A stretch of DNA of 40,000 nt from contig NZ_MBDL01000010.1 in NCBI RefSeq assembly GCF_001707755.1, positions 107,650-147,649 of the forward strand. Direction: 5' to 3'. Source of the DNA: Acinetobacter celticus (GTDB taxonomy: Bacteria; Pseudomonadota; Gammaproteobacteria; Pseudomonadales; Moraxellaceae). Positions 1 through 40,000 of the stretch are shown piece after piece; the first letter of the stretch is position 1, and the number at the start of each line of letters is the position of its first letter. The translations under genes and the position numbers were made by a program. The notes under the pieces are model-generated. The model did not search any database. It was given only the letters and a program-made list of their open reading frames with translations, and had not been told where the DNA came from.

Positions 1-2
1 TT

Positions 3-248
3 TCACTTGCCACCTTTCTGCTTAATATCCGATGTCGCGTGGCCCCAGATATGCGTGATATTTCCATACATATGTGGGCTTCCTGCCACATCTGAAAATG
101 AAACACCTTCATCTGCGATGGTGCCATCAAGTTGATTGGATTTTTGTTGGTTCTTTTTCTGCATTTTGCGCATGGCGTAATAGCTGTATGCCATTGTTAC
201 AACCATTAGCGCAAGCATGGCGTAAATAACCCATGGTGCAATAACCAT
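3..248 (-). CDS. small membrane-anchored tail-module protein; possibly a truncated N-terminus of a host-specificity/central-fibre protein
   Basis: 81-aa ORF 10 nt downstream of the tail-hub gene. Hydrophobic N-terminus VIAPWVIYAMLALMVVTMAY. The tail SPHMYGNITHIWG...KQKGGK recalls N-termini of long tail-tip proteins. Stop TGA at 3-5, 2 nt from the window edge. Confidence 0.4.
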   Translation of the reverse strand: MVIAPWVIYAMLALMVVTMAYSYYAMRKMQKKNQQKSNQLDGTIADEGVSFSDVAGSPHMYGNITHIWGHATSDIKQKGGK

Positions 249-258
249 TGAGCACTCC

Positions 259-1176
259 TTACTTAATTAGTTGGGTGTAAATTGGATTGCTATTCGGAAT
301 GAATTGATGCCCGGCATAACGAATGTGATTGCTGTACTTTTCATCGCACATCGTTAATGACTGATCACAACCGGGTGCAACCGTCACACTGTCACCCACT
401 TTTAACCCCGCATGCCATCGGTACAGCGTGAAATTACTTGCGGTGCTGGTCGTGATTAAAGTATGTACTCCTTCTTTCAGTAATAAGCCCAAATTCAGCC
501 AGTGGTCTGGATAGACTTTGGTTTCCATGATCGGATCACCATTTTCAAAAATGGGATGCCCCTGCTCATCCAGAACTGGGTGTCCATCTTCGTCTAACAC
601 TGGAATTTGCTCAAACACTGGATGACCTTCAGCATCCAAAACCTGAGTGGGATTTACAGTGAATGTGATATCCAAACCCTCAATTGCGGTGATAGTGACA
701 TCAAAGGCCCAGTCATCAAATTTAAGTCCACACCAACGGTCATAAATGTTGTTCGGGCATGAATATTGAAACTTACGGGTCAGGATATTGCGATTTAAAT
801 ACGACTCACCTGTTTCACATACCAAGGTCAATGTATCCGCATCTTCATCAAATTTTGGCTGTGTGACACGACCTTTGTGCAGTACCAATGTTTCATCACG
901 ATATAGCTCAAGAATCGTAACAGTCACACCGCCATAGAAGATTTTTCCTGCAAATACCAAAGCCAAATCTGCACCTTCTGCATTAAGTAAATTCATCTGC
1001 GGAAAAGTCACTTCGGTATCACATTTATCAATACTTTCATCTTCAATGGCTGTACGTTTTAAGCCACGAACTGGAAGATATTCAATGCCTGCATGGCTGA
1101 CTACTTTACGTTGGTCTGTAAAAAACCATGCACGTGCACCATGCTTAAACTGGTATAGCTCTGCTCTATTTCTCAT
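259..1176 (-). CDS. tail tip/hub protein, DUF2163 plus phage-BR0599-like C-terminal domain (RcGTA g13 type)
   Basis: 305 aa with an ATGA overlap to the upstream gene. Cys motifs YSCPNNIYDRWCGLKF and APGCDQSLTMCDEKYSNHIRYAGHQFIP match my recollection of the BR0599 domain signature. Confidence 0.6.
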   Translation of the reverse strand: MRNRAELYQFKHGARAWFFTDQRKVVSHAGIEYLPVRGLKRTAIEDESIDKCDTEVTFPQMNLLNAEGADLALVFAGKIFYGGVTVTILELYRDETLVLHKGRVTQPKFDEDADTLTLVCETGESYLNRNILTRKFQYSCPNNIYDRWCGLKFDDWAFDVTITAIEGLDITFTVNPTQVLDAEGHPVFEQIPVLDEDGHPVLDEQGHPIFENGDPIMETKVYPDHWLNLGLLLKEGVHTLITTSTASNFTLYRWHAGLKVGDSVTVAPGCDQSLTMCDEKYSNHIRYAGHQFIPNSNPIYTQLIK

Positions 1177-2384
1177 GATGTCAGCTCAACAATGGGGATG
1201 GTCACTTGTGTAATCTGTGCCCCTAGAAATTGGAATTCGATTTGATCCGCATCAAAACGATGTAGGCCCAAATAACATATGGTTTGAATGTCATTGCGAT
1301 GTGCATTAATCGCAGGTGAAACAGTGAGTGAACCACCGGTCTTGCCCGTAATTTCATGCGCAGTCCATGTACCATTTTTACGCTTCACCGCAATATGCTT
1401 GCGATCTGCTTCTACGACGTATTTGGTATTGGTACTCAGTGAGGTAGTGATATTCCCCGTGTTGAGAATATTCAAATGCTTTTCATATAAAGGCATCCAA
1501 AATTCTTGATAGCGCCCCATGCGACGAAATAAAAACTGACGATATTCTGTGTATTGATCCCAGCCTTTTAAAATCGATTTAAAGGGTTTTAGGTAGCGTG
1601 GTTTTTTCCAATGTGTAAACTGCTGAAAGCCACCCACATCGGCATCTACAATATTTTGATGCTGGGTCAGCGTCATTTCTAATGAATTTCCATCCAACAG
1701 CAAGGGTTTGAAATAAATATCTTCGCCCTGGTACTGTTCAGGAATATCACCACTATGCTCGGGTGAGTCTTCGGCAAGAACGCGGAACACAATGCTAGAA
1801 CTAGACCAAAACCCGCCCGTATTGACGGATGCATCGCCATCGATGATGCAAATCCGCATTGGCATAATTGAAGCATTCGAAACCGTCACATTTGAGCTAA
1901 TTCGAAAACCACCTTGATATTCAGTTTCTAATTCCTGAATAATTTCATTGGTTTCAGGATCTCGAATTTCTTCTTGAATAACGATGTAGCGACCGATACC
2001 AATAAGTTCCACAGCCTGAAAGCCTGTAGCGCTTTCAATTAAAGCAAAACCGACTCGAAGGTCGGCTGGGTGCACATTAGTCGGCATGATAATAAAGTCA
2101 TCGTTATCAACATCTGGGATGATTTGCCGAAACTGTGGCAGTGGAATGCCCCACTGTTTACGCAAATTTGCATACAGCATATGGAACATGTCACCCATGG
2201 CTTTACGCATATTGATGTAGTTAAAGCTCAATATCTGGCGCGGTGCATCACGGGAAATATAACGCTCTTCACTGCCATCAAATGACTCATGAACTTCGGT
2301 TTTGAACTCCAGACGTTCGGTTGAATCAAGCAGAGGGCAATTTGTTAATACGTGCACCTCACCGTATGATGTTTGTATTTTCAT
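1173..2384 (-). CDS. minor tail protein, distal-tail (Dit)/GTA g12-like by position
   Basis: 403 aa. It is the first large tail-tip gene after the tape measure and is translationally coupled to the hub gene. No motif recognised. Confidence 0.5.
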   Translation of the reverse strand: MKIQTSYGEVHVLTNCPLLDSTERLEFKTEVHESFDGSEERYISRDAPRQILSFNYINMRKAMGDMFHMLYANLRKQWGIPLPQFRQIIPDVDNDDFIIMPTNVHPADLRVGFALIESATGFQAVELIGIGRYIVIQEEIRDPETNEIIQELETEYQGGFRISSNVTVSNASIMPMRICIIDGDASVNTGGFWSSSSIVFRVLAEDSPEHSGDIPEQYQGEDIYFKPLLLDGNSLEMTLTQHQNIVDADVGGFQQFTHWKKPRYLKPFKSILKGWDQYTEYRQFLFRRMGRYQEFWMPLYEKHLNILNTGNITTSLSTNTKYVVEADRKHIAVKRKNGTWTAHEITGKTGGSLTVSPAINAHRNDIQTICYLGLHRFDADQIEFQFLGAQITQVTIPIVELTS

Positions 2385-2404
2385 TTTGTCCTCGAATTTT
2401 AAAC

Positions 2405-2435
2405 ATTAAAAACCGACCTCGGTTTGGGTCGGTTT
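2405..2435 (-). terminator. intrinsic terminator
   Basis: 9-bp stem AAACCGACC/GGTCGGTTT with an 8-nt loop, followed by a U-run on the minus strand. Confidence 0.6.
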
Positions 2436-2607
2436 ATTTCAGTACTTCAATTAACTTGGCTACTGCAATCAATATTGGCGCAGCCTGCCAAATGCATAAG
2501 CCAACTATCACAAAACCAGCAATAATGTATGTCCAAATTCTTAGCTTTTTGCTTTCAGAAATTTTATTCACTGCTTTATCAACCTTTAGATCTAGGTTAA
2601 AATTCAT
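2434..2607 (-). CDS. small single-pass membrane protein (57 aa, below ORF-track cutoff)
   Basis: Hand translation from ATG 2605-2607 to TAA 2434-2436 gives MNFNLDLKVDKAVNKISESKKLRIWTYIIAGFVIVGLCIWQAAPILIAVAKLIEVLK. Bracketed by hairpins 2654-2675 and 2410-2435. Confidence 0.35.
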   Translation of the reverse strand: MNFNLDLKVDKAVNKISESKKLRIWTYIIAGFVIVGLCIWQAAPILIAVAKLIEVLK

Positions 2608-2653
2608 TTATGTTTTGATCCTCAAGTCTGCTTTGTGGGTTGGAATCAAAAGA

Positions 2654-2680
2654 CCTCAGTGCGCTAACACTGGGGTTTTT
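2654..2680 (+). terminator. terminator-like hairpin, better in plus sense
   Basis: CCTCAGTG/CACTGGGG (one G.U pair valid only in plus sense) followed by TTTTT. Confidence 0.4.
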
Positions 2681-2869
2681 GCTTTTCTGAACTTTAATAA
2701 ATGTTGCAATCAAAGATCAGGCGGAAGAACTTCCGATTATTTTTCATTTTCTAAAAACTGAACTTTTAAATCCTCCGGCCCAATTTCCAAACTCTTCATT
2801 GCTGTTAACTGGCATTGTGTGTGAAGTGAAAATAGGCAAAGATTTTTGTTCCCAATTTTGGATAGCCCG

Positions 2870-2898
2870 AAAAAAAGCCCCACATTTCTGTAGGGCTT
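2870..2898 (-). terminator. intrinsic terminator with no obvious upstream gene
   Basis: Stem AGCCC(C)ACA/TGT(A)GGGCT followed by 7 U on the minus strand. Confidence 0.5.
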
Positions 2899-3077
2899 AG
2901 TCTAAAGCTATTAAAAATAGGCCTTTTGGCGTTTTTCCTGATTTTTAAAATCGTGATCAATGTTAATTTTTGAACAAATTTAGAATCAGGAATATTGAAA
3001 ATAGACCACTTTTAAATATGTTATGGGAATAAAAACATAAACAATGTCTTTTCTCTCTTATATGTGTCCCACTAAAT

Positions 3078-3099
3078 AAAAAAGCCCACTAAAGTGAGC
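3078..3099 (-). terminator. intrinsic terminator after 3122..3481
   Basis: Minus-sense GCUCAC/GUGGGC (G.U pair valid only in minus sense) followed by 6 U. Confidence 0.6.
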
Positions 3100-3121
3100 T
3101 TATATGGTTTTTTAAAATTTA

Positions 3122-3481
3122 TTACTTCTGTTCAATCTTGCCTATGTTAAAAGCATCGATTGAATCGAGATCAACTGATATATAAATCCCATTGGATGAG
3201 GGAATCATTTGGTTGCCTGTCAAATAAGTCGCATCTTTTAAATACAGAGATGGTTCTTCGCTGAACATATCCTCATCACGAACTTCGCCAAACATTTCAT
3301 TTGAGTAATCGAGCATACGCTTTAAGTGCGAGTTTTGTGGAGCAGCATAAAACTCATCCTTAGTGGTAATGGTCCCGCTAATTAATACACCTCTAACACT
3401 TAAGGTAATATCAAACCCCTTCTCTTCAGTATTCCGATTGGCCATAATATTGGCTTGTATTCGAATAAAATTATTTTGCAT
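3122..3481 (-). CDS. accessory protein directly after tape measure; GvpU-like sequence pattern
   Basis: 119 aa. FDITLSVRGVLISGTITTKDEF ... SLYLKDATYL ... VDLDSIDAFNIGKI resembles the gas-vesicle accessory GvpU pattern as I remember it. Followed by minus-strand terminator 3078-3099. Confidence 0.5.
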   Translation of the reverse strand: MQNNFIRIQANIMANRNTEEKGFDITLSVRGVLISGTITTKDEFYAAPQNSHLKRMLDYSNEMFGEVRDEDMFSEEPSLYLKDATYLTGNQMIPSSNGIYISVDLDSIDAFNIGKIEQK

Positions 3482-3502
3482 CTGCCTCTCACTTGTAGTT
3501 AA

Positions 3503-6500
3503 TTAAGCCTTTAACATCCCATTTCTTTTTAAATGATACATGACAACCTTTTCGCCTTTTTTGCCGTACATTTCATTCATCATATCTGCACGATCATCAA
3601 AGATTCCAACACGTACATTACTTTCGATAGGTTGTGGATTAGCCGTCTGCGCCTTAACATTCGCCTGAGCCTGCTTCTCAGCCTGAACATCAGCACCGCG
3701 ATTAATAGCATCCACAGTTCCCATGCCAACGCGGTAGGTGTCTTGTGGAGTAACTAAACCGCCATCCGAATAACCTTTGGGTGGCTGAGATGTTCGCATG
3801 GCTTCCACCACATTCACACCGCCCCAACGCTTGATATCCTCCTGTGACCAAACCACTTCACCTTTATGAACGATACCTGCGGGATCGAACTTACCGCCAG
3901 CACCAGTGAAACCACCGTCGGCATAACCAGTTGGTTGTGCGACAGAACTAATAATAGATGCAATTTGCGCACCTTGGGCCATGGCACCAGCAATCATTGG
4001 GATATTGTATGGAAAGCCCATCTTTGAAGCTTGAGCGATATTCTGCCCCATTGCTAACGCGGCTTGAGCTACTGCAAATGCTTTCTCGACTGCAAAAGCA
4101 GCTGCATAGGCTTTTGATTTTTCACCGAAGATCGCACCCATCATCGTAGACATGCTGGATGCCATTTGCTCGCCATACCCCAACTGCAATTGAACAGAAG
4201 ACACTTGGTAAGCATTTTCAATGGCGATCATCCTGTCTACATACGCCTGATATGCCTGCTCTTTTAGTGCGTAGTTTTCACCAGCCATTGCAAGCTCAGC
4301 ATCAAATAAAGCTTGGGAGGCATCAAGTCGATCAAACCGTTCTTTTTCAAAATTGAATTGATCTGTCGTGCCCGTCATTTCAGCATTAATACCACCCCAT
4401 TGCTGGACTGCGGTATTTAGGTTTGTGCGCTTTTCTTCAGCTTGCAAGGCGTTTGCAATTTCTAGTTGCCGATTACGTTCTTCCAAATCTTGAGCACTTC
4501 GAGTTATACGAATGCGCTCAAGCTCCCAGTACCGTTCAGACTGAGCATTAGCACTTATTAATCCTTGTTGCATCTGAAAAATGCGCTGTTCTTTGGCTAG
4601 TTGGATTAGGCCGAGTTCGTGAGCACTCTCTTTGTCAGCAGAATCTTTTTTTAACTTGCGTTCTTCTACTAATAGCCCTTTGGTGGAATCAACACGAAGT
4701 TTCTTAATATTTGTCTGAGCTTTTAGTTTTTCAGACTCAGACATACTGTATTCACTCAATTCGAAATCAAGTTCTGTTGCATAAAGCTTTTTTCTAGCCT
4801 CAGATATAGTTCGCGCATCACCAATCATCTTTGTTTTTGAATCCGACTTTAATGATGAGTTATTGATTTTTTCAATTTCATTTTTTAAGTCAGTTTCAAT
4901 TCGGGTGAATTCACTGGTGTAGTCATAGATAAGACTTTTCGCATCCTCTAAAGCCTGTCTTGTATCGCGCTCTAATTCTTTTGCCTCTTTTTTTTGCTGA
5001 GTTAATGCTACTTTCGATGCCTTTGCAGAGGCACTTGCTGTGGCTTGAGCTACTTTCTGGCGAACCTCTCTCTGTTTATCCACTGCATCCAACTCATCAA
5101 GCATCTTCTTCTGCTCAATAGTTACGCCTTTAAACCCCTTCTTGGTATTCTCGTTATAGACCTCTGTCCATCGAGCAGCAGACTGACTGGATTTACCTTG
5201 CTTTTCGAATGCATTTTGAAGTTTCGCTGAGAATACATCCGAATTTAACTTGGTATTAACCTCTGATAGCGCTGATGCTAAATTTCGAACACCAGCAGCC
5301 GCATTATTACCAGCAGTGCTAGTGCTATTAAGCTCCCCACTTAGTTGGGAAATAAATTCTTTCTGGGTTTTAGCAGCTCCCCCTGCCTCATATACGGCTT
5401 TCGCAAAATTAGCTGTTTTATCCTTTGCATCTTGCGAAACTTTGCTTGAATTTTGAACCGATGTATTAAATCTATCTAGATCACCAGTTTTTTGGTATTC
5501 AGCAAAGAGCTTTGATAATTCAATTTGGGATTGAGATACAAATTCCCCCATATCCCCCATATTGCTCGCGTAAACCATAAGCTCAGCCGATGCTTTACGG
5601 TATGCCTCGGTCAATTCATCTAGTTTTTGTCGCTCAGCTGCCATTTGTGCATCGCGCTGAATCCCATTTAATTCTCGGTACTTAACAATGGCATCACCAA
5701 CGGCCTCGTTATTTTCCCGCAATGACTTTGTTGATTTTTCTGAATTATCACTTAGAAGCATATAACCTGCGGCTAGAGCCGTTACACCCAAGGTTAATAC
5801 GCCTGTCCAACCGCCCACCAACCCAAGTAAAGTTGATCCAATTTTACGACTATTATTTAGAGCATTTTGTGCAGCGGTTTCTGCAACTACAGCACCAGTG
5901 GAATTTTTAATTGCAATATTATAAGCAACCTCAGCCATAGCTAAATGCTGTGTGGCACGCGCTTGCTCATCTTTATTTTTAGCATTCACTAATGCCAATT
6001 GAGCCATTCTTAACTCTTGAGCAGCCAAAGAAGCAGTTTGTCTTGTGCGATTAACCTCAACTGTAGCTAATCGAACTTGGCTTTCAATTTCAGCGGTTAT
6101 TGATGCGCGTTTTTTATATGACTCATTGATAGAGCCACGAATGGCAACCGTTTGCTCCGCAATTCGCTTTGTTAAATAAGCAACACCTCCTAGCATTGCC
6201 ACATTTGCCACAGACTCTAGATTTTTTGCTAATTCCCCAAGCGCACCTGCCATAACACCTGTTGCACTTGTTGACTCGTTGGCTTTGCCAAGGTAAACAG
6301 TCACGGCGTTAGACAAAGTTGTAAAACCATCGGCCAAGCTGTTTTCCATGTTATTCGCGAGCTTTTCATTCTGCTCACGTGTTGCAATCAATGTTTTGAT
6401 CAAGTCTTCAAGTGAAACTTTACCTTCAGCACCCAATTTACGGATTTCAGCTTCAGTTTTGCCTGTTGTTTTTGCCATATCTGCAATTACATTGTCAGCA

Positions 6501-7036
6501 CCAGTAACAATAGAGATCCATGCATCACCATCAACTTTGCCTTTAGCCATAGATTTACTAAGTGCATCCATAGCAGACTGTGCTTGATCTATACGTGTAG
6601 CGTTGTGTGTAAATGAAAAACTAAGGGAGTCAGTTAAATCCAAAGTATCCTTTGTGGTTTTCCCTAGCGACTTCATACCACCAGCCATACTTAGGTAAAC
6701 CTCTTGGGCTTCACCAAGTTGACGATATGTTGTGTTGGCATTGGCAAGCAATCGGTCTTGCACTAATGTGTATTCCTCAGCACTTGCGGTCGCATTTCGA
6801 ATACGTGCAGCCATTTGCGTATAACCATCTGCCATAGCAATAGCTTTATTAATGGTTAACAGGCCACCCATGTAGCCAACTAAGCTTTTAATTGAACTCG
6901 ACATTTCAGTCATTTGAGTGTCGACTTTAATGCCTTTAGTTGTTAGATTTTCAAGCTCATTGGCGACTGCCCGTGTGTTTCGTTCAGCATTACGTGAGTC
7001 AATTTCAATGACTAAGCGACTGGTTTGTGTGGTCAT
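3503..7036 (-). CDS. tail tape measure protein
   Basis: 1177 aa from ATG 7034-7036 (RBS AAGGAAAG). The track start TTG 7084 reads through terminator hairpin 7063-7076 and is rejected. Long coiled-coil body and a hydrophobic block GGWTGVLTLGVTALAAGYML. C-terminal GYADGGFTGAGGKFDPAGIVHKGEVVW is typical of lambda-family tape measures. Confidence 0.9.
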   Translation of the reverse strand: MTTQTSRLVIEIDSRNAERNTRAVANELENLTTKGIKVDTQMTEMSSSIKSLVGYMGGLLTINKAIAMADGYTQMAARIRNATASAEEYTLVQDRLLANANTTYRQLGEAQEVYLSMAGGMKSLGKTTKDTLDLTDSLSFSFTHNATRIDQAQSAMDALSKSMAKGKVDGDAWISIVTGADNVIADMAKTTGKTEAEIRKLGAEGKVSLEDLIKTLIATREQNEKLANNMENSLADGFTTLSNAVTVYLGKANESTSATGVMAGALGELAKNLESVANVAMLGGVAYLTKRIAEQTVAIRGSINESYKKRASITAEIESQVRLATVEVNRTRQTASLAAQELRMAQLALVNAKNKDEQARATQHLAMAEVAYNIAIKNSTGAVVAETAAQNALNNSRKIGSTLLGLVGGWTGVLTLGVTALAAGYMLLSDNSEKSTKSLRENNEAVGDAIVKYRELNGIQRDAQMAAERQKLDELTEAYRKASAELMVYASNMGDMGEFVSQSQIELSKLFAEYQKTGDLDRFNTSVQNSSKVSQDAKDKTANFAKAVYEAGGAAKTQKEFISQLSGELNSTSTAGNNAAAGVRNLASALSEVNTKLNSDVFSAKLQNAFEKQGKSSQSAARWTEVYNENTKKGFKGVTIEQKKMLDELDAVDKQREVRQKVAQATASASAKASKVALTQQKKEAKELERDTRQALEDAKSLIYDYTSEFTRIETDLKNEIEKINNSSLKSDSKTKMIGDARTISEARKKLYATELDFELSEYSMSESEKLKAQTNIKKLRVDSTKGLLVEERKLKKDSADKESAHELGLIQLAKEQRIFQMQQGLISANAQSERYWELERIRITRSAQDLEERNRQLEIANALQAEEKRTNLNTAVQQWGGINAEMTGTTDQFNFEKERFDRLDASQALFDAELAMAGENYALKEQAYQAYVDRMIAIENAYQVSSVQLQLGYGEQMASSMSTMMGAIFGEKSKAYAAAFAVEKAFAVAQAALAMGQNIAQASKMGFPYNIPMIAGAMAQGAQIASIISSVAQPTGYADGGFTGAGGKFDPAGIVHKGEVVWSQEDIKRWGGVNVVEAMRTSQPPKGYSDGGLVTPQDTYRVGMGTVDAINRGADVQAEKQAQANVKAQTANPQPIESNVRVGIFDDRADMMNEMYGKKGEKVVMYHLKRNGMLKA

Positions 7037-7055
7037 ATCACTTTCCTTTAGGCAT

Positions 7056-7113
7056 AAAAAAAGCGCCTTCGGGCGCACAGACAATAAAAAACCGACCTCA
7101 CAGTGGGTTGGTT
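7056..7113 (-). terminator. two tandem terminators immediately upstream of the tape measure start
   Basis: AACCGACC/GGTTGGTT (7090-7113) and GCGCC-ttcg-GGCGC (7063-7076), each followed by a U-run on the minus strand. Confidence 0.6.
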
Positions 7114-7253
7114 TAAGATTTAATTGCCGAAACTAACTCGGGGGATTTCCATGCAAGTATCATCAATATAATGATGAGTGTTACCTTCCAGAAACCATAT
7201 TTATCCATGATTGCCTCTACAAATTTAATAATCACTGTTATACTTTCAGGCAT
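7113..7253 (-). CDS. small membrane protein (46 aa from ATG 7253)
   Basis: RBS GAGGAAAG lies upstream of ATG 7251-7253. TM segment WKVTLIIILMILAW. The track's TTG start at 7295 falls in terminator 7294-7329. Confidence 0.4.
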   Translation of the reverse strand: MPESITVIIKFVEAIMDKYGFWKVTLIIILMILAWKSPELVSAIKS

Positions 7254-7293
7254 AAATTTTCTTTCCTCTAGCTTTTCTCGGTTAAGTGGATAC

Positions 7294-7419
7294 AAAAAAC
7301 CCCGATAGCTACCAACTGTCGGGGTTTTTCTTTGGGTGTAAAAAAACCACCGCGAACGATGGTTAATTAATTCTCTCTTACAAGTGTAGCTCTATTAAAA
7401 AAACCTCCCGAAGGAGGTT
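7294..7419 (-). terminator. three consecutive terminator hairpins
   Basis: CCCCGA/TCGGGG (7300-7324), AACCA..TGGTT (7345-7364) and AACCTCC-cgaa-GGAGGTT (7402-7419), each with an A/T run. Confidence 0.6.
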
Positions 7420-7424
7420 CTTGT

Positions 7425-7871
7425 TTATTTATTTCTATACTCCAATGCCATTCTTTCCGTGTGAGTTAGATGCCACGAGTAGCATTCAACTTTCTCATCA
7501 ATACCTAATCGGGTTGGTTTATCAATGAAGTAAGTTGCAAAACTGTGACCATCAATAAAGTTATCATTTATTGCACCAGCCATCCGCGGGCTGATAGTGC
7601 GAATAGCTGGGCCAAATTCTCTCCACCACTTATAAACCCACACCATATGCAAAGCCAAGCCATAAGCGTTATCTCGATAATGCTTATCTACTTCAATCTT
7701 ATCGGCTTTAACTTCCTGCTTTTCAGCCTTCACTTTTAAATCCATTACCTCTAGATAATGCTTTGCATCTTCAAAGTGAATAGCGCGTAATTCACGATAT
7801 GTACCCTTATATTTGAAGTGGTTTTTTAAACGACTCCACATACTCGCAATTGTTCCACCATCAAAACTCAA
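7425..7871 (-). CDS. hypothetical accessory protein (start uncertain: TTG 7871, ATG 7841 or ATG 7745)
   Basis: 148-aa ORF, Trp-rich (HMVWVYKWWREF). Followed by terminator 7397-7419. Its 5' end overlaps the divergent Arc-like gene unless the ATG 7745 start is used. Confidence 0.5.
   Translation of the reverse strand: MSFDGGTIASMWSRLKNHFKYKGTYRELRAIHFEDAKHYLEVMDLKVKAEKQEVKADKIEVDKHYRDNAYGLALHMVWVYKWWREFGPAIRTISPRMAGAINDNFIDGHSFATYFIDKPTRLGIDEKVECYSWHLTHTERMALEYRNK
7776..7795. promoter_or_regulatory. inverted repeat GTGAAT-N8-ATTCAC upstream of the Arc-like gene (candidate operator)
   Basis: Arms at 7776-81 and 7790-95, ending 18 nt before the TTG 7813 start. Confidence 0.35.
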
Positions 7872-8109
7872 AGAGCAAATTGAGAAGTCTGCTAATAATA
7901 ATGAGCGCTCTATTACAGCCGAGCTTGTTGCACGCTTAGAACAAAGTCTTGCTTTATATCCTGAAGATCATCCGATAAATATGTCTCCAGAAGAGCTAAT
8001 GCAACGCACAACCCAGACCGTTGCCAAAGAGGTGGTTGAGGAATTTATTGAAAGGATGAAGAAAAACGATTTGGGAAATATTAAAATTGAGTTTATTGAG
8101 AAAAAGTAA
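7813..8109 (+). CDS. Arc/MetJ-type ribbon-helix-helix DNA-binding protein with C-terminal extension
   Basis: KRLHILAIVPPSKLKEQIEKSANNNERSITAELVARLEQSL fits the Arc RHH pattern of beta strand, helix, RS.NAEIV.RLE.S. TTG start. It is the only plus-strand gene inside the late region and ends at bidirectional terminator 8173-8196. Confidence 0.6.
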   Translation: MKWFFKRLHILAIVPPSKLKEQIEKSANNNERSITAELVARLEQSLALYPEDHPINMSPEELMQRTTQTVAKEVVEEFIERMKKNDLGNIKIEFIEKK

Positions 8110-8172
8110 ATTAGCGCTACCCCTTCTCAAACCTCTAAAATGAGGTTTCACTCCCCATATGTGAGGAGCATT

Positions 8173-8196
8173 AAAAAAGCACCCTAGGGTGCTTTT
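8173..8196. terminator. bidirectional terminator shared by convergent genes
   Basis: AGCACCC-ta-GGGTGCT flanked by an A-run and a T-run. Confidence 0.65.
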
Positions 8197-8198
8197 GC

Positions 8199-8732
8199 TT
8201 ACTTTATATCATTAACAACATCATCTAAGTACCAGTCTTTAGCAAAGGTATTCACATCTTCTATTTGCTTGCCTGTCACCCCTAACCAACCACCAGTCCA
8301 AGATCCATATTGTGGTTCACCATCTAGTGTGTATACGTTCTCAGGCATTGTTCGCAGTGTGTAGATAGGATTTTGAAATTCATACTCTTTACCCAGTTTT
8401 TGAAAATAATCGCCCTTGAAATAGAATTTATCCTCCCCCTTGTAGCCAAGATAAACTTTATTGAATTGCTTATCTTTTGTTTTTTCAGAAAACTGGAGCA
8501 TCACTCGACTCACATCTAGTGCACTATTTTCTCCAGATATACCTCGGAGGTCATACTTTAACTCAGCTGGATTGATAAACCATTTGTAATGAACCCAAAC
8601 CTTTACACCCTCATTCCTTGGATCGCCTTTTAAAACACTTACCATGTGTCTTTGAAGCGAGAAATAATTCACTGTAAATATGCTTACTACAGCAATAATA
8701 ATTCCCAAAGCTACTATTTTTAAAGTTTTCAT
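8199..8732 (-). CDS. membrane-anchored accessory protein
   Basis: 177 aa with an N-terminal signal-anchor MKTLKIVALGIIIAVVSIFTV. No family recognised. Confidence 0.6.
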   Translation of the reverse strand: MKTLKIVALGIIIAVVSIFTVNYFSLQRHMVSVLKGDPRNEGVKVWVHYKWFINPAELKYDLRGISGENSALDVSRVMLQFSEKTKDKQFNKVYLGYKGEDKFYFKGDYFQKLGKEYEFQNPIYTLRTMPENVYTLDGEPQYGSWTGGWLGVTGKQIEDVNTFAKDWYLDDVVNDIK

Positions 8733-8763
8733 ATTTTAATACCCCGTAAACAACGCAATCAAT

Positions 8764-9327
8764 CTATAGCTTTTCTTCCGCTTCGTTAAAACTCTTGGTA
8801 TTAAATTTAAACTGTTTTAAGCCATTGTTATAAAATGGAACTTCGACAATTATTGTTTTAAATGTTCTAATATTTTGAAGGAATGGTTTTGATGAACTAC
8901 CATCTAGCACAAGAATAGTCCCATCACCTCCCTGAGTGTCATACTCATGAAATCTTACATCTTGAACTGGGTTATTGCCAAACTTTACGGACACACTGCA
9001 ACCATAACTACCACAATCATACTGGCCCCTATCAATTGTTAAAAAAATTCGAGCAGACCCTCTTTTTGAATCAAGCACATCTAATTGTAATCTGTTCTCA
9101 CCATCATAAGGAAAATCCAGATCTGCATTATTTCCTGAACGCAAAGCAAGCCACCTTGATTCGGTATTACGCATCTCATCCCTATTAACCACGACCCGCC
9201 ACTCACCCTCTCTGGATTCAATACTTGGTCTAATCTCATCTTTCGCAATGTTGGGCTGGTTTGCATTTTCGCTCTTTTCACACCCAGCCAGCCCGACCAT
9301 TACAGCCAAAAATAGCACCTTCTTCAT
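8764..9327 (-). CDS. lipoprotein (accessory)
   Basis: 187 aa with signal peptide plus lipobox MKKVLFLAVMVGLAGC. Confidence 0.7.
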   Translation of the reverse strand: MKKVLFLAVMVGLAGCEKSENANQPNIAKDEIRPSIESREGEWRVVVNRDEMRNTESRWLALRSGNNADLDFPYDGENRLQLDVLDSKRGSARIFLTIDRGQYDCGSYGCSVSVKFGNNPVQDVRFHEYDTQGGDGTILVLDGSSSKPFLQNIRTFKTIIVEVPFYNNGLKQFKFNTKSFNEAEEKL

Positions 9328-9373
9328 ATAAAACCCCTCTTATAAGTATTCACAAGATACTAATTTACCGCAT

Positions 9374-9400
9374 AAAAAGAAACCGCCACTTGGGCGGTTT
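9374..9400 (-). terminator. intrinsic terminator after lipoprotein gene
   Basis: AAACCGCC/GGCGGTTT 8-bp stem followed by a U-run on the minus strand. Confidence 0.6.
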
Positions 9401-9406
9401 GTCATC

Positions 9407-9823
9407 TTAAGGTTTTGGGTTTGTTAGTATCAATGGCTTTTCATTGCTTAAATTAGCCATGCCATTGACTGTTCTGCAATGAGGCTGGCTCATATCAAGC
9501 ACTTGCGTACCTTCTACCCGATAGCCAATTTTACCCACAATAAAAGCATGATTAAGGCTTGAGATTACAACATCAGTTAAGGCCACTGAGCATTTATTCT
9601 TCTCAATCGCCTTATCCATTGCAGTCTTCATATTTGGAATGCCAAGCGGAAATAATACAACAGGAACCGAATCATCTGCCGTAACGCGCTCACCTTTCAC
9701 AAACTGACTGGAGTTAAGGTTGTAGTTTTTGGTGCTGGCAACTGTTAAATCAGCCATACGTACGCTACACCCACTCGCAGTTAATCCTAGCCCAATCATT
9801 GCTACTACTAATAATTTTTTCAT
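9407..9823 (-). CDS. lipoprotein (accessory)
   Basis: 138 aa with signal peptide plus lipobox MKKLLVVAMIGLGLTASGC. Followed by terminator 9374-9400. Confidence 0.7.
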   Translation of the reverse strand: MKKLLVVAMIGLGLTASGCSVRMADLTVASTKNYNLNSSQFVKGERVTADDSVPVVLFPLGIPNMKTAMDKAIEKNKCSVALTDVVISSLNHAFIVGKIGYRVEGTQVLDMSQPHCRTVNGMANLSNEKPLILTNPKP

Positions 9824-9896
9824 GTTACCCCCTAAATTAAGGTGATAAATTACTCATTTTCTTGCAAAAAGTCTAGATAGGTAAAAGAAAAGCACG

Positions 9897-10645
9897 CTAA
9901 GATGATTTTCCTACCCGCCTCCTCACATCATCCAAAAACAAGTTATCCAGAGCAAATACACACTCAACAAAGATGTGTAACTCGCACGGCGCTTCATACA
10001 GCTCAAGATATGAATTGATACTACTACCATCCAATGGCATAGCCACGGGATGATAAGAGCGTGCTCGAGCAATCACATTAAATGCCGTCACAATGGCATG
10101 AGCTGTAAAGCTAAACTCAGGCGCATCATCCAACTTTCGCCCAAGCTTATCGCGGATCTTCTTCTGATACTCTGTTAAGCCTCCGTCTCCAGCATGCCAT
10201 CGGTAGAGCTTTGTGACTTTCCCAGTGCATCGGCTTTAGCTTGATCTGCTTCCAATTGGATCTGTTCAGCATTTGCTTTGACAAACACCCATACAGCAAT
10301 ACCAATATCACCCATGCTTAAAAGTTTAATTGCATTTTCGGGTGTACAAGGCTGTTCTGCTTCCTTCCCATTTTCAGAGAAAACCACACCTTTCCAGTCT
10401 TCAATTAAGTGGCATGCTGTAGCATCCAAAAGAAGCTCATGATAAAGCTTGTCTTCCGCACTGGCCGTGGAAACGTTATAGCCCTTGGAAGCAACCTGAT
10501 TCTGTGCCCGCTCCAATGCTACCCGGTAAGGCTTATACGCCTCGCCACGAATCTTGAATTCTGCCAACACATTACCTTTGGCATCTTTGTATTCTTTCCA
10601 AAGAGAAATATTTTTGCTCTTCTGAATTTCTGCTTTTAAAGCCAT
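9897..10645 (-). CDS. tail assembly chaperone GT-type fusion made by programmed -1 frameshift (about 249 aa)
   Basis: The -1 frame is open from 10235 down to stop 9897-9899 (checked codon by codon). A slip at G GGA AAG (10223-10217) joins ...ADALGK to VTKLYRWHAGDGGLTEYQKKIRDKLGRKLDDAPEFSF... Confidence 0.75.
10175..10645 (-). CDS. tail assembly chaperone (lambda gpG analogue)
   Basis: 156 aa immediately after the major tail protein. Carries slippery heptamer GGGAAAG 13 codons before its stop. Confidence 0.8.
   Translation of the reverse strand: MALKAEIQKSKNISLWKEYKDAKGNVLAEFKIRGEAYKPYRVALERAQNQVASKGYNVSTASAEDKLYHELLLDATACHLIEDWKGVVFSENGKEAEQPCTPENAIKLLSMGDIGIAVWVFVKANAEQIQLEADQAKADALGKSQSSTDGMLETEA
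10217..10223 (-). promoter_or_regulatory. -1 ribosomal frameshift slippery heptamer G GGA AAG
   Basis: Minus-strand GGGAAAG in X XXY YYZ register of the G frame. It is the same heptamer as lambda G/GT. Confidence 0.75.
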
Positions 10646-10684
10646 TTTCTTATCCCCAAAATAATGCCCCTTTCGGGGCTATGT

Positions 10685-11620
10685 TTATACTTCAGTGCGT
10701 GTAATGGTTGGCGCTTCTTTTACCTGACGGAATTCCATAGCTAACGTATGGTCATCATTTTTATTGGTATCGGAAAGGCCATCATTATCGAGTTCTAACT
10801 TGGTGAAATTGAACCCATAAGCATTACCCTTAGAGTCTTCTAGACCAATTTCCGCAGTCATGTTTTGGCGCGACTCAACATAAGGAATCCATGCTTTTGA
10901 AGTTGTGGTTAAGGCCAGCGTCACATTTAGCGTGATACTCACATTACCTTCGGTATAGCGGTTCGGAATCAAGCTACCATTCCCCAAACATGGTTTAGCG
11001 GTCAGGTTGTTATTAATCGTGATTGTGAATGATTCAGCGCATGCTGTACCGACAGTACTTACACCACTAATCTTAAACTCGTTCACATTAATAGATGACA
11101 TGAACGGTGTTGTGGTTGCTGGCAATGGCGAATTCACAGGACTAGCAACAGGATTGCTATAGCCCGTTGCATTGATTGAAGCACTACCCGTAATTTTACC
11201 TTCAGTATCTCCCTGAATGGTCAGCTCACCAATGCGACAACCTGAAAACACTTGAATAAAACCGACTTTCTTATCGTGCTTCACAATCGTATAGGTTGGT
11301 AAGGTATCGCCACCAATTTCAAGCGTTGATACAGATGGCGTGCCTGAATCAACAAACATGTTGCCTGCCACACCTTCAAAGAACATGTCTTGGCTAAGCG
11401 CTGATAACTCGTACTCAACATTTCCGACCGCTTCTGCAGAAGTAGCGACTGAACCCTGCTCAAAACGAGAATCTACAATTTCATCAGATTGAGTCAAAGA
11501 CACTGTCTTTTTCAATGAGTCTGAGTTACGGCGCAATGTATGCCACTCAGGCGCTACAGGTAATGTATTCGGTGTTTCTTCTTTCGCAATGTGGATAACC
11601 ACATCGGTGCCTTTGGACAT
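10685..11620 (-). CDS. major tail protein
   Basis: 311 aa located immediately upstream of the G/GT chaperone pair. Ser/Thr/Gly-rich beta-type composition. Assignment is positional. Confidence 0.7.
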   Translation of the reverse strand: MSKGTDVVIHIAKEETPNTLPVAPEWHTLRRNSDSLKKTVSLTQSDEIVDSRFEQGSVATSAEAVGNVEYELSALSQDMFFEGVAGNMFVDSGTPSVSTLEIGGDTLPTYTIVKHDKKVGFIQVFSGCRIGELTIQGDTEGKITGSASINATGYSNPVASPVNSPLPATTTPFMSSINVNEFKISGVSTVGTACAESFTITINNNLTAKPCLGNGSLIPNRYTEGNVSITLNVTLALTTTSKAWIPYVESRQNMTAEIGLEDSKGNAYGFNFTKLELDNDGLSDTNKNDDHTLAMEFRQVKEAPTITRTEV

Positions 11621-11643
11621 GGCTGTCTCCTAATTTTAGGCGT

Positions 11644-11667
11644 AAAAAAACCGCCATGTAGGCGGTT
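11644..11667 (-). terminator. intrinsic terminator between accessory hydrolase and major tail gene
   Basis: AACCGCC-atgta-GGCGGTT followed by 7 U on the minus strand. Confidence 0.65.
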
Positions 11668-11714
11668 ATTGGATTAAATTATTTAACTATCTTCAATCAT
11701 ATCCATTAATTTGG

Positions 11715-12494
11715 TTAATCTTGAATTAAAGAAAATGCATTCAATAGTTCTTCCTCTTGAATACTTGGAATCGTGTGTAAATTATCAAACAAAAAATTAT
11801 GTATTTTCTTATGTTCTGCAACTAGATTTAACTCATCAATTGCACAATCATCCTTTGTACATGAGGCACCTTTCACTTGATTCACATAATTTCTGAACTT
11901 CACTTCATCAGCATTTTCAGTTTTTAACAATTCGAATAACTCGGTAATGAATTCAATATATTTATCTCTATTTGAAATCCGAAATGCTTTATCAGGATCA
12001 TGAAAACAAATTGAAGCTAAACCATGACCTATAATTTCTCCATAAGCAGTTTCTTCAGCAGTATTTAGCTTGCCTTTAGTATGTGCATATGAATCACCTA
12101 ATGCATGTATTAACAATCCAGCTTTACGAATGTTTGGCTCGTTCAATGCTTGAGCAATAGCATTTTTTAAATCACTTCTTCTTTTTTGAATTTTTTTATG
12201 GTTTCCACCATGTAGGCTATGAACTTTATTGTAGATAAAACTGCGCCATTCTTCTCCAAATTTAAAGAATTGCCCAGTAGCGCTGAAATCTTTTGATTCA
12301 TCTGGGTATTCAGAATAAAAGGATAGCCACAAAGAATCATCTTCACTTCTACCCGCAAATCTAGAAATTAAGTACGGTGTATCTAAATGCCCATAAATAT
12401 TGTACATCGGCACAACATGTAATCCACCCAGTTTAGAAATATCTATTTTTTCTAGATTTGTTAACAAATCTAATTCTAAATTATCTTCACTCAT
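11715..12494 (-). CDS. His/Asp-rich putative metal-dependent hydrolase (zinc PLC / P1-nuclease-like motifs), accessory
   Basis: 259 aa with motifs HSLHGG, HALGDSYAH, IGHG and FHDPD. Sample line 11941-12000 is about 28% GC by hand count, versus about 43% in the tail gene line 10921-10980. Followed by terminator 11644-11667. Confidence 0.6.
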   Translation of the reverse strand: MSEDNLELDLLTNLEKIDISKLGGLHVVPMYNIYGHLDTPYLISRFAGRSEDDSLWLSFYSEYPDESKDFSATGQFFKFGEEWRSFIYNKVHSLHGGNHKKIQKRRSDLKNAIAQALNEPNIRKAGLLIHALGDSYAHTKGKLNTAEETAYGEIIGHGLASICFHDPDKAFRISNRDKYIEFITELFELLKTENADEVKFRNYVNQVKGASCTKDDCAIDELNLVAEHKKIHNFLFDNLHTIPSIQEEELLNAFSLIQD

Positions 12495-12589
12495 TTTTTA
12501 TTCTCAGTACAAGTATAATAAGAGGTCTAACATTAGAATTAATATAAATTATTTTCCACTACAAAATGATAGATAGTAATACTTAACCC

Positions 12590-13024
12590 CTAGTTCACCA
12601 CATAGGCCACATTCACGTTGTACTGGTAATAACTCATGCTAGATGGGTCGCCAATCGCGCTGGAATGACCCGCATCAATAATATTTGCTTCACGTAGCTC
12701 TAGGTGATCAATTCCATAAAACTCCATGTGTTCAGCCCACTTATCTGCCAATTGAGATAATGCATCTGTGCCTGTATTTAACGGCGCAAATAGCTGAATA
12801 AAAATAATCCCCGTCGTTCTGGTACAAGGCTTATCTCCCATACCTGTAATGAACTTCCCCGCATTATTTACGGTGATCTTGGCCCATAACTCCTTTTCAG
12901 GTGGCTCAAATGGCTTGCCTTCATGCAATGGGTTGTTCGCCAACTGAATGTGCTCTTTAAGCATTCCAGTGAATGCGCCCACACGCGCAAGAATGGCCCG
13001 CAAGGCTTGGGTATTTGTCATCAT
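12590..13024 (-). CDS. tail terminator / tail completion protein (positional)
   Basis: 144 aa with an ATGA overlap to the gp10-like gene. It is the last conserved gene before the major tail protein. Confidence 0.5.
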   Translation of the reverse strand: MMTNTQALRAILARVGAFTGMLKEHIQLANNPLHEGKPFEPPEKELWAKITVNNAGKFITGMGDKPCTRTTGIIFIQLFAPLNTGTDALSQLADKWAEHMEFYGIDHLELREANIIDAGHSSAIGDPSSMSYYQYNVNVAYVVN

Positions 13025-13404
13025 TTGTACTTCTCACACACGTATTGAAATGACAAGGCATAAACGCCATTTGGCGCCTGCATACTATGGCCGTTTTCTA
13101 ATGCCAATCCATACGGGCTATTCGTTTGGATATAGACCAAGCCACCAAATTGGGCTGTAGCTGCGACTTTAAGGCCTTGGGCTAAAGTTTCAGAGCCTGA
13201 TTCGTCATATTCTTTTTGATATGTGCTATCAGGTGAATCCAGCGTAACTTTGTGCGATGCGCGGAACTCTCCGTCCATTACTGGTGATCTTAGGACGACC
13301 TGTTGCAAAACTTCACCTACAATTTTTTGAACGTGCTGATCAGCATCTTTCAAAGCAGTTAAAGCAAAACTAGAAGGTTTATTTTTCCATGACATAAATT
13401 TCAC
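13021..13404 (-). CDS. HK97 gp10-like head-tail joining protein
   Basis: 127 aa. C-terminal YGLALENGHSMQAPNG resembles the HK97-gp10 family signature. Confidence 0.55.
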   Translation of the reverse strand: MKFMSWKNKPSSFALTALKDADQHVQKIVGEVLQQVVLRSPVMDGEFRASHKVTLDSPDSTYQKEYDESGSETLAQGLKVAATAQFGGLVYIQTNSPYGLALENGHSMQAPNGVYALSFQYVCEKYK

Positions 13405-13409
13405 CCATT

Positions 13410-13430
13410 AAAAAACCCACCGAGGTGGGC
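13410..13430 (-). terminator. intrinsic terminator after 13449..14069
   Basis: CCCAC-cgag-GTGGG followed by 6 U on the minus strand. Confidence 0.6.
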
Positions 13431-13448
13431 ATTGCATTTCTGGTTTTT

Positions 13449-14069
13449 TTACTTCAAACAATAAGATAAATCAAACATCTTTTTAATAATAATTTCAAAG
13501 TTTTCTTTATTTGCCACCATTTTTTCACCTTGAAAATTCATCCAGAATTCACTATTTTCTATAGAGGTTCTTCTAAAGTTTTGACTTATCAAATTTGGCA
13601 CCGCTTTCATTTTTTCAATCTGATTGTTTAAAGTAACTACATCCTGAATGTATATCTCATTAAGATGTCTTGAGAAACTCTCATATTGTTTAGCAAACTC
13701 AAAATTAGAAGAATATTTATACGTCACCAAAACATTAAATTCACTTTGGAGTCTTCCTCGCTTTACTACTATTTGACTTAGAGTTTGCATTTTACTCAAC
13801 GATGCTTCATCGTGGACTCTAAATGTTAATGAAATTCCAGTATTTTTAATTCCCCAGCTTCTTAAATTACGATCTAATGAGGTCAATCCATTGTTGCCAG
13901 CAGAATTACTTAAAAGATCCGCTAAATAAAAATTAATTCTATCAACCATATTTTTAGCGTTTTCCAAAAATTGAGTTGATATATTCTGATGCTCCTCTTT
14001 TACCTGATTTGCATTTTTGAGAATTTCTATATCTCTCTTTCCGATTTCTTTTAACTCATTAAATTCCAT
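13449..14069 (-). CDS. hypothetical accessory protein (A+T-rich cassette)
   Basis: 206 aa with no recognisable motif. Line 13561-13620 is about 32% GC by hand count. Followed by terminator 13410-13430. It interrupts the connector gene series. Confidence 0.6.
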   Translation of the reverse strand: MEFNELKEIGKRDIEILKNANQVKEEHQNISTQFLENAKNMVDRINFYLADLLSNSAGNNGLTSLDRNLRSWGIKNTGISLTFRVHDEASLSKMQTLSQIVVKRGRLQSEFNVLVTYKYSSNFEFAKQYESFSRHLNEIYIQDVVTLNNQIEKMKAVPNLISQNFRRTSIENSEFWMNFQGEKMVANKENFEIIIKKMFDLSYCLK

Positions 14070-14098
14070 AAATCCCCCTTAATTCCAGAAGAATATTA

Positions 14099-14470
14099 CT
14101 AAACTTTCCGCAACTGGCAAACCCAAATAGATCCTGTTGAATCAGCGCCAATATTCACCACCCTAAATCGCCCTTTGCTTATAGCCCATACGTCACTAAT
14201 TTGTGGCACCTGTGTGACTTCATTCTGCAATACTGTGGCCTTTGAATCTGTTGATTGGTAATCCATTGGCTTAACCATATCTTTCAAATAAGAGCCAAAT
14301 AGAACACCGCGCCCGCTATAGGCTTCCACGGTTATCGTCGGATATGTCTGCGTTTCAAAATCAAAGTCACCTGACTGGATTTCTTTAGAACATGTAAATG
14401 TATCAACAGCATCAGCAAGTTTTTTATCAAAAGCTTTGGCTACTTTAGATTGAATCTTATTTTTAATCAT
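14099..14470 (-). CDS. head-tail adaptor / head closure protein (positional)
   Basis: 123 aa with an ATGA overlap to the upstream connector gene. Confidence 0.5.
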   Translation of the reverse strand: MIKNKIQSKVAKAFDKKLADAVDTFTCSKEIQSGDFDFETQTYPTITVEAYSGRGVLFGSYLKDMVKPMDYQSTDSKATVLQNEVTQVPQISDVWAISKGRFRVVNIGADSTGSIWVCQLRKV

Positions 14471-14841
14471 GCCCGATACACCTTAAATGTAAATCCTTTT
14501 GACTTTAGGTTCAGTGAAGCAATGTATGCCCGAGCGATTTGCTCAAACTCAGATATTTCAACACTACCTTCGGCAAATGTTTCACTGACTTGCACGGTAT
14601 CCGCTTTAACACTCTCACTTGTCGTTTGACGAGCAATGCCAGCGTAGATCACACCACCCTGAATACCCTTGATAATTTCACACGACGCATCTTTTAGAAG
14701 TTGGTCAATCGGATCGGGAACAAAGCCAACTTCATTCCGCATCCATGTATTCGCTAATTTGATTAAACGAGCCTTATCACTATCATCGGCAAAGTCCGCC
14801 CCAAGGATAGATTCAGCTTCGGCAATAGCAATAAAGCTCAT
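14467..14841 (-). CDS. gp6-like head-tail connector protein
   Basis: 124 aa. The N-terminus AEAESILGADFADDSDKARLIKLANTWM resembles the phage gp6-like connector family. Position fits. Confidence 0.5.
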   Translation of the reverse strand: MSFIAIAEAESILGADFADDSDKARLIKLANTWMRNEVGFVPDPIDQLLKDASCEIIKGIQGGVIYAGIARQTTSESVKADTVQVSETFAEGSVEISEFEQIARAYIASLNLKSKGFTFKVYRA

Positions 14842-14845
14842 GGCG

Positions 14846-15463
14846 TTATTCCTTTGAAATTAAGAGTGCCAATAGGTCATCTTTTTTGGCATCAGATGGA
14901 AATTCAATGCCTTTCAATTTCAAAACATCTTTCAGCTCATCAACCTTCATTTTTGAGTAATCAACCGATTGAAGTTCAACGATACGGGCTTGCATTGCAC
15001 CAACATCATTTTTGAATGCAATGAATTCGCCTTGTCCTATGTCCAACTGTTCTTTTGTGTTGGTTAAATCGAGTGCGACTGCATCAAATTGCTCTACTGG
15101 AACTAAGCCAGTTAAATCGGCAGGCTCGCCCTGAATCAGTCCAGCTTTTAACATTTCCATTTGTTGTTTCAGGTCATCATTTTCAGCGACAACCTTTTCA
15201 CATTCCGCTTTGGCTTGATCGATAGTGGCTTGTAGTTCTGGTGTGATGCTAGCTTTAACGTCAATTGTTAGAGGCTTAGCTTTAGGTAGCTCACGCACCT
15301 CAACATCAACACCTAACTCTTCATAGTCAGCTTTGATATGGGGATAGTCACCATAGATCACGACCGACTGAGCATTTGATTCAGGTTTTAAATAATATTC
15401 GGGATTCTGAAATGATCCCTGCTCATCAATGCCTGAGCTCTTTTTTGCATAGATAATTTTCAA
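14846..15463 (-). CDS. head-associated protein with C-terminal HeH/SAP-like motif
   Basis: 205 aa directly after the capsid gene. Acidic coiled coil. C-terminus MKVDELKDVLKLKGIEFPSDAKKDDLLALL is an HeH/SAP-type helix-extension-helix. Confidence 0.5.
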   Translation of the reverse strand: MKIIYAKKSSGIDEQGSFQNPEYYLKPESNAQSVVIYGDYPHIKADYEELGVDVEVRELPKAKPLTIDVKASITPELQATIDQAKAECEKVVAENDDLKQQMEMLKAGLIQGEPADLTGLVPVEQFDAVALDLTNTKEQLDIGQGEFIAFKNDVGAMQARIVELQSVDYSKMKVDELKDVLKLKGIEFPSDAKKDDLLALLISKE

Positions 15464-15473
15464 TTTTTTCTCC

Positions 15474-15502
15474 CAAAAAGAAAGAGGGCTAATGCCCTCT
15501 TT
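15474..15502 (-). terminator. hairpin/terminator right after the major capsid stop
   Basis: AAAGAGGGC-taat-GCCCTCTTT 9-bp stem followed by a U-run on the minus strand. Confidence 0.6.
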
Positions 15503-16446
15503 TATGGTGTGCCTGACAGATCAAGCAATGTGCCCGCAGTCATCTTGTTGCTGGTTGCATACTTCTGCCAGTTGGCATCTGCACCAAGCAATGCCAGTGT
15601 CGGATTTGCACCTTTTGATGCATCCCAAGAATAACCAAGGATATCCAGATTAAACGTACCTTCAGCACGCATACCGATAGCCAAGTTTTCTTCATCATTG
15701 ATATCGTACGCACGGAAACCCGGTGCCTGTGATTCAGTCACAGTTAATGCACCTGCCTGTAAACCAAATGCATCATTGTCGCCAACCATATCGGTCACTA
15801 AAACAGGTTTACCAAGTGTTCCTGGTAATCCACCATAAATCACTAATTCAGATTCACCGTAAACCTGATTGGTTAAAGCCTCATCCACAATATCGAAATA
15901 CGTGTCAGAGTTCATAACCCATAACGAGATACGGCCAAACTTGTCACCAAATTTACGCATGCCTTTTGTCAAAGCCTTACGACCATCTGTGGCAATACTA
16001 CCCTTAGCAATCATGTCAGGGTTACTTGTGATAGCGGCTTTAAGTGCTGTTAAACCATATTGCAAACGACCAGCTACCAATGCATCAGCTAAGTCATAAC
16101 CAATGATTTCTGCAAACTCTTCTGGTGAGCGTGCACGGCGTTTAAAAGCTTCTTCAGTAGAAGAATATGGGCCATATTTGTACGGCGTTTTAATACCAAC
16201 CATTTCACCAGCACCAATCTTCTTCGGTGTGACCTTTGCAGTAGAATTCACATCACGGTGCTCAATACCACCACCAACACGATAGAAAGATTTCTGATCA
16301 AAATCACCTTGAATGACGTTATTTACATAACGGATTGCACCATTTGATGCTTGGTTAAACACATTCAAATTATCCTGCAAACGTTCTAAATACGCTGTTT
16401 GGGCTAATTGGTTATAAATAACCATGTCACTATTTACTGTAGTCAT
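15502..16446 (-). CDS. major capsid protein
   Basis: 314 aa immediately after the scaffold-like gene and followed by a strong hairpin at 15481-15502. Assignment rests on size and position. Confidence 0.75.
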   Translation of the reverse strand: MTTVNSDMVIYNQLAQTAYLERLQDNLNVFNQASNGAIRYVNNVIQGDFDQKSFYRVGGGIEHRDVNSTAKVTPKKIGAGEMVGIKTPYKYGPYSSTEEAFKRRARSPEEFAEIIGYDLADALVAGRLQYGLTALKAAITSNPDMIAKGSIATDGRKALTKGMRKFGDKFGRISLWVMNSDTYFDIVDEALTNQVYGESELVIYGGLPGTLGKPVLVTDMVGDNDAFGLQAGALTVTESQAPGFRAYDINDEENLAIGMRAEGTFNLDILGYSWDASKGANPTLALLGADANWQKYATSNKMTAGTLLDLSGTP

Positions 16447-16455
16447 TACGACTCC

Positions 16456-17214
16456 TTATTTTGGAAGTTTTAAATATGATTCTTGGCCATGGTTTTTTAA
16501 GTAATCAGCTTTATCCTTCGCGGTCATATCACCACGTTTAAGTCCAGAATTTTGACCACCACCTTGGAATCCACCACCCGAACCTTGACCACCTTTTAAA
16601 ATCGAATCTTTGTGTTGGTATCCACCAACCAGAGATTCCAAGGCTTCGTCAAAGTCAGCGACTTCACCTGGGCGAGTGCGTGAATAGATTTTTTGACCAT
16701 CCGCACCAACGGCCACGACTTTGCCATTTTCGATTTGGAAGTTTTTCCCGAACTGGGCTTGGATCATGTCTGCGGGTACAGCGATATTGTCTTGAATGTA
16801 CTTAGAACGAGCGAAGCCACCACCAATAAGTTCGTTATGCAGTTGGGTCTGGAAAGCATCACGCTCTTGAACAATCGGAGCATATTTATCTTCAATCGCT
16901 TTGATTGCTTCAGCTTTTACTTTTTCGATTTCACCAGCATCCACCAGTTTTTTGTCATCGAAGTTTTTCAAAGTTTCTAAAGCTTTTTTGGCTGCTGCTG
17001 GGTCTTCGATACCGTCAAAACCCTTAAGCTTTGTTTCCAGTTGTTCTTTGGCTTCACGATGAGTTTTAGCCTCACCATTCAGGCGTGAAATCGTAGCAAC
17101 CGTGTGTGCTGCATCGTGTGGTGCCTCTTTGCCATCGTCATGAATATAGATAGGTTTATCACCATCCACTTCTGCATACGTTTTACCTTCGATGGTTACT
17201 GTTTTAAGTTTCAT
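16456..17214 (-). CDS. scaffolding protein
   Basis: 252 aa. Highly charged helical protein with a Gly-rich tail GGQGSGGGFQGGGQNSG, directly upstream of the capsid gene. Confidence 0.6.
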   Translation of the reverse strand: MKLKTVTIEGKTYAEVDGDKPIYIHDDGKEAPHDAAHTVATISRLNGEAKTHREAKEQLETKLKGFDGIEDPAAAKKALETLKNFDDKKLVDAGEIEKVKAEAIKAIEDKYAPIVQERDAFQTQLHNELIGGGFARSKYIQDNIAVPADMIQAQFGKNFQIENGKVVAVGADGQKIYSRTRPGEVADFDEALESLVGGYQHKDSILKGGQGSGGGFQGGGQNSGLKRGDMTAKDKADYLKNHGQESYLKLPK

Positions 17215-17218
17215 AAGT

Positions 17219-17271
17219 CATCCGACCCTATTTCTAAAATGAGCATCCGCTCGTTACGCTGTCCGCATCCG
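17219..17271 (-). repeat. three spaced CATCCG (minus-sense CGGATG) repeats in the scaffold-capsid leader
   Basis: Copies at 17219-24, 17244-49 and 17266-71. Two of them are the 8-mer GCATCCGC. Spacings are 25 and 22 nt. Confidence 0.4.
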
Positions 17272-17286
17272 CTTTCAGCAGGCAAT

Positions 17287-17309
17287 AAAAAAGCACCCGG
17301 TTGGGTGCT
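17287..17309 (-). terminator. intrinsic terminator
   Basis: AGCACCC-ggtt-GGGTGCT followed by 6 U on the minus strand. Confidence 0.65.
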
Positions 17310-17323
17310 CTATTTAGATTTGG

Positions 17324-17596
17324 TTATTTGGCTTTAAATTTGTTGTGATCTGCTGTACATGCAGCAAATGCGGCAAACCATATTTTAAACCAATGATTTG
17401 CAGTATTACGCATTACAATTGCATCAGCTCGACCATTATTGAATTTAGGCCTAATTTCGTATTCCATAGAAAATTTATTGAATTCAAGAACCTTGTGATG
17501 ATCTTCGAGATTGGTTTTTTCAAGTTCCTCTAAAACCTCATGTTCAAAAAGCCATACTGTTCGCTCTAAACCTATTTCTTTTGGCTCTTTAACCAT
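17324..17596 (-). CDS. hypothetical accessory protein
   Basis: 90 aa with RBS GAGAAGAAA before the ATG. Bracketed by terminators 17610-17629 and 17287-17309. Confidence 0.5.
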   Translation of the reverse strand: MVKEPKEIGLERTVWLFEHEVLEELEKTNLEDHHKVLEFNKFSMEYEIRPKFNNGRADAIVMRNTANHWFKIWFAAFAACTADHNKFKAK

Positions 17597-17609
17597 TTTC
17601 TTCTCACAT

Positions 17610-17629
17610 AAAAAAGACCCCTTCGGGCC
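17610..17629 (-). terminator. intrinsic terminator after the SieB-like gene
   Basis: Minus-sense GGCCC-gaag-GGGUC (G.U pair valid only in minus sense) followed by UUUUUU. Confidence 0.55.
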
Positions 17630-17683
17630 TAAGTTTGAATTTGATTTGTATAAAAAATTCTATCTTTAATAATTTAGATATTC

Positions 17684-18304
17684 TTAATACCCGAATAAAT
17701 TTCTGTTTTCATTAACAACACGTACACTCTCTGGTGTGTGGTTATATATAAGCTCATCAAGTAATTCCTTTTTATATTTATTGGAGTATATATCGGGGTA
17801 CGTTTGAGCTAATTTTTGCATCATTTCGTTTGGTAGCTTTAGCATTGCTGCTTCACCCGCTCTCGTCATTCTTGCAGTATTACTTGCTAAGGATAAAATC
17901 CCTGCGTTAAGTAACTCTACAACTTCTTGCCCCCTAAATGGCAGCCAAATAGTCTCGGATTGTTGAATGAAAAATTGAAGTAAAACTGCTTTTTCTTGAT
18001 TTGTTAGATTGGTAATCTTCACATCAATTAGTTTTGCTAGCCTTTTTTGATCTCTACTACTTACAAATACATTATGGAAGAAAGTAATTATGGACTTAAT
18101 ACAAAGTACTATTATTGTGATGGCTGAAACTAGAAATATAAGACCGATATAGTTTTTGTACTCTGCTTTAATTTCATTATAGCCTGTTAGATCAGCTACC
18201 CCCATTACATTGTAAGAGAGTAAGCCGGCTACAATACAAACGACATAAAGTAAAATATTGTGTGTTCTAAAAATATCTAGAATTGCTTTAAACAAATTTT
18301 CCAT
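17684..18304 (-). CDS. superinfection exclusion protein B (SieB)-like membrane protein
   Basis: 206 aa with two N-terminal TM helices. LTNQEKAVLLQFFIQQSETIWLPFRGQEVVELLNAGIL matches my memory of the SieB family core (EKAVLREF...LP...V..L...GI). Line 18061-18120 is about 23% GC by hand count. Confidence 0.6.
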   Translation of the reverse strand: MENLFKAILDIFRTHNILLYVVCIVAGLLSYNVMGVADLTGYNEIKAEYKNYIGLIFLVSAITIIVLCIKSIITFFHNVFVSSRDQKRLAKLIDVKITNLTNQEKAVLLQFFIQQSETIWLPFRGQEVVELLNAGILSLASNTARMTRAGEAAMLKLPNEMMQKLAQTYPDIYSNKYKKELLDELIYNHTPESVRVVNENRNLFGY

Positions 18305-18351
18305 AAAGAATATTTTAAATGATTTTATGTTGGATTAATTTATCATAAAAA

Positions 18352-19473
18352 TCACAACCCTACCGCCTCAAACGTCTTTTTATCCAAAGCCCTAAGCTCA
18401 GCCAACGTATAACCACGCTTATTTAATGGATCGGCAAACTTATCAATACTGTACTCGCCCTTTTTATAAAGTTCGTACTTTGACTTACCAAGCCAAGTCT
18501 TTTTAAAGAACTCATCCGATTGTTCAAAGAACTCCTTGAATGATGTATTGGCATCCAACTGCCCAATAAGGTGATTACGCTCTTCTTTGGGAATATCCTT
18601 AACTTTTCGCTCATCCATTACAAATGGTCGTTGACCTGCAATGTTTCCATCCTTGTCACAACCAACATATGTTGTGCGGTTGTGCGGATGCACTGGAAAG
18701 CGTGGTCTAGTCGGATCATCAATGTGATAAACCTTGCCATCAATTGAAGCACAGTATTTACATGTACGACCATCCAGTGTGGCCACAACTTTTACATACT
18801 CATAACCAAGCGCCTTATACACATCAATATATGCGGCATTGGATACGTGACTGCGTGCGGTTCTTACCTGACGCTCAATGACATAACGTTCTGACTGGAG
18901 CAATCCATCCTTATAATCAAGCGACTTTCGCCCTTTAATTCGATTGATAATCTGCTGATTAGTCTGACCTTGTGAAAATCCATCACGAATGACGTATTCC
19001 ACTTTCTTACGCAAACTGGCAGCAATATCAGCAAAGAGATAATCAACCAACTGGCCACCGGAGAAAGGCGCCTTTTTGGCTTTCTGATATAGCTTTTCAC
19101 CATCAGTTTTAAGTGTCTTGCCCATCAAAGTGACGGTATAACCAGCCTCATAAACTGCCAAAGCAATAGCAGACTGCTCAAATATTGTAGGTAGCTCTGT
19201 ACTTAATGAGGAAAACCACTCGTTTAAAGTGGTTTTAATTTCTTCAATATTCCGACTGGCTTTTGCTCTACTTGAAAAGTTAAGACCTTGTAAGGCTTTA
19301 CGCTCTGAATCAGTTAGATCTTCAAACAGCTCGCTTAATTTAAGCAGTTGCTCATTGGATAACTTATCAAAGACCTTGATCAGATCATTGACGTTCTGAG
19401 AGGATGCACGATATAGATATGCCTGATGTTGAATCAGCGCATCAAGTAAGGCTTTTTGCGCTGATACGTTCAT
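18352..19473 (-). CDS. minor head protein, Mu gpF / SPP1 gp7-like
   Basis: 373 aa downstream of portal. ATLDGRTCKYCASIDGKVY fits the Phage_Mu_F motif region. Confidence 0.7.
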   Translation of the reverse strand: MNVSAQKALLDALIQHQAYLYRASSQNVNDLIKVFDKLSNEQLLKLSELFEDLTDSERKALQGLNFSSRAKASRNIEEIKTTLNEWFSSLSTELPTIFEQSAIALAVYEAGYTVTLMGKTLKTDGEKLYQKAKKAPFSGGQLVDYLFADIAASLRKKVEYVIRDGFSQGQTNQQIINRIKGRKSLDYKDGLLQSERYVIERQVRTARSHVSNAAYIDVYKALGYEYVKVVATLDGRTCKYCASIDGKVYHIDDPTRPRFPVHPHNRTTYVGCDKDGNIAGQRPFVMDERKVKDIPKEERNHLIGQLDANTSFKEFFEQSDEFFKKTWLGKSKYELYKKGEYSIDKFADPLNKRGYTLAELRALDKKTFEAVGL

Positions 19474-19487
19474 AAATTTAGCTCATT

Positions 19488-19509
19488 AAAAAACCCTCAC
19501 TAGGAGGGC
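19488..19509 (-). terminator. intrinsic terminator
   Basis: CCCTC/GAGGG stem followed by 6 U on the minus strand. Confidence 0.55.
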
Positions 19510-19513
19510 TAAA

Positions 19514-19747
19514 TTAGTTCATTTTCCATGTAAACGGCGTGTCGTCACGAGTTGAAACTCCAACCTCGTATCCTAAAAACTTCATATCCACCATACCTGT
19601 ATCCATTGGGATAGTTTTAATAAAATCACTTTGTTCACTCAGTAAGCTTTTATGAGTGTTAGCGCTTACTGATAGGTAGTTTGGCACTGAATGGTTTTGA
19701 TCTATGTAATCAAAATATGCTTGTTTTATTTGTTCTGGCAAAGTCAT
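19514..19747 (-). CDS. hypothetical protein (77 aa from ATG 19747)
   Basis: RBS GAGGTATAAA precedes ATG 19745-19747. The track start is TTG 19762. Followed by terminator 19488-19509. Confidence 0.5.
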   Translation of the reverse strand: MTLPEQIKQAYFDYIDQNHSVPNYLSVSANTHKSLLSEQSDFIKTIPMDTGMVDMKFLGYEVGVSTRDDTPFTWKMN

Positions 19748-19846
19748 TTTATACCTCGGCAAATAATTTGAGTGAATTGCAGAAAACCAATAGGTTGATA
19801 ATCTGATTTAGGCGCTCCCCCTTCTCGCTCAATAATTGTACATGAA

Positions 19847-21259
19847 TTATTCAAGACCACCATCATTCCGCTGTTCTATTTTCTTCTCAATTTCTTCCCA
19901 TTTTTCCTCTGAGAAGATGCCAGTCTGTTCATACTGATACCAGACCACCCAAGGCAGGTTACCACCCACACACGCCTCATAAAGACGCTTAGCACGTTCC
20001 TCACTGAATTTAGGCTTGTTGAAGTCTTGGGAGATGACATAGTTCAGTTCATCAGGACTTAAATCATGATTTGGCAATGAAAACTTCGCACACCATCGCA
20101 AAGCCATTTGAAATGCTTCACTGATATTCGATACGGCGAGCGATAAAACCGAATGTTGTACAGAGTCTTCATTATCGGCTTGAGTCGCAGTCTTATTTGC
20201 CGATCCAACCTCAATAAGTCGAGCACCCATCTCTTTCATCTGTGCCCATTTATCAGTCATGAGCGTTTTAGCAAGATTATTTTCTTTCGCCTGAACAATC
20301 TCAACCTTTGTCGGGAACCCAGAACGACCACCAATAGCCAAGCCATCTTTTTGGATAATTTTATATTGCTCGGTTGTGACTGCTGGCATTGAGATGATCG
20401 GTTGACCAACTACAAAGCCCGATTCTTCAACATCGGCACTATTTCGATAATGTGCAAGATTGATATCAGCAAGCTCCAATAAAGGCGCGTTTCCAATCTC
20501 ATCCGTATTGTCTACAGCACCACAAAATGTGAATGGAATATAGGACCATGTTTTACCGTGATAATCGGTAGGAGTATATTTAGTCCCTTCAATCCATTCG
20601 CCCTTTTCATTCTGCGTGTGGATTTGGACTGTATACACATGACCAGTTTCATTTTCTTCTAAACGCAATACACGATATTGATCTTTAATTTCACGACCAA
20701 AGCCATCAGCACTTCGAGTAGCTACAGATTCTCGAATCTTCACAAACGAAGTCTTTTTCTGATTACCGACAATAATATGGTCCCAGTCTTCAACCGAAGC
20801 TGCTTTCAAAATATGAATCATCGGGAAAGCATTTTTTAACTTGTCCTCAGCACGGTTTCGAGAAGGTGCAACTTGTGGATAATCTACATAAACACCACAG
20901 CGATAATGCTTTGAAATAAGTCGCAGTGAGTGCTGTGATGCTTGATAAATACTTCGACCTGAACCATCTGCGTTTCGATCTAGATATTCCAAATCATCTG
21001 GACGCTTAAAATCAGGCAGCTTATTAAATGCAGATCCAACATGACTATTCAAAGTTCGTCCAGTCACACCATAAAATACAGCACGATCTAAATACTCTTC
21101 ATACCGATCCTTATCCCCATCCCCAAAAGTAATAGGAACGGGTAAATAGGTTTTACCCTTTGCCTTAACTGCTTTCTGACCTTCACAAACATCATCTACT
21201 TTTGTCCAAAGATCGATGTGCTTGAGATAATCAGCATGTTTAGATGTAATGCCTTTCAT
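19847..21259 (-). CDS. portal protein (DUF4055-type)
   Basis: 470 aa with an ATGA overlap to the TerL stop. EEYLDRAVFYGVTGRTLNSHVGSAFNKLP resembles the portal/DUF4055 N-terminal signature. Confidence 0.8.
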   Translation of the reverse strand: MKGITSKHADYLKHIDLWTKVDDVCEGQKAVKAKGKTYLPVPITFGDGDKDRYEEYLDRAVFYGVTGRTLNSHVGSAFNKLPDFKRPDDLEYLDRNADGSGRSIYQASQHSLRLISKHYRCGVYVDYPQVAPSRNRAEDKLKNAFPMIHILKAASVEDWDHIIVGNQKKTSFVKIRESVATRSADGFGREIKDQYRVLRLEENETGHVYTVQIHTQNEKGEWIEGTKYTPTDYHGKTWSYIPFTFCGAVDNTDEIGNAPLLELADINLAHYRNSADVEESGFVVGQPIISMPAVTTEQYKIIQKDGLAIGGRSGFPTKVEIVQAKENNLAKTLMTDKWAQMKEMGARLIEVGSANKTATQADNEDSVQHSVLSLAVSNISEAFQMALRWCAKFSLPNHDLSPDELNYVISQDFNKPKFSEERAKRLYEACVGGNLPWVVWYQYEQTGIFSEEKWEEIEKKIEQRNDGGLE

Positions 21260-22563
21260 CTTCTTCTTCCAAAAATAGGGATATCGAGTCGGGTGACTGG
21301 TTTAATAATTGGGAAACGCTTAGCTAATGGGTAACCACCGGCATCACCAACGTGATCAAGCCCAGATTTCTTATCTGGCATACCAAAATCGTCGTAAACC
21401 TGTTGCTCTAAGGTTTCAGTAAAACGTGGACATTTATTCGTATTCACCAATAGCGTACGTTCATTATCACCATTTAGAATGAGTGCATTCACCGCATTGA
21501 TACGATCTTTAATGGCTGGGTTTATTCCATCAACTTCAACTGTAAATCCTTTATCACGTAAAATTTGATGATCCGACTCACTACTATTTTTTGATGAAGT
21601 CGATTGCCCTGCGGCATCTGGTATTACCGTCATTTCATGAAATGGAAAACGCTCAATAAGTAATGTGGCCATCGTCGGTGTATCACGTACACCAACCATT
21701 TCATCTAACGCCAATGGCTTACCCTCACGAATAACATAAACCACGGCAGCCATTTTTAAGACGTTGAAGTCCATCCCGATGATCAAATGTTCACCTGATT
21801 TAATTTCTTCATCGGTATGATTTAGTTTTCGATCAAAGTCTGGATATACAGCACCACTGGTTAAATTGACAAACTGCCCACGCAAATACGCTGAAATCAA
21901 CTGAGGTGGGTAGGATTCATATAACGATGAAATATAATCATCGGGTAAATTGGCTTCATTGTCATAAGTAGAAGCCTGAATCATTCCATACAGCGCACGC
22001 TTTGCAGGGGTTAAATTCGCCTCTTTTACAAACTGCTGATGTGTGAACTTAAATCCCTCAGGTGTAGTTGCAACATCAATACCATTTATAAGACCGGGAT
22101 GTTTCACACGCATACGAGCGATAATTTTCCGCCATGCTTGCTGGGCCTTAACCGTTGGCATAACATCCAACTCATCAATCAAAGCATGTCCAATCTTAAA
22201 ACCTACAATCGTTTGAGGCTTTTCCATCGATCGACAAATAATTGTGCTTCGATACTGACGACCATAGTAGATATCCACTTCTTTATTTGATTCATAAATC
22301 TTGGTCTTTAATCCCCAGTCAAATGCCACCTCATCAATAGTCGGAAAGAAGATATCCCGAATCTGTGGATAGGTTGGTGCAAAGTAACCTAATGGTACCT
22401 TAGGAAATTCCCAAGATTTATCGCATAGGCTTGAACAACCTACCCACGTCTTTCCTGATCCAAAACCAGCAACAAATGCACGAAACTTATTTTCTAGCTG
22501 TAAGAAATTAGCCTGAGGTACATTCAGGGTCGGATTGATGTTCGGCATTTTCTTTACTCGCAT
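21256..22563 (-). CDS. terL: terminase large subunit
   Basis: 435 aa with Walker A VAGFGSGKT near the N-terminus. Position between TerS-like and portal genes. Confidence 0.85.
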   Translation of the reverse strand: MRVKKMPNINPTLNVPQANFLQLENKFRAFVAGFGSGKTWVGCSSLCDKSWEFPKVPLGYFAPTYPQIRDIFFPTIDEVAFDWGLKTKIYESNKEVDIYYGRQYRSTIICRSMEKPQTIVGFKIGHALIDELDVMPTVKAQQAWRKIIARMRVKHPGLINGIDVATTPEGFKFTHQQFVKEANLTPAKRALYGMIQASTYDNEANLPDDYISSLYESYPPQLISAYLRGQFVNLTSGAVYPDFDRKLNHTDEEIKSGEHLIIGMDFNVLKMAAVVYVIREGKPLALDEMVGVRDTPTMATLLIERFPFHEMTVIPDAAGQSTSSKNSSESDHQILRDKGFTVEVDGINPAIKDRINAVNALILNGDNERTLLVNTNKCPRFTETLEQQVYDDFGMPDKKSGLDHVGDAGGYPLAKRFPIIKPVTRLDIPIFGRRR

Positions 22564-23029
22564 CTACGACCTGAATGGTCACTTTGACTGGAGTCGGATC
22601 ATCTGCCCCCTCACCATCACCGTTTTTAATCTTGTCAATTTCAAGTTGCTTTAACTGAGCATCTAGCAATTGTATTTCGTAACCCTGCATTTCATCTTTA
22701 ATTTGCTTTATCAGTTTGGTTTTCATGACACGATTGCCAGTAAGGCCGTTATACATTTTCTGTAATTCAGTAAGACGAACAGCCTTATTTGCCAAAGGAA
22801 TGTCATGAATATTGGTCTGAAACTCTTTTCTAGTTCTAGTAAAAAGATCTTTTAATTTTTTACTAAGATTCTTACCTGTTGCCTTTGTTGGATCGTATAG
22901 CGCTACCTGTTGTCGCAATATTTCAATGTTAAATTCTTGCTTTACAGACTCCACTACCTGTTGAGGGGTTTCAAAGCAAGCAAGAGATTGAACTATAAAG
23001 ATTTTTATAGGCTCCCTTAATGTTGCCAT
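22508..23029 (-). CDS. terS: terminase small subunit, DUF2280-like
   Basis: 173 aa with RBS AAGGGG. The N-terminus IKIFIVQSLACFETPQQVVESVKQEFNIEILRQQVALYDP matches the DUF2280 pattern. Overlaps the TerL start by 56 nt. Confidence 0.65.
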   Translation of the reverse strand: MATLREPIKIFIVQSLACFETPQQVVESVKQEFNIEILRQQVALYDPTKATGKNLSKKLKDLFTRTRKEFQTNIHDIPLANKAVRLTELQKMYNGLTGNRVMKTKLIKQIKDEMQGYEIQLLDAQLKQLEIDKIKNGDGEGADDPTPVKVTIQVVDASKENAEHQSDPECTSG

Positions 23030-23067
23030 AAATGCCCCTTTGTAAAGCTACGTAAAGCAAGATAGGC

Positions 23068-23089
23068 AAAAAAAAGAGCCCTAAGGCTC
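23068..23089 (-). terminator. intrinsic terminator immediately upstream of terS
   Basis: GAGCC-ctaa-GGCTC followed by 8 U on the minus strand. Confidence 0.6.
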
Positions 23090-23729
23090 AATTAATCACA
23101 CACGTTCCACAACACGCTGAAATATTAGTTTCTGAAACAAACGGCGCATTCTTCGCAATTTCAATAAGGCGTTTGACTGATTCATCTGCGCCCCATCTTT
23201 TGGTCTCACCGAAGAACACTTCTACATCATGGCCCGCAAGATAATGCTTAGGCAGACCCGTATTATCGCTATAGATTGGCTCACCGTCTGCATCTCGCTC
23301 TACCCCAATGTGATACAGCTCATGTTCGATGAGTCGGCAAAATTCACGGTCAGTCGTATTTTCACAATAACTTGCATCAATGGTAATGAGGTAAACAGGT
23401 ACGGCGCCAAACCAGTCTCGCATCTGTTGCTCTTGGCGTGCTTTCTTCCATCCACCTTGGTTAAACATCACTTTTTCACATTGACCCAAGACCATTCTCT
23501 TTTTGGCAACACATGCAGATGAAGCCCAAGCAAACGCTAAAAAGTTCTCATCATCGTGAATCAGTTCTGCAATGTGGTCATGATCTGGGTTGTGAAGTTC
23601 ACCGCCAATCGTCAACCAGTTTTTAATGACCCAGTCTTTCAAATCCACGGCGGGCGCAAGCAGAATAGCTTCTTGTTCTTCTGCTCGGTCAATTAGGTCT
23701 GTCGGTGGAAATGGTCTCATCTGTTCCAT
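23088..23729 (-). CDS. putative phage metallopeptidase (HExxH)
   Basis: 213 aa. IEHELYHIGVERDADGEP...LAGHDVEVFFGETKRWG matches the phage putative-metallopeptidase family pattern. Confidence 0.7.
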   Translation of the reverse strand: MEQMRPFPPTDLIDRAEEQEAILLAPAVDLKDWVIKNWLTIGGELHNPDHDHIAELIHDDENFLAFAWASSACVAKKRMVLGQCEKVMFNQGGWKKARQEQQMRDWFGAVPVYLITIDASYCENTTDREFCRLIEHELYHIGVERDADGEPIYSDNTGLPKHYLAGHDVEVFFGETKRWGADESVKRLIEIAKNAPFVSETNISACCGTCVIN

Positions 23730-24126
23730 CCTCTAATCTCTCTAACTGATCTTTAATCCACTGAATGACATAACCCGATTCAATATGATCAGGCTCAAAG
23801 CGTATATGCCTATAACCCATATCTTCAGCTAAATCATATTTATTAAATGCGTTTGCGATCTTTCTTCCACCGCGACCAACCGACCATGGGCTACCCGCTA
23901 TTTCAATAAGAAGTTTCAACTTCACAATATGAAAATCGAATCGCCAATTTTTGGTAGATTCAAATTGAAATTTGCGCTCATAGCCAATCAGGTGTTCTTC
24001 TAATTCTTGAAATAAGGCTTCTTCCGCTTCCAGATATGCTTCTTTTGCCTTAGGTAATAGTTTGGCACGAGGCTTAGTTTTAGGTGGGCGTTTCTTGGTT
24101 TTCCAAAAATAGCTGTCAACATCCAT
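23689..24126 (-). CDS. Vsr/DUF559-like PD-(D/E)XK fold protein, degenerate paralogue of 27681..28127
   Basis: 145 aa. WRFDFHIVKLKLLIEIAGSPWSVGRGG...YRHIRF aligns by eye with WRADFHLIGMGILIEVEGGIWSNGRHTRG...YQVYRY. The EVEG motif is changed to EIAG. Confidence 0.6.
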   Translation of the reverse strand: MDVDSYFWKTKKRPPKTKPRAKLLPKAKEAYLEAEEALFQELEEHLIGYERKFQFESTKNWRFDFHIVKLKLLIEIAGSPWSVGRGGRKIANAFNKYDLAEDMGYRHIRFEPDHIESGYVIQWIKDQLERLEDGTDETISTDRPN

Positions 24127-24161
24127 AAATTGCGCCCATTAAAAAACCGCCCGAGAGAGGC

Positions 24162-24851
24162 TTATTTTAATTTTCCATCTGTGTAATATTTTTCAACCCT
24201 ATCTACCATGGCTGGATCAGCATCTTCTTCTAAGTAGAAACAAGGTCGATACTTTTCTATATAAGAGTTTATTAAATACTGCTTATCTGGAATCGTGTGT
24301 TTCAACATAATTTGGGCTGCTACCGTAATTAAATTGTTAGACTGCCCTAACATCGGATAAAGCAAGTCACTTTTAAAACCCATTACATTTCTTGTAAAGG
24401 CTTGTTTACCAGTATGTACGAAGGAGTTTAATTGCTTTAGATGGTATTTTTTAAAACCACATAGGTGATCTATGATTAGCTTTGCTTCTAAATCTGCATT
24501 ACTAAGCTTATCCAACATTTCGCTCACCGCTGGGCATGTATCACTTTCGAACTGCTCCTCAAAGGTATAACTAAAGTTTAGCTTTGATACTTGATGGTTC
24601 GTAGCAATAAATAAAAGCCAGTACGCCCTAACGACCGCCTCAAATTGAGACCTTAGCAAAATCATTGCTTGGGTTGGTAATCCAGCCACAAGTAAGCTAT
24701 TAACCCCTATACCATGCTCAAATGAAATATAGATACATTGCTCAACCAATTCTAATCTGGGCCCACAATCCATTACATCGCTATCAATGATTTCTTGCTT
24801 GAGCTCGGTTATCATTTTTAAAGACAATTCAAATAATTTTTCTTTATTCAC
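24162..24851 (-). CDS. helical accessory protein with DUF5677/AbiV-like pattern
   Basis: 229 aa. GVNSLLVAGLPTQAMILLRSQFEAVVRAYWLL resembles the DUF5677/AbiV core. A+T-rich. Terminator 24900-24923 lies upstream and a weak terminator-like T-run element about 24133-24160 lies downstream. Confidence 0.5.
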   Translation of the reverse strand: MNKEKLFELSLKMITELKQEIIDSDVMDCGPRLELVEQCIYISFEHGIGVNSLLVAGLPTQAMILLRSQFEAVVRAYWLLFIATNHQVSKLNFSYTFEEQFESDTCPAVSEMLDKLSNADLEAKLIIDHLCGFKKYHLKQLNSFVHTGKQAFTRNVMGFKSDLLYPMLGQSNNLITVAAQIMLKHTIPDKQYLINSYIEKYRPCFYLEEDADPAMVDRVEKYYTDGKLK

Positions 24852-24899
24852 AATGACTTCTTTTATAAATAAAACAATATCTTATTATTCAACTCATTA

Positions 24900-24923
24900 A
24901 AAAACCACCCGAAGGTGGTTTTT
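24900..24923. terminator. bidirectional terminator
   Basis: AAACCACC-cgaa-GGTGGTTT. Confidence 0.65.
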
Positions 24924-24937
24924 ATACACTTTTAATT

Positions 24938-25294
24938 TTAAGAAAAATCTAATTCTTTTTCAAAACGTTTTAATTCATGACGAGCCATAGCTAAGTTAGC
25001 CTTTTGACGATCTAAAACAAGGTATAGGAATAATGAATCATTCGTATCAAGTGGGCGAATCAAGTGATATTGCTTACCCAAAGTGATTAAAATATCCTCA
25101 ATCGAATCATTCAAGCCTAAAGATTTTGCCACTTTACGTTTAGCACGAATTACTTCTGTATTTCCAGCTGCAGCAAGCTCTAAGTCTATGCCTGATCCCA
25201 TAGTAGCCAAAGCTAAGCCACTTTCACTTTCAACAAGTGCGCCAACTACAAAACCATCAATATCGTTTAAAGCTTCCAAGCTTAATTTAGCCAT
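24938..25294 (-). CDS. Roadblock/LC7 (MglB-like) domain protein
   Basis: 118 aa from ATG 25294 (RBS AAGGGG). [25 protein letters not shown]...[16 protein letters not shown]...HLIRPL...[18 protein letters not shown] follows the Roadblock fold pattern. Confidence 0.6.
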
Positions 25295-25433
25295 TAGTAA
25301 CAACCCCTTTATGGAATAAAAAAATAGGAGACAAGTTGTGTCCACCCAAACTTAACATTCACATATTTCAGTAATATTATCAATGGTAAAAATTTACCTT
25401 TTATATCAAAACCCATAAGAACTTATTAAATAA

Positions 25434-25610
25434 TTAGAAGATATGTAACGTTTCACGCAAATTAGCAATACGTTCTTTCAGCCGAATCATCACATTATCA
25501 ATTGCGATTAACTCATTATGTCTTAAACCTGTTCGACTCAAGTTTTGATATTTACTCAGTTCATCACAACAGAACTGCAAATCTTTTTTAGCTTGTACAC
25601 GATCTGTCAT
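25434..25610 (-). CDS. 58-aa helical micro-protein (below ORF-track cutoff)
   Basis: Hand translation with RBS GAGGTAATC gives MTDRVQAKKDLQFCCDELSKYQNLSRTGLRHNELIAIDNVMIRLKERIANLRETLHIF, with stop TAA at 25434-25436. Confidence 0.4.
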   Translation of the reverse strand: MTDRVQAKKDLQFCCDELSKYQNLSRTGLRHNELIAIDNVMIRLKERIANLRETLHIF

Positions 25611-25630
25611 GATTACCTCGAATAGAAAAG

Positions 25631-25667
25631 AAAAACCCCGCCAACATCTAGAATGCGACGGGGTTTT
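25631..25667. terminator. hairpin with flanking A/T runs
   Basis: CCCCG...CGGGG stem with an 18-nt loop. Confidence 0.4.
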
Positions 25668-25692
25668 ATATGCCGTAATACGTTCGGCGAAA

Positions 25693-25809
25693 CTAGGTTA
25701 TCTCTTTAACCTTAAGGCAATCTCGACAAAACTTTAATTCACCATCAGTGCAGTGATGAATTTCAGTCACACCATGAAAGCCGAATAAGCATTTTAAAAA
25801 TTGGAACAT
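25693..25809 (-). CDS. 38-aa Cys/His-rich micro-protein (possible zinc ribbon)
   Basis: Hand translation with RBS AGGAGA gives MFQFLKCLFGFHGVTEIHHCTDGELKFCRDCLKVKEIT, with stop TAG at 25693-25695. Followed by hairpin 25631-25667. Confidence 0.35.
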   Translation of the reverse strand: MFQFLKCLFGFHGVTEIHHCTDGELKFCRDCLKVKEIT

Positions 25810-25820
25810 TTGATTCTCCT

Positions 25821-25844
25821 TACACCGGAGCTTACACCGGAGCT
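25821..25844. repeat. perfect 12-bp tandem duplication TACACCGGAGCT x2
   Basis: Copies at 25821-32 and 25833-44. The repeat abuts the RBS of the 38-aa micro-ORF on the minus strand. Confidence 0.8.
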
Positions 25845-26011
25845 AAGTTTTAATTTGGTGTAATTCCACCATTTAGATGTGACCTCAACGATATGGTACC
25901 CTCACAAATGAAGTTACCATCAGCAGGGTAAATGTATTCTTATGATTTTAAAGGTATCGAATTCGATCTAATTAAAACTGGCATATTCGCCATAATTAGA
26001 ATCTTAGTAAT

Positions 26012-26039
26012 AAAAAGCCCGATCAAATGACCGGGCTTT
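26012..26039 (-). terminator. intrinsic terminator after 26051..26269
   Basis: AAAGCCCG/CGGGCTTT 8-bp stem. Confidence 0.6.
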
Positions 26040-26050
26040 CGTTGTTATAA

Positions 26051-26269
26051 TCAATTGAGCTTATTTTTCAATATCAATTCAATTCGACTGGTAGTATCAA
26101 ATATACTCATTTCCGCATATCGCCAGAAACAAAATATTCGCGTACCAATAAGATATTTTTGCTTAATGTAATCAGAGGCCTTACCTCTATGAATTTCTCT
26201 TGCATTGAATCGAGCTTTATCTAGCCTGACTACCCATCCCTCTAAATCACCACCAATACAAATGTACAT
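26051..26269 (-). CDS. hypothetical protein
   Basis: 72-aa ORF followed by terminator 26012-26039. Confidence 0.45.
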   Translation of the reverse strand: MYICIGGDLEGWVVRLDKARFNAREIHRGKASDYIKQKYLIGTRIFCFWRYAEMSIFDTTSRIELILKNKLN

Positions 26270-26339
26270 CCTTGCTGTCCATTTGATTAATTTTCAACCA
26301 TGCCATGAGAGCCTCAATTTGCTCACATTATATTCATAA

Positions 26340-26830
26340 AATAAATTGCACATTTATTCCGTACGGCCCATATATCTAGGCGCCAGCTGTATTCATTTTT
26401 AAACCAGTTAAGGGATAAAACAGCTGGCATAGAACAATCCTGCTATACAGATAACGCATAGCAGGATTGAGTAGTGTGCTTTTAAGGCTACTGATGTGTT
26501 AAGAGGTCGCCAATCCTCAAGTGGTACTCACCTTTTGAAACATATAGAGCCCAAAATCTTCGCGGGGCTAGACGCTACTCACATTCACTAACAACCAAAT
26601 AGGCATGGTCACTTCGCAAAATGCTTTCATTCAATTTCGGGTTGGGTCATCACTCCCGATTCTGGGGGTTCCTGCATATCCTATTCATGCTCGATAAACT
26701 GCATGGGTTGTATCCTCTTTCGTGGGATCTATACGCGCTTACTTAAACAGTCTTTAGCTAATTAGCAAGCTTAAGTGTATGGGCATGGCTTTTCTCCAGA
26801 CAATAAAAAACCACCCTAGGGTGGTTTTTA
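26340..26830. ncRNA. candidate large structured RNA (family unknown, strand unresolved, plus-sense slightly favoured)
   Basis: No ORF of 60 aa or more in six frames across 26270-26858. About 48% GC in two hand-counted lines versus about 32% in a flanking line. Several perfect or near-perfect helices and competing pairings. Ends at bidirectional terminator 26805-26829. Confidence 0.3.
26805..26829. terminator. bidirectional terminator
   Basis: AACCACCC-ta-GGGTGGTT with 6 A upstream and 5 T downstream. Confidence 0.65.
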
Positions 26831-26858
26831 TGAAATTGATTAGTTTTTAAACGATTAC

Positions 26859-27068
26859 TTAGGTCTGCATACCACCTAGGCTAGTACAAAACAGGTTAAT
26901 TGCAGAATTACTTAAAAAGTTTGAAACGGTTAAGATTAGGTTTCTCTTCATAGGCGCCTCCACATTTAGATTAGGGGAATTAGATTGATTGCTTGTTTTA
27001 AATACTACATAACCAAATACAAGTGCAATTAAACCGTAAACTAGTGATGGAATCGAACCATCAGCCAC
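26859..27068 (-). CDS. small membrane protein, first ORF of the late transcript
   Basis: 69 aa with a GTG start. TM segment IPSLVYGLIALVFGYVVF. Weak RBS. Followed by terminator 26805-26829. Confidence 0.35.
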   Translation of the reverse strand: MADGSIPSLVYGLIALVFGYVVFKTSNQSNSPNLNVEAPMKRNLILTVSNFLSNSAINLFCTSLGGMQT

Positions 27069-27122
27069 ATACCCAGACCTAAATAATCTTCTTCAATAAT
27101 AACACAAAAATTGAAAAGCATT

Positions 27123-27144
27123 AAAAAACCCACCAGATGATGAG
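27123..27144 (-). terminator. tR'-like intrinsic terminator ending a roughly 65-nt leader
   Basis: Minus-sense stem CUCAUC/GGUGGG (two G.U pairs, valid only in minus sense) followed by UUUUUU. Confidence 0.5.
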
Positions 27145-27193
27145 CTTTTAATTAACTTTAGTGCTTTACATACACTTCGGTCACTATAGCAGA

Positions 27194-27222
27194 AATATGC
27201 CATATCCCATGCGCACGGTCAA
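27194..27222 (-). promoter_or_regulatory. PR'-like late promoter
   Basis: Minus strand reads TTGACC (27222-27217), a 17-nt spacer, then TGG-CATATT (extended -10, 27202-27194). It lies 13 nt downstream of the Q stop. Confidence 0.5.
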
Positions 27223-27234
27223 CAGATTCTGATC

Positions 27235-27684
27235 TCAATTTAATTTTAAACGCTTATCATGACCACAAAGGAAGAATTTACCTGCATAAACCATGCTCTT
27301 AATTGAAGTTCTTCCGAGAATAAACTCGTTTGCCATCTGATCAAACGACATACCTCGGACATTCTTCTCAATAAAAAGATTAACGGCCACTTTGGCTGAA
27401 TCACAGATACGACTTGAAAATTTTAAATCAATGATAAGTTTTCGCACCTCATTTGCTTCAAAATCATCAATACTGCAAATCAATTGATTCTTACGCGGTG
27501 CCACCCCCTTGTTATTCTCGCAAATCAACCAATAAATCTGATTAACGCCCAAGCGGTCTGGTTCATTCCCTGATTTCATGCGACAGGTTTGAATGTACGC
27601 CCCATACTGCTTAAACCACTCTTCAGCTGTAAACTTTGACCAATCCATTGTTTGTGCTTTTACCGCTACATTCATCCCAATCAC
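27235..27684 (-). CDS. late-gene antiterminator, phage-82/Stx-phage Q-like
   Basis: 149 aa. EEWFKQYGAYI ... LICSIDDFEANEVRKLIIDLK ... NVRGMSFDQMANEFILGRTSIKSMVYAGKFFLCG parallels the LERWGAW...CCDDDA...GMTF...AEG layout of Q82-type proteins. A promoter plus terminated leader lies just downstream. Confidence 0.6.
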   Translation of the reverse strand: MIGMNVAVKAQTMDWSKFTAEEWFKQYGAYIQTCRMKSGNEPDRLGVNQIYWLICENNKGVAPRKNQLICSIDDFEANEVRKLIIDLKFSSRICDSAKVAVNLFIEKNVRGMSFDQMANEFILGRTSIKSMVYAGKFFLCGHDKRLKLN

Positions 27685-28127
27685 CCTATTCGCTTTAAAA
27701 TTTCGTCGATTGCTAAACCGTTTTTTACTTGTTCAGTGCTGTACCGATACACCTGATAACCCAACCCCTGTGCCGAGTTATATTTCGCCATGTCCCCTAA
27801 ATAACCTTTACCCCGTGTATGACGGCCATTACTCCAAATCCCGCCTTCAACCTCAATCAAAATACCCATTCCAATTAAATGAAAATCAGCTCTCCACTTC
27901 CGATCTGCATTAAATTGAAACTCCTGTTCAAAACTGATTTTGTGTGCCTTCAGGTGCTGAGATAAAACCGCTTCACCCTCACTCACCACTCGTTCTTTCT
28001 TGACCGATGCAGGACGCTTGGCCCTGCGTTTCGGTTTATTGATTTTCTTGTACTCAGCGAGTGAGATGCTGGTCACTGGCACCTCGCTTCTCGAAAAAGA
28101 ACACCACTGGATCAGGCTTAATCTCAA
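27681..28127 (-). CDS. Vsr/DUF559-like PD-(D/E)XK endonuclease
   Basis: WRADFHLIGMGILIEVEGGIWSNGRHTRGKGYLGDMAKYNSAQGLGYQVYRYS. The likely true start is GTG 28076 (RBS GAGG, 5-nt spacer) rather than TTG 28127. Confidence 0.65.
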   Translation of the reverse strand: MRLSLIQWCSFSRSEVPVTSISLAEYKKINKPKRRAKRPASVKKERVVSEGEAVLSQHLKAHKISFEQEFQFNADRKWRADFHLIGMGILIEVEGGIWSNGRHTRGKGYLGDMAKYNSAQGLGYQVYRYSTEQVKNGLAIDEILKRIG

Positions 28128-28467
28128 TCAAGCCAAAACGATGTAAATGACGCGCATGAGTGCTATCTCTAAGCAATTGAACATCACGATAGTGCTCAAT
28201 GGATTTACGCCATGATTCAAGGCTCATTGAGTGTTTGTTTATATTGCATGGAACACATGAGGGGTTAAGGTTCTCAATAGTGTCTAGATGTGGCTTATGC
28301 ATTTCACCAGTAGACTTAACACCTCGCTTTGGACACCAAGCTAAAACCCTATCTACCGCTTCAATATGGTCTGCATGCCACTTATCGCCCAACTCACATC
28401 CGCAATATGCACAATGTCCGTCATACTTCATTTTGAGTTCTGCGCGCTGTTTCTTATTCAGTTGCAT
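28054..28467 (-). CDS. HNH endonuclease
   Basis: HCAYCGCEL...WHADHIEAVDR...NLNPSCVPCNINKHS. ATG 28467 has RBS GAGGTGAGC. The track start at 28497 is an upstream extension. Confidence 0.8.
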   Translation of the reverse strand: MQLNKKQRAELKMKYDGHCAYCGCELGDKWHADHIEAVDRVLAWCPKRGVKSTGEMHKPHLDTIENLNPSCVPCNINKHSMSLESWRKSIEHYRDVQLLRDSTHARHLHRFGLIEIKPDPVVFFFEKRGASDQHLTR

Positions 28468-28729
28468 GCTCACCTCGCAGGGCTTCTTCCACCTCATTAA
28501 TCAAGGCCAATGTTTCACACTCGATCATAAATTTTCCAATAAACTTACGATTTTCATTACATACACCTAATGTCGAATTAATACGCTCCTGCAACGCATC
28601 CCGCTCTTTTTTCATCCCGATATAACACCGCTCCATGTTATTCAGCTGAGTTTTAAGCTCTGCAATCTGATCCTGTTGTTCCTGCATCTTCCCGATGTAG
28701 CGCTGATTCATTTCTTTTAAATCACTCAT
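28454..28729 (-). CDS. coiled-coil hypothetical protein
   Basis: 91 aa. Heptad-like, charged, and coupled to its neighbours by overlaps. Confidence 0.5.
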   Translation of the reverse strand: MSDLKEMNQRYIGKMQEQQDQIAELKTQLNNMERCYIGMKKERDALQERINSTLGVCNENRKFIGKFMIECETLALINEVEEALRGEHATE

Positions 28730-29445
28730 GCAACACCTCCCACGCTCTTAAACTCTCGACCCGCTTGCATTAAGGCCTTTGGAAGACTTAAGCCCTCAAC
28801 CTGTAATTCCTTGGTTCGGCTCTCTATCCATGTTTTTTGCTCTGGTGTTTGCACAGGCAACATTGAATTGGGTTTTGTGTCTAAAACCATGGGCTTGTTT
28901 TCTACAGCTTTAGGTTTATCCCAGATCGTTTGTTTTATCCCTTTTTCAGCAAAGTCTTTAATCACATCTGCGTAATTATCCTTGAAGGCCTCATAAGCTA
29001 AATACATCGCTCGATCTGCATTTTTCGCCCAAGTAATTTCCTCAAACATTTCATAACAGCGGTCATACGCATCTTTTTCCGCATTGGTAATGTCTTGTTT
29101 AGAGTCCTTACGCCACTTCAAGATATTCGCTAATGCTGCATGCTTACCTTTGAATGAATCCTGTAAGCGCTGTTGATCAGTGCCAAAGCCAGTGATTCCT
29201 AGGCACCACTTGCGGAACATGGCAGGATCTGGACAAAAACCGTTATCACGAACTTGAGACAATCCGAAATTCACCTGGTCATGGGTTAGTCCATCGATAC
29301 AGATTTTCATTGCAGTATTGATTTGCGCTGTAGCCACACCATCAAAAGTTTTTTCAAATGAACGTGGTGCAATCGCTTTAAAAACACCAACCAGTTGCGC
29401 TGAGTTAATTGGGCCAAGGTTTTGATTAGAAGCCGTAAGTTGCAT
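28726..29445 (-). CDS. lambda P-like replication protein (helicase loader)
   Basis: 239 aa following the O-like gene. GLSQVRDNGFCPDPAMFRKWC parallels lambda P GMRVARRQNRPFLPSPGQFVAWC. Confidence 0.6.
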   Translation of the reverse strand: MQLTASNQNLGPINSAQLVGVFKAIAPRSFEKTFDGVATAQINTAMKICIDGLTHDQVNFGLSQVRDNGFCPDPAMFRKWCLGITGFGTDQQRLQDSFKGKHAALANILKWRKDSKQDITNAEKDAYDRCYEMFEEITWAKNADRAMYLAYEAFKDNYADVIKDFAEKGIKQTIWDKPKAVENKPMVLDTKPNSMLPVQTPEQKTWIESRTKELQVEGLSLPKALMQAGREFKSVGGVA

Positions 29446-30433
29446 TGCCTTGCTCCTCTTGTGCGATTAATTCTTGAATTTCAGACATTCGAGTTGATGC
29501 TTGGGTTTGATTGCTAAAATTACTGCTCAATGAAATGCGAGGTTCAAATAATCCTTGGTGATTACCTTTGATTGCGGTCTTCAAAGAAATATCTGATTTC
29601 TCAATTCCCCACGCCTTAAACTCATCATGGATGGTCTTGAGTGCATTTTTGGTCAATGCGGTTTTTTTGTATTCAGAGCGATTGGTGACAAACTGCTCCC
29701 AGAGATTTGGTGAGCAGAGTTTTTGGATATTGGTTGTGGTCAAATCCATAACTTCATCAAAAGATAATTTACGAGTTTTCTCTTTGCGCTCAGCTACAGA
29801 TTTGGCTTTCTGCTCTGCTTCCATTTTTTGTTGATCAAGGAGATTCTGTTTTTTGATTTCTTGGTATTCAAAGAAATGAGACTGCAAAGGATTTTTAGCC
29901 CGAAGGGTATTATTTAATAATTCTATAATAGTAATTCTATGGGTTAATTCTATTGTGTCTACAGATTTTGTAGTACCTATCACTACAGATTCTGTAGTGG
30001 TGCTATCCATATTTTGTAGTACTACAGATTTTGTAGTGGTACTACATTTTTTGAAGTGCTCAACCAAAGAAACTTCATTAATTTGATACTCATTGCCTTT
30101 GCGACTACTCTCGCTCACGACAGATATAACGCCCAAATCAATCAGCTCTTTAAGGCCTTTACGCACAGTCATGGCACTTATTTTTTTCGCACCTTCCAGC
30201 TTCCCACCTTGAAGTTGAGAATAGCTAACATGGTCTGTGGTTTTGTCTTTAAAGCCGTTAATTCGATCCTCAAGCTCTGCGTACACGTTTCTAGCGGCAT
30301 CGGTTAAGAATGGGCGTACTTCATAACGGTAAAGACGACTCGAAGGCACGTAACCCCTCTCGAACTTGTCTACCATTTTATTTCCTTTAACAAACGGAAC
30401 AATATTGTTCTCGTTTTTTAAGAGAGCTGTCAT
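29426..30433 (-). CDS. lambda O-like replication initiator
   Basis: 335 aa. N-terminal winged-helix pattern ERGYVPSSRLYRYEV...HVSYSQLQ...ISAMTVRKGLKELIDLGVISVV parallels the lambda O N-terminus. Iterons lie in the middle of the gene. Confidence 0.7.
   Translation of the reverse strand: MTALLKNENNIVPFVKGNKMVDKFERGYVPSSRLYRYEVRPFLTDAARNVYAELEDRINGFKDKTTDHVSYSQLQGGKLEGAKKISAMTVRKGLKELIDLGVISVVSESSRKGNEYQINEVSLVEHFKKCSTTTKSVVLQNMDSTTTESVVIGTTKSVDTIELTHRITIIELLNNTLRAKNPLQSHFFEYQEIKKQNLLDQQKMEAEQKAKSVAERKEKTRKLSFDEVMDLTTTNIQKLCSPNLWEQFVTNRSEYKKTALTKNALKTIHDEFKAWGIEKSDISLKTAIKGNHQGLFEPRISLSSNFSNQTQASTRMSEIQELIAQEEQGNATYGF
29918..29953. repeat. A+T-rich triple direct repeat TAATTCTAT adjacent to iterons (likely unwinding element)
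   Basis: TAATTCTAT at 29918-26, 29932-40 and 29945-53. Confidence 0.6.
29959..30046. repeat. origin iterons: palindromic CTACAGATTYTGTAGTR units and half-sites
   Basis: Full units at 29959-75, 29983-99 and 30022-38. Partial unit ATTTTGTAGTA at 30011-21 and half-site CTACA at 30042-46. Each unit has CTACA/TGTAG arms. Confidence 0.75.
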
Positions 30434-30765
30434 TTCTTAGCACCTCCCAGCTTTACTAAGCCACGCTTTTCCAGCTGGCGGATAATTCGAGGTGCGATAA
30501 ACTCGCCATTGACCTTGTAGCGCGTTCTGGACTTCTCTTTGACCTGAATAAGCAAAACACCTTCTTCCAGTTGACGGCGTATCTCTATTGCTTGCCCCCC
30601 CATTTTGGTGGTGTGTTCCATCAGGTAAAAAGCTTCTTGGGCCTCGATACATGCCAGCATTCGAGAACGACGCATAACAGCTAATTCCTTGGCTGTGTAA
30701 ATACGAACAGGCTCAAGTAATGGAATGGTGGTCTCAATTGGCGCTAATGATTGATTTGATTTCAT
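30430..30765 (-). CDS. hypothetical early protein
   Basis: 111 aa with an ATGA-type overlap to the O-like gene. Confidence 0.5.
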   Translation of the reverse strand: MKSNQSLAPIETTIPLLEPVRIYTAKELAVMRRSRMLACIEAQEAFYLMEHTTKMGGQAIEIRRQLEEGVLLIQVKEKSRTRYKVNGEFIAPRIIRQLEKRGLVKLGGAKK

Positions 30766-30995
30766 ACCACCTCTCCCAAACGCTTTCCAGCATTCAATTC
30801 CGCCACACTTGCTGTCCGAATCGAGTGATTAAGAGCGACCTTGGCACCATTATTCATAAGTACACCGCGAGATCTTGCGAATGAAACTGTCATAAGCTCG
30901 TCGTGCATTGAGTCATCAATAAAAACAACGACATCACCGACCAAGAAGTCGGGTTTGTCATCTGTGGGTGGTTGTGGTAAATTTAGTTCGTTCAT
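30762..30995 (-). CDS. hypothetical early protein
   Basis: 77 aa, overlapping the downstream gene. Confidence 0.5.
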   Translation of the reverse strand: MNELNLPQPPTDDKPDFLVGDVVVFIDDSMHDELMTVSFARSRGVLMNNGAKVALNHSIRTASVAELNAGKRLGEVV

Positions 30996-31042
30996 TGAAT
31001 TGCCTATATAATTTTTTGAATACGAAAGCCTGATTCTCTAGA

Positions 31043-31567
31043 TCAGGCTTTTTCTTTTTCTAAATTCGATGTGTACTTTTTCATTTGCTTAAGTGCTGCT
31101 TGATCTACTGCGGTAATCAGCTCAATTAAACTTTGTGTAAGCTGGTGGATATCTTCGTATTCCGCTGGCGTCACTACACCATCTTCATAAGCGTCATACA
31201 CCGCTTTATTCGCTTTGCCATTTGTAATGTTCGAAAGCATCATTGCTTCAAAAATTGAAAGCTCATGGTGTTTGCTTGAATCACAATTCACTGGCACCAA
31301 TGCATAGCCCATTTGATGCGCCCATACCTTCAACACCTCAGGGTTTTGTGTGTACATCATGATTGCTTCGAGCTTTTTAAGGCTTGGCAAATGGTTAGAC
31401 ATGCTCACGTTGCCGTAGTTGCAAATCGTGTTATGTGAGTCACCAGTAACCTGAGCAATTTCTTTCGGTGAAATCCCCTTCGTCTGATTAATCATTTTAA
31501 AAATAGCCGTCTGAGCTTCACGACTTAAGGTTATTTCTTGCATTGTGAAATCCTTGTTTTCTTTCAC
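31043..31567 (-). CDS. CII-like (CP76-type) regulatory protein
   Basis: 174 aa directly after cro. HTH-like GISPKEIAQVTGDSHNTICNYGN. The family call is from memory. Confidence 0.45.
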   Translation of the reverse strand: MKENKDFTMQEITLSREAQTAIFKMINQTKGISPKEIAQVTGDSHNTICNYGNVSMSNHLPSLKKLEAIMMYTQNPEVLKVWAHQMGYALVPVNCDSSKHHELSIFEAMMLSNITNGKANKAVYDAYEDGVVTPAEYEDIHQLTQSLIELITAVDQAALKQMKKYTSNLEKEKA

Positions 31568-31601
31568 GTTTCTTTAAAACAATGGCCGAGTGATAATTGG
31601 G

Positions 31602-31826
31602 TTAGGCAGTTAATTTCTGAAATTCTTTCAGGGATGGGCATAAGTCAGAGGCCTTGAATTTACCGTCTGTGGCTTTTTCCGCTCGCATTGCAATAAGCTC
31701 AGACATATTCCAGCGACCAGACACATACCCACTGATGTTTGCTTGACTAACACCCAAGGCGATGGCAGTGAGTTTCTGCCCGCCAAAGTGCTTAACGAGA
31801 TCTTTGTATAAGGCCTGCATTAGCAT
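31602..31826 (-). CDS. cro: Cro/YdaS-like HTH repressor
   Basis: 74 aa. HFGGQKLTAIALGVSQANISGYVSGRW. Divergent from cI across the operator region. Confidence 0.7.
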   Translation of the reverse strand: MLMQALYKDLVKHFGGQKLTAIALGVSQANISGYVSGRWNMSELIAMRAEKATDGKFKASDLCPSLKEFQKLTA

Positions 31827-31855
31827 TCTCTTATTTAAATATAAGTAACACTTGA

Positions 31856-31884
31856 ATAATATTAGTATTCTAATACTTAGTCAA
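31856..31884 (-). promoter_or_regulatory. PR-like promoter
   Basis: Minus strand reads TTGACT (31884-31879), a 17-nt spacer, then TATTAT (31861-31856). The spacer and -10 overlap operator 31860-75. Confidence 0.6.
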
Positions 31885-31922
31885 TAAGTATTCTTATTTG
31901 AATTATTATTAGTAGCCTAATA
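31860..31922. promoter_or_regulatory. tripartite right operator (three 16-bp palindromes)
   Basis: TATTAGTATTCTAATA at 31860-75, AATAAGTATTCTTATT at 31883-98 and TATTAGTAGCCTAATA at 31907-22. Centre spacings are 23 and 24 bp. Confidence 0.7.
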
Positions 31923-31926
31923 TATT
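31898..31926 (+). promoter_or_regulatory. PRM-like promoter for cI
   Basis: TTGAAT (31898-903), a 17-nt spacer, then TATATT (31921-26). RBS GAGG at 31941-44 and ATG at 31955. Confidence 0.55.
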
Positions 31927-31954
31927 TATTAGATATAAATGAGGCTTTACCCGA

Positions 31955-32626
31955 ATGCTTAAAGATAGACTTAAGGTTGCAAGAAAAAATGCACGCAAAT
32001 CCCAGCTTGAGGTAGCTGAGGCTATAGGGATTACGCAATCCGCATACAGTCAACTGGAGACAGGTAGGGTTGACTCCTCATCACACCTTCCTGCAATTGC
32101 TAGATTCCTCGGGATTGATTCGTATTGGCTACAAACAGGTGAAGGTTCTGCTGACACATTGAATTCTCTGGAGATGTTGGATCCAGTAATCGTCACTGAT
32201 GATCTTAAAAATCAGTTTGTTTGGATTGATGTGGTTGAGGCTAGCTTCTCTTGTGGTACAGGTGAATCCATTGAATTTCACTTCGATGCTATCAATGGAA
32301 AAATTCCCTTCCCACCCGCATTTCTGAAAGATAGAAATGTCACCGAACAAACTATGAAAATCATTAAGGCCAAAGGTGACAGCATGGCTGACTTCATCAA
32401 AGATGGTGACATGGTGGGAATTAATTTAGCTCAGACAGATGTTATAGATGGTGAAATTTATGCAGTGTATTTTGCTGGAGAAGGCATGATTAAGCAGGTA
32501 TTTAAAGAGGCTGATGGTTCACTCATTCTTCATAGTCTTAATGAAAAATACCGCGACAAAATTGTGACTGAAGAAAATGGAAAAAATTTCAAAGTAATTG
32601 GACGCCAGATCTGGCGCGCTGGGTAA
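31955..32626 (+). CDS. cI: CI-type repressor (XRE HTH plus S24 LexA-like peptidase)
   Basis: 223 aa. N-terminal HTH SQLEVAEAIGITQSAYSQLETG. C-terminal KAKGDSMADFIKDGDMV ... GMIKQV gives a Ser/Lys dyad. Confidence 0.9.
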   Translation: MLKDRLKVARKNARKSQLEVAEAIGITQSAYSQLETGRVDSSSHLPAIARFLGIDSYWLQTGEGSADTLNSLEMLDPVIVTDDLKNQFVWIDVVEASFSCGTGESIEFHFDAINGKIPFPPAFLKDRNVTEQTMKIIKAKGDSMADFIKDGDMVGINLAQTDVIDGEIYAVYFAGEGMIKQVFKEADGSLILHSLNEKYRDKIVTEENGKNFKVIGRQIWRAG

Positions 32627-32655
32627 TTGAAATTTCTTAAAGAAAAGGGAATGCA

Positions 32656-32958
32656 ATGATCGCAACACTTAATAAATCTAAAACTGCACTAACAATTAAT
32701 CGTCAAGAATTTAAATTGGCACTAGATAAAATTGGCGCAGGAATTGATAAACAAATAGCCTCACTTAATAAAGCCAAACAAAGCTATGACGCCACGGAAA
32801 TGGCACGCGAGGTCATTAGTGAAGCAAATATTTTTGAAGCTATTATTGAAGGCTTTAACGAAGCAGAAGGCACTAATCTAAAGCTGGCTGACATAACCAA
32901 TCTTGATGCAGCACAAGGCTGGATAGATGAATTTTTAGAAAAGTGTTCTGAGCTATAA
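32656..32958 (+). CDS. hypothetical protein co-oriented with cI
   Basis: 100 aa, helical, 30 nt after the cI stop. Confidence 0.5.
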   Translation: MIATLNKSKTALTINRQEFKLALDKIGAGIDKQIASLNKAKQSYDATEMAREVISEANIFEAIIEGFNEAEGTNLKLADITNLDAAQGWIDEFLEKCSEL

Positions 32959-32995
32959 CCCAGCAAACAAATTAAGGAAATGGCAAATAAACTTG

Positions 32996-33211
32996 ATGCA
33001 AACAATTGAAGTTAATTCCCGCAATATCAGCCATGTGCTTTACCAGCACTTCTTATTGACGGTGGTGCTTAGGACTGGTGAGAGGTTTATTTACAAGCTT
33101 CTTGAGGCAAGTACATTTGCGGAATTTATTGATTCGGAAGATAGGGATAAATATTATAGAAGCCATATTGAGGCAAATAAAAAATTTAAACGGATTCAGC
33201 TTTTTGTGTGA
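32996..33211 (+). CDS. KTSC-domain-like small protein
   Basis: MQTIEVNSRNISHVLYQHFLLTVVLRTGERFIYK...STFAEFIDSEDRDKYYRSHI fits the KTSC pattern. Followed by terminator 33265-33290. Confidence 0.45.
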   Translation: MQTIEVNSRNISHVLYQHFLLTVVLRTGERFIYKLLEASTFAEFIDSEDRDKYYRSHIEANKKFKRIQLFV

Positions 33212-33264
33212 TTAAAACTGCTAAGTTAATTAAACTAAATTTTAATGTTGAGACTAGTGTTTTC

Positions 33265-33290
33265 AACCCGCCCTATCGGCGGGTTTTTTT
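33265..33290 (+). terminator. terminator of the cI operon
   Basis: AACCCGCC-ctatc-GGCGGGTT followed by 7 T. Confidence 0.7.
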
Positions 33291-33459
33291 ATCTTAAATA
33301 AAATCCTAAAGAAAAAATGAATACACCTGGTAGCATGCATAAAAAGCCAATAGCTTTTGCATCTTGCATATTTTTTATATGTTTTTGAAATATATGTGGG
33401 CCAAATATTATCCCTGTAAACGTCACAATAAAACCTATGATTATTAGAAATGCTGACAA
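33289..33459 (-). CDS. possible 56-aa two-TM micro-protein
   Basis: Hand translation from TTG 33459 (RBS GGAG 8 nt upstream) gives SAFLIIIGFIVTFTGIIFGPHIFQKHIKNMQDAKAIGFLCMLPGVFIFSLGFYLR. Confidence 0.3.
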   Translation of the reverse strand: MSAFLIIIGFIVTFTGIIFGPHIFQKHIKNMQDAKAIGFLCMLPGVFIFSLGFYLR

Positions 33460-33541
33460 AATCTAGCTCCCCAGTTAAATACTGTATTTTCTAAATAGTT
33501 TTCCCACTATAATTCATTCAGCTATAACAACAAGACTGCTC

Positions 33542-33868
33542 ATGCAAAAAATAATACTCAGCACCCTACTACTTTCCCTTGCTATCACTGGCTGTCAAAA
33601 ACAGCAAGCTGAAGATACCAAAACGCAATTTGAAAAATCAGATGCTGTTATCGGCAAATACCTAGATCAGCTTGATGACCCAAATACGGCGCAAGATACT
33701 CGTATTCAGATCCTATGCAAGGATTACCCACAAGAGTACAAAACAAACTACATGCCTGCACTTTTAAAGTTATCGCCTGCTGATTACACTGAAGAAAAGC
33801 TACTGAAGGATTTAGAGATTGCACTGAATTACTACAAAGACAATTTCAAAATTGAATGCCCTAATTAA
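33542..33868 (+). CDS. lipoprotein (moron)
   Basis: 108 aa with lipobox LLSLAITGC. Confidence 0.7.
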   Translation: MQKIILSTLLLSLAITGCQKQQAEDTKTQFEKSDAVIGKYLDQLDDPNTAQDTRIQILCKDYPQEYKTNYMPALLKLSPADYTEEKLLKDLEIALNYYKDNFKIECPN

Positions 33869-34092
33869 CACTGCGTAGGCCCATAGGTGAAGCCATAGAA
33901 AGATATGTAATTGTTGTGATATTGATCATTGTCGCTATTTTATTAGTGATATTTTATAATCAGAAAAAATGACAAATAACCCAAATTCGGTGGCTTTTTT
34001 TCTGTCATTCAAATGTAAATAAGCCTTCATATATAAATTTAACTAATTAATATATGCATACCTATGATTTATAAATAAATGGCATATTCAAA

Positions 34093-34446
34093 ATGAAATA
34101 TTTAATTGGCGCTTCTCTTATCGCTTTAGCACTTGCTGGCTGCAACTCCTACCCTGCTAAAAACGCTCCTCAAGAAAATAGCGTACCAAGCACTCCTGCT
34201 GAAACTCAAGTGATTAACTTTGTTGGACCAATGGATTTAACCATTCAACTTAAGTCATCTGATAACTTCGAAACGGCAGAAATGACAGACAACTCTGGTA
34301 GAGTCCATCATTTAAAACAAACTGTAGCAGCTAGTGGTGTGCGTTTAGCAAATGATCAAGGCGTATCAATTCACTTTAAGCGTGGTGAAGGTATTGTAGA
34401 GCTTGTAAAAGACAAACCGATTAGCATTACCGAATATAAAAAATAA
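34093..34446 (+). CDS. lipoprotein, MliC-like (lysozyme-inhibitor family pattern)
   Basis: 117 aa with lipobox LALAGC. ETAEMTDNSGRVHHLKQTVAASGVRLANDQGVSIHFKRGEGIV resembles the MliC layout (ASG.rY....W.KG.ea). Confidence 0.55.
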   Translation: MKYLIGASLIALALAGCNSYPAKNAPQENSVPSTPAETQVINFVGPMDLTIQLKSSDNFETAEMTDNSGRVHHLKQTVAASGVRLANDQGVSIHFKRGEGIVELVKDKPISITEYKK

Positions 34447-34464
34447 GATTAGTATTTAAAAGCC

Positions 34465-34490
34465 AACCCATCCCAGTGATGGGTTTTCTT
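34465..34490. terminator. bidirectional terminator between convergent morons
   Basis: AACCCATC-ccagt-GATGGGTT followed by TTTTCTT. Confidence 0.65.
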
Positions 34491-34518
34491 TAGATATATC
34501 TGAGAAAACTTAAATTTT

Positions 34519-34980
34519 TTAAAATTTTTTCCAAGTCATAGCACTGGTGGTATTGGCATTTATTGCCTTACCAAAAACTTTCATCTGATCTCGAGAATCA
34601 TTTAAACGAGCTTCAATATCATAAGTTTGGCCATCTTGTATGCTAAGCCATACACCCTTCTTAAATTGAGTATTACTGTTATTTGCTACCATGCCCTTTA
34701 GTACTTCCATACCAAAAATTGGCTGATCCTTTAATACACCTTGGCATTTACCACATGCATCAGGATTTTCCACACCAGGTGCTTGTCGGTTTTTAGTAAC
34801 CACAGCACTATATTGTTGGGTTTTAGAGTTCTTGCGAATTACAATTTCAGAAACGTAATAACCTGTACGATCATCAATAACTTTCCAAGTACCAATTAAT
34901 GGATCAAAAGGCATGGCATTCAAAGGATTGATAAGTCCCAACAGTAGTGCAACAGCACCAAAAAATTTAAGATTCATATA
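34519..34980 (-). CDS. secreted DUF2147-like protein
   Basis: Signal peptide starts at ATG 34980 (MNLKFFGAVALLLGLINPLNA). GTWKVIDDRTGYYVSEIVI...CGKCQG...PIFGMEVLKG...GVWLSIQDGQTY fits DUF2147. The track start at 35022 is rejected. Confidence 0.6.
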   Translation of the reverse strand, partial: YMNLKFFGAVALLLGLINPLNAMPFDPLIGTWKVIDDRTGYYVSEIVIRKNSKTQQYSAVVTKNRQAPGVENPDACGKCQGVLKDQPIFGMEVLKGMVANNSNTQFKKGVWLSIQDGQTYDIEARLNDSRDQMKVFGKAINANTTSAMTWKKF

Positions 34981-35095
34981 AAAATTATTTACAGTTAAGT
35001 TAAAAGAAACACAAATGTGCATAAAACTCGGTGAATTATAACAATTATTTTTCAGAATTATAAAAAATTGATTCTAGTTTCATAAGCACCTATCC

Positions 35096-35121
35096 AACCC
35101 ACCCTGTGTGGGTTTTCTTTT
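35096..35121 (+). terminator. plus-strand terminator insulating the PL region
   Basis: AACCCAC-cctgt-GTGGGTT followed by TTTTCTTTT. Confidence 0.55.
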
Positions 35122-35149
35122 GCCTATTAAAACATAGAAAAATTAAATT

Positions 35150-35210
35150 TATAAAAATACTAATAAATATATTAGCAAACTTATTGACTACTAATATTAG
35201 TATGCTAATA
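35150..35210. promoter_or_regulatory. left operator cluster (same palindrome family as the right operator)
   Basis: TATTAGTATGCTAATA at 35195-210, TATTAGCAAACTTATT at 35170-85 and degenerate TATAAAAATACTAATA at 35150-65. Confidence 0.6.
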
Positions 35211-35211
35211 T
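35184..35211 (+). promoter_or_regulatory. PL-like early-left promoter
   Basis: TTGACT (35184-89), a 16-nt spacer, then TAATAT (35206-11). Overlapped by operator 35195-210. Confidence 0.6.
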
Positions 35212-35281
35212 TTATCTCGTAAACAACAAAAAGCCCCAACACTTGCAGGCGACGGGGCTAATTGAACACAACGAGGTAATT

Positions 35282-35566
35282 ATGAATAAAACCGCATCAC
35301 ATAGCAATACACCGACTTTCGTAAAAAACGAAAGCAATACAAAGCCTGTGCTTTACCAGCACCCGACCAAAGCAGAAATGCGTACTCCTTTTGGCGCGAA
35401 AGCTAAAGCAGTATTTAAAGAGTTGGCGGCAATTGGTCTTGTGATTATCACAATCGCCTCACCTATTTTAACCATTCGCAGTTGTTCAGATGAAGTAGAT
35501 CGTCAGCATGCGCAGGCTGTTAAACACCAGTTGCAATTCTCAACTTCAAATGTGGGAGCACGCTAA
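35282..35566 (+). CDS. first early-left protein, C-terminal TM segment
   Basis: ATG 35282 has RBS GAGG plus 5 nt. TM segment AAIGLVIITIASPILTI. Confidence 0.5.
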   Translation: MNKTASHSNTPTFVKNESNTKPVLYQHPTKAEMRTPFGAKAKAVFKELAAIGLVIITIASPILTIRSCSDEVDRQHAQAVKHQLQFSTSNVGAR

Positions 35567-36189
35567 TGAAAAAACCTATCGTGTATGACACCGAATTCCG
35601 TGAAGACTTAGGTCTTGATGCTGATGGCTATCACCGCATTCGCATGGGTAAAACCATCTACTGCGTGAAAGACAATGTGATTTTCATTGTTGATGCAACT
35701 GGTGCCCTTAATCGCCTTGAAGAAGCTGGCTTGCCTAAAAACAAATGGTGGATTCGTCGCAACGTGAATGAAGTCCTTGGCTTAAACCAAAAGGCTCAGC
35801 CTGAGCCAAAAAAGGAAAAACTGATTGCTAGTTTGGTCAGTAAATCACGTAACAGCTATGTCGTTGCCGTGAATGGTACTGAGTACGTCATTAGTATTTC
35901 TTCTGACTTCACCAAAAACTTTGATGAATACGTTCGTGAAGCCAACGCCCCTATTTTCTCCTGGTTAAGTGTTCAGGAAATCAAAAACGGTATGAAGCAA
36001 TACGCTCCAGCCGATGTTGTGAATGATCCTGAATTTCAAAAAGTGGTTAAAGGTGTTGTGAATCCTCAGCGCAGGCTCGCCCGAGTTACTCAACATCATA
36101 GCTTTAATCGTTGGCACTCAAAGCAAGAATGCCGTGAGTACCGCGCTAAGCAACATAACACCGATGCTTTCGGCAGAACGTTTAACTAA
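35566..36189 (+). CDS. hypothetical early protein
   Basis: 207 aa with a stop/start overlap to the upstream gene. Confidence 0.55.
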   Translation: MKKPIVYDTEFREDLGLDADGYHRIRMGKTIYCVKDNVIFIVDATGALNRLEEAGLPKNKWWIRRNVNEVLGLNQKAQPEPKKEKLIASLVSKSRNSYVVAVNGTEYVISISSDFTKNFDEYVREANAPIFSWLSVQEIKNGMKQYAPADVVNDPEFQKVVKGVVNPQRRLARVTQHHSFNRWHSKQECREYRAKQHNTDAFGRTFN

Positions 36190-36204
36190 ATTAGGGGAAA
36201 TATC

Positions 36205-37332
36205 ATGGCTTTAGCAATTATTCCAGCTGACCAAGCATTAAACGTCAGTGCAATCATCACATACATCTATGCAGATCCGGGTGTGGGTAAAACATCTTTG
36301 GGCTTTACTGCAGACAAGGCTATTTCTTTCGACTTTGACCGTGGTGCTCACCGTACTGGTGAACTTCGTCGCGGGGCTGTGGTTCCAGTACAACAGTGGT
36401 CAGATATTGAAAATATCAAAGAGCAAGATCTTGCTCCATACAACACAGTGGTGATCGATACCGTTGGCGCTATGTTGGAGTCTATTAAAACTCACTTGCT
36501 TAAAACTGCAAATAACCGTCAACAGGATGGTGCCTTAAAACTTAAAGCTCAAGGCTTGGCAAACATGAAGTTTAAGCAATACATCAATACCCTACTGAGT
36601 TTTGGTAAAGATGTTGTTTTTATCGCCCATGCTTCTGAAGATCAAAATGGTGATCAGGTCATTTACCGCCCAGAGCTAGGTGGTAAAAACAGAAATGAGC
36701 TATACCGCATTGCTGACATCATGGGCTACTTAACAACGGTAACGACGGGCGAAGGTAAGAATGCCCGCGTTATCAACTTCAAACCATCACCTACCCACCA
36801 TGCTAAAAATTCAGGTGGATTGGGTGGTGAAACTGGTGAGGTATGGTTGCCAGATCTAAAGACCAATCCTACATTCTTGGCTGATCTTATCGCTGAAGCA
36901 AAGGCCCATATCAATACCTTAACACCCGCTCAGGTTGCATCAAATAAGGCTCTTGAGGATTTTGAAAACTGGAAACAGAGCTGTGAAGAAGCACTGCATG
37001 CTGGTGATCTTAACCAGCTGACAGAAACCTTGAAATTGGATAAAGAGCACATGTATTACCAAAACATGCGCCAAGCCATGTTAGTCCGCTCTAAGGTTTT
37101 GAAATGCAATTTCGATAAAGAGCGTGATGCGTGGATTAGTCCACCTGAGTTCAATGGCATTAATGAAACTCAGCGCGATGACCTTCAGGCGTTTATATCT
37201 GAGCGTGGTTTAGATGTGAAAACCGTGTGTGAGCATTTGGGAATTGATTCACTTATGCAAATTGATTTATCCAACATTCAAGCAGTGAAACAAGACATTG
37301 ATGAACTTGGCAAGCAGGAAGTGTCGGTATGA
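36205..37332 (+). CDS. AAA_24 / Sak4-like RecA-fold ATPase with about 140-aa C-terminal extension
   Basis: Walker A YADPGVGKTSLGF, Walker B-like YNTVVIDTVGAM, then VVFIAH. Confidence 0.65.
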   Translation: MALAIIPADQALNVSAIITYIYADPGVGKTSLGFTADKAISFDFDRGAHRTGELRRGAVVPVQQWSDIENIKEQDLAPYNTVVIDTVGAMLESIKTHLLKTANNRQQDGALKLKAQGLANMKFKQYINTLLSFGKDVVFIAHASEDQNGDQVIYRPELGGKNRNELYRIADIMGYLTTVTTGEGKNARVINFKPSPTHHAKNSGGLGGETGEVWLPDLKTNPTFLADLIAEAKAHINTLTPAQVASNKALEDFENWKQSCEEALHAGDLNQLTETLKLDKEHMYYQNMRQAMLVRSKVLKCNFDKERDAWISPPEFNGINETQRDDLQAFISERGLDVKTVCEHLGIDSLMQIDLSNIQAVKQDIDELGKQEVSV

Positions 37333-37673
37333 GCGATTCAATTTTAAGAAAAATTAAGCATTGTGAGGCTTTATCTAAAAGCCCCAATGGGAATGAAGCT
37401 GCTGTGGCTTATAAGCAAATGCAGGCACTTATTAAGAAGCACCACATAGCCTATAAAGCCAATCAAACCAATTTTAAAGCTGGTGACAAGGTTGTATACA
37501 TCCCCTTACATCGAACAGATGAGGTTCTTACTATTAGCCTCATGATGGATAAGGATCACTTGCGATATCCAGTTGCCTTTATGGGTGGTATCAATGCATG
37601 CGGCATAATTATGATACGCCATGCTACACCCGATGAAATTATTACAGGAAAAAGAGCGGGGAAAACAGCATGA
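37329..37673 (+). CDS. DUF2786-like small protein
   Basis: N-terminus ILRKIKHCEALSKSPNGNEAAVAYKQMQALIKKH fits the DUF2786 pattern. Confidence 0.45.
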   Translation: MSDSILRKIKHCEALSKSPNGNEAAVAYKQMQALIKKHHIAYKANQTNFKAGDKVVYIPLHRTDEVLTISLMMDKDHLRYPVAFMGGINACGIIMIRHATPDEIITGKRAGKTA

Positions 37674-38572
37674 ATATTTTAAATGGTACCGAAGCATTTA
37701 CAGCAATGTCAGCAGGTCAAAAAATTGAATGTCGCCATGTTGGATCTGATTTAGATTTTGATGATATCCGCAACTTCTCTGCAACTGTCTTTATTGATCA
37801 GGATCATGAATTTCGTATCGCTGTAATTTACATGATGATAGGTGCAATGCAGGTTCCAGAGGCTGTGAAAGACACTCCAGCGAAAGGCGTGCAATGCTTT
37901 TGCCCTTCACTATTAACAACTGAGTTAAGCAAGGCGTTTAAGTGGAGAAATTCAGATTCTGATCTGACTTTATTGGAGCGCGGTTTAGTTCATTTGTATG
38001 AAGAGAATGCCATCACTCATGCCAGAGCATTGGTTGCTGTGAGTCTTGGGCTGGTAAATAGTCCATTTAAAAATGAGGTTGATTTACCTTGGGATGATGA
38101 GGAAAAGACATCCACAAGTCAGTCGAATATAGAAATCATCTCGCAGGGCCCGATTGCTGTGGTTGAAGATAGTCTTACTGATTTTGAGGTTCAAGAAGAA
38201 TCAACAAAAAAAGCATTAGACGATGAATACAAAAACCATTTGAATCAATTGCTTGATGGTGTGTCAAATGCAAAAACACCTGCAGAAGTAAATGCCCATA
38301 CTCGGTACACAAAGAAGTGGTCAGAAGAACAGCGCAAACCCCTACTTGATGCGATTCACAAGCGTCTTAATGAGTTAGCACCAGACGCAATTGAGATTAA
38401 AGAACCACCTTCGCTGTTGTCTCAAATTCAATCTGCTGAGGATTTAACAGCATTGGATGTCTTAGAAATTGATGTGGCCAGTCGTCACGTAGACATTCAG
38501 CCCAAGCTAATGGATGCCATTAAAAAGCGAAAATTTGAATTAGAGAATCAATCTGGTGAGGTGGTTTCATGA
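37670..38572 (+). CDS. hypothetical early protein
   Basis: 300 aa with an ATGA overlap. Confidence 0.55.
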   Translation: MNILNGTEAFTAMSAGQKIECRHVGSDLDFDDIRNFSATVFIDQDHEFRIAVIYMMIGAMQVPEAVKDTPAKGVQCFCPSLLTTELSKAFKWRNSDSDLTLLERGLVHLYEENAITHARALVAVSLGLVNSPFKNEVDLPWDDEEKTSTSQSNIEIISQGPIAVVEDSLTDFEVQEESTKKALDDEYKNHLNQLLDGVSNAKTPAEVNAHTRYTKKWSEEQRKPLLDAIHKRLNELAPDAIEIKEPPSLLSQIQSAEDLTALDVLEIDVASRHVDIQPKLMDAIKKRKFELENQSGEVVS

Positions 38573-38826
38573 TCTGTCCAGAACAATTGATTCCTGCCTT
38601 CACCATGTTTATTGCAAGCGATGGCTATCAATGCGTAATCAAAAAAATCATTGGTGAGGCAACTTTTACAAAAGCAAATAAGCCCGGTTTGAAAATTGAC
38701 AAACTTGGAAAAATGAACGAAGCAGCGCAAAAGCGTTATGAGCTGTTTCTTAAATTATGGCTGAAGAATGGCAAAGACTTTGTACTTCGCCTTCGAGCTC
38801 AGGCAATTATGTTGAAGGTGGTGTGA
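38569..38826 (+). CDS. hypothetical early protein
   Basis: 85 aa with an ATGA overlap. Confidence 0.45.
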   Translation: MICPEQLIPAFTMFIASDGYQCVIKKIIGEATFTKANKPGLKIDKLGKMNEAAQKRYELFLKLWLKNGKDFVLRLRAQAIMLKVV

Positions 38827-39374
38827 TGGATATTAAAGAAAAACAAGCTCGATGGGCTTTGGAAAAACCGCTATTTGAAGCTGAATTTATTCACTCTCAC
38901 CTTCTGCCATTTTTCCACTTCAATGAAAATACTGGCGATTATGAAATCAAAACTGAAAGCGTCAATAACACAGATGAAGAAGATCGTAAGGTTGCTTATG
39001 AGTCTTTAAATACTGGTTGGGCGATGTGGTTACGTGTAAAACGCACCGCCAAAGCCCAAGCGGTGCTGAAATCCCCTGTGATGGCTTTTGATGAGTGGTT
39101 TAAAAAGAGACACGAAAAGACCGGTCTATATGAAGAAGCATTATGTGGAAAAGATGATGCAACTTATATCAAGCATGAAATGAACAAGGCATTTCAGGCT
39201 GGTCGGAAAGAAAAACAAGCGGTGCCTGAAGGTTTTGTTTTGATGCTTAAAGACTGCTCTGACGATATGGCTGAGATAATTGCGACTACTGCCAACGTAT
39301 GTGGCGGAATAGCTGGTGATGTTTATGACGCCATTCTCAAGCAAGCAATGATCGAAGCACAGGAGCAAAAATAA
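38826..39374 (+). CDS. hypothetical early protein (182 aa from ATG 38826)
   Basis: TGATG overlap with the upstream stop and RBS AAGGTGG. The track start at 38757 is an in-frame upstream extension. Confidence 0.55.
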   Translation: MDIKEKQARWALEKPLFEAEFIHSHLLPFFHFNENTGDYEIKTESVNNTDEEDRKVAYESLNTGWAMWLRVKRTAKAQAVLKSPVMAFDEWFKKRHEKTGLYEEALCGKDDATYIKHEMNKAFQAGRKEKQAVPEGFVLMLKDCSDDMAEIIATTANVCGGIAGDVYDAILKQAMIEAQEQK

Positions 39375-39871
39375 TGCAGATGTATTTTGAAATAACAGAT
39401 GCAGAATCTGTGGCTAAAATCGATGCAGCCATGAAACCAATTCATGACTTTGATGAAAAACTACATGCTTTGCAGAAAAAATATGTTGCTGATAAGCCAT
39501 ATGTTTTTAACTCATTAGATCATGGTCTTGAATTTAGTTATTTGTGGTTTGAAGCTTATCCACTTCATCTGAACACCGAAAGAGAATTCAAGGTATCTAT
39601 TGAAAAATATAAAACTGGATATGAGTTACGCCCGCGGAAAAGTAATAAGAAATTCTATTCCGAATTTATGAGCGGTCTTACTGGCGTGAGCTACAACAAC
39701 TTAAAGGCGGTCTTGTTTGGCGATGAGGAGTGCAGACCAAGCCTTTCATACATGAAAAAAGGCAATGTTTATTACATTGATTCAACAATGGATATTGCTC
39801 TCGCATACCGTGAATTAACCGCATCGGAATATAAAGATTTAACAGAGGCACAGGAGCAAAGTCATGAGTGA
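39374..39871 (+). CDS. hypothetical early protein
   Basis: 165 aa, coupled to its neighbours. Confidence 0.55.
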   Translation: MQMYFEITDAESVAKIDAAMKPIHDFDEKLHALQKKYVADKPYVFNSLDHGLEFSYLWFEAYPLHLNTEREFKVSIEKYKTGYELRPRKSNKKFYSEFMSGLTGVSYNNLKAVLFGDEECRPSLSYMKKGNVYYIDSTMDIALAYRELTASEYKDLTEAQEQSHE

Positions 39872-40000
39872 ACTTACATTTGATCAGTCTGGTGACTTTG
39901 TTGCAGTTGATTTAGCTAGAGTCTGGCTAAAAGACCATGGCTATAGTTGTGGCTCAATGTGCATGGATATGCCAATTGGTATTCTAAAGGGTGATTGGCG
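39864..40000 (+). CDS. hypothetical early protein, 5' partial at window edge
   Basis: ATG 39864 overlaps the upstream stop by 8 nt. Reads MSELTFDQSGDFVAVDLARVWLKDHGYSCGSMCMDMPIGILKGDW... Confidence 0.4.
   Translation, partial: MSELTFDQSGDFVAVDLARVWLKDHGYSCGSMCMDMPIGILKGDW

Follow-up and report, generated by a model that had tools for sequence, protein, structure and literature searches.

The minus strand of the window (the whole stretch of DNA analysed, 40,000 nucleotides) contains at 26799..26548 a member of the RNA family RF03046 (Pseudomonadales-1 RNA). This copy is of the "type 1" form, distinguished by some 90 nt of additional 5′ domain; the remainder of the segment 26270-26858 is spacer without relation to the RNA, together with the 5′ region of a small gene next to it. 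We consider, with a probability of about 0.6, that the RNA is a stable non-coding RNA made from a Q-dependent late transcript and acting in trans. At present, a "mystery RNA" has been re-filed into a known orphan family. New here are a larger and better-defined RNA, one subtype of which has a strongly covarying extra 5′ domain, and a genomic rule, by which the RNA comes straight after the terminator of a late control region of lambdoid type, in temperate elements whose organism-named matches are all Acinetobacter, often with tRNA genes. New as well is evidence for accessory cargo, namely related phages lacking the RNA and the lack of any blastn match in 50,697 GenBank phage isolates with the window, type-1 or type-2 RNA as query. 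The genomic rule predicts Q-dependent synthesis after induction and suggests a stable, processed RNA.

Family identity and extent of the RNA

The first-pass annotation had assigned the segment to no known class of RNA and had treated it as one unit of 590 nt. Using Rfam cmscan, RF03046 was the only family detected at its gathering score, with a full-length match (model positions 1-164 of 164) at 26707..26548 of the minus strand (75 bits, gathering 68, E = 1.3e-15); the plus strand gave no Rfam match even at E up to 5. Conservation across related loci was confined to about 26799..26548 (about 26815..26545 at its widest), that is, to approximately 250 nt, and the other 280 nt of the presumed unit turned out to be a mosaic of unrelated modules. 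The related loci number about 130 and are mostly IMG/VR prophage contigs; the two matches in organism-named genomes were Acinetobacter sp. BSP-28 and ANC 3789, of the order Pseudomonadales, as for RF03046. Every true related locus scanned with the Rfam model scored 74-114 bits, the window copy being the second-weakest member scored (L115 had 73.8). Canonical pairs occupy 34 of the 46 model pairs in the window copy, with six non-canonical and six lost to gaps, and a core is retained in all five helices P1-P5; its consensus fold has -19.7 kcal/mol, versus -35.0 for the minimum-energy fold. Given the weak score, these pair counts and the distance between the two folds, the window copy may be partly decayed.

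RF03046 has long been in Rfam without a function. It reportedly comes from the comparative screen of Weinberg et al. of 2017. A literature search with the name Pseudomonadales-1 returned no paper, the searchable literature shows no follow-up, and the main text of PMC5737381 does not discuss the family. Within the window, neither tRNA nor tmRNA was detected by ARAGORN or the Rfam tRNA model, and GOLLD and ROOL were not among the Rfam matches at gathering score or at E up to 5. Of the ten ORFs on its flanks that were scanned, none contained a reverse transcriptase, IS110 recombinase or TnpB/IscB domain, as a retron msr-msd, bridge RNA or omega RNA would need, in agreement with the first-pass annotation. 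Neighbouring products are a Q-like protein, HNH or DUF559-like endonucleases, a metallopeptidase-like protein and small proteins without known function. The segment is free of ORFs of 60 aa or more, as had been stated; the longest one present, previously read as about 24 codons, has 41 aa (26621-26746, plus strand). A decayed protein gene under 26270-26580, a possibility envisaged at that stage, was rejected, as no tblastx match to any of the related loci had an E value below 0.26.

Between the RNA and the next ORF, the window has 280 nt of unrelated sequence. The first part, a junction at 26430..26547 (minus strand), gave no blastn or tblastx match in about 100 related loci save the identical contig L107, and by sequence comparison it is outside the conserved RNA. 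It holds a perfect 12-bp hairpin (26469-26458 with 26446-26435) where relatives have a terminator, which in L106 and L110 is an intrinsic one. A portable module follows (26042..26429, minus strand), 96.9% identical in five other contigs without RF03046 and made up of a 160-nt 5′ region, with a hairpin at 26428-26420/26390-26382, and a 72-aa ORF (26269-26051, minus strand; PHROG 1523, no function assigned). This ORF was considered as a holin and rejected, having no hydrophobic segment; in L106 and L108 the module adjoins a phage lysozyme gene.

This division of the segment bears on the helices listed earlier. All seven are present exactly where they had been placed, as are CAATCCT at 26435 and 26511 opposite AGGATTG at 26463, GAGTAG and CTACT. 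Three of them belong to the family (26683-90/26701-08 is P1, 26637-41/26655-59 is P2 and 26548-52/26565-69 is P5), 26601-06/26621-26 is not a family pairing, and the other three, the long-range helix among them, lie in or reach into DNA matching none of about 100 related loci, as do the pairings proposed to be switch-like. The segment as a whole does fold better than its shuffles (z = -3.8 for the plus and -3.1 for the minus strand), a signal that comes from the non-conserved half (26270-26547, z = -4.85); the conserved RNA (26540-26805), with z = +0.46, has no stability beyond that of its shuffles. Likewise, the reported G+C values were reproduced (0.483 for 26521-26580 and 26641-26700 versus 0.317 for 26101-26160), and enrichment holds for 26548-26800 (0.451), not for the whole segment (0.406 versus a window mean of 0.397).

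Covarying helices of the core and the 5′ domain

The RF03046 core (26548..26707, minus strand) comprises P1 (26706-26701 with 26690-26685), P2 (26662-26639, with GGG at 26657-55 and CCC at 26646-44), P3 (26630-28 with 26574-72), P4 (26624-26581) and P5 (26569-26548), together with a conserved internal loop in which AAA (26627-25) stands opposite GAGUAG (26580-75). The window copy shares with the Rfam family, besides its Acinetobacter/Pseudomonadales home, a core of each of the helices P1-P5 and the conserved nucleotides, namely the GGG..UG....CCC hairpin and GAAAG opposite (U)GAGUAGC. Since conserved core motifs served to fish most of the loci, the invariance of these motifs in the set is in part circular. 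When the 5′ domain alone was used for fishing, the loci showed limited motif variation (GAAACC, GGGAGUAGC, GGUAGUAGC and GGGAUUAGC), and in them P1 co-changed from CAUGC/GCAUG to CACAC/GUGUG and the terminal pair of P4 from GAAAGC/GUGAG to GAAACC/GGGAG. The AAA/GAGUAG loop resembles, we presume, the sarcin-ricin or loop-E motif; such a reading is not claimed, as the L121 variant GAUUAG breaks the AGUA core.

The window subtype differs from the Rfam model by its additional 5′ domain (26708..26799, minus strand), which is specific to type 1 and matched our own model R1 with 129 bits (E = 2e-30). This domain contains a GGAG motif (26797-26794), located in nearly all type-1 copies 3-8 nt past the terminator T-run, and two strongly covarying helices. 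Helix A (26770-26764 with 26743-26737) carries in its loop the palindrome UUAGCUAA (26761-26754), and helix B (26728-26725 with 26715-26712) is capped by C-GAAA-G (26722-26717). Among 26 distinct sequences, 97% of the cells were paired, versus 20-38% with slid partners, and none of 500 shuffles reached the observed score. Compensatory changes were found in 6 of the 7 pairs of helix A and 4 of the 5 pairs of helix B, and 12 pairs of the 5′ domain showed them. The 5′ domain was always accompanied by the core, including in loci fished via the 5′ domain alone. Comparison of types 1 and 2 by RNAalifold on MAFFT alignments was uninformative as to the strand, since the two types do not align structurally by sequence alone.

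Several further elements were considered and discarded. An ATG mini-ORF after the GGAG motif (26786..26754, MPIHLSLLIS) was rejected as a leader peptide common to the family: it has 4, 5 or 10 codons in the nearest relatives, the start codon is absent in most type-1 copies, and its "conservation" is that of helix A. The long-range pairing of the conserved CCCAU (26783-26779) with AUGGG/AUAGG after P1 showed no compensatory changes and is mismatched in the window subclade. The type-2 linker GCCUU was also considered as a partner of the 3′ tail AAGGC, an idea dropped since GCCAU variants occur without compensation.

The putative late control region and its relatives

Upstream of the RNA, on the same strand, lies a gene for a 149-aa Q-like antiterminator (27235..27684, minus strand; PHROG 79 "anti-termination protein Q-like", E = 1.9e-20). 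By tblastn, homologues of this protein were found only in Acinetobacter phages, some of them annotated as antiterminator Q, and it had no sequence match in Pfam, NCBIfam or PDB; its assignment relies on a single PHROG label, on how distant homologues are annotated in GenBank and on the architecture of the promoter. A promoter scan revealed a late promoter-like region (27183..27222, minus strand) with a -35 box TTGACC (27222-27217), an imperfect palindrome in the spacer (about 27218-27207), an extended -10 TG-CATATT (27199-27194) and, just downstream of the latter, a -10-like TATAGT (27188-27183). This architecture recurs in 16 related loci, in which the sequence of the spacer palindrome changes while its symmetry is preserved. 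By analogy with lambda pR′, the palindrome would be the Q-binding site and TATAGT a sigma-dependent pause element.

The first intrinsic terminator after the late promoter (tR′-like; 27124..27149, minus strand), kept in relatives as AAAAGCTCATC...GATGGGCTTTTTT, ends a short leader transcript some 65-70 nt long (about 27187..27120). The second (26806..26829) lies directly 5′ of the RNA and is bidirectional, as had been noticed for 26805-29. It is a perfect 12+12 palindrome with an A run on one side and a T run on the other, and its 3′ part repeats that of the first terminator (repeats D1 and D7). It ends a stretch of about 290 nt (26830-27120) that is absent from L031, L011 and L054, in which the T-run of tR′ directly abuts the RNA. 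The order of Q-like gene, sigma-70 promoter with a putative Q site, -10-like element and terminator is thus complete in sequence and conserved, and the original placement of a structured RNA in a late-operon leader downstream of a Q-like gene holds. Many loci have a different upstream protein (PHROG 5656, no function assigned).

In relatives, the RNA always follows the late terminator directly and reads in the same direction as the late genes. The ORFs immediately downstream belong to many unrelated clusters and differ between loci. Type-2 copies and several type-1 copies (the L001 group, L029 and L012) have an intrinsic terminator of their own within about 5-30 nt, which is not clear for the window copy. 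Same-strand tRNA genes occur within 400 nt in 21 of 79 distinct contexts (27%), with the order tRNA, RNA, tRNA in L012, and in L039 two copies, which differ in subtype, are separated by 1.5 kb. The absence of the RNA from related phages that have homologous Q-like genes marks it as accessory cargo. The L004 group has a ribosome-binding site (GGAGG) and an ATG about 10 nt past the end of the RNA; a hairpin that might sequester them is seen in this subgroup only. The combination of late promoter, terminators, Q-like gene and tRNA genes is not part of the Rfam record as shown.

Proposed mode of action, alternatives and known systems

In a lysogen, the host RNA polymerase would start at the late promoter (27222-27194) and stop at 27149-27124 and 26829-26806, so that the RNA would not be made. 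After induction, the Q-like protein (27684-27235) would render the polymerase resistant to terminators, and the RNA would be the first thing then transcribed. It would fold into the seven helices A, B and P1-P5 and, as with the phage tRNAs found beside it in many relatives, would probably be cut down to a distinct, stable species of about 250 nt; we infer its 5′ and 3′ ends, Q dependence and processing from sequence. It probably acts in trans late in infection, most likely as a protein-binding scaffold or decoy through the internal loop (AAA opposite GAGUAG) and the conserved hairpin loops. Variable downstream genes, own terminators, nearby tRNA genes, the double copy in L039 and absence from related phages point to a free-standing trans-acting RNA. 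Against the preferred reading stand the possible decay of the window copy, the z score of the conserved RNA, the limited basis of the Q-like assignment and the different upstream protein in many loci; in addition, the start region after the RNA in the L004 group looks cis-regulatory.

That start region, pairable by eye with its own ribosome-binding site or with the GGAG at the 5′ edge of the RNA, is one of the features that would fit a cis-acting element of the late leader, whether an antitermination aid like HK022 put, a stabiliser of the mRNA 5′ end, a ribosome recruiter or a gate for the next ORF. The constant position and sense of the RNA behind the late terminator and the GGAG motif at 3-8 nt from the T-run would fit it too. 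We regard this as unlikely: the following gene is not conserved and belongs to no particular class, whereas a riboswitch or other cis-regulatory leader would call for a constant class of downstream gene and an expression platform, many copies are insulated by their own terminator or by tRNA genes, 280 nt intervene before the next ORF in the window, two copies can be in tandem, and phages with homologous Q-like genes manage without the RNA. Moreover, put elements are located before the terminators that they overcome, and they work without a Q or N protein. RF03046 resembles put in being a structured RNA in a phage operon leader, put acting on the transcribing polymerase; it differs in lying downstream of the terminator, beside a Q-like gene, and in being dispensable in related phages. 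The intrinsic terminators that bracket the RNA in most loci, and its typing by Rfam as "Gene; sRNA", would agree with an independent sRNA gene (a moron) that has its own promoter and terminator, is expressed in the lysogen and acts on host targets. Type 2 even shows by eye a weak sigma-70-like pair (TTGTTG, 17-18 nt, TATCCT) between the upstream T-run and P1, but its spacer forms a covarying hairpin (TTGTC/GACAA against TTGCC/GGCAA). A consensus scan of the interval from terminator to RNA detected no promoter in the window or in L054 and L011, P1 begins 5 nt past the T-run in L094 and L103, leaving no room for one, and type 1 offers neither a conserved -10 nor a consistent candidate. We lean against a sigma-70 promoter of its own, and an independent sRNA gene seems distinctly doubtful.

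Two other explanations dispense with the minus-strand RNA. An element acting as DNA, such as a protein-binding, recombination or packaging site, might be suspected from the 8-bp palindrome in the loop of helix A (TTAGCTAA, retained as CTAGCTAG in L008), since dimeric DNA-binding proteins favour palindromic sites, and from helices that read alike on both strands. Compensatory changes in seven separate helices preserve pairing and not sequence, G.U is tolerated much more than A.C (12 versus 3 in the covarying helices, minus sense), the GNRA-capped hairpin and the asymmetric conserved internal loop are features of RNA, and a curated RNA covariance model of Rfam fits the sequence, all of which makes a DNA element very improbable. 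Still less credible is the reading originally put forward, a single plus-strand RNA of about 590 nt (26270-26858), antisense to the late operon, ending at 26805-29 and bearing switch-like helices. The plus strand does fold better than shuffles, the listed helices exist, four G.U pairs are plus-sense only in this one sequence, and there is a weak plus-strand promoter-like site at 26305-26334. The comparative data contradict this model. Rfam matches the minus strand alone, in relatives the flanking terminators and tRNA genes point the same way, conservation is lacking in half of the interval, and part of it (26429..26042) travels separately. As to the G.U pairs, on which the choice of strand had rested, the wobble cited in P1 is a variant of one subclade, with GAAU in place of GGAU, and is shared by L118, L120 and L121, the second pair cited at that helix end falls outside the family P1, and the family-wide ratio of G.U to A.C given above is in the minus sense.

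GOLLD and ROOL have sizes of about 600-800 nt. They are described as orphan structured RNAs of prophages, often beside tRNA genes (PMC5737381), and have recently been reported to form RNA-only multimers (bioRxiv 10.1101/2024.12.08.627333). RF03046 is like them in being found in prophages, in its adjacency to tRNA genes in 27% of contexts and in the self-complementary hairpin loop of its 5′ domain; it differs in its much smaller size of about 250 nt, in its hosts and in lacking an Rfam match to either. A Q-switched late ribonucleoprotein or RNA-only particle in the manner of GOLLD/ROOL, co-processed with tRNAs, self-associating and having a translation-related or anti-defence role, can be imagined, and we think it improbable. 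Self-association would proceed via the self-complementary UUAGCUAA loop of type 1, kept as CUAGCUAG in L008, and one conceivable role would be that of a decoy for a host nuclease or toxin targeting tRNA or rRNA; multimerisation of RF03046 is pure speculation. Were such a particle real, it would represent a new class of accessory RNA for Acinetobacter temperate phages, with a defined on-switch and a tractable host. Any function that emerges, be it translation support, anti-defence or particle formation, would be relevant to the prophage biology of Acinetobacter baumannii, a priority pathogen.

The preferred reading, a trans-acting RNA from the late transcript, has parallels in lambdoid Stx phages, for which tRNA genes are described in the interval from pR′-tR′ to the lysis and stx genes (PMC6266700, PMC8065619). 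These tRNA genes occupy the same slot as RF03046, just downstream of Q, pR′ and tR′, and would follow the same logic, presumed here from sequence, of read-through by Q-modified polymerase and subsequent processing; RF03046 differs in not being a tRNA. By-products such as the short pR′-to-tR′ transcript can be functional sRNAs, as described for StxS (PMC7547250). RF03046 differs from lambda 6S RNA and StxS in lying after the terminator, so that it would be made when termination fails and not when it succeeds; the window has an equivalent of those RNAs in its short leader (about 27187..27120), which ends at the first terminator.

Identity, strand and extent of the RNA

An Rfam 15 scan of the whole window at gathering thresholds matched a single family, the Pseudomonadales-1 RNA (RF03046), at 26707..26548 of the minus strand, with the full model covered (75 bits against a gathering threshold of 68; E = 1.3e-15). 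With the E limit relaxed to 5, a scan of 25400-27400 revealed nothing further credible and no plus-strand match, and no tRNA or tmRNA gene was found in the window. Since the sole Rfam match was to RF03046 and on the minus strand only, the element belongs to a catalogued family and lies on the strand opposite to that chosen in the first-pass annotation, which had described 26270-26858 as a candidate plus-strand RNA of unknown class. Its membership of RF03046, considered by itself, is close to certain. The Rfam match, the terminators located 3' of the RNA in relatives and the orientation of tRNA genes, adjacent in 21 of 79 contexts, all agree on the minus strand. The genes flanking the RNA are all on this strand as well, and the covarying helices A, B (5' domain) and P1 (core) contain 12 G.U versus 3 A.C cells when read in the minus sense. 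Four G.U pairs that work only in the plus sense had been taken as strand evidence: two belong to pairings foreign to the family, one corresponds to a P1 variant (GAAU for GGAU) common to one subclade (the window, L118, L120 and L121), and the fourth lies just beyond the P1 of the family. The window copy is the second weakest of the members scored (L115 is lower, 73.8 bits), retains 34 of 46 model pairs and has a consensus fold 15 kcal/mol above its minimum-energy fold; it may be partly decayed.

Relatives were collected from IMG/VR using patterns made from the most conserved Rfam nucleotides, which retrieved 38 and then 99 contigs, about 18 pattern matches being chance. Every true locus tested passed the Rfam threshold (74-114 bits). 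In RNA-sense alignment, conservation extended from about 26815 to 26545 of the window and fell to background over 26545..26270, and when 26270-26548 was compared with about 100 loci, neither blastn nor tblastx gave a match, with no sign of a decayed gene (best tblastx E = 0.26). An exact look-up of the 72-aa protein encoded at 26269..26051 showed that identity to the window is complete in L107 (GCA_965136485.1), while five other contigs share 96.9% identity over 26429..26042 only and carry no RF03046. The lack of matches for 26270-26548 is thus explained by a module (26429..26042) travelling in contigs without RF03046, the rest occurring only in L107. Based on this conservation and module distribution, the interval is not one 590-nt unit but a mosaic of four pieces: a terminator (26829-26806), the RNA (26799..26548, minus), a junction with a perfect 12-bp hairpin found only in the window and L107 (26547..26430), and the 5' region of a portable small-gene module (26429..26270). 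The junction spot is occupied by an intrinsic terminator in L106 and L110.

Many of the sequence features first described in this interval were confirmed: the seven helices lie at the coordinates given, as do the two repeated heptamers and the GAGTAG/CTACT pairings, the local G+C values (0.483, 0.483 and 0.317) are right and there is no ORF of 60 aa or more within 26270-26858, the longest being 41 aa and not about 24 codons. G+C enrichment held for 26548-26800 (0.451) but not for the whole segment (0.406 versus 0.397 for the window). Similarly, folding of the whole segment is more stable than that of dinucleotide shuffles on both strands (z = -3.8 and -3.1), but the excess lies outside the conserved RNA, in 26270-26547 (z = -4.85), the conserved part (26540-26805) giving z = +0.46.

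The 5' domain and the two RNA types

The loci fall into two types. In type 2 (49 loci) the linker agrees with the Rfam consensus GCCUUCGAGUAAA. Type 1 (40 loci, including the window, and 7 found later) contains about 90 conserved nt located 5' of Rfam position 1. This 5' domain was modelled jointly with P1 (alignment A3, model R1), and the model matched type-1 loci only (84-153 bits; 129 bits for the window, at 26799..26678). In 26 distinct sequences 97.2% of cells were paired, versus 20-38% with slid partners, both-sided changes occurred at 12 of 21 pairs, and the observed score was reached by none of 500 shuffles; fitting these alignments to the model biases the counts in its favour, and the uncorrected MAFFT alignment already gave 92.8% pairing and nine covarying pairs. 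Covariation affects 6 of 7 pairs in helix A (26770-64 with 26743-37) and 4 of 5 pairs in helix B (26728-25 with 26715-12, capped by C-GAAA-G), the latter with three pair types each. Using the 5'-domain pattern alone as the search, seven new loci were obtained, and the core was present in all six having enough sequence. Since loci found by the 5' domain alone carry the core, both constitute one unit. The new loci also showed compensatory changes in P1 (CAUGC/GCAUG to CACAC/GUGUG) and in the terminal pair of P4 (GAAAGC...GUGAG to GAAACC...GGGAG). The loop of helix A contains the 8-nt self-complementary UUAGCUAA (26761-26754) in 23 of the 26 sequences, and in L008 it contains CUAGCUAG, with self-complementarity kept.

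Several other features of type-1 copies were observed. A GGAG motif 3-8 nt past the terminator T-run is nearly universal. In the window it is followed, after a 7-nt spacer, by an ATG opening a 10-codon mini-ORF (26786..26754, minus; MPIHLSLLIS), which shares nucleotides with the loop and the 5' strand of helix A; it has 4, 5 or 10 codons in the nearest relatives, and its start codon is absent from most type-1 copies. Helix B of L024 is chimeric, with the 5' strand of the L004 group and the 3' strand of the L005 group and all four pairs broken, which is direct evidence of recombination within the RNA gene.

The putative late control region upstream of the RNA

The gene upstream of the RNA codes for a 149-aa protein matching PHROG 79, "anti-termination protein Q-like" (E = 1.9e-20). 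Its tblastn homologues occur in Acinetobacter phages only, some annotated as antiterminator Q, and sequence searches of Pfam, NCBIfam and PDB gave no match. Directly after its stop codon lies a putative late control unit of lambdoid style with all its sequence elements (27222-27120, minus), consisting of a -35 box (TTGACC), a 17-nt spacer with an imperfect palindrome, an extended -10 box (TG-CATATT), five bases and a -10-like TATAGT, and ending in a small hairpin followed by an intrinsic terminator (27149-27124, minus). This architecture is common to 16 loci, the spacer palindrome varying in sequence and staying palindromic, as expected if it co-evolved with the Q-like protein. In many other loci the protein encoded upstream is a different one (PHROG 5656), and the promoter/hairpin/terminator unit differs too but is analogous. 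The position of the RNA behind a late-type terminator is fixed.

In lambda, the late promoter pR' is combined with a site for Q binding, a -10-like pause signal close to the promoter and the terminator tR'. By analogy, we infer that the control region comprises a constitutive late promoter with a putative Q-binding element, a pause signal and a tR' equivalent; such a unit would constitutively produce a leader transcript of about 65-70 nt, resembling lambda 6S RNA or StxS. A stretch of about 290 nt in the window (26830-27120) has no counterpart in the relatives examined; it comprises a 69-aa ORF of doubtful status together with a second terminator. The ORF (26859-27068; GTG start, hydrophobic N-terminus) has no family match and is bracketed by a 15-nt inverted repeat (26853-67 with 27074-88). 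The ends of the stretch repeat the end of the Q-like gene and that of tR' (30-nt and 12-nt repeats), and the whole resembles a scar left by recombination between two Q/terminator junctions.

Proposed mode of action, distribution and neighbouring elements

Building on the identity, structure and position of the RNA, we propose, with a probability of about 0.6 for the reading as a whole, that the Q-like protein modifies the polymerase so that the terminators are read through and the RNA is transcribed, that the transcript would then be trimmed to a discrete stable species, and that this species may act in trans, probably via a bound protein. A leader acting in cis is an unlikely alternative; the downstream genes vary widely among loci, and in type-2 copies a terminator of their own lies about 25 nt past P5, often with tRNA-Arg(UCU) immediately behind it. 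Somewhat less likely still is an sRNA made in the lysogen from its own promoter: in L031, L011 and L054 the T-run of the tR'-like terminator abuts the RNA, and a consensus scan found no promoter between them. Set beside the covarying helices, a site working at the DNA level is highly improbable, and the plus-strand 590-nt RNA, set beside the minus-sense match and the mosaic, is the least probable of all.

GOLLD and ROOL RNAs are described as prophage-borne and next to tRNA genes (PMC5737381), a life-style shared by this RNA, which according to the Rfam scans is a member of neither. tRNA-Met often lies 5' of it, and in L012 the order is tRNA, RNA, tRNA. In Stx phages, tRNA genes are reported in the slot that this RNA occupies (PMC6266700). 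In lambda the short pR'-tR' transcript is named 6S RNA, and in Stx phages StxS (PMC7547250); the RF03046 element is located just beyond such a transcript. The kind of object is already known, an extended variant within an orphan family, and what is new here is the 5' domain, the split into two types and the positional rule.

The distribution of the RNA is accessory: related phages and contigs whose Q-like genes are homologous lack it, and blastn of the window copy, one type-1 and one type-2 copy against 50,697 GenBank phage records gave no match. Among these records are Acinetobacter Vieuvirus phages, which share the gene order and have homologues of the Q-like gene. RF03046 occurs commonly among the prophage-derived contigs of IMG/VR, where about 95 loci were found, and its carriers may be prophages rarely recovered as plaque-formers. 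The same pattern search in one-genome-per-species contigs gave three true matches, two in Acinetobacter and one in a 3.7-kb contig (L039) labelled as an Oscillospiraceae MAG, probably a binning error; the three are consistent with a variable, prophage-borne element. L039 carries two copies of different type in the same orientation, separated by about 1.5 kb (type 2, 3736..3563, 113.7 bits; type 1, 2059..1891, 108.3 bits), the latter being the closest relative of the window copy (84% identity over 214 nt).

In L004, L011, L018 and relatives, a GGAGG ribosome-binding site and an ATG lie about 10 nt past P5, and codons 2-3 (CUCCGA) are, by eye, pairable with this site or with UUUGGAGCA at the 5' edge of the RNA; this alternative pairing could be a translation gate closing the whole RNA into a loop. 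The portable unit (26042-26429) consists of the 72-aa ORF (PHROG 1523, not hydrophobic) and 160 nt upstream including a GCCAGCTG...CAGCTGGC hairpin, and moves whole at 97% identity (L106, L108-L111). In L106 and L108 it is directly 5' of a gene set for a phage lysozyme, a BubE-domain protein and a 125-aa protein, adjacent to recA and an MgtC-family gene; this setting does not seem to belong to a full prophage. The late-leader region of the window is flanked by two paralogous genes of about 146 aa (27681-28127 and 23689-24126, minus; both PHROG 503, weakly DUF559/HNH-like), one immediately preceding the Q-like gene and the other immediately preceding metallopeptidase-like and terminase genes. 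The former overlaps with a further ORF (28054-28497), for an HNH endonuclease. Finally, the 12-mer CTTACACCGGAG occurs twice in perfect tandem (25819-25842) within intergenic DNA flanked by two bidirectional terminators (about 25636-25670 and 26014-26040).
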